From: Candidatus Hodarchaeota archaeon
GTDB lineage: Archaea > Asgardarchaeota > Lokiarchaeia > Sigyniarchaeales > SOKP01
Direction of reading: 5' to 3'
DNA length: 64,000 nucleotides
NCBI GenBank assembly: GCA_048886685.1
Contig: JBHLKM010000006.1
Location: 96,001-160,000 of the forward strand
Shown: one piece after another, positions 1 to 64,000 of the stretch
How the letters are laid out: every line of letters starts with the position of its first letter
Numbering within the stretch: the stretch's first letter is position 1
Notes under the pieces: model-generated
Database searches by the model: none
The model's input: only the letters and a program-made list of their open reading frames with translations
Told to the model about the DNA's origin: nothing
Position numbers and translations under genes: made by a program

Positions 1-216
1 GTTCCTGATCCTGATCGTCCAGGTTCAGAATTTGTTAAATTATATGTGCTTCTAAAAGAAGGATTTGAACCATCAGAGGAAACCAAAGCTGATATTTTGA
101 AGTTTGCTCAAGACAATCTAGCAAAATATAAAATACCTAGAATTATTGAAATACTAAAAGAATTACCCTTAACAACTATAGGTAAAGTTGATAAGAAAGT
201 TCTTAGAAAAATATAA
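1..216 (+). CDS. AMP-dependent acyl-CoA synthetase/ligase, C-terminal fragment (continues upstream of window)
   Basis: Frame +1 reads VPDPDRPGSEFVKLYV...LAKYKIPRIIE...LPLTTIGKVDKKVLRKI*, the AMP-binding C-terminal domain with catalytic Lys motif (GKVDK). Confidence 0.85.
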   Translation, partial: VPDPDRPGSEFVKLYVLLKEGFEPSEETKADILKFAQDNLAKYKIPRIIEILKELPLTTIGKVDKKVLRKI

Positions 217-241
217 TCAATTCTTTTTTTCTTTTTGTTTT

Positions 242-829
242 TTAATTCTGGAAATACTGTCTATAAATACTATAATAGCCATAAAGAGCTAAAAAAAAAT
301 GAACCAGAATACAGGGAATAATACCTACACGTAGAAAAATATAACCCGTATATAATCCAAGTAGGAATGGATATCCAAGATTTACTAAAAGAATAATTGA
401 ATTTTTATAGCGAAACCATATGTGAATGTGATATATAGAAAAAAATAAACTTGATAAAAAAATAACTATAACTGGTTCTAATTCTAACGTGTAATCTAAA
501 AATCCAATGGTATAATATCTAAAAATTAATTCTTCCGTTATGATAATTATTGGAAAGAAAAACCAAATGATTAATTTACTTCTACCATTGATTAAAGCAT
601 TAATTACATCATTCTTTCTCAAAAATTCAACAATTTTTCGATTATAGCCAAAAATTTCTACAATTTTACCAATAAATAATAGTATGAATAATCCAATTAT
701 GGTTATTAAAATTACAACCCAATTTAATTCTTTTATAGTAAAATATTCAAGATAAAGCCCAAAGATCATTGGAATGGTTAAAATAACAAATATCGTCGTG
801 ATAAAAATGTATTTTCTTACCTTAATCAA
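242..829 (-). CDS. CPBP/Abi (type II CAAX) intramembrane glutamic protease
   Basis: Hydrophobic; EELIFR, FSIYH and HFFL motifs. Confidence 0.8.
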   Translation of the reverse strand: MIKVRKYIFITTIFVILTIPMIFGLYLEYFTIKELNWVVILITIIGLFILLFIGKIVEIFGYNRKIVEFLRKNDVINALINGRSKLIIWFFFPIIIITEELIFRYYTIGFLDYTLELEPVIVIFLSSLFFSIYHIHIWFRYKNSIILLVNLGYPFLLGLYTGYIFLRVGIIPCILVHFFLALYGYYSIYRQYFQN

Positions 830-873
830 TTTTTCACAGCACTAATTATTTTTTTTATATAAAAAATTAGAAT

Positions 874-1158
874 TTAACCAGGATAATCGTTTTTTGATCC
901 CATCAATGTGGTTGTTTCTTCAATCCACAATGCTAAATCCTTATCAATCCTACAAAAAGTTACTATTTTATCTAAATCCCTCAGCTTACTAAATGTACAT
1001 TCAACCATTACATCCCATCCACCATATATAGGAGTAGCATAAGTTATTTTCCAATCTTCGTCTGGCTCAACTGATTTTAAACCAGTTAACTTATCAACCA
1101 CCTTCCATTCAGTACCAATTACTTTTAATCTTATTAATATATATCCTCTATAATACAT
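874..1158 (-). CDS. Small protein, Lrp/AsnC ligand-binding (RAM)-like fold
   Basis: 94 aa; GYILI...YGGWDVMVE...EETTTL pattern resembles RAM domains. Confidence 0.55.
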   Translation of the reverse strand: MYYRGYILIRLKVIGTEWKVVDKLTGLKSVEPDEDWKITYATPIYGGWDVMVECTFSKLRDLDKIVTFCRIDKDLALWIEETTTLMGSKNDYPG

Positions 1159-1288
1159 TGTAAATTTCCATTTTTCTAATATATCATTTAGTTAGCTTCT
1201 AGCGATATTTTCATATTGAGTAACTTTAAGTAGTTCATTATCTCTATTATAAATTGTTTTTAAAATTATTAGTTTAGGAATTAAGAAA

Positions 1289-2806
1289 ATGTCAAATATA
1301 TTTCAGAAGTTAGAAAATATCGTTTCAAAAAGGAACATTTCAAATAGTTTAATTGTTCGACATGCATATTCTAGAAATGTTGACCCTGTATTACAGGGTG
1401 TTCCAGATATTGTAATTAGACCTAAAGATGCTCAAGAAATTTCCGAAATTCTTAAGATCGCTAATGAACAGAATATTCCAGTTACCCCTCGCGGAGGTGG
1501 AGATTGTGAATTTGGAGGAAGTAAACCAATCGGGGACGGTGGAATAGTTCTTGATATAAAACGGATGAATAACATTATAAATTTAGATCAGGAAAATCTC
1601 ATAGTTACAGTAGAAGCAGGGATATCATGGGGAAAGTTAAATGAATATTTATGCCATTATGGGCTTTATACTGGTTGTATGGGACCTGGATCTGGAATGA
1701 CGGCTTCTGTCGGTGGTGGTATTTCGCATCATTCCGTTGGTGGTGGTGGATGTGCTAAATATGGAGCATGTACAAACCAGTTAGTATCACTAGAAGTAGT
1801 TTTGCCCACCGGGAAAATTATTGAGACCGGTTCTCAAGCAAATAAATTCTCAAAGTATCCTTTTAACCGATTCGGGAATGGACCTGATTTAGCAGGTCTG
1901 TTTTGTGGGGATAACGGAATTATGGGAATAAAAACTACAATTTCATTGCAAGTATTTCCAAAACCTCCTTTTGCGAATTACAAAACTTTTCAATTACCTC
2001 GAAAAGAAATGGAAGCCGCAACCCAAATCTTTACAGAAATAAGGAAAAAAGGCATTGATGTTTACGATGCTATGCATATTCTCAATTCTCTTATTATTCC
2101 TTACTCTCTATTGGAAATGTATCCACTGTGGGAAAGTTTAAAAAGCAAAAGAGGGATTTTTTTCTACACAGTTGAAGCAAATTCAGAAACAGAATTAGAT
2201 GAAAAAGTAAAACAATTAGATAATATAATATTAAATAAGAAATGTGAAGAGTTAGGTCCTGAAATCTCAGATGGAAATTATGCTAAATGGCATTATGCTG
2301 AACAAGGACATTGGCAATTATATCATAATTTATGGAGTCCCCTTCCTTCCCTAACTCCATTGACAGCTGAATGTTTTACTCCTATTAACTCTTACCCTAG
2401 GATTTTACAAGAAATTGAACAATGGGATTTGGAACACAATGAAGATATGCAAAAAATTACAGACATAACAGGTCAGCGACCAGGGTCAGGAAGTGGACCG
2501 ATTTTATTAATAGATGGATGTAATGTTGAATTAACATGTGGGTTAATTAGTTTCGGAAATTATTACGATGGTGAAATACATGAAGAATTTGAAGAAATTA
2601 ATCTGAGACTATGGAGAACTCTTTTAGAGACAATAATAAAACAAGGGGCACAATATTATATGATGGGCGATTTTAATTCACGCGTTATGGTTGAGATGGG
2701 TGCCTATCCCGTTGAATTCTATAATCTTATGAAGTCAATTAAAAAAATTCTTGATCCAAAGTGTATTTTAAGTCGAGGAAAATATAATCTCTGGGGAGGT
2801 GACTAA
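1289..2806 (+). CDS. FAD-binding oxidoreductase, GlcD/D-lactate dehydrogenase family
   Basis: PDIVIRP, PRGGG, EAGISW, GDNGIMGI and terminal LDPKCIL motifs. Confidence 0.88.
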   Translation: MSNIFQKLENIVSKRNISNSLIVRHAYSRNVDPVLQGVPDIVIRPKDAQEISEILKIANEQNIPVTPRGGGDCEFGGSKPIGDGGIVLDIKRMNNIINLDQENLIVTVEAGISWGKLNEYLCHYGLYTGCMGPGSGMTASVGGGISHHSVGGGGCAKYGACTNQLVSLEVVLPTGKIIETGSQANKFSKYPFNRFGNGPDLAGLFCGDNGIMGIKTTISLQVFPKPPFANYKTFQLPRKEMEAATQIFTEIRKKGIDVYDAMHILNSLIIPYSLLEMYPLWESLKSKRGIFFYTVEANSETELDEKVKQLDNIILNKKCEELGPEISDGNYAKWHYAEQGHWQLYHNLWSPLPSLTPLTAECFTPINSYPRILQEIEQWDLEHNEDMQKITDITGQRPGSGSGPILLIDGCNVELTCGLISFGNYYDGEIHEEFEEINLRLWRTLLETIIKQGAQYYMMGDFNSRVMVEMGAYPVEFYNLMKSIKKILDPKCILSRGKYNLWGGD

Positions 2807-4073
2807 TATTAACAAATTAGAAAATTTAAGGAAAGAATGGCAAGCCATATTCTCTTGTATAATTCTCTAGATCTACTAGAAAATGCAAAAGGGGTGTGGC
2901 GATTGTGGGTATGCTATTAGACCTGCTGTTGGACGATATTTAACATGTCCTATAAAGGAAGCTAAAGAGGAGGAAGGTTTTGAGATATATTTCTCACGTG
3001 GTAGAATGAACGTTCTTAAGAGCGTTTTAGAGGGGAAACTGCCATTAAGCAGAGAATTAGCAGAATTTGCATATCAATGCATGGAATGTGCTAATTGTAC
3101 TGAAGTATGTCATGAAACTCATAATGAGAATATTGTTCTTAACACTTCAAAATGGATTGACCATGTTAAAGTGTGGGAAGCCTTAAGGAAAGATTTGGTA
3201 GAAGCCGGATTCGCACCTTTAGATAAGCATAGAAATATAGTTAATTCTATGGTTAGTGATTCGATGAGAAATCCTTATGGTGAGGATAAAGAAGATAAAT
3301 TTAGTTGGGCAAATGAATTTCCAGAGATTCGGGAGAAAGGAGATCTTGCCTTTTTTGGAGGATGTACAATTCCACTAAGACAAAAAAATACTCTTAAGAG
3401 CATGATGAAAATTTTCAAAACCACTGGAATCAATTTTGCCATATCTAAGGATGAATGGTGCTGTGGATCCATAGGATTACGTATTGGTGATGAAATGGCT
3501 TTAACTGATATAATCAAACATAATGTTGAAGTTTTTAAGAATATAGGAGCAAAAGCATTATTTACAAGTTGTGCTGGATGCTATAGAACATTGAAAAAGG
3601 ATTATCCTGAATTCTTGGAGGAAGAGTTGCCATTTGAAGTAAAACACATAACAGAAATATTAATTGAGCTTCTTAATAGTAATCAAATTCCATTTAAACC
3701 AGAGGAGGGTAAGAAATTAAAAGTAACTTACCATGATCCTTGCCATCTGGGGCGTCATATGGATTTATATGAAATCCCAAGAGATGTTGTAGCGAAAATC
3801 CCTGGAATAGAATTAATAGAAATGAAAAGAAATCGAAAGCATGCTTGGTGTTGTGGAGCCGGAGGTGGTGTAAAAAGTCAATATCCTGAATTAGCTCTTG
3901 AAATCTCAAAGGAGAGAATTAAAGAAGCAATTGAAGCGGGAGCAAATATACTAACTACTAGCTGTCCTTTCTGTCTTGGTAATCTAAATGATGCGTATAA
4001 TGAAATGGGCGCAGAAATCCAAGAAAAAATAAAATTAGTTGACATTATTAACTTAATTGCATCAAAAATATAA
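2799..4073 (+). CDS. Fe-S oxidoreductase (GlcF/HdrD-like, CCG domains), interrupted by a 30-nt candidate intron; exons about 2799-2860 and 2891-4073, about 414 aa spliced
   Basis: Upstream in-frame segment (V/M)TNINKLENLRKEWQAIFSC overlaps the glcD-like stop; spliced product has CMGCGDC...CP, then CMECANCTEVC, WCCG, YHDPCHLGR, CCGAGGG. Start is GTG 2799 or ATT 2808 (after GGAGGTGA). Confidence 0.8.
2861..2890 (+). other. Candidate bulge-helix-bulge mRNA intron (30 nt)
   Basis: Central helix UUGU(2855-58)/GCAA(2885-88); 3-nt bulges AUA(2859-61) and AAG(2889-91); inner helix AUUCUCUAG/CUAGAAAAU (8 of 9 paired); outer helices CUC/GGG and GCCAUA/UGUGGC; contains two in-frame UAG. Confidence 0.8.
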
Positions 4074-4304
4074 AATTTTGATAAATATGAGTCCTGCGTA
4101 AAGAATTTTCCAACAATTAAATTAGTGAAAGGAAATTTTAAGGTTCATATGAAACAAAATTCTACTTGTTGGATAAAATAATCATTTAAGAAATTAGATT
4201 TACCGATTTGCCCAATTTTAAATATAATTACTTTTATTTGATAATAAAAAATCTCCTTATTTTTATCCTAAAATATCAATTGTATTGCAATGTGAGGTTA
4301 AAAT

Positions 4305-5210
4305 ATGACAACAAACAAAATTTCTTTAATTGGTAAACCAGCGGTTGGTAAAACTACTATTAAAAAAGTTATTTTTGAAGGAGAAGATCCAAATGATTTA
4401 ATTCTATTTCCACTTGAGGCAACGTTAAAAGTTCAGTACTCCATACATGATTTTATGGATTCTAAAGTTAGTCTAGTTGATGCACCTGGTCAATCATTGC
4501 AAGTAATTTTTGAAGATGAACAAAAACAATTAATGGTGTTTGGAGATACTAAGGCAATTATTTATATTTTGGACTATCCAACTTGGATATCAAACTCTCA
4601 AGATATTCTTGATGATGTCAGAAAACTTTATGAAATTAGCAAAAAAAATGATTTTGATGCCAAAATAATACTGTTTCTTCATAAAATTGATGTATTAATT
4701 AATAAAAAAATCGGTAGTATGCTAGCCTTAATAAGAAGACAGATAAATAACCAATTAAATCTGCCTGTGGAGATTCCAATTTATTTTACAAGTTTACATC
4801 CGAATTTAATATATACTACATATAATGCGATTTCTGAAACTTTGAGTAATTTTTCAGCAGAGGCTTCTAACTTAAAGAATATTGTCAAGAAAAAAATTAA
4901 GGGTTTATCTAAAACAAGTTGCTTTGTTTCTAATAAAGACGATAATTTAATTATTCAAGAAATGTCAAATGATTTTGATACTAGTATTCTGTATTATTTA
5001 TTTGAAAAGATTTATCATTTAAGCAAATCAACTGAATTTTCAACCACAAAAACCAGAATAATAAGTCCTGGTTCAAAAATTTTAAATATGGTAATAGAAG
5101 ATATAAGCAACTATAACTCTAATTTTAAATATCTGATTTTATTATCTGAAACCATAGAACAAGAAGATATGATGAAGATATTAGACGATTTAAAGAATGA
5201 ATTGAATTAA
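4305..5210 (+). CDS. Gtr1/RagA-like small GTPase with C-terminal roadblock-like region
   Basis: GKPAVGKTTIKKVIFE, LEAT, DAPGQ, Rag-type HKID (G4) and FTSL (G5). Confidence 0.8.
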   Translation: MTTNKISLIGKPAVGKTTIKKVIFEGEDPNDLILFPLEATLKVQYSIHDFMDSKVSLVDAPGQSLQVIFEDEQKQLMVFGDTKAIIYILDYPTWISNSQDILDDVRKLYEISKKNDFDAKIILFLHKIDVLINKKIGSMLALIRRQINNQLNLPVEIPIYFTSLHPNLIYTTYNAISETLSNFSAEASNLKNIVKKKIKGLSKTSCFVSNKDDNLIIQEMSNDFDTSILYYLFEKIYHLSKSTEFSTTKTRIISPGSKILNMVIEDISNYNSNFKYLILLSETIEQEDMMKILDDLKNELN

Positions 5211-5245
5211 TATTTTTAACTAAAATTAAGTGCAATATTTTCAAT

Positions 5246-6298
5246 ATGCTACGACAAGTCTTTATAGTTTTAAACGATAAAATTTGTTATCAGAGGAGTT
5301 ATGCTAAAGGTTTAGATATTTCACTTTTTACAAAGGTTTTTCAAAAAATCAAGAAAGTAGCCTTTTCGAAATTTGGAAGTGAAACAGGAATATATGAGTT
5401 TTTTGAGTATAAGCTTTCATATATAGTTGATGAAGATCTAAACTTTGTTTTACTTTTTGTATCAGGATTAGGTGATAACTTTGAAGATATCGAACCACAA
5501 CTAAAAAATTTCAAAAACGAATTTATTAATTTCTATGGTGATGACCTAAGTAATGAGAACTTTGAAATCGTAAGTGAAGTTTTAGATCCAATCGTTGATA
5601 ATATTCATAGAAATTTAAAACCGAAAATTTCAATTGTAGGATTTTCTGGAGTGGGCAAAACCACAACAACCAAATTGATAAAATCAGAAGAAATTCCTAT
5701 GCAGCATATCCCAACAATTACTGGTGAGGTTGCTACTATTAAGATAGGCAAACTCCACTTCTTTTTATGGGATTTCGCTGGACAAGACCAATTTGACTTT
5801 CTATGGGAGAAATTTATAAGAGGAAGTGATGCTGTTCTTTTGATGACCGATTCAACATTAGAAAATCTTGATAAGAGTAGATATTTCTTTGATTTGGTTA
5901 ATAAAATAGTTCCTTATGCACGTCTCGCTGTAATCGCAAATAAGCAAGACTTACCCGACGCAATGAAAGTTGAAGATATAGAGAGATTATTGGGAAATAA
6001 AACATACTCAATGGTAGCAATAGATCCAAATAATCGATCTAAAATGATACGGATCATTGCAGATCTGTTAGATATGGATGCAGGAGTATCTCCTTTATTA
6101 CAACCTATATTTGAAAGAGATATGTTAATGGATAAAGCACAAAAAGCATTAGAAGAAGGACGATTCGAGGAAGCTGTTTCTCTTTTTGAGAAGATCAGTA
6201 GTTTTTGTCTTGAATTAGGAGATGATTCTCTTGCTATTGACTTTCAAAATAAAAGCGACAAAATTAATAGTTTATTAAAATCTCTTACTAACCAATAA
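5246..6298 (+). CDS. Longin-like domain + Arf-like small GTPase + C-terminal helical repeat (paralog 1)
   Basis: GFSGVGKTT, IPTITGE, WDFAGQ, NKQDL; N-terminal ~125 aa resembles longin/sigma-adaptin fold. Confidence 0.8.
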   Translation: MLRQVFIVLNDKICYQRSYAKGLDISLFTKVFQKIKKVAFSKFGSETGIYEFFEYKLSYIVDEDLNFVLLFVSGLGDNFEDIEPQLKNFKNEFINFYGDDLSNENFEIVSEVLDPIVDNIHRNLKPKISIVGFSGVGKTTTTKLIKSEEIPMQHIPTITGEVATIKIGKLHFFLWDFAGQDQFDFLWEKFIRGSDAVLLMTDSTLENLDKSRYFFDLVNKIVPYARLAVIANKQDLPDAMKVEDIERLLGNKTYSMVAIDPNNRSKMIRIIADLLDMDAGVSPLLQPIFERDMLMDKAQKALEEGRFEEAVSLFEKISSFCLELGDDSLAIDFQNKSDKINSLLKSLTNQ

Positions 6299-6321
6299 AA
6301 TCTATTTTCAATATACCTTAA

Positions 6322-6433
6322 TTTACCACGTCCTTGTTATATTCTGCAAAAAACTAATACTTAAATTGGCTATAATTTAGCCAAGGAGGATATGAATAAG
6401 ATATTAGATGAAGTAAAGGATGATTTAAATTGA
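6322..6433. pseudogene. Duplication scar made of 3' remnants of the PAS/GAF gene (minus) and the Rag GTPase gene (plus)
   Basis: 6322-6362 matches 7553-7594 (encodes ..LQNITRTW*); 6386-6433 encodes EDMNKILDEVKDDLN* versus EDMMKILDDLKNELN* at the end of the 4305-5210 ORF. Confidence 0.85.
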
Positions 6434-6473
6434 TGAATTTATACGTAAATAATAGATTGATAAGATTCTTAAG

Positions 6474-7523
6474 ATGTTGCGCCAAATATTTATAATTTTA
6501 AATGATCAATTAATATATCAAAGGGATTATGCTAAAGGATTAGATAAATCACTTTTTACAAATGTATGTCAAATAGTTAAAAACACTGAGCATTCAAAGT
6601 TTGGAACAGAGCCAAGTATATACGAGTTTTTTAAGTATAAAGTCTCATATATTGTTGATGAGAATTCTGGTTTAATTATACTTTTTGTATCTGGATTAAT
6701 TGACGATCCTAAACGGATTAAACCCCAACTGATAAAATTTAAAGAAGAATTTTTAGAATACTATGGTGATAGCCTTAAAAACGAAGATTTTAAAATAATT
6801 AATGAAGTTTTAGACCCGATTGTTGATAAGATTCACAGTAACCTTAAACCTAAAATTTCTATCGTTGGGTTTTCTGGGGTCGGGAAAACTACTGCTACAA
6901 GATTAATAAAATCAGAGGAAATCCCAATGCAACACATCCCTACAATAACAGGTGAGGTTGCTACTATTAAGATAGGCAAACTCCACTTCTTTTTATGGGA
7001 TTTCGCTGGACAAGATGAGTTCGATTTTTTATGGGAAAAGTTCATAATGGGAAGTGATTCGGTGCTCTTAATGACCGATTCCACCTTGGAAAACCTAGAA
7101 AAAAGCAAATTTTTTATCGAATTAGTTTATAAAGCAGTTCCTAATGCTCGATTCGCAGTGATCGCTAACAAGCAAGATTTACCAGGCGCGATGAAAGTTG
7201 AGGACATAGAAAAATTAATGGGCAAAAAAACATATGGTTTTGTTGCAATAGATCCTGATAATCGTCCAAAAATGATACGTATTATAGCAGATTTATTAGA
7301 GATGGATGCAAACGTATCACCACTATTAAAACCCTTACTTGAAAGAGAAAATTTAATGGATAAAGCACAGAAGGCTTTAGAAAAGGGAAATTTTGAAGAA
7401 GCTGTTATACTTTTTGAAAAGATTAGTAATATATGTCTTGAATTAGGAGATGACTCACTCGCTATTGATTTCCAAAGCAAAAGTGAAAAAATAAGTACTA
7501 TGTTAAATTCCATTATTAGCTAA
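6474..7523 (+). CDS. Longin-like domain + Arf-like small GTPase (paralog 2)
   Basis: Colinear with and highly similar to 5246-6298; same G motifs. Confidence 0.8.
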   Translation: MLRQIFIILNDQLIYQRDYAKGLDKSLFTNVCQIVKNTEHSKFGTEPSIYEFFKYKVSYIVDENSGLIILFVSGLIDDPKRIKPQLIKFKEEFLEYYGDSLKNEDFKIINEVLDPIVDKIHSNLKPKISIVGFSGVGKTTATRLIKSEEIPMQHIPTITGEVATIKIGKLHFFLWDFAGQDEFDFLWEKFIMGSDSVLLMTDSTLENLEKSKFFIELVYKAVPNARFAVIANKQDLPGAMKVEDIEKLMGKKTYGFVAIDPDNRPKMIRIIADLLEMDANVSPLLKPLLERENLMDKAQKALEKGNFEEAVILFEKISNICLELGDDSLAIDFQSKSEKISTMLNSIIS

Positions 7524-7553
7524 TGAAACTCAATTAATTTTATAATAGCAATT

Positions 7554-9215
7554 TTACCAGGTCCTTGTTATATTTTGTAAAAATACTAATACTTCTTTAT
7601 CTCCAAGGGGGACTATATTTGATTGAAAGATTATTCGATTATTGTCTATTGGCAAAATGAATTTCATTTCTTTAGATTCATTGTCATTAAGAGCTTGTTT
7701 TATTTTTTCTTGCGCCTCTTCTGCAGTTTCGCGTGGTAGGAGCTTATTTATATTTTTTCCTATAAAATTTTCTGAACTAAATATTTGTTCTACTATTGCT
7801 TCAATTTTTTTATCTAATTTAATATCTAGCAATATACCTTGTTTTGAGATCTTAAAAATTGAGAATGGAATATGTTCAAAGAGAATATTATTCTGGATTT
7901 CACTTTGTCGCAATTCTTCTTTATTTTGCATTCTTTCTATTGCAGTGCCTAATTCCAATCCAATCGTGATAATTAATTCCATCTCTTCAGGCATTAGTGT
8001 TCTATTATCCTTAAAAATCATATGTAATGAGCCAATAATTTCAAACTTTGAGAATAAAGGAATTACTGCAGTAGAAGTAACCTCAATTCCTTCAAAAAAT
8101 CTTTTAATAACTTCCGGAAAATTGTCATTAATAAGTGCTACTCCTTTTGTAAACACAATATCATAAGGATCTCTGTAAATATCTAATTCACTATTTTCTA
8201 GAATAAAATAAGAAGGAAAACCTTTATGCACTTTAATTAATGCTATATTCTGAGACTTATCTATTAAATAAATACTACATCCTTTAAGATCAAATAAATC
8301 AATAAAACTATCTCGTATCTTCGTTAATAATCCTGATAGACTATTCGCTTGATTAGCAACACTTATAATTTTATTTAAAATTTCGGTCTTTTTAACCTGT
8401 TCCTTTAATTTATTTTCAATTAAATGTATATCCGTTATATCATGAAACAAATATTGAATAAAATATTGATCAGCTAGTTGTATTTCGTTTACGCTAATTT
8501 CCAAATACATTTGTGTACCTGTAGATTTTTTTATTCTTGAAATAATTGGAGGTGGTTGATCAATTAAATGTTTTACCATATTCGGATCAACCAAACCTTC
8601 ATCAAACAACTCAAGGTGTAATGCTTCAATACCAATAAGTTCTTCTCTTGCCATTTCTACTAATTTTTCACCCTCTAAATTTACATCCACTATTACTCCT
8701 GTTTCCCGATTTATTATAAAGATAGCATCCCTTGCTGCTTTAAATAGGGCTTGATATCGGTGTTCGGCCATTACTAAGGTCTTAATGGCAGGTTTAATTG
8801 ATTCAAAATAAGAATAAAAGAAATTTTTAATTTCGTGCAATTTATTAGGATCAGCCTTAAAATCTTTAGGCTCATGATCGAAGGCCTTATACGCATCATC
8901 AAGTTTTATGATATATTGAGCACATCCAGTTAAAAGTTCATTAGCAAGCATTAAAGTCAAATTTGTACTTGATTCAGTTATTAACGATAATAGAAAGCTC
9001 TCATAACCCCCTCTAGCAAAAGGACTGAGTAATTTAAAAAATAAATTTGCCGTTTTTAATTTACCAAATATATGAATAAATACTCCTTTTGTTGGAAGCT
9101 CCATTAATGAGGGAATTTTAATCACATTTTCATCCTCCAATGATTGAGGTGCTTTTAAAACAATTTTAGGTCCGTATAAAGGATCAAAACGACTTAAAAT
9201 TAATGCAGCTTCCAA
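7554..9215 (-). CDS. uDENN/longin-like N-terminus + PAS-GAF-PAS sensor with no kinase domain
   Basis: N-term LILSRFDPLYGPKIVLKAP; PAS (YQALFKAARDAIFII...DVN), GAF (AVIPLFSKFEIIGSL...LGTAIER), second PAS ending FLQNIT. Confidence 0.7.
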   Translation of the reverse strand: MEAALILSRFDPLYGPKIVLKAPQSLEDENVIKIPSLMELPTKGVFIHIFGKLKTANLFFKLLSPFARGGYESFLLSLITESSTNLTLMLANELLTGCAQYIIKLDDAYKAFDHEPKDFKADPNKLHEIKNFFYSYFESIKPAIKTLVMAEHRYQALFKAARDAIFIINRETGVIVDVNLEGEKLVEMAREELIGIEALHLELFDEGLVDPNMVKHLIDQPPPIISRIKKSTGTQMYLEISVNEIQLADQYFIQYLFHDITDIHLIENKLKEQVKKTEILNKIISVANQANSLSGLLTKIRDSFIDLFDLKGCSIYLIDKSQNIALIKVHKGFPSYFILENSELDIYRDPYDIVFTKGVALINDNFPEVIKRFFEGIEVTSTAVIPLFSKFEIIGSLHMIFKDNRTLMPEEMELIITIGLELGTAIERMQNKEELRQSEIQNNILFEHIPFSIFKISKQGILLDIKLDKKIEAIVEQIFSSENFIGKNINKLLPRETAEEAQEKIKQALNDNESKEMKFILPIDNNRIIFQSNIVPLGDKEVLVFLQNITRTW

Positions 9216-9403
9216 GATCTTTCACAACTTTTAAGTAAATAATCTCGAATTTTAAGTAAAAATTGGATTATTTAAATTTATTTTTAAGCAATTATTTTTA
9301 AATTATTCTAAAGCAGAAAATTATAGTTAATATTGAATCTGAGATCATTTCATAATTTAGGCAACAACTAAATCTTCTAATAAGATCAATTTTTTTCCTT
9401 ATT

Positions 9404-10081
9404 ATGACTATGGATGAATATCTGCAACCAACAGAATTTTTTGATTTCAATAAATCCTCTGTAAATAAAAAAGCAAAAGAAATCACAGAAAACTTAAAAA
9501 CAGAAAAAGAAAAAGCAATAGCTCTTTTTTATTGGGTTCGAGATGAAATTAAGTATAATATGTTAACATATATCCCTCAAATTAAAGAAAATTTTAAGGC
9601 TAGCGTGACGTTAAGACGACGTAATGGATTCTGCGTTTCAAAATCCATTTTATTATCCTCTTTTGCTCGAGCTGTAGGAATTCCTGCTCGGATTCATTTA
9701 GTTGACTTAATTAATCACAAGATTTCCCCAAGAATTGCTGATTTTATGGGAACCTGGACGATGCATTATCATGGATATAGTGAGCTCTATATTAATGGGA
9801 AATGGGTGAAACTTACTCCTTCATTTGATCAAGGAACTGCCATTAAAGGTGGTTTTCTTCCTATGTGTGAATTTGATGGTGAATGTAATGCTGTCTTCCC
9901 TGAATATGATGACAATGGAAATCGTTTTGGAGAATATGTCTTAGACAGAGGAACACATGTTGATTTACCACTTGATGAAATAGCACAAGTTTTTGAGGAT
10001 AAATATCCTAGATTCAAGAGTTTTACTAATAGTTCTCTTCCAAGACAAATAAAGGACAAAACAATGACATATAAAAAATAA
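9404..10081 (+). CDS. Transglutaminase-like domain protein
   Basis: LFYWVRDEIKY, GFCVSKSILL...RAVGIPAR, HGYSELYINGKWV. Confidence 0.85.
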   Translation: MTMDEYLQPTEFFDFNKSSVNKKAKEITENLKTEKEKAIALFYWVRDEIKYNMLTYIPQIKENFKASVTLRRRNGFCVSKSILLSSFARAVGIPARIHLVDLINHKISPRIADFMGTWTMHYHGYSELYINGKWVKLTPSFDQGTAIKGGFLPMCEFDGECNAVFPEYDDNGNRFGEYVLDRGTHVDLPLDEIAQVFEDKYPRFKSFTNSSLPRQIKDKTMTYKK

Positions 10082-10089
10082 AGTAAGAC

Positions 10090-11016
10090 TTAACTAAAGT
10101 AACTCTCTTTTAATCCTAATTCTCTTAAAAATATTTTGTATTTACCTAATTGTCCCCCATAATTGCCAGCAGAAATTTTTATTAATCCATCCATTTCTAC
10201 AATCCCTTGAATTGTTTTTAACATTGTTTCTTTTAAAGTATCAAGATCTAAAGCATTAAATACAATTTCAGGTATTGATTTTACTCCCTCTGGAACCTTA
10301 AATTCTTGGGGTGAGAGCTTAGATTTTAAAGTTGGACAATATGGGTGATTCGTTGATGGGCCAATTTCAGGGAAGCTTGTTTCAGGTTTGGAACCAGCGG
10401 AACATACATCAAAGGTAGTGCAGACATTATCAATTTCAGCAATTATTTTTACAGCTTCTCTTCCCACCTTTATACCTGATTCAATAGAATCGCAAAACAA
10501 CCATAAATTGCCCCCCATAATTCCTGGAGCATAGGAGAGCTCTTCATCTATTAAAAAATCATATCCCATCATAATAGGGATTGAAATTAATTTTCGACTG
10601 TATTTTTCAATTATCCATTCATAACCATCCCCACAGTGTCCTACATTATTCATCACATTGAATTTAGATTCGGTCTCTTTTGGGTACCAATCGAATACAG
10701 CAGTTGTAGGCACTACAAGGATACCTTGTCTTAATCTTCTTCCTAATTGGTCATAAAATTTTGCTGTAGCTTTTTTCCCAGTGCCAGTAACCCATAATTG
10801 AACAATAGCACCTAATCTACCATCAATAGTTTCATTCTCGCTAAGCCACCTTACAATACCTCCTTCGACATCCCCAAATACAGTTGAAGGAAGTGCTGTA
10901 AATGCATTTGCAGCCCTAATTAAAAATTGAGCATCTTGAGCAGTTACTATTAATTGAATACATAGTCCTTCAAAAGCTTCACAGTATGTATCTTCAATTA
11001 TTGCCATTATTAACAA
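10090..11016 (-). CDS. ftr: Formylmethanofuran--tetrahydromethanopterin N-formyltransferase
   Basis: IEDTYCEAF, PTTAVF, GDGYE, GGN, STNHPYCPTL, ISAGNYGGQLGKY. Confidence 0.92.
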   Translation of the reverse strand: MLIMAIIEDTYCEAFEGLCIQLIVTAQDAQFLIRAANAFTALPSTVFGDVEGGIVRWLSENETIDGRLGAIVQLWVTGTGKKATAKFYDQLGRRLRQGILVVPTTAVFDWYPKETESKFNVMNNVGHCGDGYEWIIEKYSRKLISIPIMMGYDFLIDEELSYAPGIMGGNLWLFCDSIESGIKVGREAVKIIAEIDNVCTTFDVCSAGSKPETSFPEIGPSTNHPYCPTLKSKLSPQEFKVPEGVKSIPEIVFNALDLDTLKETMLKTIQGIVEMDGLIKISAGNYGGQLGKYKIFLRELGLKESYFS

Positions 11017-11125
11017 CCTAAAGTTTATTTCTTCTAATATTATTTAGATCTTAAAAGAACCAATAAAGATTTAAAATCTATTATTAACTCTAAATTATTA
11101 ACTCTAAATACAGACTTTTAAAAAA

Positions 11126-12049
11126 ATGCCGAAAGCCATTATTTTTTACGAAATAGATCAGTCGTTTGGACCAAATATATTAGCAGAATATTATTTAAAA
11201 CGAGATGATAAAATACCGCCATCTATATTAAAAGAATTTTCTGAAAAACATGTAAAAAAAGGTTACTCAGATGTAACTATTCGAGATGAGAACAATCGCT
11301 ATTATTCGAATATTGTGAATGCTGAAGCTATTGAAAAAGATAATCTTTATTTAGGATTTATATTACAAGAAGGAGAGGATTTACTCTCAATAAAAAGCAT
11401 TTTTGATAGTATTGAAGAAAAGGTCATTCAGGATTATTCTCCCGATAAGAACAAGATGACTGAACTTTTAAAAGAAGGTTTAAATTCAATATTAAGTTTG
11501 ACTCAAAAATTGCAAGAACCCATAATTATCAAAGAAATTTTGAATGAGAGAACGAAAAAAATGCTAGATGATGGTCTTCTTCAAGAAGCAAGAAAATTGA
11601 TTGAAATTGGTGAAGAAATTCCTGAAAAACTTGCACAAGAAGTAAAAGTCGCTGAAGAATTATTACTCGCGAAAGAATATCGAAAAGCAAAGAAAAGTTT
11701 TCTCAAAGCCTCAGAGTTAGCGACGTTAGTAGAGGAAGAGAAGATTGCTTCCTTTTTAATAAATAAAGGTGAACAGGTTGGTACGTTCCCTGATTTGCTA
11801 AGAGAACGTGTGAATCTTCAGAAAGAAGTTATAAAAATCACTAGTGAATTTGAGTCTAATAAATTAGATCTAGATAATTTACTCGCCGATCCAATAGATA
11901 GATTAATCGAAATTTCAAATTACTTTGAAGAAAGTGATAGACTAATTGAATTAAAAAGACTAAAAAACAATATCCAAAGAGTTTCTAGATTAGCAAAAGA
12001 ATTGGATGGATTAAAAAATAAGATAAAAGAAAATTTAACAAAAATTTGA
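11126..12049 (+). CDS. Hypothetical protein with uDENN/longin-like N-terminus and helical C-terminus
   Basis: AIIFYEIDQSFGPNILAEYY start motif; C-terminal TPR/coiled-coil-like helices. Confidence 0.5.
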   Translation: MPKAIIFYEIDQSFGPNILAEYYLKRDDKIPPSILKEFSEKHVKKGYSDVTIRDENNRYYSNIVNAEAIEKDNLYLGFILQEGEDLLSIKSIFDSIEEKVIQDYSPDKNKMTELLKEGLNSILSLTQKLQEPIIIKEILNERTKKMLDDGLLQEARKLIEIGEEIPEKLAQEVKVAEELLLAKEYRKAKKSFLKASELATLVEEEKIASFLINKGEQVGTFPDLLRERVNLQKEVIKITSEFESNKLDLDNLLADPIDRLIEISNYFEESDRLIELKRLKNNIQRVSRLAKELDGLKNKIKENLTKI

Positions 12050-12050
12050 T

Positions 12051-13868
12051 TTATTCTGATGATTCTTCATCTAAGGTAGGTTCTTCTGCTATAGGTGGTT
12101 TATATTCACCAATATCTTTAAAAATGATTCTTGCTATATCCCAACCTTTTTCTGTTGGATATTTTAGAGCATTTTTTATCAATTCCTCCCCCATTTCATT
12201 ATCTAATTCAACTTTATGAATATCGGGATTATCTTTTAGAATCATTTCATATTTGGCACCACCTGTACCTGTTGGAACAATTAGAATCCCATAATCGATT
12301 ACTTTTTCCGTGATTGCATCTTTCAAGCGTTTTGCAGCATAATAGCCTGCTACTCCCGCACTCCTATCAAAAGTTTTAATAGAAGGAATTTCTAAACCCC
12401 ATTTTCTGCCTTCTGTCTCGATTAAAGCCGCCAAAGTTTGTGCTCTTTTCCCCATCTTAAACTTAAATTCCATTTGAGTTTTATGTTTCTTTCGTTTTTC
12501 ATCACCCACCATATTAATACACTTCAAGGTAGCACCAGCAACAGATTGAGGATTAACGTCTATAGAATATTCCTCTTCCGCTAATATGTCTTCAATTGTT
12601 TTCTTAATAACTTCTCTAGGTTTTGAAAAGTCTATAGCTTCTTCTTCAATCTCTGAGGGAGGTTTTGCAGTAGCAACGATATCCGCTCCTACTTCTAAAA
12701 GCTCCTCAACAGTCATCTCTTCCATAACCACCTTGTCAATAAACCTTCTACATAGTTTAATAGAATTCCGTGGATTTCCCTTGGTCTTTTCATAAATCAT
12801 TTCAATTAATTTTTCATTCAAGGGAAATAGAGGATAAAGGGGAGGATTTAAATTATTATCTTCCCAAAAACTCTCCATAGATTTAGAGAAAAATATTTTT
12901 AAGTCATTTAAACTGAAAGGCTTTAAATCTTGTTCAGGCTCCATTCTTGAGCGTAATGGGGCATCTGCTATTTCAATAATTCTTGGCCATATTTCTTTTA
13001 GAACCGCTATAGTAATAACTAATCCCTTCACCTCATTATATAATCTCTTTAAGATTTCTAAAAACTTTCTTTCAGCAGCTTCACCTAACATACGATATGG
13101 AGACTCAAGTTCATCAAAATAAAGAATTAAGACTTTATCTAGATTCTCCGTTATGATTTTAATAAGAGCTAAGCACACATCATCTTCCTCAACAACTGAA
13201 TTTATTCCTAATTCATTTAATTCCTCATCCTCTAAATCTTCTCCGAGGAGCCATCTTTCTGCTAAAGCTTTTTTATTTTTATCCAATTGATATGTAACTA
13301 ATGCTTTCACGCAATCTGCAAAAACCCCAGGAAATTCTCTTATTCCAACTTGTATTACTTCATCAATTTTAGGCTTTTGAAATAACCCTTTTTTCTCACC
13401 GCCCCACTTTTTTAATAATTTCTCAGAAACAATATCTAGCAATCCTGCGCCTAACTCTTCAATAATACAAGTATAAACATGAAGTAATACTCGGATACTC
13501 GCAGGAGGGCTTGGAACATAAACAATTGTCCAATCTACAGGCAAAACACCTACTTCGATTTCTTGTACATCTTTTGATTGTTCTAATTTCTTTTTATTCT
13601 CTCTTTCTTTATCCTTAAATGAGTGGTATGCGTGTGTTTTGCCTGAGCCTGCACTTCCCAACAAGGGAATTAATCGACTACTTCGATCTCTAGAAGTTTG
13701 TTGTACAAGCCTATAAACTTCTCGATCTATATAACTCCTTGGCCTAGCAATATCAACTTTATCTGGGATATCGCCACGGCTCACAAAGTTCGAAAAGGGC
13801 ATAATAGGAGCCTCTCGTAAAACATCCAAATACATTGCTTTGTCATCGTCACTTAATTCACTATACAT
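12051..13868 (-). CDS. P-loop/AAA-type ATPase with additional C-terminal domain
   Basis: Walker A GSAGSGKT, Walker B ILYFDE, TKGNPR motif. Confidence 0.7.
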   Translation of the reverse strand: MYSELSDDDKAMYLDVLREAPIMPFSNFVSRGDIPDKVDIARPRSYIDREVYRLVQQTSRDRSSRLIPLLGSAGSGKTHAYHSFKDKERENKKKLEQSKDVQEIEVGVLPVDWTIVYVPSPPASIRVLLHVYTCIIEELGAGLLDIVSEKLLKKWGGEKKGLFQKPKIDEVIQVGIREFPGVFADCVKALVTYQLDKNKKALAERWLLGEDLEDEELNELGINSVVEEDDVCLALIKIITENLDKVLILYFDELESPYRMLGEAAERKFLEILKRLYNEVKGLVITIAVLKEIWPRIIEIADAPLRSRMEPEQDLKPFSLNDLKIFFSKSMESFWEDNNLNPPLYPLFPLNEKLIEMIYEKTKGNPRNSIKLCRRFIDKVVMEEMTVEELLEVGADIVATAKPPSEIEEEAIDFSKPREVIKKTIEDILAEEEYSIDVNPQSVAGATLKCINMVGDEKRKKHKTQMEFKFKMGKRAQTLAALIETEGRKWGLEIPSIKTFDRSAGVAGYYAAKRLKDAITEKVIDYGILIVPTGTGGAKYEMILKDNPDIHKVELDNEMGEELIKNALKYPTEKGWDIARIIFKDIGEYKPPIAEEPTLDEESSE

Positions 13869-14037
13869 AAGTTCTCATTCCATTAATTTTAATAATCGAT
13901 AAAAAAAATCTTTCCTAACTTTTAAGCTATTATGTATTTATATCTAAATAGATACATAAAAATTTAAGGTGAAATTTATATCCATGTATATATATCTTAC
14001 AATCGCTGTAAAAATATTAATGTTGAGATGATTTTTA

Positions 14038-14706
14038 ATGCCTAAAAAAGATGAATATGATGATGAGGAGGATGAGGATAAGGAACAAGATCCTTTTAAC
14101 TTTTATAAATATTTTGGAGATCCAAGTAATTTCTTTTCAGATCCTAACAAGTTTCTCATAGATCCTAATAAACTCTTTAGCTCAAAACAATTTAGACAGC
14201 TTTTTAATGATATCTTTGAAAAAATTTCTAAAAATTTGCCCCCTGAGTTTCAAAATCTATCTCCGGAAGATATTATGAGAGAGTTCAGAAAGAACAAGGC
14301 TAAATTCGGTTTAAACTCTCCTATAATGTATGGCTTTAATATTAATATCGGTCCTGATGGTAGACCTACAATAGATTCATTTGGTAATATTAAACCTAAA
14401 CCAACTTCTGGAGAACCTGTCGTTAAATCAAAGAGAGAGCCATTAATCGAAGTAAGTGAAGAAATAGATCAAATACTTGTGATAGCAGAAATGCCTGGAG
14501 TGGATCGCGATGATATTGAACTTGAAGCAACTAGTGATAGCTTAATAATATCCACAAAAGAAAATGCAAAAAGACATTATTATAAAATAGTTAAATTGCC
14601 CTCGACTATAAATTCGGATGTAGCAAAAGCTCGTTATACCAATGGAATTCTTGAAGTCCGATTGAAAAAAATTGATGAAAGACGTACAAACATCCAGATT
14701 GATTAA
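14038..14706 (+). CDS. Archaeal small heat shock protein Hsp20
   Basis: YGFNINIGPDGRP..FGN, REPLIEV, AEMPGV, ARYTNGILEVRL. Confidence 0.92.
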   Translation: MPKKDEYDDEEDEDKEQDPFNFYKYFGDPSNFFSDPNKFLIDPNKLFSSKQFRQLFNDIFEKISKNLPPEFQNLSPEDIMREFRKNKAKFGLNSPIMYGFNINIGPDGRPTIDSFGNIKPKPTSGEPVVKSKREPLIEVSEEIDQILVIAEMPGVDRDDIELEATSDSLIISTKENAKRHYYKIVKLPSTINSDVAKARYTNGILEVRLKKIDERRTNIQID

Positions 14707-14830
14707 ACCTTTACATAAATTTATAGATACATATCTATATTTTATCTAAAGTTATTTTAAATCTTCTTCTTCCTAAAACAAAAAGATTTATTAATAAATT
14801 TAACACATAGACTTTTTAATCATCATTATT

Positions 14831-15850
14831 TTGGTTAAAAAAATGTCCGAAAGAAAGGAATATTTATCTAATCGTGGACTAATAGTAATTGGGATTGTTG
14901 CTTTAATTATATTAGTTGTGGGGATAATACTATGCTATTTAGGGTTAAACGAGGAGTTTTATAGCGAATCAGGTCAAACAGTCTTTAAAATCATAACATA
15001 TCTTGGCGAACCAGTTGTCTTTATAATAATCGCGACAATCATATATTTAGCTTATAGTAAAAGTTTGGCAAAAAATACAGTTCTATGTTTGTTATTCTCT
15101 CATTATTTAAACCAAATTATCAAATCAACATATCAAGATCCACGACCAAACACTAATGTTGGCGATGAATATGGTTTTGCTGAACCTTCATATGGATTTC
15201 CCTCAGGTCACACTCAGAATTCATTGAGTTTCTGGGGATATATAAGCTATGACTTCAAAGATAGATATAAATATAAACAAGTTCCAATTGTTCCAGTTTT
15301 TCTTTCTTGTGTAGTCTTTCTTGTTGGTATTTCAAGAATGGTTATTGGAGTTCACGATTTACAAGATGTGATTGGCGGACTTTTAATAGGTATTGGAGTC
15401 TTATTGTTATTTATATATCTGGAACAGATTATTTCACCACAGTTCAACAAATTAAGCTTTATTCTCAAAATAATAATAACATTGGTACTTTCTATATTGA
15501 TATTTCTAATTGGTACCTTTTTATTTCCAAATGCCGGCTTAGGGTTAGTCTCTCCTCCTGTTAATTATGCAGATGATGGTGCTTTTGCACAAGTTGGTGG
15601 TGTACTTCTAGGATTTGGAATCGGATATCTTTTGGAAGAAGAATATATTAAATATGAGCCCTTGCAACTAAAAACTACGAAAAGAATAATAAATATTGCA
15701 ATAGGAATATTTTTTTTACTCTTAGCTTTTGTACCATTTGAATACTTAATTAAAATAGATAGTGTATTTTTTCGGTTCTTCAGATATGCTCTTGTCGCAT
15801 TTATTTTAGCCTATGTAGTCCCATTAATTTGCGCAAAAATAAATAAATAG
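14831..15850 (+). CDS. PAP2 family membrane phosphatase
   Basis: KSTYQDPRP, FPSGH, SRMVIGVHDLQDV. Confidence 0.9.
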   Translation: MVKKMSERKEYLSNRGLIVIGIVALIILVVGIILCYLGLNEEFYSESGQTVFKIITYLGEPVVFIIIATIIYLAYSKSLAKNTVLCLLFSHYLNQIIKSTYQDPRPNTNVGDEYGFAEPSYGFPSGHTQNSLSFWGYISYDFKDRYKYKQVPIVPVFLSCVVFLVGISRMVIGVHDLQDVIGGLLIGIGVLLLFIYLEQIISPQFNKLSFILKIIITLVLSILIFLIGTFLFPNAGLGLVSPPVNYADDGAFAQVGGVLLGFGIGYLLEEEYIKYEPLQLKTTKRIINIAIGIFFLLLAFVPFEYLIKIDSVFFRFFRYALVAFILAYVVPLICAKINK

Positions 15851-15896
15851 GATCTCTATATTTTTTTTATTATTTTTTAAATGGAGGAACTACTAT

Positions 15897-16055
15897 TTAA
15901 TTAGGCATCTCAATACTCTCTCTCGCGACTTCTCTTAAAAGAATACGGTTAATTATAATTTTGTCGCTTTCTTTAACTTCAGTATTAGGGGTAACTATTT
16001 GATTTATGAAAATATCATCCCTTGTAGGATGTGGAAGAACTTCTTCAAGTATCAT
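15897..16055 (-). CDS. Small ORF (52 aa) or gene remnant, unknown function
   Basis: MILEEVLPHPTRDDIFINQIVTPNTEVKESDKIIINRILLREVARESIEMPN*; below ORF-track cut-off. Confidence 0.35.
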   Translation of the reverse strand: MILEEVLPHPTRDDIFINQIVTPNTEVKESDKIIINRILLREVARESIEMPN

Positions 16056-16185
16056 CTTAACTAGAGAAAGCGGATAATGATTTAAAAAATTTCCTATTTA
16101 ACATTTAACAAAAAGGAAATTATTTTCTAATAAAATATTAGTAGTCTTTCCTAAATTTGGTTTAATATTTATAAACATTTTTTTC

Positions 16186-16641
16186 TTAAAATAGATCTAA
16201 ATAGGTTTTAACTTTTTCTTTTCCTTCCAGTCTTTTAACACTTTCTAAAATTCTTTTAGACAATTCCTTTTTCTTTTGAAAATATAGTTTCATTATCTCT
16301 TCAATAGGCATCCCTGGATATCGTTCAACTAAAGCAATATCTCTCCGAGGACACCCTCCAGTTCTCATACAACAATAACTCATTGAACCAAAACATACTA
16401 TATCTGAATCCCATTTGTTTTCTTTTGAAAATTTTTCTTTTATTTTGATGAATTCCTCAGGATTCAGCCCAATCTCCTTTAATTTTTCATCTCTTCTACA
16501 TTTAAATGCAAAAGTTAATGAAAATCCAGGTTTACAACAGAAAGTAAAAGCTCTATAATCTCCCCCCATACAAATCGGAACAGGTGCATTTTTTTCCCAT
16601 CCTGGAAGATCTCTGAGTTTATCTGGGGGAATATTTATCAA
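16186..16641 (-). CDS. Methanogenesis marker 9 domain-like Cys-rich protein
   Basis: WEKNAPVPICMGGDYRAFTFCC...CFGSMSYCC...CPRRD pattern. Confidence 0.75.
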   Translation of the reverse strand: MINIPPDKLRDLPGWEKNAPVPICMGGDYRAFTFCCKPGFSLTFAFKCRRDEKLKEIGLNPEEFIKIKEKFSKENKWDSDIVCFGSMSYCCMRTGGCPRRDIALVERYPGMPIEEIMKLYFQKKKELSKRILESVKRLEGKEKVKTYLDLF

Positions 16642-16679
16642 TTTCTTACCCTGTCTAGTTTTTTATTAATATAAGGGAG

Positions 16680-16781
16680 GGCTCGGAGGGGGTTTATCGC
16701 ATTGCAGGACTTCTGCAATCAAAATCGATCCCCCGTCTAGGGATTCACAGTCCCCAATTCTACCATTAAACTACCCGAGCC
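16680..16781 (-). tRNA. tRNA-His(GUG) with 30-nt intron in the T-loop (intron 16694-16723)
   Basis: Cloverleaf: G-1, acceptor GCTCGGG/TCCGAGC, C73, anticodon GTG at 16748-16746, T-stem GGGGG/CCCCC; BHB with ATCG/CGAT helix and ATT, AAA bulges; CCA not encoded. Confidence 0.9.
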
Positions 16782-16820
16782 ATTTGCGTAGTATCAATAA
16801 TATTTGCTATTAAAAAAATT

Positions 16821-17396
16821 TTAAGTTTTTTTCTTGTCAACTGTGTTTATTAGATAGAGTAAGAATTTGTTAATTGCATCATCTAAATTTCCTGAATTAT
16901 CTAGTGTAAAATCTGCTTCAGCAAACGTTTGGTTTTTTCTGGCTCTTTCGATTCTTTCTATTAATAACTCCTTACTTTCTCTTTTTCTATCTTTTATGCG
17001 TTGTAAAGTTATTTCAAAAGGAACTTCTATGAAAATAACCTTTATATTTTTATATCTTTCTCTGGCTTCTCCTATTATGGTGCGGCTAACATTAATAATA
17101 ACCGGGTGACCCTTTTCTAGCCATTTTTCTATTTCTATTGATATACCATAGTCTAATTCGTAGATATGCCATTTTAAAGCAAATTCTCCCTTTTTTTCCA
17201 TTTTTTTAAATTCTTCTGGAGTAATCGATATATTCTCTTCAAACTTTGATGGAGGTCTAGTAATGTATCTTTTAGGTGCATATATTTGTTTTAAATTTGA
17301 AGGATATTTATTAACTACTCCAGAAATTATTGAGTCTTTACCAGAACCGGAGTTACCTGTTATAAGAAACAATGTCCCTAAGAATTCTTTCACCAA
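16821..17396 (-). CDS. phnN: Ribose 1,5-bisphosphate phosphokinase (guanylate kinase-like)
   Basis: GNSGSGKDS, RYITRP, FALKWHIYELDYGI, INVSR, DNSGNL. Confidence 0.8.
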   Translation of the reverse strand: MVKEFLGTLFLITGNSGSGKDSIISGVVNKYPSNLKQIYAPKRYITRPPSKFEENISITPEEFKKMEKKGEFALKWHIYELDYGISIEIEKWLEKGHPVIINVSRTIIGEARERYKNIKVIFIEVPFEITLQRIKDRKRESKELLIERIERARKNQTFAEADFTLDNSGNLDDAINKFLLYLINTVDKKKT

Positions 17397-17566
17397 TTAT
17401 CCTCTCAATAATTAGAAATAACTTATTATTAATAAGTTAGATTTGAATATATAGTCTCAAATAATAACTTTTCATTCATAAAACAAAAAAAATTAAAGTT
17501 TAATTGATGTTATCAATCTTACTAGAAAAGTATATTTTTGTTAATTATCTAAAATTTTATTGAAAA

Positions 17567-17989
17567 ATGGCGAAAAAAAGTAGTCAGGAAAAATCAGAAA
17601 TATCAGAAATACCCGAGAGTTATCAGAGATATTTAGATGAAATTTATAATATCTCGAGAAGAAAGAAAGGTGGATGGGTAACTAACAAGGAAATTGCAGA
17701 AAACTTAAATATAGAACCTCCTTCTGTAAGTGGAATGTTGGAAAAATTAAAGAAGAAGGGACTGATTAAATGGGAACCAAGGAAATCCATAAGATTGACA
17801 GAGAAAGGGAAAAAAATTGCTAAACAATTAGATGAAACTCATAGTTTACTTTACCAATTTTTTGCGAAAGTATTGAAAATTGAAGATAAAGAAGTTATAG
17901 AAAATATCTCTTGCGAGATTGAGCACCATATTACTCACGATGTTAAAAATTCATTAGAAGAATTTCTCTCAAAATACTTAGATGGATAA
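17567..17989 (+). CDS. DtxR/MntR family metal-dependent regulator
   Basis: YLDEIY, IAENLNIEPPSVSGML, LTEKG, CEIEHHI. Confidence 0.9.
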   Translation: MAKKSSQEKSEISEIPESYQRYLDEIYNISRRKKGGWVTNKEIAENLNIEPPSVSGMLEKLKKKGLIKWEPRKSIRLTEKGKKIAKQLDETHSLLYQFFAKVLKIEDKEVIENISCEIEHHITHDVKNSLEEFLSKYLDG

Positions 17990-18051
17990 GTTTAATTAAT
18001 ATCCATAATTCATTGAAACAACTAACTTAACAAATTCTTTCATAAATTAAG

Positions 18052-18810
18052 ATGTCAGAAGAATTAAAACAAAAAGTTGATTTAGTATATAAACACTTCG
18101 AGAATTTTTCTAATTTTATAGAATTGCCCGATTTTAGATCCTTTCTCCTGTTTACTCTAACTAGTCAAGTCCCTACAAATATTTTAGCGCAAATGGGATT
18201 AGGTGGAAGCAAGGAGGTAATTAATATACCATATAATCCTATTTTAAAGATATATTACCAGAAGATTAATCTAATTTCTGCTGGTTCATTAATCATTTAT
18301 GTTAAAAGTGAACCTATTTCTGAGAAATTTATATTACAAAAAGACGATCCAAAAATCAAAGATTTTTTAAATCCTAATGAGATGAGCCTTGCTTTTCGGG
18401 GAAAAGAAAAATTTTTATTACCTATGATTAGTGATTGCAGTACTTGCAATGGAGAGAACAATTCTAAATTAACGATAAAAATTGATGATCTATTTCACTC
18501 TTTAGAAAGTTTTTTGGCTGTTGCTGAACCTAATTTGCTTTTTGTAATTGGAGCTAACAATCCACAAGAACCAGATTTATTATTTACATTTAACCTGATG
18601 CCAGAGATGCCAAGTAGATTGGATCAGAAAGTTTTAAAAATCGATGTATTTATGGATAATGAACATAAATCAAAAGATATCACATATATAAAACGAGAAG
18701 AGAATTTTATCATCAAATATCTTAAGGATATTAAAGATGTTAGTCATGCTGACATCTACAAATCAGCATATTCTTTGTTACTACACGTTAAATCTTTTAA
18801 TAAGCCATAA
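18052..18810 (+). CDS. Hypothetical protein
   Basis: 252-aa ORF, no recognised motif apart from one CxxC. Confidence 0.6.
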   Translation: MSEELKQKVDLVYKHFENFSNFIELPDFRSFLLFTLTSQVPTNILAQMGLGGSKEVINIPYNPILKIYYQKINLISAGSLIIYVKSEPISEKFILQKDDPKIKDFLNPNEMSLAFRGKEKFLLPMISDCSTCNGENNSKLTIKIDDLFHSLESFLAVAEPNLLFVIGANNPQEPDLLFTFNLMPEMPSRLDQKVLKIDVFMDNEHKSKDITYIKREENFIIKYLKDIKDVSHADIYKSAYSLLLHVKSFNKP

Positions 18811-19051
18811 TTTATTTTTTTCTACTTTTCATTTATCTGTTTTTTATCCAAAGTAATTAACCAAAACTGTGTCCTATTATTGCATTAATATTGAGTACAT
18901 TTATGAGAAAGATGAGATTTAATTATTCGTTAGAACTTAAACGGTTAATACCATTAAAGGATTAATATTGTGAATTTATAAACCATCCAACAGAATATTT
19001 AAAATATAAAATTCATTCAAAATAATCTATTATACTTTCCAGTCTAAAGGG

Positions 19052-19267
19052 TTGAACAATATGAAGATTATTACTATAAATTTACCAGAGAAGTATTTAC
19101 AGGCAATTCAAATTTTAAATGATATGGGAATTTATCCGTCTAGGAGTGAAGCAATAAGGATTGCTTTACATGATTTCCTTTCAAAAGAGTTAAAAATGTT
19201 TGAAGATCTTGAGGACGAGAGCTTTAAAATCCTAATTCGAAGCAAAATAAATAAACTCAACCAATAA
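19052..19267 (+). CDS. Ribbon-helix-helix (CopG/Arc/MetJ-like) protein
   Basis: MKIITINLPEKYL...GIYPSRSEAIRIAL. Confidence 0.85.
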   Translation: MNNMKIITINLPEKYLQAIQILNDMGIYPSRSEAIRIALHDFLSKELKMFEDLEDESFKILIRSKINKLNQ

Positions 19268-19433
19268 ACTTTTTTTTCTTTATTTTTAGGACTTTTAGAA
19301 TTACTGATTTAAATATATAGAATTATTTTTTGTATAAATTATAGAATTAAATAGAAAAAAAACAGAAATTAAGTAATGAAATTTATTTAGGGAACTTAAT
19401 AGTATAAATTAATTTCAAACCGGTAAAGATAAT

Positions 19434-20135
19434 ATGGAAATAAAAACTGATGTTTGCAATGGTTGCGGACAATGTGTCATTGTTTGTCCTGTTCTAGCAA
19501 TAGAAATGATTGATAATAAAGCGGTTGTAGATGAAGAAAAATGTGTTGAATGCTCAGTTTGTTATAGGAATGCTAATTGTCCTGTTAATGGAATTAGGAT
19601 GAAAAAGTTAAAGTGGCCTAGAGAAATTCGAATTCCTTTCAGTAATGTCATTACTACTCACAAAATAACAGGTGTAGCAGGTAGAGGAACTGAAGAGATG
19701 AAAACCAATGATGTGACCAATCGCTATAATTTTGGCGAATTTGGTGTCTCAATTGAACTAGGCCGTCCAGGGTTAGGAACAAGACTTCGAAATATCGAAT
19801 TATTCACAACCAAATTTGCTGAAATTGGTGTAATATATGAAGAGAAAAGTCCAGTTACAACATTAATTATCGATGATAAAGGGCATATAAACGAAGAAAT
19901 AAAGAATGAACGGGTTTTGTCTGCGATAATAGAATTAAAAATTCCTTCTGAGAAATTACCTCGTATTTTGAAAGTAATCAGGGAGGTAGAGAATGAAATT
20001 GATACTGTTTTTTCTGTTGGGATCGTTTCAAGAATAGAAGAAAATAATACAGATGAGATTATAAATCGGTTGTCTCAATTAGGGTTCGAAGTTAGACCTA
20101 ATGCTAAAATAAATATTGGATTAGGTAGACCATGA
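19434..20135 (+). CDS. 4Fe-4S ferredoxin-domain protein
   Basis: CNGCGQCVIVCP and CVECSVC...CP; GRGTEEMKTNDVT. Confidence 0.8.
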   Translation: MEIKTDVCNGCGQCVIVCPVLAIEMIDNKAVVDEEKCVECSVCYRNANCPVNGIRMKKLKWPREIRIPFSNVITTHKITGVAGRGTEEMKTNDVTNRYNFGEFGVSIELGRPGLGTRLRNIELFTTKFAEIGVIYEEKSPVTTLIIDDKGHINEEIKNERVLSAIIELKIPSEKLPRILKVIREVENEIDTVFSVGIVSRIEENNTDEIINRLSQLGFEVRPNAKINIGLGRP

Positions 20136-20155
20136 ATTTAGGAGGTGTAAAAATT

Positions 20156-20746
20156 ATGACTCACACTTTACACAGAAAAGGAACCAAAAACGATTTAAAA
20201 GAAGACTATGTTCTACTAGCTATGTTTGCGTCCGGGATCAATGACAATTATGATGACTCACGCCAAAAATTAATAAAAATAGCAGAAATTATGAATATTA
20301 AACACCCAGTAAACATTATGGCTGAGTTTGGGTGGAGAACATCTTCTACTGTTACTTCTACTTTTGACAATATTGAAACTGTGAAAGAGGTAATTCGAGA
20401 GCTTAAAAAAGAAGATTTTGGAATTTCAATCGTAATTAGTGGGCTAATCTCTGAGATCAAAAATATTCTTAAAGATCTCAAACTAGACATTCATACAGTT
20501 CATTTTTCTTTAGGTGGAAATTTTGGCAGAAAAGAATTATTACCCTCTGAAGAAATTTTAGAAATAACTACTATGTGTGGACATCACACAATTTCACCCC
20601 AATCAATTTCACATTATGTGGATTTAATAAAACGTGGAAAAACCACTCCTGAAAAAGCTGCAGAAAAACTAGCAAGACCTTGTGTATGTGGGATTGTCAA
20701 TACCTCTCGAGTAATTAAAATTCTTAATACTTTAATTAAAGAATAA
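20156..20746 (+). CDS. Conserved hypothetical Cys/His protein, partner of upstream ferredoxin-domain gene
   Basis: MTHTLHR start after GGAGGTG; TMCGH and CVCG motifs. Confidence 0.65.
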   Translation: MTHTLHRKGTKNDLKEDYVLLAMFASGINDNYDDSRQKLIKIAEIMNIKHPVNIMAEFGWRTSSTVTSTFDNIETVKEVIRELKKEDFGISIVISGLISEIKNILKDLKLDIHTVHFSLGGNFGRKELLPSEEILEITTMCGHHTISPQSISHYVDLIKRGKTTPEKAAEKLARPCVCGIVNTSRVIKILNTLIKE

Positions 20747-20846
20747 AAAAACTCCAGTATTTGTATCATAACTCAAGATATAAATACCTAACTGGTTTAT
20801 TTTCAATTAAACCTCTACAATCCAGAATTTATAAATTATATTCTAT

Positions 20847-21500
20847 TTGGGGGAACGTGTATTGAAAATAGCTATTATCGGAACAGGAACTTTGGGGAGT
20901 GCTTTAGGAAAAATTTGGGCAGGAAAGGGTCATACCATCATGTTTGGCTCTCGGGATCCTCAGAAAGCAAAAAAATTGGCCGAATCAATTGGATCTAATG
21001 CAAGTGGTGGGACATATGAAGAAGCTGCAAAATCTGGGGACTTTGTCATTCTTGCAGTTCCTTGGTCAGGAGCAAAAGAATCAATCAAAGCAGCGGGAGA
21101 TTTAAGCGGCAAGATAATTGTGGATTCCACTACTACTGCTGCACCTCATTTGGGAGGAACCTTAATAAAAGTTATCCCCTCTGCAGCAGAAAAAGTCGCA
21201 AAATGGGCTGTAGGTGCTGATGTAATAAAGGCAGTTCATACTATAGGAGTAGAAAGTTTAGATAAGGTACAATTTGGTTCCCAACAAGCAAGTCTATTTA
21301 TCTGTGGAGATAATTTGGACGCAAAATCAAAATTGAAGAAACTAGGAATCGATCTCGGTTTTGATGTTATCGATGCTGGGCCACTCACGAATGCTAGACT
21401 CATAGAGCCCCTGGCAATGCTTTGGATCGAACTAGCGTATAAACAAGGTATGGGTACAGATATCGCTTTTAAGTTGCTACGACGTAGAAAAGCAAGATAA
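20847..21500 (+). CDS. NADPH-dependent F420 reductase family
   Basis: KIAIIGTGTLG, GSRDP, VILAVPW, ICGDN, DAGPLTNARLIEP. Confidence 0.85.
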   Translation: MGERVLKIAIIGTGTLGSALGKIWAGKGHTIMFGSRDPQKAKKLAESIGSNASGGTYEEAAKSGDFVILAVPWSGAKESIKAAGDLSGKIIVDSTTTAAPHLGGTLIKVIPSAAEKVAKWAVGADVIKAVHTIGVESLDKVQFGSQQASLFICGDNLDAKSKLKKLGIDLGFDVIDAGPLTNARLIEPLAMLWIELAYKQGMGTDIAFKLLRRRKAR

Positions 21501-21613
21501 ATGAAATGTTACTAATAATTATTTTATTTTAGTCTTTAATTTTAGTTTTCTTTATTAATTTAGGAGAAATTTATCATAAATAAAACATATTTAAATAATT
21601 AATTCTTAAAAGA

Positions 21614-22561
21614 GTGAAGTTAATTGATATGAAAAGATATAAGAATTCCTTTTTTGCTCATACATATTCCATAGTAGCAAGAGACTCAAAAACGGGAGAG
21701 ATGGGTGTAGGAGTGCAAAGTCATTATTTTTCAGTGGGATCAGTTGTTGATTGGGGGCGTTCTGGAATAGGTGTAGTAGCTACACAATCGTTTGTGAACA
21801 AATCTTTTGGATTAAGAGGGCTTAAATTAATGGAACTGGGAAAATCTCCCGAAGAAGCATTAAATATACTACTTTCAGATGATGAGGGAAAAGAAGTTAG
21901 GCAAGTTGCTTTGTTAGATACTAATGGTAGGGTTGCGGTTCACACAGGATCAAATTGTATAAAATATGCTGGGCATGTAAAAGGAGATAATTTTTCAGTT
22001 CAAGCGAATATGATGTTAACAGATAAAGTTTGGCCAGCTATGGCTAAGGCTTTTGAAAGAAATAAAAACCTACCTTTACCTGAGAGAATAATAAAAACAT
22101 TGGAAGCAGCAGAAGCAGAAGGAGGAGATATAAGAGGAAAACAATCAGCAGCTATATTAATTGTAAAAGGTGAAAAGGTCGAAAATAGATGGGATGATCC
22201 GTTTATTGACATTAGAGTTGAAGATCATCATGAACCTTTGAAGGAACTTAATAGACTACTAATACTCTGGAGAGCTTATGAAAACATGGATAAAGGAGAT
22301 ATTGCTATTGAAAAAGGAGATATGAATAAAGCTCTAGAAGTATACAACACTGCAAGAGAAATGGTTCCTGATAATCTTGAAATGAAATATTGGACTGCTA
22401 TATCTCTAGCTAATAATAAAAAAATTGAGGAAGCAATATCATTATTTAAAGAAATTTTTGCTGAAGATGACAATTGGCGTATCCTTACCGAAAGACTCCC
22501 TGAAGTGGAAGTTTTAAATATACCAAAAGAAGATTTAAGAAAAATATTAGCATTAAAGTGA
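21614..22561 (+). CDS. DUF1028 (Ntn-hydrolase-like) protein with C-terminal TPR
   Basis: TYSIVARD, GVVATQS, GGDIRGKQSAA, DIRVEDH; TPR-like tail. Confidence 0.85.
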   Translation: MKLIDMKRYKNSFFAHTYSIVARDSKTGEMGVGVQSHYFSVGSVVDWGRSGIGVVATQSFVNKSFGLRGLKLMELGKSPEEALNILLSDDEGKEVRQVALLDTNGRVAVHTGSNCIKYAGHVKGDNFSVQANMMLTDKVWPAMAKAFERNKNLPLPERIIKTLEAAEAEGGDIRGKQSAAILIVKGEKVENRWDDPFIDIRVEDHHEPLKELNRLLILWRAYENMDKGDIAIEKGDMNKALEVYNTAREMVPDNLEMKYWTAISLANNKKIEEAISLFKEIFAEDDNWRILTERLPEVEVLNIPKEDLRKILALK

Positions 22562-23613
22562 AAATTATGAAGATCTCACGATATTATAATAATAATAATA
22601 TAAGAGAAGATGAAATCCCTAAACCTGAAATTGGTCTAGAAGAAATTCTAGTAAAAGTAAAAGAATCGGGAATCTGTGGTTCAGATATACTAGAGTATTA
22701 TCGACTTGCGAAAATGAAGAAATTAGGTGTCGATTCTTTAATTTTAGGACATGAAATAGCTGGCGACATTGTTGAGAAAGGTGAAGCAGTTAAACATCTG
22801 AAAGTTGGGGATCGTGTATTTGTTTCTCATCATGTGCCTTGTTTTGAATGTCATTATTGTAAACAAGGGCACCATACCGCTTGTAATTTACTCCATAATA
22901 CTAATTATGATCCTGGTGGTTTTGCAGAATACGTCAGGATACCTAAGATCAACATTGAAAAAAAAGGGGTATATGTTTTAGATTCAAGTGTTTCATACGA
23001 TGAAGCTGTGTTTATAGAACCTTTAGGCTGTGTCTGTCGAGCACAACGATTAGCAGATATAAAGAAAGGATTGACAGTCTTAGTATTAGGATGTGGTACT
23101 TCAGGTATTTTACATATTCAATTAGCAAAGCTTAGAGGTGCAAAAAAAGTGATTGCTACCGATATTAACGAGTATCGACTACAAAAAGCAAAGGAAAATG
23201 GAGCTGATGCTATTTTTCATGCAGATGCAGATCTCTCAACTGAAATTAAAGAGATTAATAAATTTAGGTTAGCAGATATTGTAATTGTTTGTACTGGTGC
23301 TACTTCAGCAGCAAAACAAGCATTAGAATGTGCTGCATCAGGTAGTAAAATTATTTTTTTTGCAGTTCCAGAACCTGGAGTGAATCTCGAAGTACCTATA
23401 AATAAGTATTGGAGAAACGAAATAACAATTATGACCTCTTACGGAGCAGCACCCGAAGATCTTGATGAGGCGTATAATTGGATCCTCTCAAAAAGGATCC
23501 ACGTAGAGGAATTAATAACTCATCGTTTTCCGCTTAACGAAGCTAGGAAAGCATTTAAAGTAGTATGTGAAGCAGGTAATTCCCTCAAAGTCATACTTGA
23601 ACCCAATAGATAA
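22558..23613 (+). CDS. Zinc-dependent alcohol/polyol dehydrogenase (MDR family)
   Basis: GICGSD, GHE, CFECHYC..C, EPLGC, GCGTSG. Confidence 0.9.
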   Translation: MKIMKISRYYNNNNIREDEIPKPEIGLEEILVKVKESGICGSDILEYYRLAKMKKLGVDSLILGHEIAGDIVEKGEAVKHLKVGDRVFVSHHVPCFECHYCKQGHHTACNLLHNTNYDPGGFAEYVRIPKINIEKKGVYVLDSSVSYDEAVFIEPLGCVCRAQRLADIKKGLTVLVLGCGTSGILHIQLAKLRGAKKVIATDINEYRLQKAKENGADAIFHADADLSTEIKEINKFRLADIVIVCTGATSAAKQALECAASGSKIIFFAVPEPGVNLEVPINKYWRNEITIMTSYGAAPEDLDEAYNWILSKRIHVEELITHRFPLNEARKAFKVVCEAGNSLKVILEPNR

Positions 23614-23614
23614 A

Positions 23615-23794
23615 TTAACCCGAACCTAATGATTTTTCAGTGTCACCTCCCAAAATTGAATCAATTTCTTTGTTGGTAAATTAAATTCCTTTAAAGGCTC
23701 GATATGGGAGATTTTTTATCATATCTAATACACCTTTAAATGGCAATATAGGATCATATATTGGATTATCAGAATATCTAAATACTAAGAAGAA
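23615..23794 (-). pseudogene. Degenerate 3' remnant, amidohydrolase-like C-terminus
   Basis: VFRYSDNP...LDMIKNLP...*FTNKEIDSILGGDTEKSL; internal TAA at 23681-23683, no start. Confidence 0.45.
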
Positions 23795-24127
23795 TTATCC
23801 AATAAATCGCGTTTGAACCTGTTCATAAAGATTGGTTTTGTAAACAGTTCTTAAACTGATAAATGATCCTAAAAATATAAGAATTAATGGAGGTACAACA
23901 ATATATATAATAGCATTTTGACCAATTACTATTTTAAATGGTCCATCTCCTTGAAAAATAGCAGCTAGTGGAAGACTTAAAGGATATGTAAATATCAATG
24001 CCATTATTATTGCGACGAGACCTTGTATCATATTTTCTCCTAAGATTAAACTAAAATTTTTACTTCTTCCAAATCCTAAAGACCTTAATATACCATATTT
24101 ATAATTTTTATCATAGATTATTTTAGG
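23795..24127 (-). pseudogene. 3' remnant of FtsX/MacB-like ABC permease
   Basis: Frame extends upstream of ATG 24031 as IYDKNYKYGILRSLGFGRS (FtsX-type motif), then a stop; N-terminal part absent. Confidence 0.6.
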
Positions 24128-24149
24128 CTACAGAAATAAAAATTCAATA

Positions 24150-25118
24150 TTAATTGCTTCTGAAATACTTGCTTCTCCTAATATGTTTTCGGATTATCCA
24201 AGATTCCCAAAATCTGTAAATTTCAAGCACAACTCCTTTTAATTTCTTTTTGGGGAAAAATAAATCCATTTTAAGTAATTCATTAGTAACCTCATTCTCA
24301 GACTTTTCTTTTAAATTAGGTAAATTTAGAGCATTATCTACTTTATCTTGATTAATTTTTATCTTTCCTCTCATATACTCAAATGGGTGCACATCTGGAT
24401 TCTTAACGATATATGAATGACTTGAAGTTAGAAATTTTGCTTTTTGGATGAAGATATTTTCCGCTATTTTAATATCTTCTATATATTGTGAAATTGAAGC
24501 ATCTCTAAATCCATACCAAGGACCGAATCCTTCGATTTCTGGATTTGGTTTATCGAAACCTAAGCAACTAATATGAAATATTTTATCATCGGGTAATAAG
24601 AAACCGATATGCGCTTCAGAATGCCCTTTCAAAGAAATGGTTTCAACCTTATAATTGTCAAATCGAAGAGTTTCCCCTGGAATAAAGATATTAACTTGGT
24701 TGCATTGCTGGTATCCATTTAATTTAGCAAATTCTTCAACGGTTTTATAATCTAATTCTTCCTCAAAACCAAATCCTTTGTAAAAATTGTGAAGATTTAA
24801 TAAATGATTTGCTTCTGGACGAGGAGCATGTATAGTTGCTCCAATTTCTTCCCAAGCATGAACATGACAGGTATGATCTAAATGTCCGTGAGAACAAACA
24901 TGATCTGATATAGATCCATAGATATTATTAAGTGAATCAACATATTTTTGTTCTATGTTCAAATCGAGCGATATTGTATTATTATTGCGACCTTTTTTGG
25001 GCAAAACAAGAAGCCCATCACAACATGAAAAAAAGAAAGGGTGCTTAATTTGATGAACTAGTAAAATATTTTCAGTTACTCTTTTTATTTCAAGATTTTC
25101 TATTTTTGGCAAGGACAT
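24150..25118 (-). CDS. Metallo-beta-lactamase fold hydrolase
   Basis: SHGHLDH, GHS, SSH motifs. Confidence 0.8.
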   Translation of the reverse strand: MSLPKIENLEIKRVTENILLVHQIKHPFFFSCCDGLLVLPKKGRNNNTISLDLNIEQKYVDSLNNIYGSISDHVCSHGHLDHTCHVHAWEEIGATIHAPRPEANHLLNLHNFYKGFGFEEELDYKTVEEFAKLNGYQQCNQVNIFIPGETLRFDNYKVETISLKGHSEAHIGFLLPDDKIFHISCLGFDKPNPEIEGFGPWYGFRDASISQYIEDIKIAENIFIQKAKFLTSSHSYIVKNPDVHPFEYMRGKIKINQDKVDNALNLPNLKEKSENEVTNELLKMDLFFPKKKLKGVVLEIYRFWESWIIRKHIRRSKYFRSN

Positions 25119-25275
25119 TGAATAAAGAATTTTAGTAAAATATTAGAAATTTGCGATCAAAAATAAGTGAGAACTTAATAATTTAACCTTGATCAACGAT
25201 TAAATTAATTCAAATAACAATCAACTACAGATAAAATAAAAAAAAGTTAAAGGATGATTTTTCGAATTATCTTCT

Positions 25276-25683
25276 CTATTTCCATAATGATTTCAAGATA
25301 TCTTGCTGTTGTAGAAAGGTCAGTAAAAAGAGCAGCAATATAATTATCATAATTATAAGTGTTAGAACGGCCATACCTACCTCATAAATAGAGAAATTCA
25401 TAATATGGGTAACTATACCCGCTACAAGCCACATAATTTCAGCGATAACAACAATTTTAACTTCTTTCCATTCTTTTGCTAAGAATCCGAATAATGAACT
25501 AACCGTAAGCGCTGCAAAAACGGAACCTATTATCAAACTCATAGCCCCGGTTTCATCAGTATAGGCAATCCCATAAATATCTGCAGTCATTTCAGGCATC
25601 CAAAAAGCAATAGTAAAAATGACCCCTATAACAAAATGGATTATAAATGTTAATCTGGTGAATTTTAAAATTTCTTCAGTCAT
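25276..25683 (-). CDS. Small 4-TM membrane protein
   Basis: Four hydrophobic segments. Confidence 0.7.
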   Translation of the reverse strand: MTEEILKFTRLTFIIHFVIGVIFTIAFWMPEMTADIYGIAYTDETGAMSLIIGSVFAALTVSSLFGFLAKEWKEVKIVVIAEIMWLVAGIVTHIMNFSIYEVGMAVLTLIIMIIILLLFLLTFLQQQDILKSLWK

Positions 25684-25900
25684 TTTTCAATCACTTTTTA
25701 TTGGAAATTTTTTTTACATTATTGTTAATAATTATTTTTCATTATTTTTAAAGCTAGATCCATTGATAATATTAATTAAGGTATGAATATCTACTAAAAA
25801 TTTAATTTTCTCTAACATATTATCCCCAAATAAACTTAAGTTCACGTGATAAACTCTTCATAATGACTTAATTTAAAATAAAAAAATGGGAAAAAAAAGA

Positions 25901-26683
25901 TTATAATCCTATAGGTCCCTGATTATAAATTTCATATGCCTCATCAACAGAAGCATTCTCATGAACAATTGCACGAACGGCCTGTATCATGCCGATTGGT
26001 TTGTCTGATTGGAAAATATTCCGTCCCATATCTACGCCTACGGCTCCTTTGTCAATTGCATTTTTTGCCATTTGTAGAGCTTCTTTTTCTGGAATTTTCT
26101 TACCACCGGCGATCACTATAGGTACAGGGCAAATACTTGTTACGTTTTCAAAATTATCGCAATAATAAGTCTTTACAAACGTAGCTCCCATTTCTGCTGC
26201 CATTCTACTAGCCATACCTAAGTACCTGTCGTCTCTAACCATTTCTCTGCCAACTGCAGTCACTGCTAGTGTTGGGATACCATATTCCTGACCCCAATTT
26301 ACAAGTTTAGATAAATTCATTAAGCTTTGTTTCTCAAATTCTCCACCTACAAAAATGGAGCATGTAATTGCTGAAACATTTAGTCTTATAGCATCTTCAA
26401 TCGTTACATTAATTTCTTCATTTGATAGTTCTTTAAGCATGCTCGCTCCAGCTGATACTCTTAATACAATAGGGATATCAATATTAGGATCAACACAGCT
26501 TCTTAACATCCCGCGGGTTAGCATTAATGCATCAGCATACTTAAATAGTGGATTTAAATCTCCAAAACATTTTAAACTTCCTGGTATATTCCCAAAATAA
26601 CCATGATCTACTGCTAACATTACACAATGTCCAGATTTTGGTTTTATTATGCGTGATAACCTATTTTGCATTCCGTAATCCAA
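25901..26683 (-). CDS. lsrF: LsrF-like class I aldolase/thiolase
   Basis: MDYGMQNRLSRI, LAVDHGYF, FVKTYYC, VIAGGKK, GVDMGRNIFQS. Confidence 0.85.
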   Translation of the reverse strand: MDYGMQNRLSRIIKPKSGHCVMLAVDHGYFGNIPGSLKCFGDLNPLFKYADALMLTRGMLRSCVDPNIDIPIVLRVSAGASMLKELSNEEINVTIEDAIRLNVSAITCSIFVGGEFEKQSLMNLSKLVNWGQEYGIPTLAVTAVGREMVRDDRYLGMASRMAAEMGATFVKTYYCDNFENVTSICPVPIVIAGGKKIPEKEALQMAKNAIDKGAVGVDMGRNIFQSDKPIGMIQAVRAIVHENASVDEAYEIYNQGPIGL

Positions 26684-26789
26684 CTTAATTCACTTTTTTA
26701 TGTTTAATTTTGATTTAATCTAACATTGTAAAATAATTTAAGATCTTTATTTTACTTTTACTAAAATTAAGAGATTAAAAAATTAGTAC

Positions 26790-27632
26790 CTAAATAATGC
26801 TTAAAAATTCTCCAACTCTACTTTTTATCTTTGAAGCAAGTGTTTTCGAGATATTTCTTCGAATAAACTCTTTAATTAAAGCCAAGCGATAATTACTAAT
26901 CGTTTTAATTTTTAAATCTTTAGACAATTGATCTATTAATTCATCTTCATAAATATCTTTAATACCTTGGAGGATGTATATAGCATGGTTAGCCTCATTT
27001 ATAAGTCGTCCAATATCTTGTTGGAGAAGTTTAAGTTGTTCTTGTTCATCAATGATCTCAAGAGCTCGTTTTACAATTCCTTCTTCAAATTTCATTTTCA
27101 CATTCCAAGGTGTTTGAAAAATATGTTGTTGTGTATCCATTATTAATACATCCTTTTCTTTGATATTTAATTTGTTTAAAGAAGGATCATCAAGTAAATA
27201 GATTGTTTTTCTCCCTTGGAATCTCTCTGGTAATATCATATCACCAACCATATTAAGAGTTCCTTCATTATATTCAAAATTTTTGTTTTTTATGATGTAG
27301 GAGGGATAATTAAATACTTTGGCATGAATTAGACTAAAAATGCCATAGATTCCAAATATTTGAATTAAATTTCTCAGATTGATTCTTCTTCCTACCTCAG
27401 TTTCAGGAGAAATAACTGCCATTTGTATATCTATTTTTTCATAACCCCTTACAACTCCTTTTGTATCAACAAAAACTATAAACTGGTGTTCACTACAAAC
27501 AGCATTAACTGGTACCTGAATCTTTATTGTACCAAACTTTTTTTGCGAAAAAATAGATTCTGGAATATTAATACTCTTCGTTTCCCCACACATTGGGCAA
27601 ATTACTTCAAGTATTTTAAAGGTTTCACTCAT
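26790..27632 (-). CDS. Hypothetical protein with N-terminal Zn-ribbon-like motif
   Basis: CPMC...CSEHQFIVFVDTKGVVRGYEKID. Confidence 0.6.
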   Translation of the reverse strand: MSETFKILEVICPMCGETKSINIPESIFSQKKFGTIKIQVPVNAVCSEHQFIVFVDTKGVVRGYEKIDIQMAVISPETEVGRRINLRNLIQIFGIYGIFSLIHAKVFNYPSYIIKNKNFEYNEGTLNMVGDMILPERFQGRKTIYLLDDPSLNKLNIKEKDVLIMDTQQHIFQTPWNVKMKFEEGIVKRALEIIDEQEQLKLLQQDIGRLINEANHAIYILQGIKDIYEDELIDQLSKDLKIKTISNYRLALIKEFIRRNISKTLASKIKSRVGEFLSII

Positions 27633-27734
27633 TTTACTAAGAAATTAATATTTAATAGCACTAATAATAATACAAAAAAACAACATAAAAATTTTAATAC
27701 GAAAGTTATTTACTTTAAAACTTATAAACATAAT

Positions 27735-29375
27735 TTATGACCTTTTTATAGGTACTCCCGATAATGAACCTGTAAAGTTCCCCTTATTAACAGCTGGTTT
27801 TCCATTTACAAAAACATATTCAACACCTTCAGAGTATAACCTTGGATTCTCGTAAGTAGCCTTATCTATTATGCTATCAGAATCAAAGATTGTAACATCT
27901 GCATAAAATCCTTTTCTTAATAATCCACGATCTTTCAATCCTAACTTTTGAGCAGGATATGAAGTCATTCTTCTAATTGCGTCTTCTAATGTAATTAAAT
28001 TCTTTTCACGTACATATTTACCTAAAACTTGTGTGAAACAGCCATTTGCATATGGATTGGGAAAATAACTCGGATCATTTTCTGGAATAATTCTCCCATC
28101 TGAAGCAAACATAGTAAGTGGATGAGTAATTGTTATTATATTATCTTCCTCTGTCATTGAGAGATAAGTTCCATTAACAGAACCTTCTTGTTCAATTAAG
28201 ACATCGATTACAACTTGTCTTGGATCGCAATCTTTCTCAATTGCATTTTGATATACTGTCTTGCCATTGTATTCTTTGCTTCCAGGTGCGTTTATATAAA
28301 CCTTTTTCCAATCCTCATGTTGGTTAATTTTTAGAAAACTTTTTCCAATAAGGTCCATTTCCTTATATATCTTATTCCTTAGAGTTTCATCATTTTTAGA
28401 TTGTTTTAAAGTTGCAACAGCACTAGGAATATCTATTTTATTATTTGCGATATATATCCAAGGGGGGACTAACACAAATAAAAATGTAGAGTTTGATGCG
28501 TGAGGAAAAACATCAAATGTAATATCTAAATTATTCGCGCGAGCTTTTTCTACTTGCTTATATGCCTTTCTTATATCTCCTGGCCAAAATCCAAACGGTT
28601 TGAAATGATTAATCTCAACGGGTATACCAGTTTTAGCAATTTCAATAGTCTCTTTTGTAGCTCTTACGAGTCCGTTGGGAAAACCTCTAAAGTGAGTGGT
28701 ATATATCCCATTATATTTTTTAACAACTTTACAAAGCTCAATAATCTCATCTGTTTTAGCGAAAGACCCAGGTGGATAATCCAAACCAGTAGACATACCA
28801 AAAGCACCAGCTTTCATTTCATCTTCAAGGACTTTTTTCATCTCATTCATTTCAGTTTCAGTTGGAGGTCTATTTTCTAATCCTATAGTATATATTCTTA
28901 ACATAGAATGGCCGATTAATGGGATTATATTTATAGGGATGCCTTTAATTTTTAAACCGTCTAAATAATCATTTAAGCTATAAAATTTAAATTCAGAATC
29001 CTTCATTGAAAGCGTTGATTTGAGTTGTTCAAATTCTACATCATCTCTTATTCTATTTGGGTCAATTGGAGTCATCGAAAATCCACAATTTCCTACAACA
29101 TGGGTAGTAACTCCCTGTGATAACACGTTTTCACCACGACTGCGTAGCACGGTAAAATCTGAATGAGTGTGAATATCAATAAAACCTGGTGAGATAAAAA
29201 GATTAGAAGCATCGATAACCACATCCACATCTTTATTTACTATGTCTTGAGAAATTTCCATTATATATCCCTTATCAATAAAGATATCTCCACTAAACCA
29301 AGGATTTCCAGTCCCATCGATGATCTTACCATGCTTGATTAAAAATGATTCGTTAGTTGATTTATTTTCCTTCAT
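27735..29375 (-). CDS. N-acyl-D-amino-acid deacylase (D-aminoacylase)
   Basis: IIDGTG, PGFIDIHTHSD, GNCGFS, GMSTGLDYPPG, MTSYPA, GVEYVFVNG. Confidence 0.9.
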   Translation of the reverse strand: MKENKSTNESFLIKHGKIIDGTGNPWFSGDIFIDKGYIMEISQDIVNKDVDVVIDASNLFISPGFIDIHTHSDFTVLRSRGENVLSQGVTTHVVGNCGFSMTPIDPNRIRDDVEFEQLKSTLSMKDSEFKFYSLNDYLDGLKIKGIPINIIPLIGHSMLRIYTIGLENRPPTETEMNEMKKVLEDEMKAGAFGMSTGLDYPPGSFAKTDEIIELCKVVKKYNGIYTTHFRGFPNGLVRATKETIEIAKTGIPVEINHFKPFGFWPGDIRKAYKQVEKARANNLDITFDVFPHASNSTFLFVLVPPWIYIANNKIDIPSAVATLKQSKNDETLRNKIYKEMDLIGKSFLKINQHEDWKKVYINAPGSKEYNGKTVYQNAIEKDCDPRQVVIDVLIEQEGSVNGTYLSMTEEDNIITITHPLTMFASDGRIIPENDPSYFPNPYANGCFTQVLGKYVREKNLITLEDAIRRMTSYPAQKLGLKDRGLLRKGFYADVTIFDSDSIIDKATYENPRLYSEGVEYVFVNGKPAVNKGNFTGSLSGVPIKRS

Positions 29376-29464
29376 AAAATCACAATCTGTATTTTAATAT
29401 CTATAGGTTTGTTTTTTGTTGTATATAAATATTGTATATAAAAAAAGGAAAAGATTGGGGAGGA

Positions 29465-32059
29465 TCATTCCATATTCGCTAATTCGTGATGCTTATTTGA
29501 AATTAACAACTTAGTTAGGATAATAATAAGTATCATAGGTACGATACCAATACCAAAAATGAAGTAAATTGTTAAACTGCCAATATTTGAAAATAAACCT
29601 CTTAAGAAAAGTTGTCCAACTGCATCTATTAAATAATGAGTAACCATACATGGGATTAGACTTTTAGTTTTGACATACATATATCCAAAAGCAATGCCTA
29701 AACAGCTAGCATATATTACCTGCATAGATATAAGATATAAATCTGGATTTCCCAGTAAGTTAATATAATGAAATAGGCCAAAAAGTATGCCATTAATTAT
29801 AACCGCATTTACTTGTGAATATTTCTTTAACTGCAGATTTAGAATAACTCCTCTGAATGAAATTTCTTCCCATATTCCAGGGATTAACATATAAATAAAA
29901 ACAAACCATCCTAAACCCGAATAAATGCTAGGATTGTTAAATACAGGTTCAGGATCAACTACCCAGGTTCCAAAAAGACTAGCAAATATCGCATTAGAAA
30001 AAATTAGTATTAATAAACTCCCACAAGCAAGTAATAGATTTCGCGTAAGAGGTTTAAATCTGCTTAAACCTATCGTTCGAGAGAAATCTTTAAAACTTTC
30101 CTTATTAGGGAGTTTCAATCCTAGTGGAACCGTTACTAGCCATAATAATGCAAAAAATCCAAAATCTAAAAAGAATATAAGGAAAAGTTGCACTAAAAAT
30201 GGAAAATTAGTAATAACTAGGGATATAAGAAATATAACGGGGATTGGTATAAAGAACCAAATAAAGTAAAGGGCTAATAAAGCGCTAGTGCCTGCATTTA
30301 CATGCTCCCTGAGAAATCCTCCAGTTTTGAATTCTGCAATTTTTTCAACTTTTGGAAACATTCGAGTAAATGCAAATATCAAAATTGATAACCCTGTTAA
30401 TCCCACGATCATGAAAGTTAACATTGTAACGTAAATATTAAAAATTAAAATTAATAAAACGCCCCCAGTTAGAATCGCAAAATATATTCCGAACTCAATC
30501 AAGATCATGAGTATCCATTTGCTAACTTTATGTTCTTTATGTAGCTCCTCAAGGATATATTTATATTTCATTTTCCCAAAGAAGTGAATTTTCAACTCAA
30601 ACATGACTAGCATCATACTCCAAGCGATCGGTAAAGTAACCACAAAAAGTACTACTACTAAAATTGAACTAGTTAACAATGTCAGAATAAGAGTTATAAA
30701 TGTGAGTGAAATTCCTTGGATTGAAAGCATCAAAACGATCTTTGCTTTTGCTTGATCTCGAGGGATTAAAGGTAATGATGCTTTTATAGAAGCGCCTGAC
30801 TCTTCAAGATTCAAAAATCCTACAATTAACATTGGTGGAATAAATAGATATATACCAACAACTGCAGACCACAATATAAGTATTCCCTCTATTGTGGTAA
30901 CCTCATTAATAATTGGCCCCTGTAAAGTAAAAACTAATACAAGAGGATAGAATATTGGGAAAAAGATAAACATAAAAGATTGCAGATCACGGGTAGTCGA
31001 AACTAAATCTTTCCGAATATATGCCTTTATTGTGGAAGTTGTTTTTATTTCAATAGGTATATCTTTTTTCTTTACCTTATTATCTATGATCTCAGTAGAA
31101 ATTGTGGTACGTAGAGCTCGTTGAGCAAATATGAATAAAACCCATACCACAAGCATGAATAAAGCAAATCCTATAAGTGTACTAATGAATAATTCTATAG
31201 GAATTTGGTTTGGTATAGTAGTCAATACGAGTAAATACGCAGGAGCAAGTGCAAATGGAATTATACTTAAAATAATGTTTAAGATAATAGGCGGTTCGCT
31301 TGTTTTGAACATTATGACAAATCTATCAACAGCCCTAAAGCCAAAACTGAAAATTAATCCAGATCCAAAAGCAATTGTGAAATAACCTAACATAGTTATT
31401 ATTCTAATTAAATTCACTCTTTTCGATTTACCTTTTGATTCTGAGAAGAGGAAACTTAATTTTTCCCCTATAATAACAAGTAAACTAAAATTGAAAACAA
31501 CATTAAGAATAGATACTAAGAGTGAAGTAATAAATATAAAGAAATTCTGAGTGCCAATAAACATTATAATTGGAAATGCAGCGATTGATATAATTAGCGG
31601 GATGTCAAGATTTCGAAATAAAGTCATTAAACCAATCTTTCTAATATCCTTTTTGGAGAATGGGAGCGTTTGTAGCCATTTAAAGGAGTTCCCTGACATG
31701 AATGAGCTAGTTGAAACCATCCCAAACATTATCATATATAAAAAAGTTATACCAAAATAAATTCCAAACATAAAACTAGATATAAAAGCGATTGAATTTG
31801 CTGCATAGGAACCAATAGAACGTTCAATTTCAAAGTAAGTAGCTAGTGGTAAAAAAGGAAAAAAAACAAAAAGGAACCCGAAAACTAATTTAAGAGCTAA
31901 AAACTGATTTCTTATATAATTCTTATTTCTCTTAAATTTTTCTAACAGCCTTGCTTGATGAGCACCAGCACTTGCTATCTGCCCTTCCATTAAGATTTCA
32001 TGTGCTGCAAACTTAGCTAATGAATAGAAAGATTTTTGATTTTTATCTTTCATAGGCAA
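29465..32059 (-). CDS. ABC-2-type permease fused to C-terminal CPBP/Abi protease
   Basis: Polytopic; downstream of ABC ATPase; C-term EEISFRG, FGLFHY, HYLID. Confidence 0.75.
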   Translation of the reverse strand: MPMKDKNQKSFYSLAKFAAHEILMEGQIASAGAHQARLLEKFKRNKNYIRNQFLALKLVFGFLFVFFPFLPLATYFEIERSIGSYAANSIAFISSFMFGIYFGITFLYMIMFGMVSTSSFMSGNSFKWLQTLPFSKKDIRKIGLMTLFRNLDIPLIISIAAFPIIMFIGTQNFFIFITSLLVSILNVVFNFSLLVIIGEKLSFLFSESKGKSKRVNLIRIITMLGYFTIAFGSGLIFSFGFRAVDRFVIMFKTSEPPIILNIILSIIPFALAPAYLLVLTTIPNQIPIELFISTLIGFALFMLVVWVLFIFAQRALRTTISTEIIDNKVKKKDIPIEIKTTSTIKAYIRKDLVSTTRDLQSFMFIFFPIFYPLVLVFTLQGPIINEVTTIEGILILWSAVVGIYLFIPPMLIVGFLNLEESGASIKASLPLIPRDQAKAKIVLMLSIQGISLTFITLILTLLTSSILVVVLFVVTLPIAWSMMLVMFELKIHFFGKMKYKYILEELHKEHKVSKWILMILIEFGIYFAILTGGVLLILIFNIYVTMLTFMIVGLTGLSILIFAFTRMFPKVEKIAEFKTGGFLREHVNAGTSALLALYFIWFFIPIPVIFLISLVITNFPFLVQLFLIFFLDFGFFALLWLVTVPLGLKLPNKESFKDFSRTIGLSRFKPLTRNLLLACGSLLILIFSNAIFASLFGTWVVDPEPVFNNPSIYSGLGWFVFIYMLIPGIWEEISFRGVILNLQLKKYSQVNAVIINGILFGLFHYINLLGNPDLYLISMQVIYASCLGIAFGYMYVKTKSLIPCMVTHYLIDAVGQLFLRGLFSNIGSLTIYFIFGIGIVPMILIIILTKLLISNKHHELANME

Positions 32060-32067
32060 TTACCTCA

Positions 32068-32862
32068 TTAATTTTTCGCTTTAAAGGAAGCTCTAAGTTT
32101 CTTTACTATTTCATTGACTGAAGTATCTTGATCAGTCAATCGTAAGAAAACATCTTCTAGACTTGCACCTATTTTATTAGCTTGTTGACGGAGCTCTTCA
32201 ATTGTACCAATTCCTACCATCTTTCCTTTATTAATTATCCCTATTCGGTCACATAATTCTTGGGCAATTTCCATAATATGTGTAGAAAAAAGGACTGTTC
32301 CCCCGCTCTGGGTGTGAAGTTCCAAAATGGATTTAACAACTCTTACAGATTTCGCATCAAGACCCGCAATTGGTTCATCTAATATAAGTAAATCTGGTTC
32401 ATGAAGTATTGCAGCAATAATTTGTAATTTTTGTTTATTCCCATGAGATAGAGTTGCAATTAATTGATCATAATATTGAATTGCTTCCAGACTTTCCAGA
32501 TATTCCTTTGCAAGATTAGTAGTTTTATTTACATCTAAACCTCTAATAGATGCTACAAAATTAAAGAGGTCTCTTGGAGTTAGAGATTTGAAAATCAATG
32601 GTTCTTCACTAACATATCCTACACGCTGTTTAATTGCAACTTCATTTCGTTCGGGATTTAATCCAAATATACTCATTTCACCTTCATTTGGTTCAAGTAA
32701 TCCTAAAAGGAGTTTTATAGTAGTTGTTTTGCCAGCACCATTAGGTCCCAATAATCCAAAAACCTCTCCCTGATGAACTTTAAATGAGATGTCATCCACC
32801 GCTTTTACTTCCCCGAAAAATTTCTTCAAATTTTCAACTATAATTATTTCGTTATTATACAT
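32068..32862 (-). CDS. ABC transporter ATP-binding protein
   Basis: GPNGAGKTT, LSHG, LILDEP, STH. Confidence 0.95.
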   Translation of the reverse strand: MYNNEIIIVENLKKFFGEVKAVDDISFKVHQGEVFGLLGPNGAGKTTTIKLLLGLLEPNEGEMSIFGLNPERNEVAIKQRVGYVSEEPLIFKSLTPRDLFNFVASIRGLDVNKTTNLAKEYLESLEAIQYYDQLIATLSHGNKQKLQIIAAILHEPDLLILDEPIAGLDAKSVRVVKSILELHTQSGGTVLFSTHIMEIAQELCDRIGIINKGKMVGIGTIEELRQQANKIGASLEDVFLRLTDQDTSVNEIVKKLRASFKAKN

Positions 32863-33090
32863 ATTTATTCAACAAAATTGATTGCTTCTCATAAATCTTA
32901 TCTTTAAAGCTGATCATAATTTAATATATTTGTTTATATATCTACATATATTACTATATTTAAATATTATGGAACTCTAGAAAACTAAGAGAAAAAACAT
33001 TCTATATAGATATTACTAATATTGTATCAGTATATACAGATATATATAAACATGAACTCATCAAGACGTTAGGAGTTTTTTTAGTATAAT

Positions 33091-34026
33091 TCAATCTTTT
33101 TTCTGATTTACAATCACAAATATAGATAAGATTACTAAAAGAATTCCAATTAAATGAAAAATTGTGAAACTCTCACCCAAAATAAGACTAGCAAATATGG
33201 CTGCAGTTATCGGTGTTGGGGCAAATATAGTACTTGCTTTAGAAACATCTAAATAAGAGAGTGTTTTATACCAACACACTAATCCAGAACCATAAACTGC
33301 CCCCATTATTAGATAAAAGAATAAATTGTCGGGATCAGACCATATTCTAATATCTATGGGAAAAAAAATAAGATATGTAATAATTAGAATAGAACCTGAA
33401 AGTAAATTCCTAATAAATACCATTTGGATAGGAGTGGCTTCTTTTTTATTAAAAATAGGTTTTGTCAACGTATGCCCAAACATCCATAAAAAAGAAATTG
33501 CTAATAATATTAGAACTCCGATAAAAATAGTAATATTAAATTCGACAAGTGAAAAAAATTGAGTAATTCCTATTGCTAAACCAAAAAATAATATAAAAGA
33601 AAATAATATTTGTAATTTTGTTATTTTTTCTTTAAGAATCAAGAATCCTAGAAGCATTGAAAAGAATACTGTTGTTTTTTGGGTTAAAGAGCCATTTATA
33701 GCACCAGCCATATCATATCCTATAAAGAAAAAGATTTGATTAACTCCAAAAATGAATCCTATGAAAATTAGTAGCCATAGATTATTTTTCCATCCCTGCA
33801 ATAGAGAAGGAGTACTTATATCATTGACTTGATTATTACCCTTGTTCCTTTTCACCTCTATTAACATCAAAGGAAAAAATAAAGCAGTTTCTACTAAACA
33901 AGTCATAGCAGCAGAGATATGAGCATTTAACATTGAAGGTTTTGAGATGGCAACAACAGGTTGCAATCCTACAAAAATTATCCCTATAAATCCAAATATT
34001 AATCCTTTTTTAGTATTATTAAGCAA
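33091..34026 (-). CDS. DMT/EamA family transporter
   Basis: Two EamA repeats (LGFLILKEKIT; LILGESFT). Confidence 0.85.
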   Translation of the reverse strand: MLNNTKKGLIFGFIGIIFVGLQPVVAISKPSMLNAHISAAMTCLVETALFFPLMLIEVKRNKGNNQVNDISTPSLLQGWKNNLWLLIFIGFIFGVNQIFFFIGYDMAGAINGSLTQKTTVFFSMLLGFLILKEKITKLQILFSFILFFGLAIGITQFFSLVEFNITIFIGVLILLAISFLWMFGHTLTKPIFNKKEATPIQMVFIRNLLSGSILIITYLIFFPIDIRIWSDPDNLFFYLIMGAVYGSGLVCWYKTLSYLDVSKASTIFAPTPITAAIFASLILGESFTIFHLIGILLVILSIFVIVNQKKD

Positions 34027-34222
34027 GTTAAATATACAAAGAAGTTTAAGGATTATAAAATTTTAGACTACAGAATTTAGTTCGAATTTTTAATCCCTTC
34101 TGGACGAAATGAAATATCTGTTTAATTAATACACTTCTTATAAAACTTTTTTTACTAGGAAAATTTAAGGAAGATTAAATGAATAAATAGACAAATAGCT
34201 TAAAATTTGGAAGTGTATAAAA

Positions 34223-35044
34223 ATTTCTGAAAATTACGCAATAATAACAAATAACCTCACTAAGAACTTCGGAAATGTTGTGGCTGTTAATAATTTAAAC
34301 TTAAAAATCCCTTATGGCTTAACATTTGGATTACTTGGTCCAAACGGAGCTGGAAAAACTACAACTGTAAGAATGTTAAATTCAATTATTTCACCAACAT
34401 CTGGAACTGCCAAAGTTATCGGTTATGATATTATCTCTCAAAGTCAACAAGTTAAAATCAATTCAGGATTCCTTCCTGAAACACCAGGATTATATCAGAA
34501 ATTAACAGCAAAAGAATTTTTAGAATTTGTTGGGGAGTTATATTATTTACCAAAAGAGATAATTACTAATCGAATAGATGAATTAATTGATCTTTTTGAT
34601 TTGGAAGGCCGTGAAAATGATCTCCTAGAAGGATATAGCAGAGGGATGAAACAAAAAGTGTGTTTATGCGCAGCTTTAATTCAAGATCCAAAAATTATTT
34701 TTTTAGATGAACCAACTTCAAATCTAGATCCTGCAGCATCAAGAATGGTTAAAGATTTAATATCTGATCTTGCTAAGAAAGCAGATAAAACTATCTTTAT
34801 TTGTACTCATCTTCTTGATGCGGCAGAAGAATTATGTGATTTAATAGGAATAATTGATAAGGGAGTAATAAAAGTAGAGGGGAGCCCAAAAGAAATAATA
34901 GAATCAACGCAAACAGAAGATCTGGAGGAAGCATATCTCAAAATAATGGGTGCTACTCGTATTGAAGATTTATTAGCTTGGAGGGAAGAACTTCCGGCAA
35001 ATCTTGAAGATAATAAAAAATCAAAAAAAAAGAAAAGAAACTGA
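34223..35044 (+). CDS. ABC transporter ATP-binding protein (probable ATT start upstream of the annotated GTG 34280)
   Basis: GPNGAGKTT, YSRGM, FLDEP; frame extends as (I)SENYAIITNNLTKNFGNVVAV. Confidence 0.9.
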   Translation: MSENYAIITNNLTKNFGNVVAVNNLNLKIPYGLTFGLLGPNGAGKTTTVRMLNSIISPTSGTAKVIGYDIISQSQQVKINSGFLPETPGLYQKLTAKEFLEFVGELYYLPKEIITNRIDELIDLFDLEGRENDLLEGYSRGMKQKVCLCAALIQDPKIIFLDEPTSNLDPAASRMVKDLISDLAKKADKTIFICTHLLDAAEELCDLIGIIDKGVIKVEGSPKEIIESTQTEDLEEAYLKIMGATRIEDLLAWREELPANLEDNKKSKKKKRN

Positions 35045-36656
35045 TAAGATTATAATGGTTCTCTGGAAATCAATAGCTAAGAATGAGATTAGGCTAAGAA
35101 CAAGCCTTTTTCGCAATAACAGAGTATTATTTTTCATTATTTTGTACAGTTTGCTACTAGTTTGGGCCTTTTTTCTGTGTCCAGCTATTTTTAATCTTTT
35201 TATGCCTACCTTAATGGATGTAATAGGTTCAGAAATCTTAAACGCTGTTTCTCTTTTAATTGAATTTGGTATGATGGCTTTATTTCTTTTTGTATTAATT
35301 TATCCGTTAAATACTGTATATAGAAAGACTGAAATTGGTTTTAAAGAAATTTTATTAGCATCTCCAGCTACCTCGGGGGATATATTTTTAGGTGAGTTTG
35401 TTGGAAAATTTCCTATTTATACCGCTATTATCCTAACTATAACACCTTTCATAATAGGTTTGCTGAATCCAATTATTAATCTTAATGCATTCCAATATAT
35501 TATCATATACATATGCATTTTTGTAATGATACTATTTGCTGCTCTACTTGGTTCTATTATTTCATCTTGGCTTGAACACAAAATCGCGAGAAATGAACGT
35601 GCTCGAGATTTAGGTAAGATTCTCATGTTTCTTCTTGCCATCGCAATGGTTGCAATAATTTATACTTTACAGTTTTTATTTAATTTTCTTATAAATAATC
35701 CACAATTAAGGAATTGGGTTAGCTTCTATCCTTCGATATGGTTTTCGAATATAATTTTGTATTTTATAGAACCAAGCCTGATAAACAGCTATATATTAAA
35801 TATATGGTACAGTAGTTTATTTGCTATAACTATTCCCGCCTTCATTCTATATATAGCTTATAAAAAAGCAGAAGGTTTTTTTACAGTAGAAGGTGGTGTT
35901 GAAAAGGTTACTTCTGTAATTGAAACAGAGAATCCATTCTATTTACTGATTAGAAGACTTACAGGTCATAAATGGGAAGGATTAATAATTACTCAATTAA
36001 AAGAATTTTTAAGAAAAAGAGAAACAATTATGAAAATCATTTATGTCTGTGGGATCGTAAGTGTTTTAGGAGTTGTTTTTACCTTTACTATGGGTACAGA
36101 AGAAATATTTGGTCAGTCTATGATTATCGTAATGCTTATTATCATAGGAGGAATTATGTATGGATTACTTTTTGGTAGTTATATTTTTGTTGGAACTAAA
36201 GATTTAATTTGGGTGTATAAAAGGAGTCCTAGGAATGTTCGGACATTAGTCTATTCATACATATTGGCGATGTTAATAATTGATACTCTAATGACATTAG
36301 GACTAACAATTTTCTTTACGATATTTTTTGAATTTAGTTTCTCCACAGTTATATTTTTCTTTGCTTTTTATTTAATCAATAATCAATTAGTAATATTTCA
36401 AGCTATTGGGATTCAGTGTTTAAGTCCCTCATTTGAAGAAAAAGGGCGAGCTATGACTACTAATAATTTAATGCTGATGGTTCTACAAATGGTTCCATTT
36501 CAATTTCTTTTTATGGTACTTATAATCGTTTTTACCCCACCTTCCTCTCCTGATCTTATGAAATTCTACTTTTTAAGTCCTATTTTGTTATTATCAGCAT
36601 CTATTGCTATTCCATTATTAATTTTTGGTATTAATAAAATAAGTAAAATTGAATAG
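35004..36656 (+). CDS. ABC-2-type permease
   Basis: Polytopic membrane protein adjacent to ATPase; start may be ATG 35055. Confidence 0.75.
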   Translation: MKIIKNQKKRKETDKIIMVLWKSIAKNEIRLRTSLFRNNRVLFFIILYSLLLVWAFFLCPAIFNLFMPTLMDVIGSEILNAVSLLIEFGMMALFLFVLIYPLNTVYRKTEIGFKEILLASPATSGDIFLGEFVGKFPIYTAIILTITPFIIGLLNPIINLNAFQYIIIYICIFVMILFAALLGSIISSWLEHKIARNERARDLGKILMFLLAIAMVAIIYTLQFLFNFLINNPQLRNWVSFYPSIWFSNIILYFIEPSLINSYILNIWYSSLFAITIPAFILYIAYKKAEGFFTVEGGVEKVTSVIETENPFYLLIRRLTGHKWEGLIITQLKEFLRKRETIMKIIYVCGIVSVLGVVFTFTMGTEEIFGQSMIIVMLIIIGGIMYGLLFGSYIFVGTKDLIWVYKRSPRNVRTLVYSYILAMLIIDTLMTLGLTIFFTIFFEFSFSTVIFFFAFYLINNQLVIFQAIGIQCLSPSFEEKGRAMTTNNLMLMVLQMVPFQFLFMVLIIVFTPPSSPDLMKFYFLSPILLLSASIAIPLLIFGINKISKIE

Positions 36657-36694
36657 AAAATTCTGATAATAAAATTTTGAAGCTAAAAGGAAAT

Positions 36695-38512
36695 TTATTT
36701 AGTAAATTGTCCAAACTGTGGAATTGTCTTTAATTGTTCTTTATCAAATATAGGACCATCTTTACAAACAGAAATGTCATTATCTGCACCTATACAACAA
36801 GAACCGCACAATCCTACCCCACATTTCATTTTTCTTTCAAGAGAAGCTTGAATTTCTATGTTTTTTGATTCAGCTAGGTCAAGTACTTTTTTCATCATAA
36901 CTTCTGGTCCGCATGTAATAATTAAATCAATATCATTACTAGCGAGGATGTCTTCAATTGTGTCTGTTACATAACATTTTCTTCCAAAAGAACCATCATC
37001 AGTACTACAAGTCGTATTTGGAATTAGTTCTATCAATCTATCTGCAAAGATTAAAGAGGCTTTATCTTGAGCTCCAATTGTTACAAACACATTTTTTCTA
37101 TTGAGTTTTAATGGTTTTATTAGTGATGTTATAGCTGCTATTCCCATACCTCCTCCGACAATAAGAATATTAGAAGCATCCTCATAATTCCATGAGTTTC
37201 CGAAAGGACCTCTTATCCCAATGCGATCACCTACATTAAGATCAAATAATTTCGCAGTACCTTCACCAATCTTCTGGACTGTAATTTCAATAAGATTCCC
37301 TTCTATATTAGAAATAGACATTGGCAAGAAATCTATATCTGGTAACCATAATATTACAAACATTCCTGGTCTATATGCTCGAGCAATTCTTTCATTCCTG
37401 ATTATAAAGCTTTTGATTTCTGGTGAATGTTCTATGATTGATTCAATTTCTACAATATCGGTTTTATTTCTTGTAATATCTAGTATCAAATCCTTATTAT
37501 CTATTGAAAGGCTTTTTGTCTCAAGAAAACCTTCCTCACAGCATAAATCAATAATTTCTTTTCCTCTTTCAGTTCTAATAATCAGAGTTTTCCAACCATC
37601 TTCACTTCCGATATTGCCCACTGAAATATCTGCAAAAGCAGATGTATAATCAGAACATGAAAAACAGGCACTTCGAATTGATTTCTCGTAAATATAATTT
37701 AATGGAATCTCCTTAATTCTAGAGTTAGTATGGATCTTTAGTTTAAATTTACTTTTGTCTGAATCAATTTTAATTATTTCATTAGTATTAATGTCATGCT
37801 CTTTAAAGCATTCAGTTAAAAGTTGGTTATAATAAGTCCCAAAACAGAAGGTTCCTATTGCCAATGAAATCAAATCATATGCTTCATAATCAAATATTGG
37901 ATGATTCTGTAATTTCCTTAATGCTTGTATTTGGCAAGGAGTGCCCACAACCGCGGTATTTATATATTCATTATTAATCGCTTCTCCTATTAATGATAAT
38001 GTGGGACTCTGGCTCGGTTTATATCCTATACCCTTGAATATCTCTTTTTGATCTTTTGCCACAATAGGAAATGGTACAAAATCTCCATCTTTATCGGTAA
38101 TTATTGCACAATCAATTAAGTTTGCTTTCATTGCGGTGAATAACAATGCGGTAATAGGACCTGCTTCAATAGGAAGGTTTTCCTTGGCTTTATTCGTTAA
38201 TTTTACAGATACTATGTTTAAATAGTGTCCTAATATCTTATCTTGCTCCTTACCAAATACCCATTTATCTAATAATGATACCGGTATTTGATCATTTCCT
38301 GTTTTTGGGCATAAATTGTAGCATAATCCGAACCCATCTCTACAAGTATTCGCATCCTTACATGAACCATCCTCAATAGGAATTTCCTTAGAAGGATCAA
38401 ATTTAATATTAGCACAAAACGCTCCACATGCCCCACAATACACACACTTCCCCGTTTTAATTATTTCAGATTCAAGTTCTTGCCATCCCTTTTTAATTTT
38501 CTCAATATACAT
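36695..38512 (-). CDS. Fusion of FrhB/FdhB F420-binding subunit and PyrK-like FAD/NAD-binding [2Fe-2S] electron-transfer subunit
   Basis: N: CVYCGAC, VVGTPCQ, IGTFC, CFSCSD..ADISVG; C: RGPFGN, GGGMG, TDDGS, CGPEVMM, ERKMKCGVGLCGSC, VCKDGP. Confidence 0.85.
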   Translation of the reverse strand: MYIEKIKKGWQELESEIIKTGKCVYCGACGAFCANIKFDPSKEIPIEDGSCKDANTCRDGFGLCYNLCPKTGNDQIPVSLLDKWVFGKEQDKILGHYLNIVSVKLTNKAKENLPIEAGPITALLFTAMKANLIDCAIITDKDGDFVPFPIVAKDQKEIFKGIGYKPSQSPTLSLIGEAINNEYINTAVVGTPCQIQALRKLQNHPIFDYEAYDLISLAIGTFCFGTYYNQLLTECFKEHDINTNEIIKIDSDKSKFKLKIHTNSRIKEIPLNYIYEKSIRSACFSCSDYTSAFADISVGNIGSEDGWKTLIIRTERGKEIIDLCCEEGFLETKSLSIDNKDLILDITRNKTDIVEIESIIEHSPEIKSFIIRNERIARAYRPGMFVILWLPDIDFLPMSISNIEGNLIEITVQKIGEGTAKLFDLNVGDRIGIRGPFGNSWNYEDASNILIVGGGMGIAAITSLIKPLKLNRKNVFVTIGAQDKASLIFADRLIELIPNTTCSTDDGSFGRKCYVTDTIEDILASNDIDLIITCGPEVMMKKVLDLAESKNIEIQASLERKMKCGVGLCGSCCIGADNDISVCKDGPIFDKEQLKTIPQFGQFTK

Positions 38513-38516
38513 AATT

Positions 38517-39113
38517 CTAATTATCCTCCTTTAAGCCTTTAATGAAGTCTTGCGCTTCTTTTTTTCCAAGTTCGAAAGCTTCCAAATTTTTATCTAGCGT
38601 AGAACTGGGTACGAATTTTTTTAAGGTCTCAATCGCAGATTCTTCAGAGATTATTCTTGAGAGGAATGTAAACGCCCCGAATAGGATTGAATTTCCAAAT
38701 ACAATATTCCCAAAATTCTCAACCGCTATTTTTTGAACAGGAATACTTAATGATTTTTGAATATTCTTCACTGCTCTAAATTTTTGAATTGTTGAGGGAT
38801 CCCAAATTAAATATCCCGTATTTTCATCTTTCTTTATAAAATCAGGACTAACTCTTGCAGCAGACTCACCAGAGAGAACTATTAAGAAATCATATGGTCT
38901 TAATGCTTTTGGATAATCGATATTTTCAATATTTTTATCTAATTCTACAACAACTTCCGCCCAGCAGCGACCTCCACGAGCAGAAGCACTGTAAGCTTCT
39001 GTTTGAGTAGCAGCTAAATTTTCATATATGGAAGCAGCAGTAATTATCATTTTTGAGAGAGTAATAACTCCCTGTCCTCCATATCCAGCTATGTGTATTT
39101 CATATCGCACCAT
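38517..39113 (-). CDS. 2-oxoacid:ferredoxin oxidoreductase gamma subunit
   Basis: AGYGGQG, YSASARGG, NLEAFELG. Confidence 0.88.
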   Translation of the reverse strand: MVRYEIHIAGYGGQGVITLSKMIITAASIYENLAATQTEAYSASARGGRCWAEVVVELDKNIENIDYPKALRPYDFLIVLSGESAARVSPDFIKKDENTGYLIWDPSTIQKFRAVKNIQKSLSIPVQKIAVENFGNIVFGNSILFGAFTFLSRIISEESAIETLKKFVPSSTLDKNLEAFELGKKEAQDFIKGLKEDN

Positions 39114-39116
39114 TTA

Positions 39117-40022
39117 TTACTTTCCCTCCATTGCAATTTTCTTAATCTTAGCATATTCTTCAGAATATTCTGGTTTGTGGGGATCATATCTAAATTCCCC
39201 TATAATATATTTATTTAGTAATTCTTCTTCTGACATGAATTTTGCTTGATTAATTCGAAGACTATTTCTTTTTATCCAATCAATCATAATTCCTGTGTTA
39301 TCCATTTTTTTACCTTGTATCCCCAAATATTCTTCTCCTAGACTATCTAGATTTTTTCTACCAAAATAAGTAACACACGGAGTCACTACTTCAATTATAG
39401 ACGTACCTTTATGCTTTAAGGCTTTTTTAAAATATTTCATCAGTGTACGTGGATGTGCAACTGTAGTTCTTGCGACATATGATGCACCAGCATCTAAAGC
39501 TAATTTTATGCCATCAATTCTATTTTCGAACATCTTATAAGGTGTGGTTGTGCTTGATGCACCATATAATGTTGTTGGGGCACCTTGTCCTCCTGTCATA
39601 CCATATATACTGTTATTAAAAACTAATATAACACAATCAAGGTTTCTGCGGCAAATGTGAATAAAATGATTTCCCCCAATTCCATAACAATCACCATCAC
39701 CAGTAAATACTATAGGTTTTAATTTAGGATTTGCCATTTTCATCCCGGTTGCTATTGGTGGTGCTCGACCGTGAAGTGTTAAAAACTTTTGAGAGGCATG
39801 ATGAACTAGAGTTAATAATTGACTATAACATCCAATCCCGATAATTAATGGGAATGTTTTAGGATCTAATTTTTCATCCTCAAAAACGCGAGTGAAAATA
39901 TGACCTATTATACCATAACCACATCCTGCACAAAATGCGGAGAAATAACCGCCCATTAATTTTCCTCCGAAAGAATATTGAACATACGGATTATCAGGCA
40001 TTTCTGTCGGATACCTTGACAC
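39117..40022 (-). CDS. 2-oxoacid:ferredoxin oxidoreductase beta subunit (TPP-binding)
   Basis: FCAGCG, GIGC, HGRA, GDGD...NNSIYGMTGGQ. Confidence 0.9.
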   Translation of the reverse strand: MSRYPTEMPDNPYVQYSFGGKLMGGYFSAFCAGCGYGIIGHIFTRVFEDEKLDPKTFPLIIGIGCYSQLLTLVHHASQKFLTLHGRAPPIATGMKMANPKLKPIVFTGDGDCYGIGGNHFIHICRRNLDCVILVFNNSIYGMTGGQGAPTTLYGASSTTTPYKMFENRIDGIKLALDAGASYVARTTVAHPRTLMKYFKKALKHKGTSIIEVVTPCVTYFGRKNLDSLGEEYLGIQGKKMDNTGIMIDWIKRNSLRINQAKFMSEEELLNKYIIGEFRYDPHKPEYSEEYAKIKKIAMEGK

Positions 40023-41194
40023 TATTTAGACACCTCCCTAATAACTCTTAAAATATCGTCGGGATGATGAAACACACCAACTTTGGGAACTTTTACTATC
40101 GGGATTTCGAGATTTGATACTCTTTCTACTTGTTCTGCTATAAATCCAGTATAATTTAATTCTGGTACTATAATCGCTTTAGCATTTTTGATAGCTTCTT
40201 TTACTTTTTCATCATGAAAGGGCCACACTGTTACTAATCTTAAGATTCCAACCTTAATTCCTTCTTTTCGAGCTATATCAACAGCACGATAACTCGTTCT
40301 CACAGGAAGGCCATATGAAATAATAACTATCTCTGCATCGTTTAATTTATATTCTTCGGTTATTGATATTTCATTAATATTGGTTTTTACTTTTTCAATC
40401 AACATTTCCATAAATCCTAACGCGTCACCTGTAGTAATTCCATCAGCATTATGAGGTTGATGAAGAAACATTACTGGACAATGATCTGTTCCTATTATTG
40501 GTGGTTTTGGGATAATATATTTCCCTGTACTGGTATCTTTATAGGAATATTTTCTACTCAAACTTTGAGGTAATTCACGACTAATAACTCTTTTTACTAT
40601 TTCTTCTTTAGGAGGAATATAGACACTTTCATGAAGATGTCCTAAATAGGCATCTGAGATAATAAATACTGGACATCGATAAGTTTCAGCAAAATTAAAT
40701 GCAGTTATTGTTAAATCAAAAAGTTCTTGACAGTTCATTGGTGCTAATGCAATAACTTGAAATTCTCCATGACCTGCAAAGCGGATTAGTCCTATATCGT
40801 TATGATGCGGATCAGTTACAGGTCCAGCACTACCCGGACCTATACGCTGAACATCGCAAAAGACAAATGGAATTTCTAGATTTGCCGCCATAGAAATTGT
40901 TTCTGTCATTAAAGATAATCCTGGTCCGGAAGTTGCTGTCATAGCTTTGGCACCCGCTAATGATGCGCCTATAACTGCGTTTATTGATGCTAATTCATCT
41001 TCCATTTGCATACAACACCCACCAACTTCAGGTAACCGTTTGGCGAGGTGTTCTATAGCCTCAGTAGAAGGTGTTATAGGGTAACCTCCAAAAAAATTCA
41101 AACCTGCAGCTAATGCGCCTTCCGCCATAGCTACATTTCCCATCATTACATGCTTTCCTTCTGATAAAAATCTTTTATCATTATTTATACTCAA
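40022..41194 (-). CDS. 2-oxoacid:ferredoxin oxidoreductase alpha subunit
   Basis: GYPITPSTE, QMEDELA, TATSGPG, VPELN. Confidence 0.92.
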   Translation of the reverse strand: MSINNDKRFLSEGKHVMMGNVAMAEGALAAGLNFFGGYPITPSTEAIEHLAKRLPEVGGCCMQMEDELASINAVIGASLAGAKAMTATSGPGLSLMTETISMAANLEIPFVFCDVQRIGPGSAGPVTDPHHNDIGLIRFAGHGEFQVIALAPMNCQELFDLTITAFNFAETYRCPVFIISDAYLGHLHESVYIPPKEEIVKRVISRELPQSLSRKYSYKDTSTGKYIIPKPPIIGTDHCPVMFLHQPHNADGITTGDALGFMEMLIEKVKTNINEISITEEYKLNDAEIVIISYGLPVRTSYRAVDIARKEGIKVGILRLVTVWPFHDEKVKEAIKNAKAIIVPELNYTGFIAEQVERVSNLEIPIVKVPKVGVFHHPDDILRVIREVSK

Positions 41195-41208
41195 TTTTTT
41201 CCACCTCG

Positions 41209-41484
41209 TTAAGTTTTAGCTTTCTCAGTTTGATCGTCCTCTCCCTCTTCTAACACATAAATGCACCAATCGGGACAGCAATATTCACAGCGTCTACATC
41301 CGGTACAGTATTTTTCCTTACCTTCTTTAACTTTAGGAACATAGGCAATTCTATAATTCAGTTCATCACTAAGTTCCAAGATTCCTGTCGGACATACAGC
41401 GACACACGCTCTACAACCACCACATCTATCTTTATTTAAAAAGAGTGAGAATCCTTTTTCATGTTTTTCAATTAATTTTGGAAT
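41209..41484 (-). CDS. 2x[4Fe-4S] ferredoxin, delta subunit of the 2-oxoacid oxidoreductase (missed by ORF track; no in-frame ATG)
   Basis: (I)PKLIEKHEKGFSLFLNKDRCGGCRACVAVCPTG...CTGCRRCEYCCPDWCI...KT*. Confidence 0.88.
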   Translation of the reverse strand: MPKLIEKHEKGFSLFLNKDRCGGCRACVAVCPTGILELSDELNYRIAYVPKVKEGKEKYCTGCRRCEYCCPDWCIYVLEEGEDDQTEKAKT

Positions 41485-41624
41485 TTTTCATCAACTTTCA
41501 GTTTATTTAATTATTGTAGGAAAATATTTCAATAATTATAAATTTCAATCTAATTTATATTAAGCTTATCTTAAACTTTTCAAATATAGTAAAAAAAGAT
41601 GGAATACTTTTTTCCTGTAAAATC

Positions 41625-42146
41625 TTATTCTCTTAATTCTTCAATAAGTTGGTTTTCTAAACCTCCAACTTTAAGAAGATTTAAAAGAATAGGATGTATT
41701 TTTGTACCTTTGAACTTTATACCCGTAGTCAAATTTATTACTTCTGCATTAGGAATATCAACCTTGACTTCTTCTCCAGTCTTAAAATGTTTAGAAATAT
41801 CATCAATTTCCAATACAGGGAAAGAGAGAGCAAACGAGGATCGATAAAATATTCGAGCAAATGATTCTGCAATTATGGCAACAATTCCTTTTTGTTGGAG
41901 AATTGTTGGCGCTGTTTCTCGACTTGACCCACATCCAAAATACCTTCCCGCTACTATGATATCACCTTCCTTTACCTTACTAGCAAAATCTTTATTTATC
42001 GTTTCACATGTATGTTCTGCCATTTCTTTTGGATCATTGATGTATTGACTAGGCGAAATAGCATCTGTATCTACATTATCCGGAAAAACCCATATATTAC
42101 CTTTTAAAACATCTCTATACTCTCTACCTTTTCTTGAAATTATCAA
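41625..42146 (-). CDS. 3-isopropylmalate dehydratase/homoaconitase small subunit (LeuD/HacB)
   Basis: DNVDTDAI, FGCGSSRE, AESFARIFYR. Confidence 0.9.
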   Translation of the reverse strand: MIISRKGREYRDVLKGNIWVFPDNVDTDAISPSQYINDPKEMAEHTCETINKDFASKVKEGDIIVAGRYFGCGSSRETAPTILQQKGIVAIIAESFARIFYRSSFALSFPVLEIDDISKHFKTGEEVKVDIPNAEVINLTTGIKFKGTKIHPILLNLLKVGGLENQLIEELRE

Positions 42147-42153
42147 TCACCTT

Positions 42154-43422
42154 TTAAAAATATCTCGGATCAGCTATTTCTCCTTTCAATGCAGAAGCAG
42201 CTACAGTCGCTGGCGATCCTAAATACACTTTTGAATTAATACTTCCCATTCGACCCTGAAAATTCCTATTTGAGCTAGAAATGCATATTTCACCGGGACC
42301 AAGAATGCCTCCTTGACCACCAAAACAGGCACCACAACTAGGGTTGGTGATAATGGCACCCGCATTTATTAAAACTTCAGCAATACCGGATTTAGCAGCG
42401 TCTAACCAGATCATTTTTGAGGCTGGTGTAATAATCATTCGAACATCTCTATGAATTTCTTTTCCATCTAAAATCTTTGCTGCAACCTCTAAATCTTCAT
42501 ATCTCCCATTTGTACAAGAACCTAAAAAAGCTTGATTTATTTTTGTACCTTCTACATCAGAAACAGATTTTACATTATCAATTGTATGTGGACAAGAAAC
42601 TTGAGGGCTTAAATCATTAACATCCATTTCATATATTTTTTCATATATCGCATTATCATCAGGTTTTACTAACTCGAAGGATTCCTTGGTTCTCTTTTTA
42701 ACCCAATCAATCACTTTCTGATCAGGAACCCCAAATGCAAATTTTGCCCCTAATTCTAAAGAAAAATTAGACATTGTCATTCGAGAAGAAATACTTAATT
42801 TTTCCATTGTATTTCCAGTAAATTCTATTGACTTGTAGTTAGCAACTTCAGCAGAATAATCTCCTGCAATTTTGATGATAATATCTTTACTCATCACGTT
42901 ATGAGGAAGATTGCCAGAGATATTGAATTTTATTGTATGGGGAATTCTAAACCATAACTCTCCTTTCACATAGGCATAAAAAAGATCAGTATTCCCAACA
43001 CCACAACTTGCTGCATTAAACGCTCCATATGTTGTAGTATGGCTATCTCCTCCTACTATTAGCATTCCTGGTTTAACATGACCTTTTTCAGGTAGAACCT
43101 GATGGCAAATACCTTCTCTGATATCATAAAAATTAGCAATTTCTTGCTTCTTGACAAATTTTCGAATCATATCGTGAATAGCAGCCCATCTTTCAGTTGG
43201 AGCAGGATTGTAGTGGTCAAATAACACAACAATTTTATTCGGATCAAATACTTTTCTTTTTTTAGGAGATTTAATTTTGTTAAAATCTAAAGATACCTTG
43301 GCAGTACCAAAATGACTCATAATAAGATCGATTTTTGCATTTATAATATCACCTGGTTTGATTTTATCACCTGAAAGATTATGTGCTAATAAAATCTTTT
43401 CTGCAATTGTTTTTCCTGTCAT
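42154..43422 (-). CDS. 3-isopropylmalate dehydratase/homoaconitase large subunit (LeuC/HacA)
   Basis: DSHTTTYGA, GSCTNGR, CGACFG, NRNFQGRMG. Confidence 0.92.
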   Translation of the reverse strand: MTGKTIAEKILLAHNLSGDKIKPGDIINAKIDLIMSHFGTAKVSLDFNKIKSPKKRKVFDPNKIVVLFDHYNPAPTERWAAIHDMIRKFVKKQEIANFYDIREGICHQVLPEKGHVKPGMLIVGGDSHTTTYGAFNAASCGVGNTDLFYAYVKGELWFRIPHTIKFNISGNLPHNVMSKDIIIKIAGDYSAEVANYKSIEFTGNTMEKLSISSRMTMSNFSLELGAKFAFGVPDQKVIDWVKKRTKESFELVKPDDNAIYEKIYEMDVNDLSPQVSCPHTIDNVKSVSDVEGTKINQAFLGSCTNGRYEDLEVAAKILDGKEIHRDVRMIITPASKMIWLDAAKSGIAEVLINAGAIITNPSCGACFGGQGGILGPGEICISSSNRNFQGRMGSINSKVYLGSPATVAASALKGEIADPRYF

Positions 43423-43457
43423 TATATAATCTCCAATTAAAATAATATAAAATTAAA

Positions 43458-44885
43458 TTATTCTATATATGTTGAAGCGATATTGTCCAACTGTTTCTGG
43501 AGGGACTCATCTATAGGTTTTACAGAAGACCTGTCAAGTAATTTAATGGCTTCCTCTTTTGCCCGTTTCCTTGCTGATTTAGATCCTTGTTCTCTCCATG
43601 AATCCCTTGTCATTCTGTCTATTATTGGGCTAGGAAGATATAATTCTTTTCTAAAATATTTTAAAGTAGATGGATGAGAAAGTAATTCTTCTTTATCCTT
43701 ATAATCCTGTAAAATTTCTGAGGCAAAAGGAGTTCCACGATCTTCAATTCCCTCAATCAGTCTTTTTACCATACCAATTATTTCATTATCGATAACAAGT
43801 TTTTCAATACTTTGGGTAGATTCAAAATCAAGCATTCCAGGCCCCGATATCATATTTATTCCCGCAAGACCCGCGAGTAAAGCACCCATTCCTGCTTCAA
43901 AACCTGCTTGGCTGTCTGGAACTTTAGAATCGCTCAAACTCATATAAGCATGTGTAGGTAATTTTAAGAATTTACCCATTTCAATATCTCCAAGATTAAT
44001 CATCATTGTTTCAATAGCACCCATTGGAGTAGTCCCATGTTTCATATCAAATACAGCAGGAGAGCCCCCCCAAATCAATGGAGCTCCTTGTTTTGCTAAT
44101 TGAACAATTACCACACCTGCAAGGCATTCAGCACAATGTTGAGTGATAGAACCAATTAGTGTAATTGGAGCACTCGCTCCTGCTAATGGCATTGACACAA
44201 ATTCAGAAGGTATCATGCTTTTTGCAGCATCAATCAGTGATTGTGTAGTTAGATCAGACCATTTTAATGGTGGACTGGGACACGCATCAAAAATAGCTAA
44301 TGGTTTTCGAGCTAAATCATCCTCTGAGTTTCTACATGCTAATAAGATCTCTCTCATAATAGAAAAACTTTCTTTTCTAAACGTCCCAGTCACTATAGGT
44401 TTATAACAATTAGATAATGCGAGATATAAACGATGCCAATCTTGAGCATCTTTCGGAACATCTTGATAGATCAATGCTGTACTTTGAGCTTCGATATATT
44501 TTAATTGTTCAACCACCTTAGAAAATTGAATAAAGTCTTTAGACTGCCCTGCTCTTATTTCTCCCGTATTTTCATCAAGTATAAAGATAGCGGCTGAACC
44601 AGGATCAAAATGGACCTGATCATCTTTTAGTGAAATATGCTCTTCTCCTTCTCTATCGAATAATGTAATTTGATGAGGAACTGAGTCTAAACATTTATCT
44701 ATCAAATCTGAGGGAATAAAATATCGTTCATCTTTATGATTTAAACCATGTTGGTTAAACATTTCGATTGATTGTTGATTTTCAATAAAAACTCCTTGAG
44801 TTTCTAAAATTGATTTAGCCTCCTCAAAAATTAATCTCTTATATTCATCATTTAATACACTAATTTTTGGTCTAATAATTGGCAT
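43458..44885 (-). CDS. MttB-superfamily methyltransferase, non-pyrrolysine type
   Basis: SPPL, GASAPITLIG, SDSKVPDSQAGFE; Leu (TTG) at the position occupied by Pyl in methanogen MttB. Confidence 0.88.
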   Translation of the reverse strand: MPIIRPKISVLNDEYKRLIFEEAKSILETQGVFIENQQSIEMFNQHGLNHKDERYFIPSDLIDKCLDSVPHQITLFDREGEEHISLKDDQVHFDPGSAAIFILDENTGEIRAGQSKDFIQFSKVVEQLKYIEAQSTALIYQDVPKDAQDWHRLYLALSNCYKPIVTGTFRKESFSIMREILLACRNSEDDLARKPLAIFDACPSPPLKWSDLTTQSLIDAAKSMIPSEFVSMPLAGASAPITLIGSITQHCAECLAGVVIVQLAKQGAPLIWGGSPAVFDMKHGTTPMGAIETMMINLGDIEMGKFLKLPTHAYMSLSDSKVPDSQAGFEAGMGALLAGLAGINMISGPGMLDFESTQSIEKLVIDNEIIGMVKRLIEGIEDRGTPFASEILQDYKDKEELLSHPSTLKYFRKELYLPSPIIDRMTRDSWREQGSKSARKRAKEEAIKLLDRSSVKPIDESLQKQLDNIASTYIE

Positions 44886-44909
44886 ATAAATACTCTTTAA
44901 TCTTTTTTT

Positions 44910-45788
44910 TTAAGTCAAATCAATTATTTTTCGGATTTCGCGAATAGTTTCTGGTGTTGTACCACAGCAACCACCAACTATTTTTACTCCTAAATTTATC
45001 ATTTCTTGAATATCTCGAACAAAATCTTTAATGGGTTGATCATAATATGTCTTAGTGCCTTCTATCCTTGGTTGTCCAGCATTAGGTTTTACGGAGATTG
45101 GCATATTAGTCATATCAACAGCTTGTTTAGCCAAATCAAGCATATCACCTGAACCAAGTGTACAATTTGTTCCAATCACATCTACCCTTTCGTTTTCTAG
45201 TGTATTTATGCATTTTTCTAAAGGGTCTCCCATGATTGTGAAGAATCCTCTCTTTGTTTTTTTATATGTTATTGAGGCAATAATAGGTTTATTTGAGATC
45301 TCTTTTACTGCTCGAATGGCGCTTAGCATTTCTTCTAAATCTGAAACGGTTTCAATATGAAATAAATCAACACCTTTTTCTAATAATTTTGTCTGAGTAG
45401 CAAAACTAGATTTCCAGTCTTCACTTGAGGCATTTCCTACTGGTGGACGAAATTTACCGGTAGGACCAATATCACCAACAATTAAACGTCCTGGAGGACA
45501 AGCTTTTTTAATGTTTTCTAACGCTTTCTCTATAATCTCATTGATTCTTTCTTCAAGGCCGTGCGTTCTTAAATTTAACGGGGTTGAGCCGAAAGTATTC
45601 GATTGACATATATCAGATCCTGCTTCATAATAAGATTTATGAATCTCTGTGACCATATCTGGTTTTTCTATATTTAATAAATCTGGAATCTTCCCTAGTT
45701 TCAACCCTTTTTGGATTAGCATTGAACCCATGGCTCCATCAAAAAGTATAATTTTTGAATCGTCCTCTAACCAATCGTTAAACAACAT
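44910..45788 (-). CDS. Homocysteine S-methyltransferase domain protein (stand-alone MetH N-terminal module)
   Basis: DGAMGS, GDIGPTG, GTNC, PNAGQP, GGCCGTTP. Confidence 0.9.
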   Translation of the reverse strand: MLFNDWLEDDSKIILFDGAMGSMLIQKGLKLGKIPDLLNIEKPDMVTEIHKSYYEAGSDICQSNTFGSTPLNLRTHGLEERINEIIEKALENIKKACPPGRLIVGDIGPTGKFRPPVGNASSEDWKSSFATQTKLLEKGVDLFHIETVSDLEEMLSAIRAVKEISNKPIIASITYKKTKRGFFTIMGDPLEKCINTLENERVDVIGTNCTLGSGDMLDLAKQAVDMTNMPISVKPNAGQPRIEGTKTYYDQPIKDFVRDIQEMINLGVKIVGGCCGTTPETIREIRKIIDLT

Positions 45789-45817
45789 TTATTTTCTTAC
45801 CTTTTTAGATATAATTT

Positions 45818-46465
45818 TTATTTATCTAGTAAAGATTTAACCAATTTTACAGCTTCTATCGCATTTTCTGCAAATCCATCTGCATTACATTCATTAACCC
45901 AGGAGCTTGTTACTGGAGCACCTCCTAATATAACCTTGAATTTATCAAGTAAATTTCGTTCTTTTAATAGTTCAATTATTTTTTTCTGACCAAACATGGT
46001 TGTTGTTAAAAGGGCAGAAACTCCAATGACATCTGCATCTTTTTCGATTGCGACATCGATAATTTTTTCAGCGGAAATATCTGTACCTAAATCAAAAACT
46101 GTAAATCCGTAAGCTCTTAACATTGTTCCGACGATAGTTTTTCCGATAGAATGAATATCTCCCTCTATTGTCGCAATTACAATCGTACCATGTGAAATTC
46201 CTTCTGTGCCTTTTTCTAAATGAGGAATAATTAAATCTAAACAATTTTGCATAATCTGTGCTCCTCTCATTAATTCAGGGAGGAAAAACTCACCTTCTTC
46301 CCATAATTCTCCAACCTTTCGAATGCCTGCTGCAAAACCTTTTTCAATAACATCCATTAAATTCATGTTATCCTCTATTGCCTTGTATGCTAATTCTACT
46401 GCTGTTTCTTCATCTAAATTAACAATAGAATCCACCATATCTTTAAAGATCTTTTCTTGAGACAA
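45818..46465 (-). CDS. Corrinoid (B12-binding) methyl-carrier protein
   Basis: GDIHSIGK, SALLTTT, GGAP. Confidence 0.92.
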   Translation of the reverse strand: MSQEKIFKDMVDSIVNLDEETAVELAYKAIEDNMNLMDVIEKGFAAGIRKVGELWEEGEFFLPELMRGAQIMQNCLDLIIPHLEKGTEGISHGTIVIATIEGDIHSIGKTIVGTMLRAYGFTVFDLGTDISAEKIIDVAIEKDADVIGVSALLTTTMFGQKKIIELLKERNLLDKFKVILGGAPVTSSWVNECNADGFAENAIEAVKLVKSLLDK

Positions 46466-46612
46466 TGCTATCGCTCTAAAAAAATAGTTAAATCATAAAA
46501 AAATATTATTTATTTTCATCTTGGAAATAAGAAAAACCTTATTGTTAAATAGAAAAAAATATTTGTTAAGCTTCTTTTTAGATTTTAATAGTATATTAGG
46601 AATACAAGTGAT

Positions 46613-47980
46613 TTGATGTCAAAAAAATTTTCAAAGGAACCACTTAGAGGAATGAGGGATTATTATCCTTCAGATTTGAGAGAATTTAACTGGATTATTG
46701 ATACATTACGAGACGTAGCAGAGAGATATGGTTATGAAGAATATGAAACGCCCCAAATAGAACCTATTGAAATATTTGCTGCTAAATCTTCTCAAGAACT
46801 AGTCAATGAGCAATCATTTATAGTGGAAAAAAAAAAAGGTGAGAAGCTAATATTAATCCCAGAACTTACTCCTTCTTTAGCTCGTATGGTAGCAAAAAAA
46901 AGTCAAGAACTCAAGAAGCCTATTAGATGGTTTTGTATTCCAACATGTTTCAGATATGAAAGACCTCAAAGAGGACGCCTTAGGGAATTTAAACAACCTA
47001 ATTTCGATATTTTAGGTGAAGAAAGTCTTTATGGTGAACTTGAAATCTTTAATATAATTGTAGACATTTTCACAGAATTTGGGGCCTCCCCAGAACAATT
47101 TAAAATTTATTATAATAGTCGACGTCTCGTCGATTCCATTCTAAATAATATACTCAAACTAAGTGAAGAAAAAATACCTCTAGTTTATAAAGTACTTGAT
47201 AAGTCTGATAAAATGGAAGAAGAGGAATATGAAAAATTTATTATCGACTCATTTCAGAATGAGGTAGATATTCAAAATATATTAAAATTAAAAGATGCAA
47301 ATAGTGTTGATGAATTATTGAAGCGATTTGATACTATTCCTGAGAAATTCTATGAATCTAAGGGATATCTTGAGTTTAATAAATTTGAAAAACTAATAAT
47401 GGAATCAGGTATATCTGATTATTGTAGTTTTTCTTCAAGTACGGTAAGAGGTCTTGATTATTATACAGGAATTATTTACGAAGTATTTGATACTGGAACA
47501 GAGAATAAAAGAAGCATATTTGGAGGGGGGAGATATGATGATCTTATCTCTTTATTTTCAGATGAAAAAATAACCGGTACTGGATTCGGTATGGGAGTAT
47601 ATACACTCTATTTATTTTTGGAGACATATAATTTAATTCCGAAAGATATCCAAGAGAAAGACTATTCAGATACAATTTATATCGCATCTATAAATGAAGA
47701 AGTATCTATGTATGCCATTAAACTTGCTCGAATTATTCGAGAAGAAGATTTTCCATGCATTATTGATTATAGATTTAAAAATCTCAAAAATCAATTAAAA
47801 AAAGCAAGTGAGTTAGGAGTCATGATTGCCTTAATTATTGGACCAGATGAAATGGAAAAAAATCGAGTAACTGTTAAAAATATGCTCACTGAAGAACAAA
47901 ATACTATATTAATTGACGATTTAATTGATGAAATTTATAGAATCATCGATGAATTTGAAGAATCTGAACCAGATCGATAA
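46613..47980 (+). CDS. hisS: Histidine--tRNA ligase
   Basis: RGMRDYYP, PELTPSLAR, FRYERPQRGRLREF, RGLDYYTG, GGGRYD. Confidence 0.96.
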   Translation: MMSKKFSKEPLRGMRDYYPSDLREFNWIIDTLRDVAERYGYEEYETPQIEPIEIFAAKSSQELVNEQSFIVEKKKGEKLILIPELTPSLARMVAKKSQELKKPIRWFCIPTCFRYERPQRGRLREFKQPNFDILGEESLYGELEIFNIIVDIFTEFGASPEQFKIYYNSRRLVDSILNNILKLSEEKIPLVYKVLDKSDKMEEEEYEKFIIDSFQNEVDIQNILKLKDANSVDELLKRFDTIPEKFYESKGYLEFNKFEKLIMESGISDYCSFSSSTVRGLDYYTGIIYEVFDTGTENKRSIFGGGRYDDLISLFSDEKITGTGFGMGVYTLYLFLETYNLIPKDIQEKDYSDTIYIASINEEVSMYAIKLARIIREEDFPCIIDYRFKNLKNQLKKASELGVMIALIIGPDEMEKNRVTVKNMLTEEQNTILIDDLIDEIYRIIDEFEESEPDR

Positions 47981-48031
47981 TAATTTATTTTACTTCTGTG
48001 GATATTATAATAAAAGATAATGTGAAGAAAT

Positions 48032-48952
48032 ATGTATTTCATTGAACACCTAATTCAATTAATCAAAGAAAAAAAAAGCGTAATCTCCATGGGATTAGAT
48101 CCTAGAATGGATAATGAAGGCGAAATCCCTCAATATCTTATCAATGAAATAAATGATCCAAATAAAATAATTTTGGAATTTAATAAAAGTTTAATAGAGA
48201 ATACTCATGAATTAATCCCTGTTGTTAAACCTCAAATTGCCTTTTACGAAAAATATGAAGCTCTAAGTGCTTTGAAAGAAACAATTAAATATGCTCACAA
48301 AAATGATCTATTGGTGATACTAGATGCAAAACGGAATGACATTGGTTCCACTTCAGAGGCATATGCTTATTCAATTTTTAATAATTATGACGCAGATGCT
48401 TGTACAATTAATGCTTACTTAGGAATTGATGGAGTTAAACCTTTTCTTAATTTTAAGGAGAAAGGGTTATTTGTTCTTGTAAAAACATCAAATCCAAGCA
48501 GCTCTGATTTTCAAGATTTATTTAGCACTAAGATAATTGGCGTTTCTAATGAAATTTCTGAGTATAAATGTAGCGAGCAAATTCTGAAAAGAAATTACAT
48601 CTTAATGGCGCAATTAGTTGAAGATTGGGCTTCTAGCTTAGATAAGTTTTCAAATTTTACAAATTTAGGGGCAGTAGTTGGGGCTACTTATTCCATAGAA
48701 TTAGAAAAAATACGAAAAATTATAAAAAGTTCCTTCATTCTAATTCCTGGTTATGGCGCACAAGGAGCTCAAGCAAAAGATATTAAATATGGATTCTACG
48801 AAAATGGGTTAGGTGCTATCGTGAACTCGTCTCGAGGAATAATTTATGCTTATAATAAAAAGAAGGAATATACACAACATGATTTTGGTAAGGCAGCTAA
48901 AGATGAGATAATTAAAATGAAGAACCTAATTAATAGAGAAATCGGTTTATAA
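48032..48952 (+). CDS. pyrF: Orotidine-5'-phosphate decarboxylase
   Basis: GLDP, KPQIAFYE, DAKRNDIGST, LVKTSNP, PGYGAQG, NSSRGI. Confidence 0.95.
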   Translation: MYFIEHLIQLIKEKKSVISMGLDPRMDNEGEIPQYLINEINDPNKIILEFNKSLIENTHELIPVVKPQIAFYEKYEALSALKETIKYAHKNDLLVILDAKRNDIGSTSEAYAYSIFNNYDADACTINAYLGIDGVKPFLNFKEKGLFVLVKTSNPSSSDFQDLFSTKIIGVSNEISEYKCSEQILKRNYILMAQLVEDWASSLDKFSNFTNLGAVVGATYSIELEKIRKIIKSSFILIPGYGAQGAQAKDIKYGFYENGLGAIVNSSRGIIYAYNKKKEYTQHDFGKAAKDEIIKMKNLINREIGL

Positions 48953-48967
48953 TGGAATATTGGAACC

Positions 48968-49396
48968 CTACATAACATTCCCAATATTTCTAAAAATTAA
49001 ATAATTAGCCCCAATAATGGGACCTAAAATTAACAATGTTAATATAAATGAACGTGCTAATCCAGGTTTATGAATAATATTAATAATATTTAGAACTAAG
49101 AACACTGAAAAAACAACGGCTAATGCTATTAACCACTCTTCAGGTCCTCTATAATCACAAAAAGGTTGTCCTTTACATTCCGCAATAGCTAAAAACATAT
49201 CGAGAAGCATTGGACTACATACAAATAAGGTTACCCCATATTGAATAAGGTAACTACCAGCAACCCATTTAAAATTTGTTTTCGATTCAGCTTTAGTTAT
49301 AGCTAAACCAATCTTTAAAATTACAATACCAGCAAATATCATTACGCCAGCGATAATGAAGGGGTAGTACTTATCCATTTCTGTTTGAAAAAACAT
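48968..49396 (-). CDS. Membrane protein
   Basis: Four hydrophobic segments. Confidence 0.65.
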   Translation of the reverse strand: MFFQTEMDKYYPFIIAGVMIFAGIVILKIGLAITKAESKTNFKWVAGSYLIQYGVTLFVCSPMLLDMFLAIAECKGQPFCDYRGPEEWLIALAVVFSVFLVLNIINIIHKPGLARSFILTLLILGPIIGANYLIFRNIGNVM

Positions 49397-49599
49397 AAAT
49401 ATCGATTATTAAACAAATATAATTTTAGATTTTAACAATTAAATTTATTTTTAAAATGATTTTTAACTCATTATATTATAAAAGATATAAAAAACATTTT
49501 TGATTTAAATTTATTTAATTAAAATAGAATATTTACATTTTCAATAAAAATCTATGTTATAGTGGAGGCAATTATAAAAATAGAAAGGTATGTTATGCA

Positions 49600-51582
49600 A
49601 TGGTAGATACAAAAAGCGATACTATTCAAAAAGACGATGATATTCCAAGAATTGCCATTTTCATTTGCCAATGAGGTTTGAATATTGCAGAAATAATCGA
49701 CACAAAAAAATTAGGAGAATTCTCAAAAACTCTTCCAAATGTAGTGGAGGCTATAGACTATATAAGTTTGTGAACTGAACCTGGAGCTGAGTTTATAAAG
49801 GAAAAAATGATTGAAACCAATGCCAATAGACTAGTTGTAGGATCCTGTACTCCAAAAACTCACGAGCCTGTCTTTAAAAGTGTATTAGAATCAATGAACA
49901 TAGACCCGTCTTATTTAGAATTTGCTAATATACGTGAACATTCTAGCTTCGTTCACAGAAAAGACAAAGTAGGTGCCCAGAAAGTTGCTGAAGACGCTAT
50001 TCGATCTGCTGTCGCTAGAGCTGCTGTCTTAGAGAAAATCTTAATAAAAGAAGTGGATATAACAAGAAAAGCTCTTATAATTGGGGGAGGTGTTGCGGGA
50101 TTATCTGCGGGTATCGATTTGGCTGAAGAAGGTTTCGAAATCTATTTAGTAGAGAAAAAGCCTACAATAGGAGGAAAAATGGCAAAATTGGATAGAACTT
50201 TTCCAACAGATGATTGTAGTATATGAATATTAGGACCTGTTATGCTTCAAGGTGCAAGGACTCCTGGATTGAATCTTTATACATATAGTGAAGTAGAGGA
50301 TGTACAAGGATTTGTCGGGAATTTTACTGTAAAAATTCGTAAGAGAGCAAGATATGTAAATAAAGACTGTAATGGATGCGGAGCATGTTGGGAGGTTTGT
50401 CCTGCTTATGGTTACAATGAATTTAATGAAGGATTAGATTCAAGGAAGGCTATATATTCGGCATTTGCTCAAGCAGTCCCTTCATTAGCTCAAATTGATA
50501 TGGATAGATGTATTAAATGTGAACTCTGTAAGGCTGCTTGTGAAGTAGATGCGATTGATTTTGACCAAGAAGATGAAATAGTAGAATTACAAGTAGGTTC
50601 AATTATTGTAGCTACGGGATGGGACGAATTTGAACCTCCAACGGGATATTTAGGATATAACCAATATCCTAATGTAATTACCCAATTAAAACTTGAAAGA
50701 ATCCTCGCCCCAAATGGTCCTACTCTTGGACACCTTGTTCGTCCTTCAGATGGGAAAGTGCCAAAAAAAATTCTATTTATACAGTGTGTAGGTTCGAGAG
50801 ATTTAAACATGAACACTTATTGTAGCTCAGGAGTATGCTGTATGATCTCAATTAAAAACAGCAAGTTAATTAAACAACATTCACCTGATGCCGACATTAC
50901 GGTTGCTTATATGGATATGAGAGCAGCAGGGAAAGACTATGAAGAATACTTCACACTTTCACGAAAAGAGGGTATAAAATACATTAGAACGAATGTCAGT
51001 AGAATAAAAGAAGACCCAGAGACACATAATTTAAAAATTATTATGCAAAATACATTAGGATCTAGCGGATTAAAAGAGCTTGAATATGATATGGTTGTAC
51101 TCTCTGCTTCAATGGTACCCGCTAAAGGCGTAGAAAGCATTCAGAAACTCTTAAAACTTGAGATGAGTCAAGATGGATTCTTTAAAGAATTCCATGCTAG
51201 GTTGAATCCAATTGATACAAAAATTCCAGGGATTGTTTTAGCTGGGGTTAGCCAAGGTCCAAAATCGATTGTAGAATCAATTGCTCAGGGACGAGCTGCA
51301 GCATCTTCTTTAGCTAGACTTATGGGTAAAGACAAATACCGTATACTTCTAATTAGAGCAGCCGTCGAAGATAAAGAAAAATGTGCAAAATGTGGATTAT
51401 GTGAATTAAATTGTCCATACAATGCAATAACTCTTATGGATGATGGTGCTGAAGTGAATGAGATTCTTTGTAGAGGATGTGGTACTTGCTTAGCTAATTG
51501 CCCTTCAGAAGCAATTACATTACGCTACTATAGAGAACCTCAGTATGAGAAACAAATAGACGCAATCTTGGAAGAGATATAG
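49600..51582 (+). CDS. hdrA: Heterodisulfide reductase subunit A, selenoprotein (660 aa; Sec at codons 25, 58, 209)
   Basis: One frame from ATG 49600 broken only by TGA at 49672, 49771, 50224, each at a conserved HdrA Cys (IAIFICQ-U-GLNIA; YISL-U-TEPG; FPTDDCSI-U-ILGP); GGGVAG, QCVGSRD, ferredoxin motifs. Confidence 0.93.
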
Positions 51583-51596
51583 AGAGGTGTGAAAAA

Positions 51597-52058
51597 ATGG
51601 TAAGTGAATCGAATAATGATATAAAAATTCTAGCTTTTCTTTGCTGGAAATGAGGTTATGGTGCTGGAGACATGGCTGGAACGATCCGGGCTCAGTATCC
51701 TGCTACACTCAGACCAGTTCGAATAAATTGTACAGGAAGAGTTACTCCTTCTCTTCTGATGAGAGCGATTGGAAAGGGTGCTGATGGTGTAGTCGTAGGC
51801 GCCTGATACCATGGAGAATGTGATTATGAAACAGGTAATTTAGTAGCTGAGAGAAATGTTCAATATGTGAAAGAAATCTTAAAAGCGACAGGTATCTCTC
51901 CAGAAAGAGTACAAATGTTTCATTGCAGTGCTGCTGAAGGACAGAAATTTCAAGATGAAGCGACAAGGATTTCAGAATTGATAAAAAATTTAGGTAATAA
52001 TCCTATTAAAGATTCAATAAAATCTAATGAACCAAAAATCAAGAAAAAGAATAATTAA
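51597..52058 (+). CDS. mvhD: MvhD/VhuD/FlpD [2Fe-2S] subunit, selenoprotein (153 aa; Sec at codons 19 and 70)
   Basis: ILAFLCWK-U-GYGAGDMAG...QYP...CTGRV...GADGVVVGA-U-YHGECDY..GN; TGA at 51651 and 51804. Confidence 0.93.
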
Positions 52059-52067
52059 ACCGATTGA

Positions 52068-52103
52068 ATGAATCTTATGAAAAAATTTTAGTCATAAGAC
52101 GAC
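52068..52103 (+). promoter_or_regulatory. SECIS element, eukaryote-like/Lokiarchaeal type
   Basis: AUGA-A, perfect 8-bp stem UCUUAUGA/UCAUAAGA, A-rich loop AAAAAUUUUAG, then C-GA-C; starts 10 nt after mvhD stop. Confidence 0.85.
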
Positions 52104-52251
52104 AGACCACAGTGTAATGGTTTCGGGATTTATATATATTTGAATAAAGTATTTTTTTTTAAATTTCAGCCAATTTATACTTAATTTTTTCTAACAAAAT
52201 AAAAATAAAAAAAAAGGGAAGTCATTAAGTTTTAATAATTTATTTTATACT

Positions 52252-52713
52252 TTATGCTCCGCCGCGAAATATTTTATCTCCAAATTTCTCGAATATAAAT
52301 GCTATAATACATATAATTCCTGCTATTAAGACTCCAATTGGCGCAAAACCTACTGTTAAACCCTCTGCATCATAGACCAGCATTAAAATTGGGAAAATAA
52401 TCAAGGCAATCCCCACTAATACATAGACTAACCAATCCCATTTAAATTCCATTCCTCTCCAACTGTGAAGCCCATAAAACAATAATAACGCCGTAGAAAA
52501 TGCAGTTATCCCAAAAGTCCACAAGGTGGCAGTACCACCCCCCATCCAATCATCAAATCCGCCACCACTGACATATGAAATTATTCCACTCCACCAATTC
52601 TGGGTAGTAATACCCGCTACCTCATCACTGCTTACAGGAGTGAAGAGTGCAATAATAGCTAAGATTGCAGCAATTAAAATATAAATCCAGGTATCCTTTT
52701 TAAAATCTACCAA
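52252..52713 (-). CDS. Membrane protein
   Basis: Four hydrophobic segments. Confidence 0.65.
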   Translation of the reverse strand: MVDFKKDTWIYILIAAILAIIALFTPVSSDEVAGITTQNWWSGIISYVSGGGFDDWMGGGTATLWTFGITAFSTALLLFYGLHSWRGMEFKWDWLVYVLVGIALIIFPILMLVYDAEGLTVGFAPIGVLIAGIICIIAFIFEKFGDKIFRGGA

Positions 52714-53172
52714 AATTTTTTCAACTCTATTTTTTTTTTAATTAATATTTTATTAACTAAAAATCACTTTTTTGAAAAATTTCGTATTAATTTCTCTTTC
52801 TTCCCAAAATATATAAATCTTATTAAATTTCGTTCTCTTCTAATTTTAACTGTAAAATATATTAAAAGCAGAGTACTTCACGACAAAAAAACATTATTGT
52901 TATATTAACAGCTTAAAATAGTTGTAAATAGCTTTATCTAAGGTGTCATTATTTTAAGAAAAATTGTAAATTCTTTGAGTGCTATACACTTGTTTATAAG
53001 ATTATTAAATATTTAATAAAGAACGAATAATATTAATGAGTAATTTCACTAAATTCGATTATAATAATATTATTAGTAACTCAAAAGGGAATATGAGAAT
53101 TAGTATTTCACGTAATTTTTAATTTAAATATAAATTAATAAAAATAATATTATTCATCAAAATGAGTTAAAA

Positions 53173-54471
53173 ATGGTAAAAGACATCGAAAAACAACTGT
53201 TAAAAGCTGAGAAACTCTATAAAGCTATGCAGTATAAAAGAGCAGCAAAACTATATGATTCTGTAGGGGATTCTTATATAACTCAAGGGAATTTTGAACT
53301 TGCTAGGGATTGTTATTTTGATGCCGCAAAAAGTTGCATGAATGAAGATAAATACTTAAGTGGGATAGATTTCTTAAGAAAAGCTGGAAATGCATCACTA
53401 CTCAATAACCAGGTTTTAGAAGCTAATCAATTTTTTGAAGAAGCCGTAAAGTATATACCCAATTTAAGAAGTACCTCAGACCGAAATCATAACTTCATTT
53501 TATTCTCATGTTTATCATACCTATGTCATTTTGTTAAAGGAGAACAAGAGGAAGGTCTAAAATTAGTCAAGAAAATAAAATCTTATGTTGATGATACCTA
53601 TTTTAAAGAAAATTCATTAATTCGTCTTATAACAAATTTAACTATTGTAAAAACAGAGAAGAATAAGAAATATATTGAAAGAATCAAAAAGGATTTTACA
53701 AATTTAAAATTTCGTGAGGCTGAAATACTTCTTGTAAAACAAGCATTAGTAATAGCAAAAACTTATACCTCATTAGCTATTGATTTAAGTTTTGATAAAG
53801 ATGTTTACACTACAAATGAACCAATTAATTTATCATTAGATATCAATACCGAACCTCTGTTAGAAATTTCAAAAGAAGATTTCTACAATTATAACTTGAA
53901 GGAATTAAAAATATCTAAAATTGGAATTACATTGTCTGATAATCTAACCTCTCAGAGAAATCCTGAACTGCCAATTGTGATAGAAATAGGGCAAAAGCGA
54001 CAAATTAACCTTGTGATAAAACCACATTTTCAAATGGAAAATCCTTTTGTTGGGCCGATTTTAGTAACTGCCGAATTAAATGAGAGTCTAAATTTTATAT
54101 ATGAAATTACTCAAATCTTAAAGCCAAATCTAATATCTCCTCCTCCTACACTTGAGATTTCTTTAAAAAATTTAAGACCTCCCCTTATTGATCAATCATT
54201 TCCCCTTGAAATCTTAATTGAAAATAAAAGTGAGGGAGACGCTCTTAATCTTAATATAGACGTCGAATTTCCGGAAGAAATTAAAGTAATGAGGGGTACA
54301 TTAAAGAAGCAGATATATTCACTAAGGTCCAACGAAAATATAAAATGGGAGATAAATCTTAAACCCACTGAAGCAGGAGAATATATAATTAAAGTATTAA
54401 GTAAGTTTAATGATCCTGATCAGAATCTTATTGAAGATATTAAAGAATTCCCATTGTCTATAAAAATGTAG
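53173..54471 (+). CDS. TPR/SNAP-like alpha-solenoid with C-terminal Ig-like beta domains
   Basis: N-term helical repeats (AAKLY...ARDCYFDAAK); C-term LEILIENKSEGDALNLNIDV...WEINLKPTEAGEYII. Confidence 0.6.
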   Translation: MVKDIEKQLLKAEKLYKAMQYKRAAKLYDSVGDSYITQGNFELARDCYFDAAKSCMNEDKYLSGIDFLRKAGNASLLNNQVLEANQFFEEAVKYIPNLRSTSDRNHNFILFSCLSYLCHFVKGEQEEGLKLVKKIKSYVDDTYFKENSLIRLITNLTIVKTEKNKKYIERIKKDFTNLKFREAEILLVKQALVIAKTYTSLAIDLSFDKDVYTTNEPINLSLDINTEPLLEISKEDFYNYNLKELKISKIGITLSDNLTSQRNPELPIVIEIGQKRQINLVIKPHFQMENPFVGPILVTAELNESLNFIYEITQILKPNLISPPPTLEISLKNLRPPLIDQSFPLEILIENKSEGDALNLNIDVEFPEEIKVMRGTLKKQIYSLRSNENIKWEINLKPTEAGEYIIKVLSKFNDPDQNLIEDIKEFPLSIKM

Positions 54472-54488
54472 AGAAGAATTTTAAGATG

Positions 54489-55628
54489 TTATATTAATAT
54501 AGGTTCCCTATGATTATATGTGACTTTTTCACACTTATCTTTCCCGATTATTATATCATCTTCTAATCTTACTCCCCATTTCCCTTTCCAATATAATCCC
54601 GGTTCATTTGTATATACCATATTTTCTGCAAGTTTTAATTCATCAGACATTTTCCAGGTAACTCTAGGACCAATATCATGGGCTACAAAACCTAAAGAAT
54701 GGCCAAAACCATGAAAGAATAATTCTTCATGATTATAACCTTTTTCTGCCAGATACTTACGACATTTTCTAGCAGGCAGATTAACTGGAGTATTATCAAC
54801 TAAATATTCATTTGCAATTTCTTTCGATTCATAAAGAGCATTATAAGCTTTAAGGAAATCTTCAGACGGTTTTTTGCCAACCCAAAGAGTCCAGGTTATA
54901 TCAGAACACATCTGATCAATTTTCAAGCCAGAATCTATTAATAACACCCCTTCCTCAATTTTTTTCTCTGAAGTATTATGGTGTGGATCAGCTGAATGAA
55001 CTCCAGTAGCTACAATTGAAGGAAATGAGGGGTTTCCTAATTTCATATATCTATACTCTAATTCAGCTTTAACTTCATTTTCACTCATTCCTTTTTTGAT
55101 TAAATCTGGGAGATTTTCTAGTATCTCTAGAGTTGCTTTACATACATTACGAAGATCCTTTAACTCTTTTTGAGATTTTACACATCTTAATCCATATATT
55201 ATTGGTGCTGCTGAGAAAAATTCTGTTTCCGGAGCTATTTCTTTAACAGAAAAATAATCACCTGCTCTCATAAAATCAGCAAAACGAGTTCCTTTTTCAT
55301 CAAGAATATTTTCTCCATAATTTAATGCGATTCGAGGTTTATTGATAATAGATCTTAATTTAGGTATTAATTCGTTTATTGATTTGAATGATTCTACACT
55401 TGCTTTAATATTCATATGTTCTAATGAGCGTTTAATCATCGGTGCTTCCATTTCAACAGCAAGAACTTTATGATCTCCATTTCTGGCAATAAGTATATAA
55501 TGCCGAGAAGGAGCATTCACACCTAACATAAAATGAGAATTCTCATCATTGTGTTCATCGCAAATTATTAACCATCCATCACCATCTATTTCACTCAATA
55601 TAATTTGTGCTCTTTCAAATTTATTCAT
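54489..55628 (-). CDS. Xaa-Pro aminopeptidase/prolidase (M24)
   Basis: PHH, LIDSG...SDITWT, HGFGHSLG..HD, TNEPGLY, GVRLEDD. Confidence 0.9.
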   Translation of the reverse strand: MNKFERAQIILSEIDGDGWLIICDEHNDENSHFMLGVNAPSRHYILIARNGDHKVLAVEMEAPMIKRSLEHMNIKASVESFKSINELIPKLRSIINKPRIALNYGENILDEKGTRFADFMRAGDYFSVKEIAPETEFFSAAPIIYGLRCVKSQKELKDLRNVCKATLEILENLPDLIKKGMSENEVKAELEYRYMKLGNPSFPSIVATGVHSADPHHNTSEKKIEEGVLLIDSGLKIDQMCSDITWTLWVGKKPSEDFLKAYNALYESKEIANEYLVDNTPVNLPARKCRKYLAEKGYNHEELFFHGFGHSLGFVAHDIGPRVTWKMSDELKLAENMVYTNEPGLYWKGKWGVRLEDDIIIGKDKCEKVTYNHREPILI

Positions 55629-55820
55629 AAGTAAACACTAAATATCATTTTTTTAATTTTATCAAAATGTTATTTGACTTATTTCATTTTTGATTTTTTA
55701 TATAGAAATCAAATCTATCTCTTTTAGAATCAACTTAATTTATCTTCTTTTTCTAAATTTTAAGTGTTAGTAATAAAATTATTAATCACTATTTTCTTAT
55801 ATCTGTATATATTATAAAAA

Positions 55821-57371
55821 TTGGTTGAAATTATGAAGCTTAAAGTAAAAGAAATAAATTTCGAAACAGGGAATACCAAAGATGTTGTATTGAATGTTAA
55901 TGATGCAATAGAATTAGGGCAAAAAGCAGGAGAGCGTATATTTATCAAAAATTTACATTCTAAAACAATAGAAGATAAATTTTGGACAGCTATTATTCAA
56001 ATTGACTATTCAAGTACAATAGTAAACTCTGGTGAAATTGGTATTTTTTTAGACATTTTACGTGAAAAAAAGGCTTTGAAAGATGGTATTGTGATTTCGG
56101 TGAAACCTGCTGATCCTCCCGAATCATTCAAATTTATCCAAAAAAAGATTAAAGGAATTAAGCTAAAAAGTGAAGAAATCAATGCTATTATCTCTGATGC
56201 CGTTTCAGGATCATTATCTCGAATTGATCTTGCTGCATTCATTACAGGAGTTTCTATTAACGGAATGGATAAAGAAGAGATGACCGCATTAACCTTAGCA
56301 GAAACGAAGAGTGGAGAAATCTTTTATTTTGGAATGGATGTATATGATAAGCATAGTACCGGGGGTGTTCCAGGGAATAAAGTCTCGCTTATCATTGTTC
56401 CAATTGTAGCTGCAGTAGGCCTAACTATACCAAAATCTTCAACGAGAGCAATAACTTCCCCTTCAGGGACAGCAGATTCAATGGAAGTATTAGCACCAGT
56501 TGCTTTTAATCCTAAAGAACTTAATGAAATCGTGTCCAAGGAAAATGCATGCATAATTTGGGGTGGAGCACTTGAAACGGCTCCAGCAGATAATGTGTTA
56601 ATCGAAATTGAACGACCTTTACATATGGATCCAGTTGGTCTAATGATTCCTTCTATACTCACTAAAAAACTTTCATTAGGTGTTAAAAAACTTGTTTTAG
56701 ATATACCCGTTGGGGAAGGCACTAAATTTCCAACACCAAATAATGGAAAACAATTTGCTTATCTGTTTAAAGAAATTGCTGGTAACGTAGGAATTGAAGC
56801 AGAATGCGCATTAACATTAGCTCATCAACCAATTGGTCACGCTGTAGGACCAGCAATAGAAGCCAGAGAAGCCTTAAACTTACTAATGGATTATTCTGCT
56901 GGACCGAATTCTCTAATTGAAAAATCTACAGATTTGGCTGGAATTATTCTTGAAATGAGTGGAAAAGCTCAGAAAGGCATGGGTCAAAGTTTAGCAAAAG
57001 ATATTCTTCGTTCTGGCAAAGCTTATGAGAAAATGAAAAAGATTATTGAAGCCCAAGGTGGTAATCCTGATATAACTTCTGATGATATTGAACTTGGACC
57101 ATATATGAATGAATTTTTTGCAGTAAAAGAAGGATATATTGTCGAAGTAAATAACTCGATAATAAATCAAATAGCAAAAACTGCTGGGTGCCCTAGTTCG
57201 AAGAGTTCTGGCGTAGAAATTATAAAGAAACAAGGAGCAAAGGTACAAGAGGGAGACATAGTTTTCAGAATTTATTCTCATAGCCAATCTAAACTACGAA
57301 AAGCAGAAAAAATTTATAACGCTACTGGTGGTCCCATTCGCCTTGGAGGAATGATGATCGAACGTATTTAA
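55821..57371 (+). CDS. AMP phosphorylase (archaeal thymidine phosphorylase family)
   Basis: DKHSTGGVPGNK, KSSTRAITSPSGTAD, N-terminal extension typical of AMP phosphorylase. Confidence 0.9.
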   Translation: MVEIMKLKVKEINFETGNTKDVVLNVNDAIELGQKAGERIFIKNLHSKTIEDKFWTAIIQIDYSSTIVNSGEIGIFLDILREKKALKDGIVISVKPADPPESFKFIQKKIKGIKLKSEEINAIISDAVSGSLSRIDLAAFITGVSINGMDKEEMTALTLAETKSGEIFYFGMDVYDKHSTGGVPGNKVSLIIVPIVAAVGLTIPKSSTRAITSPSGTADSMEVLAPVAFNPKELNEIVSKENACIIWGGALETAPADNVLIEIERPLHMDPVGLMIPSILTKKLSLGVKKLVLDIPVGEGTKFPTPNNGKQFAYLFKEIAGNVGIEAECALTLAHQPIGHAVGPAIEAREALNLLMDYSAGPNSLIEKSTDLAGIILEMSGKAQKGMGQSLAKDILRSGKAYEKMKKIIEAQGGNPDITSDDIELGPYMNEFFAVKEGYIVEVNNSIINQIAKTAGCPSSKSSGVEIIKKQGAKVQEGDIVFRIYSHSQSKLRKAEKIYNATGGPIRLGGMMIERI

Positions 57372-57431
57372 ATTTTCACCAATATCTCAGCAAAAGTTTA
57401 TTTAGAAATTTAATTATTCTAAAATAATTAT

Positions 57432-58922
57432 ATGCCCTTAACACCAAAAGCTATTTATGAAGATTTAGTAAATAAGGACCTAGATAAGCCATTTGCTATA
57501 GAACTATTGCTAACTCTCATAGATAATGCAGAAAATATTGAAACGCGTATAGAGAGCATTAATACATTGAATACAATTCAAGTTGATGATGAGAAGACCT
57601 TTAAATTCTTAGAACATCTATTAATTTCTGATCTCAATGAAGATATTAGGAATTTAACAATTATAGTTCTTAAGAATCACTATTTAGATAGAGCCCTTGA
57701 TCCTATGGTATGGGCTCTCGAACATGAAAGATCATTAAAATGTAAGATTTCAATCATAAAAACTATCGGCGAGATTAATACTGATGAAGCCAAATCTGTT
57801 TTAATTAAAAAAATAAAGAAACTATATAATAAAGAAAATTACTTTGTTTTAAAACATCGATTTACAAAAGATTCCATAGAAAATATCCCAAATATAGAGC
57901 TTGCGGAAATTTTAATAAATTATTATGTTATTTTATTCTTAAAAAATACTTTTGGATATATTAAATATAAGAATAATGAATTTGGTTCGATTAATGAATT
58001 AGATTTATCCAATGTTGAAAGATATAGTTCTGGTTTAAATAAATTAGAAAATTTTCTTGAATCAATCTTTTCTTTAAGAGATCTTAAAAAATGTGATTTA
58101 CGATTTAATCATCTAACGAATATTCCTGAAATTTTCAATGATTCAATTGAGTATTTAGATTTAAGTTATAACAAAATAGTAAAGTTACCTGATCTCCAAA
58201 ATTTTAAAATGCTCAAAAGTTTGAATTTGAAATCAAATAGGTTAAGAAATCTTCCTGAATCTATAGGGTCACTCACATCACTCGAATATTTAAATCTGAG
58301 AAATAATATGATATCATCTCTTCCTAAATCATTAAGTTATCTTTCTTCACTGAAAATATTAGATTTACACGGAAATAAATTAAATTCAATATCGGTAAAT
58401 TTAAATAAATCGATATTGGAATTAGAAATAGGTTGGAATTATTTTGATACAATTCCAAAAGGTATAAAACTTCTACCATCTCTGGAAAGACTAGGGTTTG
58501 GTGGTAATAAATTAATTAATTTACCGAATTGGATTAGGCTCTATCATTCACTTAAACAATTAGAACTATATGATAATAAACTAATTAAAATTCCAGAATC
58601 AATAGGCTCACTTAAATCTTTAGAACGGTTAAATTTGAGAAATAATCAATTAAATACCCTTCCCCGCTCATTAATCAACCTACAATCTCTTAAGCTCTTA
58701 AACCTAAGTTGGAATAATTTTGCTATTCTTCCTGAATGGATTGGATCCCTATCTTCATTAGAAGAGTTAAACTTATGGGGGAATCAACTTGAGAGTGTTC
58801 CTAAATCTATTGCTTCTTTATCGTCATTAAAATTAATAGATTTGAATTTCAATAAAATTGAGGAAATTCCTTCATTCTTAAAGGAATTAGAACAAGAAAA
58901 AGGGCTTATCATAAAAATTTAA
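57432..58922 (+). CDS. HEAT-repeat + leucine-rich repeat protein
   Basis: FLEHLLISDLNEDIR; repeated LxxLxLxxNxLxxLPxxIGxL. Confidence 0.88.
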   Translation: MPLTPKAIYEDLVNKDLDKPFAIELLLTLIDNAENIETRIESINTLNTIQVDDEKTFKFLEHLLISDLNEDIRNLTIIVLKNHYLDRALDPMVWALEHERSLKCKISIIKTIGEINTDEAKSVLIKKIKKLYNKENYFVLKHRFTKDSIENIPNIELAEILINYYVILFLKNTFGYIKYKNNEFGSINELDLSNVERYSSGLNKLENFLESIFSLRDLKKCDLRFNHLTNIPEIFNDSIEYLDLSYNKIVKLPDLQNFKMLKSLNLKSNRLRNLPESIGSLTSLEYLNLRNNMISSLPKSLSYLSSLKILDLHGNKLNSISVNLNKSILELEIGWNYFDTIPKGIKLLPSLERLGFGGNKLINLPNWIRLYHSLKQLELYDNKLIKIPESIGSLKSLERLNLRNNQLNTLPRSLINLQSLKLLNLSWNNFAILPEWIGSLSSLEELNLWGNQLESVPKSIASLSSLKLIDLNFNKIEEIPSFLKELEQEKGLIIKI

Positions 58923-58948
58923 TCAAAATAGTTCAGGCTTGAAATATA

Positions 58949-59197
58949 ATGACCGAAAAAAGCATCATTAAAATAAAAGTTAATGAAGAAAATTGCACTG
59001 GATGCATTATCTGTAAAATGTGGTGTTCTTACACTTATCATAACATTTTTAATCCCTCAAAAGCAAATTTAGAAATTGAAGAAAGGTATGGATTAACTCC
59101 GAAAATTGTCTTTCTAGAGACCTGTCATCATTGTGGGCAATGTGTCCAATATTGTCTTTATGGGGCATTAGAATTAAAGGAGAATATTGAACAATGA
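58949..59197 (+). CDS. 2x[4Fe-4S] ferredoxin
   Basis: CTGCIICKMWC; CHHCGQCVQYC. Confidence 0.85.
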   Translation: MTEKSIIKIKVNEENCTGCIICKMWCSYTYHNIFNPSKANLEIEERYGLTPKIVFLETCHHCGQCVQYCLYGALELKENIEQ

Positions 59198-61101
59198 AAT
59201 GGAATGGATACACTGGGAATATTTTACATGTGAATTTACGTGAGAAAAAGACTAAAATTACAAATCAAAATATTGATGACATCAAAAAGTTCATAGGTGG
59301 GTTTGGAGTAAATGTTAAACTCGCAGCGGAATTAATTAAACCTAATATCTCTCCATTTAGTTCTAAAAATTATATCATAATAGGAGCAGGACCATTAGTT
59401 GGTACAATTACCCCGGGTTCCTCTCGAACTGTAGGAGTAAGTAAATTTCCAGCCAGTGGAGCAATTGGTTATTCATGTGGGAGTATGAGCTTTGGATCCC
59501 AGTTGAAAAATGCCGGATTTGATCATATTATTATCTCAAGCAAAGCAGAAAAGCCATCTTATTTATTGATTCAAAATAATCACGTTGAACTCAAAAATGG
59601 GTATAAAATTTGGGGAACAGATATTGTAGATTCCACAAACTTTTTGCAAAAAAAGTACAAAGATTGTAGCGTAATTGCAATAGGACAAGCTGGGGAAAAC
59701 CTTGTATATAATTCTTTAGCACTTATTGATAAAACTTCAACATTTGGACGTGGAGGACTAGGAGCAGTTATGGGATCTAAAAACCTTAAAGCAATTGTAG
59801 TACAAGGAACACAAGATATTTCAATTGCATATCCTAATGAATTCAATAATTTATATTTTAAACTATTTGAAAGGATTCGAACCTATCCCCTGAGAGAATC
59901 TTGGATTGATTTTGGAATGCTAAGAAGTTTACCCGTTGGGGCGCTTTTAAAAGTTAAAGGTCAAAAAGAAAAAGCTCACCAATGTAGTGAATCAGAATAT
60001 TTAAAAAAGTTGAAAAAACGTCGAATAGCTTGCCCCTCTTGCCCTATGGCGGATAAAGATATTCTTGAGCTTAAAGATGGATGTTATTCCGGATTAATAA
60101 ATTATACTTCTTCAGTAATAAATCCTTTCCTCATCTTTACACTTGAAGGGTTAAACAATGTTAATGAAAATATAAAATTTTTTGACCTTATTAATCGGTA
60201 TGGACTGGATGCATTAAATATTAAAGGTCTATTTGAATTTTTAGATAGAATGTATAAAATAAAGATTTTATCAGAACAAAATACTGGGTTAGATTGGAAA
60301 AATGAAATTAATAGTATGATTAGGCTAATTGAAATGATTGTTTTTCGGAAGGGATTTGGTAATATTCTGGCAGATGGCTGGGAAAAATTGGGTGAAAGCT
60401 ATGAAAATCTTATAGATAGAATGACTATAGTAAAAGGGTTAGATATAGTATTTGAACCTCGACTATTAAGGTTAGGAACGATGGAATTTGAACAAGTTGT
60501 TAACCCTAAAGGGGCACACGTTGCTTCTGGAGGGTCGCCTACATATGTAGGTGTTGGAACATCTACTGAAAAATTTAAAAACCACTTTGATCGAATGGGA
60601 ATTCCTAAAGAAGCGATTAAAAGAATATTTTCACCCTCAAAAAAAGAAATGATAATAAATATTGGTAGAATAACAAAATATTCAGAGGACTGGTATGCCC
60701 TATTGAGTTCTTTAGGTTTATGTGCAAGGGCTCAAATGAATCGTTTTTGGAGTCTCGAATCTGCTACCAATTTTTATAATGTAATAACAGGAATAAACCT
60801 GAAATCTGAAGAAATAAGGAAAGCTGCTGAACGTTCATGGAATTTACTTAAAATTTTAAACACTAGAGAAGGTTTCTCTCGAAATGATGATAAATTTCCT
60901 GAAGAATGGTTTAAACCTTTAAAATATGGAAAAAACTATTTCCCATTCAAGGATTTCTTTGGAGAAATAACAATTACCCAAGAAATTGCTAACCAATTGC
61001 TCGATGATTATTATGAAGAGCGGGGTTGGAATATATTTGACGGAAATCTAACTGAAGAAAAGATAAAAGAACTAGATTTAGAAGTCTATATAAATAATTG
61101 A
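59194..61101 (+). CDS. Aldehyde:ferredoxin oxidoreductase family (W/Mo-pterin)
   Basis: GYTGNILHVNL, IGQAGENLV, GRGGLGAVMGSKNLKAI, CPSCPMA, YYEERGW. Confidence 0.9.
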   Translation: MKWNGYTGNILHVNLREKKTKITNQNIDDIKKFIGGFGVNVKLAAELIKPNISPFSSKNYIIIGAGPLVGTITPGSSRTVGVSKFPASGAIGYSCGSMSFGSQLKNAGFDHIIISSKAEKPSYLLIQNNHVELKNGYKIWGTDIVDSTNFLQKKYKDCSVIAIGQAGENLVYNSLALIDKTSTFGRGGLGAVMGSKNLKAIVVQGTQDISIAYPNEFNNLYFKLFERIRTYPLRESWIDFGMLRSLPVGALLKVKGQKEKAHQCSESEYLKKLKKRRIACPSCPMADKDILELKDGCYSGLINYTSSVINPFLIFTLEGLNNVNENIKFFDLINRYGLDALNIKGLFEFLDRMYKIKILSEQNTGLDWKNEINSMIRLIEMIVFRKGFGNILADGWEKLGESYENLIDRMTIVKGLDIVFEPRLLRLGTMEFEQVVNPKGAHVASGGSPTYVGVGTSTEKFKNHFDRMGIPKEAIKRIFSPSKKEMIINIGRITKYSEDWYALLSSLGLCARAQMNRFWSLESATNFYNVITGINLKSEEIRKAAERSWNLLKILNTREGFSRNDDKFPEEWFKPLKYGKNYFPFKDFFGEITITQEIANQLLDDYYEERGWNIFDGNLTEEKIKELDLEVYINN

Positions 61102-61158
61102 AGCGTCAACAAAATAAAATAAGTAATTTAAAAAGTTAAAATCTATTTTGTAAAACTA

Positions 61159-62517
61159 ATGGAATTAAAACCTGATAAAATCTATAAGGATTATTTAAAA
61201 AATAAATTAGATAAATCCTCTGCTACTAAATTATTATTTTCTTTAATTGAAAATAGTGAAAAAGAAAAAATTAGGGCTGATTGTATTAAAGAGCTGGGTC
61301 GTATTGAAGCGAAAGACAGTCAAACTTTTAAATTTTTAGAAAATTTACTTATTTCTGATTCTAGTGAAATAATTCGAAATTCTGCCGCGCTTGCTTTAAG
61401 AAATAACTTTTTTGATAAAATTTTAGAGCCAATGAAATGGGCTCTCATTCATGAGGAATCTTCTTTTTGTTTAAATACAATCTATTTAATATTAATTAAT
61501 ATTATTCAAAATTTAGCCTCTAATTCAAATGTATTAGCAAAATCAACCTTATTAACAGAAGTTAGAAAAATTAGAAGGAAAGAATTTAAATTGGGATTTG
61601 AAATTCTATGTGAAAAAAAGGGATTAGATACTTTTACTAATAATGATTTAAGTGAGATTTTGATCAATTATTTTACTATAATCTTTTTAGAAAAATCCTT
61701 TTGGAGATTAAAATTTAGAATCGAGAATTGTACAATTGTTGAATTAGATTTTATTTTTAAAGGTTTAACAAACATACCTAGTGCAATTAAATATCTGACT
61801 CACTTGAGAACATTAATTGTTAGATATAATCAATTAACCCAACTCCCTGATTGGTTAGGATCTCTTTCCACTCTTGAAGAATTAAATATTAATGTAAATA
61901 ATTTGAATAAATTAACAAGCTCAATTGGAATGTTGAGTTCACTTAGGAAATTATTATTATGGAAGAATGAACTCACATATCTTCCACCTACAATTGGAAA
62001 ATTATCCTCTTTAGAAATCCTGAATTTAAGGCTAAATCAATTAAAAATATTACCAGAAACTGTAGGAAAGCTATCCTCACTGAAAGAATTAAACCTACAT
62101 GATAATCAATTAACCTATCTCCCAGAGTCATTGAAAGGACTCATCTCGTTAGAAAAACTCAATATAAGTTGGAATAATATTAAATTATTACCAAACTCCA
62201 TAGGATATCTTCCTTCACTTAAATTCTTAGATATCGAAAGAAATGAATTAGCTTTTCTTCCGAAAAGTATTGGTTATCTATCATCTTTAGAGTTTTTGAA
62301 TTTAAGTGATAATAAATTAAGAAGGATCCCGGAGACTATTGGGAATCTATCTTCTCTTCAATATTTAAATTTATCAAGAAACGAGTTAGATTCCATTCCT
62401 GAATCAATAGGATCGCTTAAATCACTAAAAGAGCTATATTTAGGGGAAAATAATATTAATAAGATTCCTAAAAACCTAAAAAATTTAGAACATAGCAAAT
62501 TGAAAATTTATATTTAA
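61159..62517 (+). CDS. HEAT-repeat + leucine-rich repeat protein (paralog of 57432-58922)
   Basis: FLENLLISDSSEIIR; tandem 23-aa LRRs. Confidence 0.88.
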   Translation: MELKPDKIYKDYLKNKLDKSSATKLLFSLIENSEKEKIRADCIKELGRIEAKDSQTFKFLENLLISDSSEIIRNSAALALRNNFFDKILEPMKWALIHEESSFCLNTIYLILINIIQNLASNSNVLAKSTLLTEVRKIRRKEFKLGFEILCEKKGLDTFTNNDLSEILINYFTIIFLEKSFWRLKFRIENCTIVELDFIFKGLTNIPSAIKYLTHLRTLIVRYNQLTQLPDWLGSLSTLEELNINVNNLNKLTSSIGMLSSLRKLLLWKNELTYLPPTIGKLSSLEILNLRLNQLKILPETVGKLSSLKELNLHDNQLTYLPESLKGLISLEKLNISWNNIKLLPNSIGYLPSLKFLDIERNELAFLPKSIGYLSSLEFLNLSDNKLRRIPETIGNLSSLQYLNLSRNELDSIPESIGSLKSLKELYLGENNINKIPKNLKNLEHSKLKIYI

Positions 62518-62533
62518 ATAAGATTGCCTTTAA

Positions 62534-64000
62534 CTATTGGGTTTCGTATAATTCTTTAATTTCTTGCACTGTTGTGATGTCTCTAGGTCCTTTTTCATAT
62601 CGTATACGTAAAAAAACAGGGAATCTCATAGAATAACCCAAAGTGACAAATTTTTCACTAATTGTAATCTCATCACCAGTTATCTCCATTACTACTTCTG
62701 GTTGAAACCATATGTCTGGTGTATCCTCACATATAACATAGTTCGATTTTTTATCAACTATATATTTATCCATTTCATTAGTTAGAGATTCTGATAATTC
62801 ATCGGTTAAACCCGAGAAAAAGCGAGTAAACGCAACAAATTTATCTAATTCTGGGTCATAAACTGCACCTACATATGTCCCAAATACTCCCGTTCTTCGA
62901 CCCTTTCCATAAAAAGCACCTATTAACACTACATCTACAGTGTCTTTTAATTTCCCTCCTTCTAAACTTTTTAATTTAAGCCACTTGTATCCGCGATTTC
63001 CTGCTTGATAAATTGAATCCTCTTTAATCGATTTAGCCATTATCCCTTCATTTCCTTCTTCTCCAGCTCTATTAAAGAATTCGAGCAATTCTTCGGTGGA
63101 ATTTATCAAAACTGAATTGACTAATCTTAGTTCATCTCTATCCTTAACAATTTCCTCAAGCTTTTTCCTACGTTCTGGAAAGGGTTTATCGACATATGAT
63201 TCATCTCCAAATTTTAAAAGATCAAATACAAATAAACATACTGGAACTTCTTTTAAAATCTCATCTACATCATATTTCCGTCTTCTTTGGCTTAAAACTT
63301 GAAAGGGGAGCATTTTTTCATAAACGTGATCCATAGCAACAACTTCTCCTTCAAATATCACATTTTCTGCCATGATATTTTCTCTAACGGTTTGACAGAC
63401 ATCAGGATATTGCTCTGAAATATCAAGTAATCGTCGTGAAAATAATATAACATTATCCTCACTTTTATGAATTTGAAGCCTTTCTCCATCTAATTTATAT
63501 TCCGCTACAAAAGGAACTCCTAATCTATTAGTGAACTCAGTATATATTTCTCGTGAAGCGAGCATACTTAGAATAGGTATACCATATTGTATATCTATCT
63601 TTTTTACTTCTTCTAAACCATGTTCTGCTAATACTTTTGAAATTTCGCCTAAATCAGGATGTAAGCTATAGGCTTTTTCAATAAAATCTTTATTTTCTCT
63701 CGTACCAGTGAAAGCGAGAGCTAAACCTTCTATTATTGTTGGTGACTGTACTCCTACTCGTAATGTAGAAGTTATAATCCTCAATAGATATTTATTTTCT
63801 AAGGGTGAACTTCTTCGCATCAATCCTCTCAATATTCCTAATTTTATATCATGTGAGCCGGCACCTTCAGTTAAAGCAATTTTTCTTAATTCAGAATACA
63901 ATTCAGAAATGTTTAGAAGCGGTTTCGATACCTCCTCACTTTGATTATAATCAAAAAGAGATTTTTGTTTCTTTTTTTTTGAAAGAATTAATTCTGCAGT
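62534..64000 (-). CDS. lig: ATP-dependent DNA ligase (5' end outside the window)
   Basis: EYKLDGER, FEGE, FVFD, EGIMAK, WLKLK, MRFP; frame is open to position 64000. Confidence 0.95.
   Translation of the reverse strand, partial: TAELILSKKKKQKSLFDYNQSEEVSKPLLNISELYSELRKIALTEGAGSHDIKLGILRGLMRRSSPLENKYLLRIITSTLRVGVQSPTIIEGLALAFTGTRENKDFIEKAYSLHPDLGEISKVLAEHGLEEVKKIDIQYGIPILSMLASREIYTEFTNRLGVPFVAEYKLDGERLQIHKSEDNVILFSRRLLDISEQYPDVCQTVRENIMAENVIFEGEVVAMDHVYEKMLPFQVLSQRRRKYDVDEILKEVPVCLFVFDLLKFGDESYVDKPFPERRKKLEEIVKDRDELRLVNSVLINSTEELLEFFNRAGEEGNEGIMAKSIKEDSIYQAGNRGYKWLKLKSLEGGKLKDTVDVVLIGAFYGKGRRTGVFGTYVGAVYDPELDKFVAFTRFFSGLTDELSESLTNEMDKYIVDKKSNYVICEDTPDIWFQPEVVMEITGDEITISEKFVTLGYSMRFPVFLRIRYEKGPRDITTVQEIKELYETQ

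What the first reader, a model, noticed from the sequence alone, without database searches (positions are those of the whole stretch)
2844..2900. Candidate BHB (tRNA-endonuclease-type) intron inside a protein-coding gene
Seen: the GlcF/HdrD-like frame starts at the upstream gene's stop and reads ...WQAIFSC-[I I L * I Y * K M Q K]-GCGDC, so 30 extra nt with two UAGs split a CxxCxxC motif. The RNA folds as GCCAUA/UGUGGC, CUC/GGG, 3-nt bulge AAG, 4-bp helix UUGU/GCAA, 3-nt bulge AUA, inner helix AUUCUCUAG/CUAGAAAAU. Established: archaeal EndA cuts after the second nucleotide of each bulge. Applying that rule (AU|A, AA|G) removes exactly 2861-2890 and gives UGU-AUG-GGG-UGU-GGC-GAU-UGU = CMGCGDC, in frame and stop-free. 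The structure and the protein motif independently give the same 30-nt excision. The archaeal mRNA introns I know of are mainly crenarchaeal cbf5. Inference: an Asgard metabolic gene needs splicing, which suggests an overlooked class of small mRNA introns that make genes look truncated.
Basis: partly seen in the sequence, partly recalled or inferred. Interest (0 to 1): 0.95.

Follow-up and report, generated by a model that had tools for sequence, protein, structure and literature searches.

The report
tRNA-type intron in Asgard oxidoreductase gene
A metabolic iron-sulphur protein gene of an Asgard archaeon is interrupted by a 30-base insert shaped like the introns archaea cut out of tRNAs, and comparison with dozens of related genomes indicates it is a real mRNA intron, something the papers I could search confirm inside an archaeal coding sequence only for cbf5.

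Summary
Confirmed. Window 2861-2890 is a 30-nt bulge-helix-bulge (BHB) insert in a GlcF/HdrD-like (CCG-domain) gene of a Promethearchaeota (Lokiarchaeia-type) genome. Of 13 possible 30-nt deletions, only this one forms the 4-bp helix and gives CMGCGDC, the reading of most intronless orthologs (a minority have N or S after the Met). Among 85 distinct orthologous junctions (biased sample), 52 lack an insert and 33 carry one at this exact site. All 33 break the frame if kept. Their sequences diverge (56% identity) but keep the pairing (92% of cells; 49 compensated versus 15 shuffled). Carrier genes stay under purifying selection (dN/dS 0.05-0.12; 18/18 cysteines). EndA (two subunits) and RtcB are present. 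New here: 11 relatives carry twin introns, the second set in the first's 3' cut site, implying ordered removal. Intron sequence and presence do not follow the gene tree. An alignment without motif search found five more such inserts in this genome. Caveats: no RNA evidence was obtainable; the BHB is not the predicted lowest-energy fold; the start codon is probably ATT 2808. The scan has noted similar introns before in other Asgard and DPANN genomes.

The parts
1289..2806 (+). Upstream FAD-linked oxidase (GlcD-like, FAD_binding_4), 505 aa; probable partner subunit in the same operon
2795..2802 (+). Shine-Dalgarno-like GGAGGTGA inside the end of the oxidase gene
   Evidence: sequence; similar GGGGTGA before the start in orthologs
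2808..2860 (+). Exon 1: probable ATT start (alternative GTG 2799), encodes ...WQAIFSC plus AT of the Met codon; supplies the first Cys of the first Fe-S motif
2844..2854 (+). Exonic outer helix, 5' strands (GCCAUA 2844-49, CUC 2852-54)
   Evidence: Ser codon is TCN in 26/26 carriers versus 23/42 intronless genes
2855..2861 (+). Central-helix 5' strand UUGU (exon) and 5' bulge AU|A; predicted cut between 2860 and 2861
2861..2890 (+). 30-nt BHB intron: A + 9-bp stem (2862-70/2876-84) + 5-nt loop + central-helix strand GCAA (2885-88) + AA; two in-frame UAG; no coding capacity
   Evidence: recovered at offset 0 by an alignment without motif search
2889..2900 (+). 3' bulge AA|G (predicted cut between 2890 and 2891) and exonic outer helix 3' strands
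2891..4073 (+). Exon 2: rest of a GlcF/HdrD-like protein (N-terminal Cys motifs plus two CCG domains); spliced product 411 aa from ATT

Best explanation
The 30 bases are an archaeal BHB intron in an mRNA. The transcript folds so that four exon bases pair with four intron bases between two 3-nt bulges. The cell's two-subunit tRNA splicing endonuclease (EndA) cuts after the second base of each bulge, RtcB joins the exons, and the intron is released, probably as a small circle. This rebuilds the Met codon and the CxxCxxC motif of the Fe-S subunit of a flavin/Fe-S dehydrogenase. Shown here: the insert, its register, conservation of the pairing, selection on carrier genes, and presence of the enzymes. 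Inferred: cutting and joining in the cell. The intron is most likely a tolerated passenger that is gained, lost and replaced at a fixed, splice-competent site inside a motif that cannot tolerate imprecise deletion. How it reaches DNA is unresolved.
For: 33 of 33 inserts at this site (29-34 nt single, 56-61 nt twin) cause a stop or frameshift if kept, and all begin with A. Boundaries were set by protein alignment, yet the central helix pairs in 87/88 cells. Over the whole structure 92% of cells pair, with 49 double-sided changes versus 15 in shuffles; slid controls pair 38-49%. Singles are only 56% alike. Of 23 carriers examined, 22 have a complete exon 2 of 392-399 codons (one runs off its contig), with 18/18 Cys and dN/dS 0.05-0.12 against this gene where dS could be estimated. 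The exon Ser codon is restricted to TCN in carriers (26/26 versus 23/42; kin are not independent). In twins the second unit pairs with the first unit's helix strand, with covariation, not with the exon; this has a purpose only if RNA is cut. Two EndA paralogs, one with the Tyr-His-Lys context, and an intact RtcB are present. Precedent: cbf5 introns of 16-44 nt (PMC2738675).
Against: No direct RNA evidence. The canonical BHB is 6 kcal/mol above the predicted minimum, and its outer register is not favoured by the energy model. In this genome the homologous start codon is ATT rather than ATG, so this copy could be weakly translated or recently inactivated. Several central-helix positions are also fixed by the Cys and Gly codons, so part of the conservation is not independent.
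Confidence: 0.9

Rival explanations
1. The insert is not removed. Translation restarts at ATG 2883 (MQKG...) and makes a protein lacking the first 19 residues and one cysteine.
For: An in-frame ATG exists in this genome's insert and gives a 396-aa ORF. The upstream start is an unusual ATT.
Against: 12 of 23 carriers have no in-frame ATG/GTG/TTG between the last stop and GCGDC. No Shine-Dalgarno precedes 2883. Exon 1 and its Cys are conserved in all carriers. This reading does not explain the compensatory pairing.
Confidence: 0.03
2. The insert is an inactivating hairpin (a mobile-element footprint) and the gene is a pseudogene.
For: The genome has over 20 paralogs of this family, so loss might be tolerated. 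One relative (G094) holds a dead, truncated second copy, and its oxidase has a nonsense codon.
Against: 22 carriers spread over the tree have no other lesion, all 18 Cys and dN/dS about 0.1 at near-saturated synonymous distance. There is no target-site duplication and no other copy of the insert in the genome.
Confidence: 0.03
3. The insert is skipped by another route: ribosomal bypassing over the hairpin, or excision at the DNA level.
For: A hairpin with stop codons inside a gene is also the layout of translational bypassing (own knowledge).
Against: There are no matching take-off and landing codons; the join falls inside a codon (AT|G). Skipped lengths vary (29, 30, 31, 34, 56-61) yet always follow the EndA cut rule. 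The conserved pairing is exon-intron with two 3-nt bulges.
Confidence: 0.03
4. Assembly or sequencing artefact.
For: The genome is metagenome-assembled (8% contamination estimate); raw reads were not available.
Against: Different inserts occur at the same base in 32 other independent assemblies.
Confidence: 0.005

Closest known systems
BHB intron of cbf5 pre-mRNA in Crenarchaeota (Watanabe 2002; Yoshinari 2006; Yokobori 2009, PMC2738675)
   Same: Short (16-44 nt there, 29-34 nt here) non-coding insert inside a codon of a conserved motif; BHB at the borders; cut after the second bulge base; hetero-oligomeric EndA; patchy gain and loss.
   Different: Different gene (metabolic Fe-S oxidoreductase, not an RNA-modifying enzyme) and phylum (Promethearchaeota). 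Much faster turnover (at least 11 forced changes within one family). Twin introns at one site. Apparently one of many mRNA introns in the genome. Splicing was shown for cbf5 and is not shown here.
Asgard tRNA introns (Valentin-Alvarado 2024, PMC11291895; Goswami 2026, bioRxiv 10.64898/2026.10.13.758758)
   Same: Same motif, size class and enzyme; repeated gains at the same positions; arrival route unknown. This genome's own tRNAs carry many small introns.
   Different: Those papers treat tRNA genes; the preprint does not mention mRNA, and its intron-rich families are Jordiarchaeia and Atabeyarchaeia. Here the host is a protein-coding gene.
Multiple-intron pre-tRNAs of Thermoproteales (Sugahara 2007/2008; Tocchini-Valentini 2009, as cited in PMC6379350 and PMC4090602)
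   Same: One intron's motif is available only after another is removed (ordered removal from own knowledge; the original paper was not held).
   Different: Here the twin arrangement is in an mRNA, and in relatives rather than in this window.
BHB intron in the 5' UTR of Haloferax HVO_1309 (PMC7714728)
   Same: EndA substrate in an mRNA, excised as a circle.
   Different: Untranslated there; here it interrupts the reading frame.
Homing-endonuclease BHB introns of archaeal rRNA and their short deletion derivatives (discussed in PMC2738675)
   Same: Intron alleles at a fixed site that do not follow host phylogeny.
   Different: No ORF-bearing version was found at this site among 85 junctions, and no nuclease gene lies next to it.

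Membership tests
Archaeal BHB (EndA-type) intron | 4-bp central helix between two 3-nt bulges on opposite strands, flanked by helices | tested here: met
   (87/88 central cells paired); not the predicted MFE in this genome
Archaeal BHB (EndA-type) intron | Cut after the second base of each bulge gives the mature sequence | tested here: met
   The excision equals the intronless ortholog reading; unique among 13 registers
Archaeal BHB (EndA-type) intron | Structure, not sequence, is conserved | tested here: met
   56% mean identity; 49 double-sided changes versus 15 shuffled; slid controls fail
Archaeal BHB (EndA-type) intron | Host encodes EndA and an RNA ligase | tested here: met
   Two PF01974 proteins (200 and 209 aa frames; one with Tyr-His-Lys context, one lacking the His) and intact RtcB
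Archaeal BHB (EndA-type) intron | Excision and ligation observed in RNA or in vitro | not testable with these tools
   No RNA run was listed; no assay possible
mRNA intron of the cbf5 kind | Lies in a coding sequence that is under selection and needs the excision | tested here: met
   33/33 disruptive if kept; dN/dS 0.05-0.12; 18/18 Cys; downstream start not conserved
mRNA intron of the cbf5 kind | Same gene and site as cbf5 | tested here: not met
   CCG-domain oxidoreductase; an independent site
Homing-endonuclease intron | Intron-encoded or adjacent homing endonuclease | tested here: not met
   Longest insert at the site is 61 nt; the genome's LAGLIDADG hits lie on other contigs
Group I / group II self-splicing intron | Ribozyme core of hundreds of bases | tested here: not met
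   30 nt; no Rfam match
GlcF / HdrD named equivalogs | Score above the curated NCBIfam cut-off | tested here: not met
   Pfam CCG x2 passes; TfrB, GlcF, GlpC and HdrB models all score below cut-off. GlcF/HdrD-like, substrate unknown.

The most novel reading that the evidence does not exclude
In this Lokiarchaeial family, EndA/RtcB splicing of ordinary mRNAs is routine (tens of genes per genome), and the mini-introns are mobile without encoding any protein. Intron alleles move between lineages into a fixed site and can land exactly in the 3' cut of an existing intron, creating twin introns with an obligatory order of removal. This would be a protein-spliced, spreading intron class in coding genes of the prokaryotes closest to eukaryotes.
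Probability: 0.5. Interest if true: 0.92.

Novelty: new variant of a known kind. Interest (0 to 1): 0.8.

Why it matters
In the papers I could search, cbf5 is the only confirmed case of splicing inside an archaeal coding sequence. If these inserts are spliced, Asgard genomes hold an unannotated class of mRNA introns, which makes genes look truncated or absent and distorts metabolic reconstructions. It would also show that the archaeal relatives of eukaryotes tolerate introns in ordinary genes using the endonuclease/RtcB route, the chemistry related to XBP1/HAC1 splicing (own knowledge). This site has closely related genes with no intron, one intron or twin introns (for example L041 versus L009, end branches 0.02 each). 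That makes the open question of how BHB introns are gained and lost testable on a single locus.

Tried and rejected
RNA evidence: no RNA holder was listed, so no reads could be laid; this is no evidence either way. An exact spliced-or-unspliced junction pattern found nothing in metagenome contigs, and the intron found nothing in viral contigs. Genome-wide BHB scans from sequence alone, using coding-frame models and energy or pairing scores, did not separate candidates from controls; the first version missed this intron, and the mirror control is not independent because true hairpins pass it too. I rejected these as a census and used pairwise alignment to a 1.2-Mb sample of relative G005 instead. 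A long, endonuclease-bearing allele at this site was sought by fetching 32 further regions. None was found; the one candidate (G094) was a truncated duplicate. No reverse transcriptase (PF00078) was detected in the genome (the assembly may be incomplete). A 16-nt match to the intron's 5' end on contig C33 lies antisense in an intact gene with no second arm and was rejected as chance. Tandem duplication as the origin of twins is not favoured but not excluded: unit 1 versus unit 2 identity is 0.47-0.67, similar to unrelated singles. Co-conversion of flanking exon sequence among twins was not seen. Rfam and promoter scans were uninformative.

Full report
Setting. The window is contig C6:96001-160000 of a 4.4-Mb genome with 31% G+C. 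Orthologs 69-77% identical come from records titled mostly Promethearchaeota / Promethearchaeia, that is Lokiarchaeia-type Asgard archaea. The gene follows a FAD-linked oxidase (GlcD-like) and encodes N-terminal cysteine motifs plus two CCG domains. No named NCBIfam model passes its cut-off, so it is GlcF/HdrD-like with unknown substrate.

Observation. Removing 2861-2890 yields one stop-free frame. Of 13 registers for a 30-nt deletion, only this one has a full central helix and gives CMGC. A motif this good occurs at 6 per million positions of the genome. A pairwise alignment to an intronless relative, using no motif, places the gap at exactly these coordinates. Two refinements: the drawn BHB is 6 kcal/mol above the ViennaRNA minimum, which slides the outer helix by one base; and the likely start is ATT 2808, at the orthologs' start position and 5 nt after a Shine-Dalgarno sequence. 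Another ortholog uses CTG at that position.

Orthologs. Protein and DNA searches of relatives, genome contigs and metagenomes gave 85 distinct junctions: 52 without an insert, 22 with one of 29-34 nt, and 11 with 56-61 nt. The sample is biased by the searches and is not a frequency. I fixed the boundaries from the protein (Cys codon plus AT on the left, four bases before CGDC on the right), so the structure was not used to place them. All 33 inserts begin with A and destroy the frame if kept; lengths of 29, 31 and 34 shift it. All give SC-M-G/N-CGDC when removed.

Covariation. On 21 single introns, 92% of cells pair (central helix 98.8%), with 49 double-sided changes against 15 in shuffles; partners slid by 1-3 columns pair 38-49%. 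Relatedness inflates the shuffle test, but the introns are only 56% alike and synonymous sites are near saturation. The first central pair varies between an exon base and an intron base (UA, UG, CG, GU, GC). The exon Ser codon whose C pairs across the junction is TCN in 26/26 carriers and 23/42 intronless genes.

Selection. Of 23 carriers examined, 22 have a complete second exon (one runs off its contig), all 18 cysteines and a conserved first exon. dN/dS against this gene is 0.05-0.12 where dS could be estimated, the same as for intronless orthologs. In 12 of 23 carriers no in-frame start codon lies in the insert, so restart at MQKG is not the family's solution. The genome encodes two EndA paralogs, one with the catalytic Tyr-His-Lys context and one lacking the His (consistent with the two-subunit type), and an intact RtcB.

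Twin introns (new here). The long inserts parse as two abutting units: 29+31, 29+30, 30+31, 30+26 and 30+27 nt (L138 parsed by eye). The second unit sits in the AA| cut of the first. Its central-helix strand pairs with the first unit's helix strand and covaries with it (GCGG with CUGC or CCGC, GCAG with CUGC). It fails to pair with the exon. That helix is 3-7 kcal/mol more stable than the competing exon helix. Inference: unit 2 must leave first, which restores a normal BHB for unit 1; the reverse order would strand unit 2. In the 26-27 nt units the second helix often has one mismatch (relaxed motif). Earlier scan notes describe this layout in Asgard tRNAs; here it is in an mRNA.

History. On a 70-protein tree, presence of the intron needs 17 changes, 11 forced by well-supported branches, with close plus/minus pairs such as L041/L009 and L008/L011. 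Twins are scattered (4 forced changes against singles). Their first units are 85% alike although their synonymous sites are 53% alike, and close gene pairs such as L054/L138 or L040/L143 carry introns only about 50% alike. This favours lateral replacement or repeated gain of intron alleles at a fixed site. Strong constraint on an ancestral twin with repeated loss, and recombination of short gene segments, are not excluded. No endonuclease-bearing allele, adjacent nuclease or reverse transcriptase was found. The most economical route to twins is ligation of an intron RNA into an EndA cut followed by copying into DNA; this is conjecture.

Not a lone case. Aligning 861 kb of a 1.2-Mb sample of relative G005 to this genome gave 14 frame-disrupting coding inserts and 30 harmless in-frame ones. 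None of the 30 scored as a BHB. Among the disruptive ones, six in this genome (this one; a thioredoxin at WCGPC; an acetoacetate-CoA ligase at WMMWNW; uvrB; a CO dehydrogenase/acetyl-CoA synthase alpha-like gene; a DnaG-like primase) and two in G005 (uL11 and a small Cys-rich protein) are 28-37 nt, start with A, have BHB-like borders and split conserved motifs. Gene names are my reading of the motifs. Most of these have relaxed motifs and were not tested for covariation. A rough extrapolation is some tens per genome, not counting introns shared with G005. Two of them match unchecked first-stage notes on this genome.

Literature. Confirmed archaeal mRNA substrates of EndA in the searched library are cbf5 (PMC2738675, which says introns in other protein genes were predicted but unconfirmed) and a Haloferax 5' UTR (PMC7714728, which calls cbf5 the only other example as of 2020). 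Asgard tRNA introns are described (PMC11291895; bioRxiv 10.64898/2026.10.13.758758) without mRNA introns. Ten searches found no paper on BHB introns in Asgard coding genes; most subscription papers are not searched. The scan itself has noted similar introns in other Asgard, DPANN and virus-like sequences; these notes are leads, not support.

Verdict. The feature is real and very probably a spliced BHB mRNA intron (0.9). It works like the cbf5 intron and meets every feature of the class that can be tested from genomes; splicing in the cell remains unshown. It is a new variant of a known kind: a new lineage and gene class, rapid turnover, and twin introns with ordered removal. Interest 0.8.

Noticed in passing
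L004:916-975, L053, L130, L138, L143, L153, L204-L211: Twin abutting BHB introns at the same site in relatives; the second pairs with the first, implying ordered splicing of an mRNA.
   Followed up: yes
G000 C1:~288862 (-), C40:3422 (+), C3:215409 (+), C18:88213, C1:28179 (-): Five more BHB-like inserts of 29-37 nt splitting conserved motifs of thioredoxin, acetoacetate-CoA ligase, uvrB, a CODH/ACS alpha-like gene and a DnaG-like primase.
   Followed up: partly
G005 C1:~1129378, ~337484, ~1121956: BHB-like inserts of 28, 30 and 29 nt in uL11, a small Cys-rich protein and a third short coding region of the relative, absent from this genome at those sites.
   Followed up: no
L203 (G094 C23:126000-144000) / L178: Three oxidase copies in a row. 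The second is followed by exon 1 and a twin-type intron that breaks off 20 nt into unit 2, with exon 2 lost; the main copy carries a different single intron. The first oxidase has a nonsense codon at a conserved Trp.
   Followed up: partly
window 2808-2810: Probable ATT start codon where orthologs have ATG/GTG/TTG; one ortholog (L020) has CTG.
   Followed up: partly
G000 C16:73459-74364: A free-standing LAGLIDADG-like frame (336 aa) lies right after intron-bearing tRNA genes, one with a perfect 30-nt BHB intron in the T arm that G005 lacks.
   Followed up: no
window 4305-7523: Three small GTPase genes in a row: one Gtr1/RagA-like and two near-duplicate 349-350 aa GTPases with an N-terminal extension, followed by a PAS/GAF-like protein on the other strand.
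   Followed up: no
G000 whole genome: ARAGORN finds only 35 tRNA genes, some with odd anticodons or 77-nt introns, suggesting missed multi-intron tRNAs; a tRNA-Sec is present.
   Followed up: no
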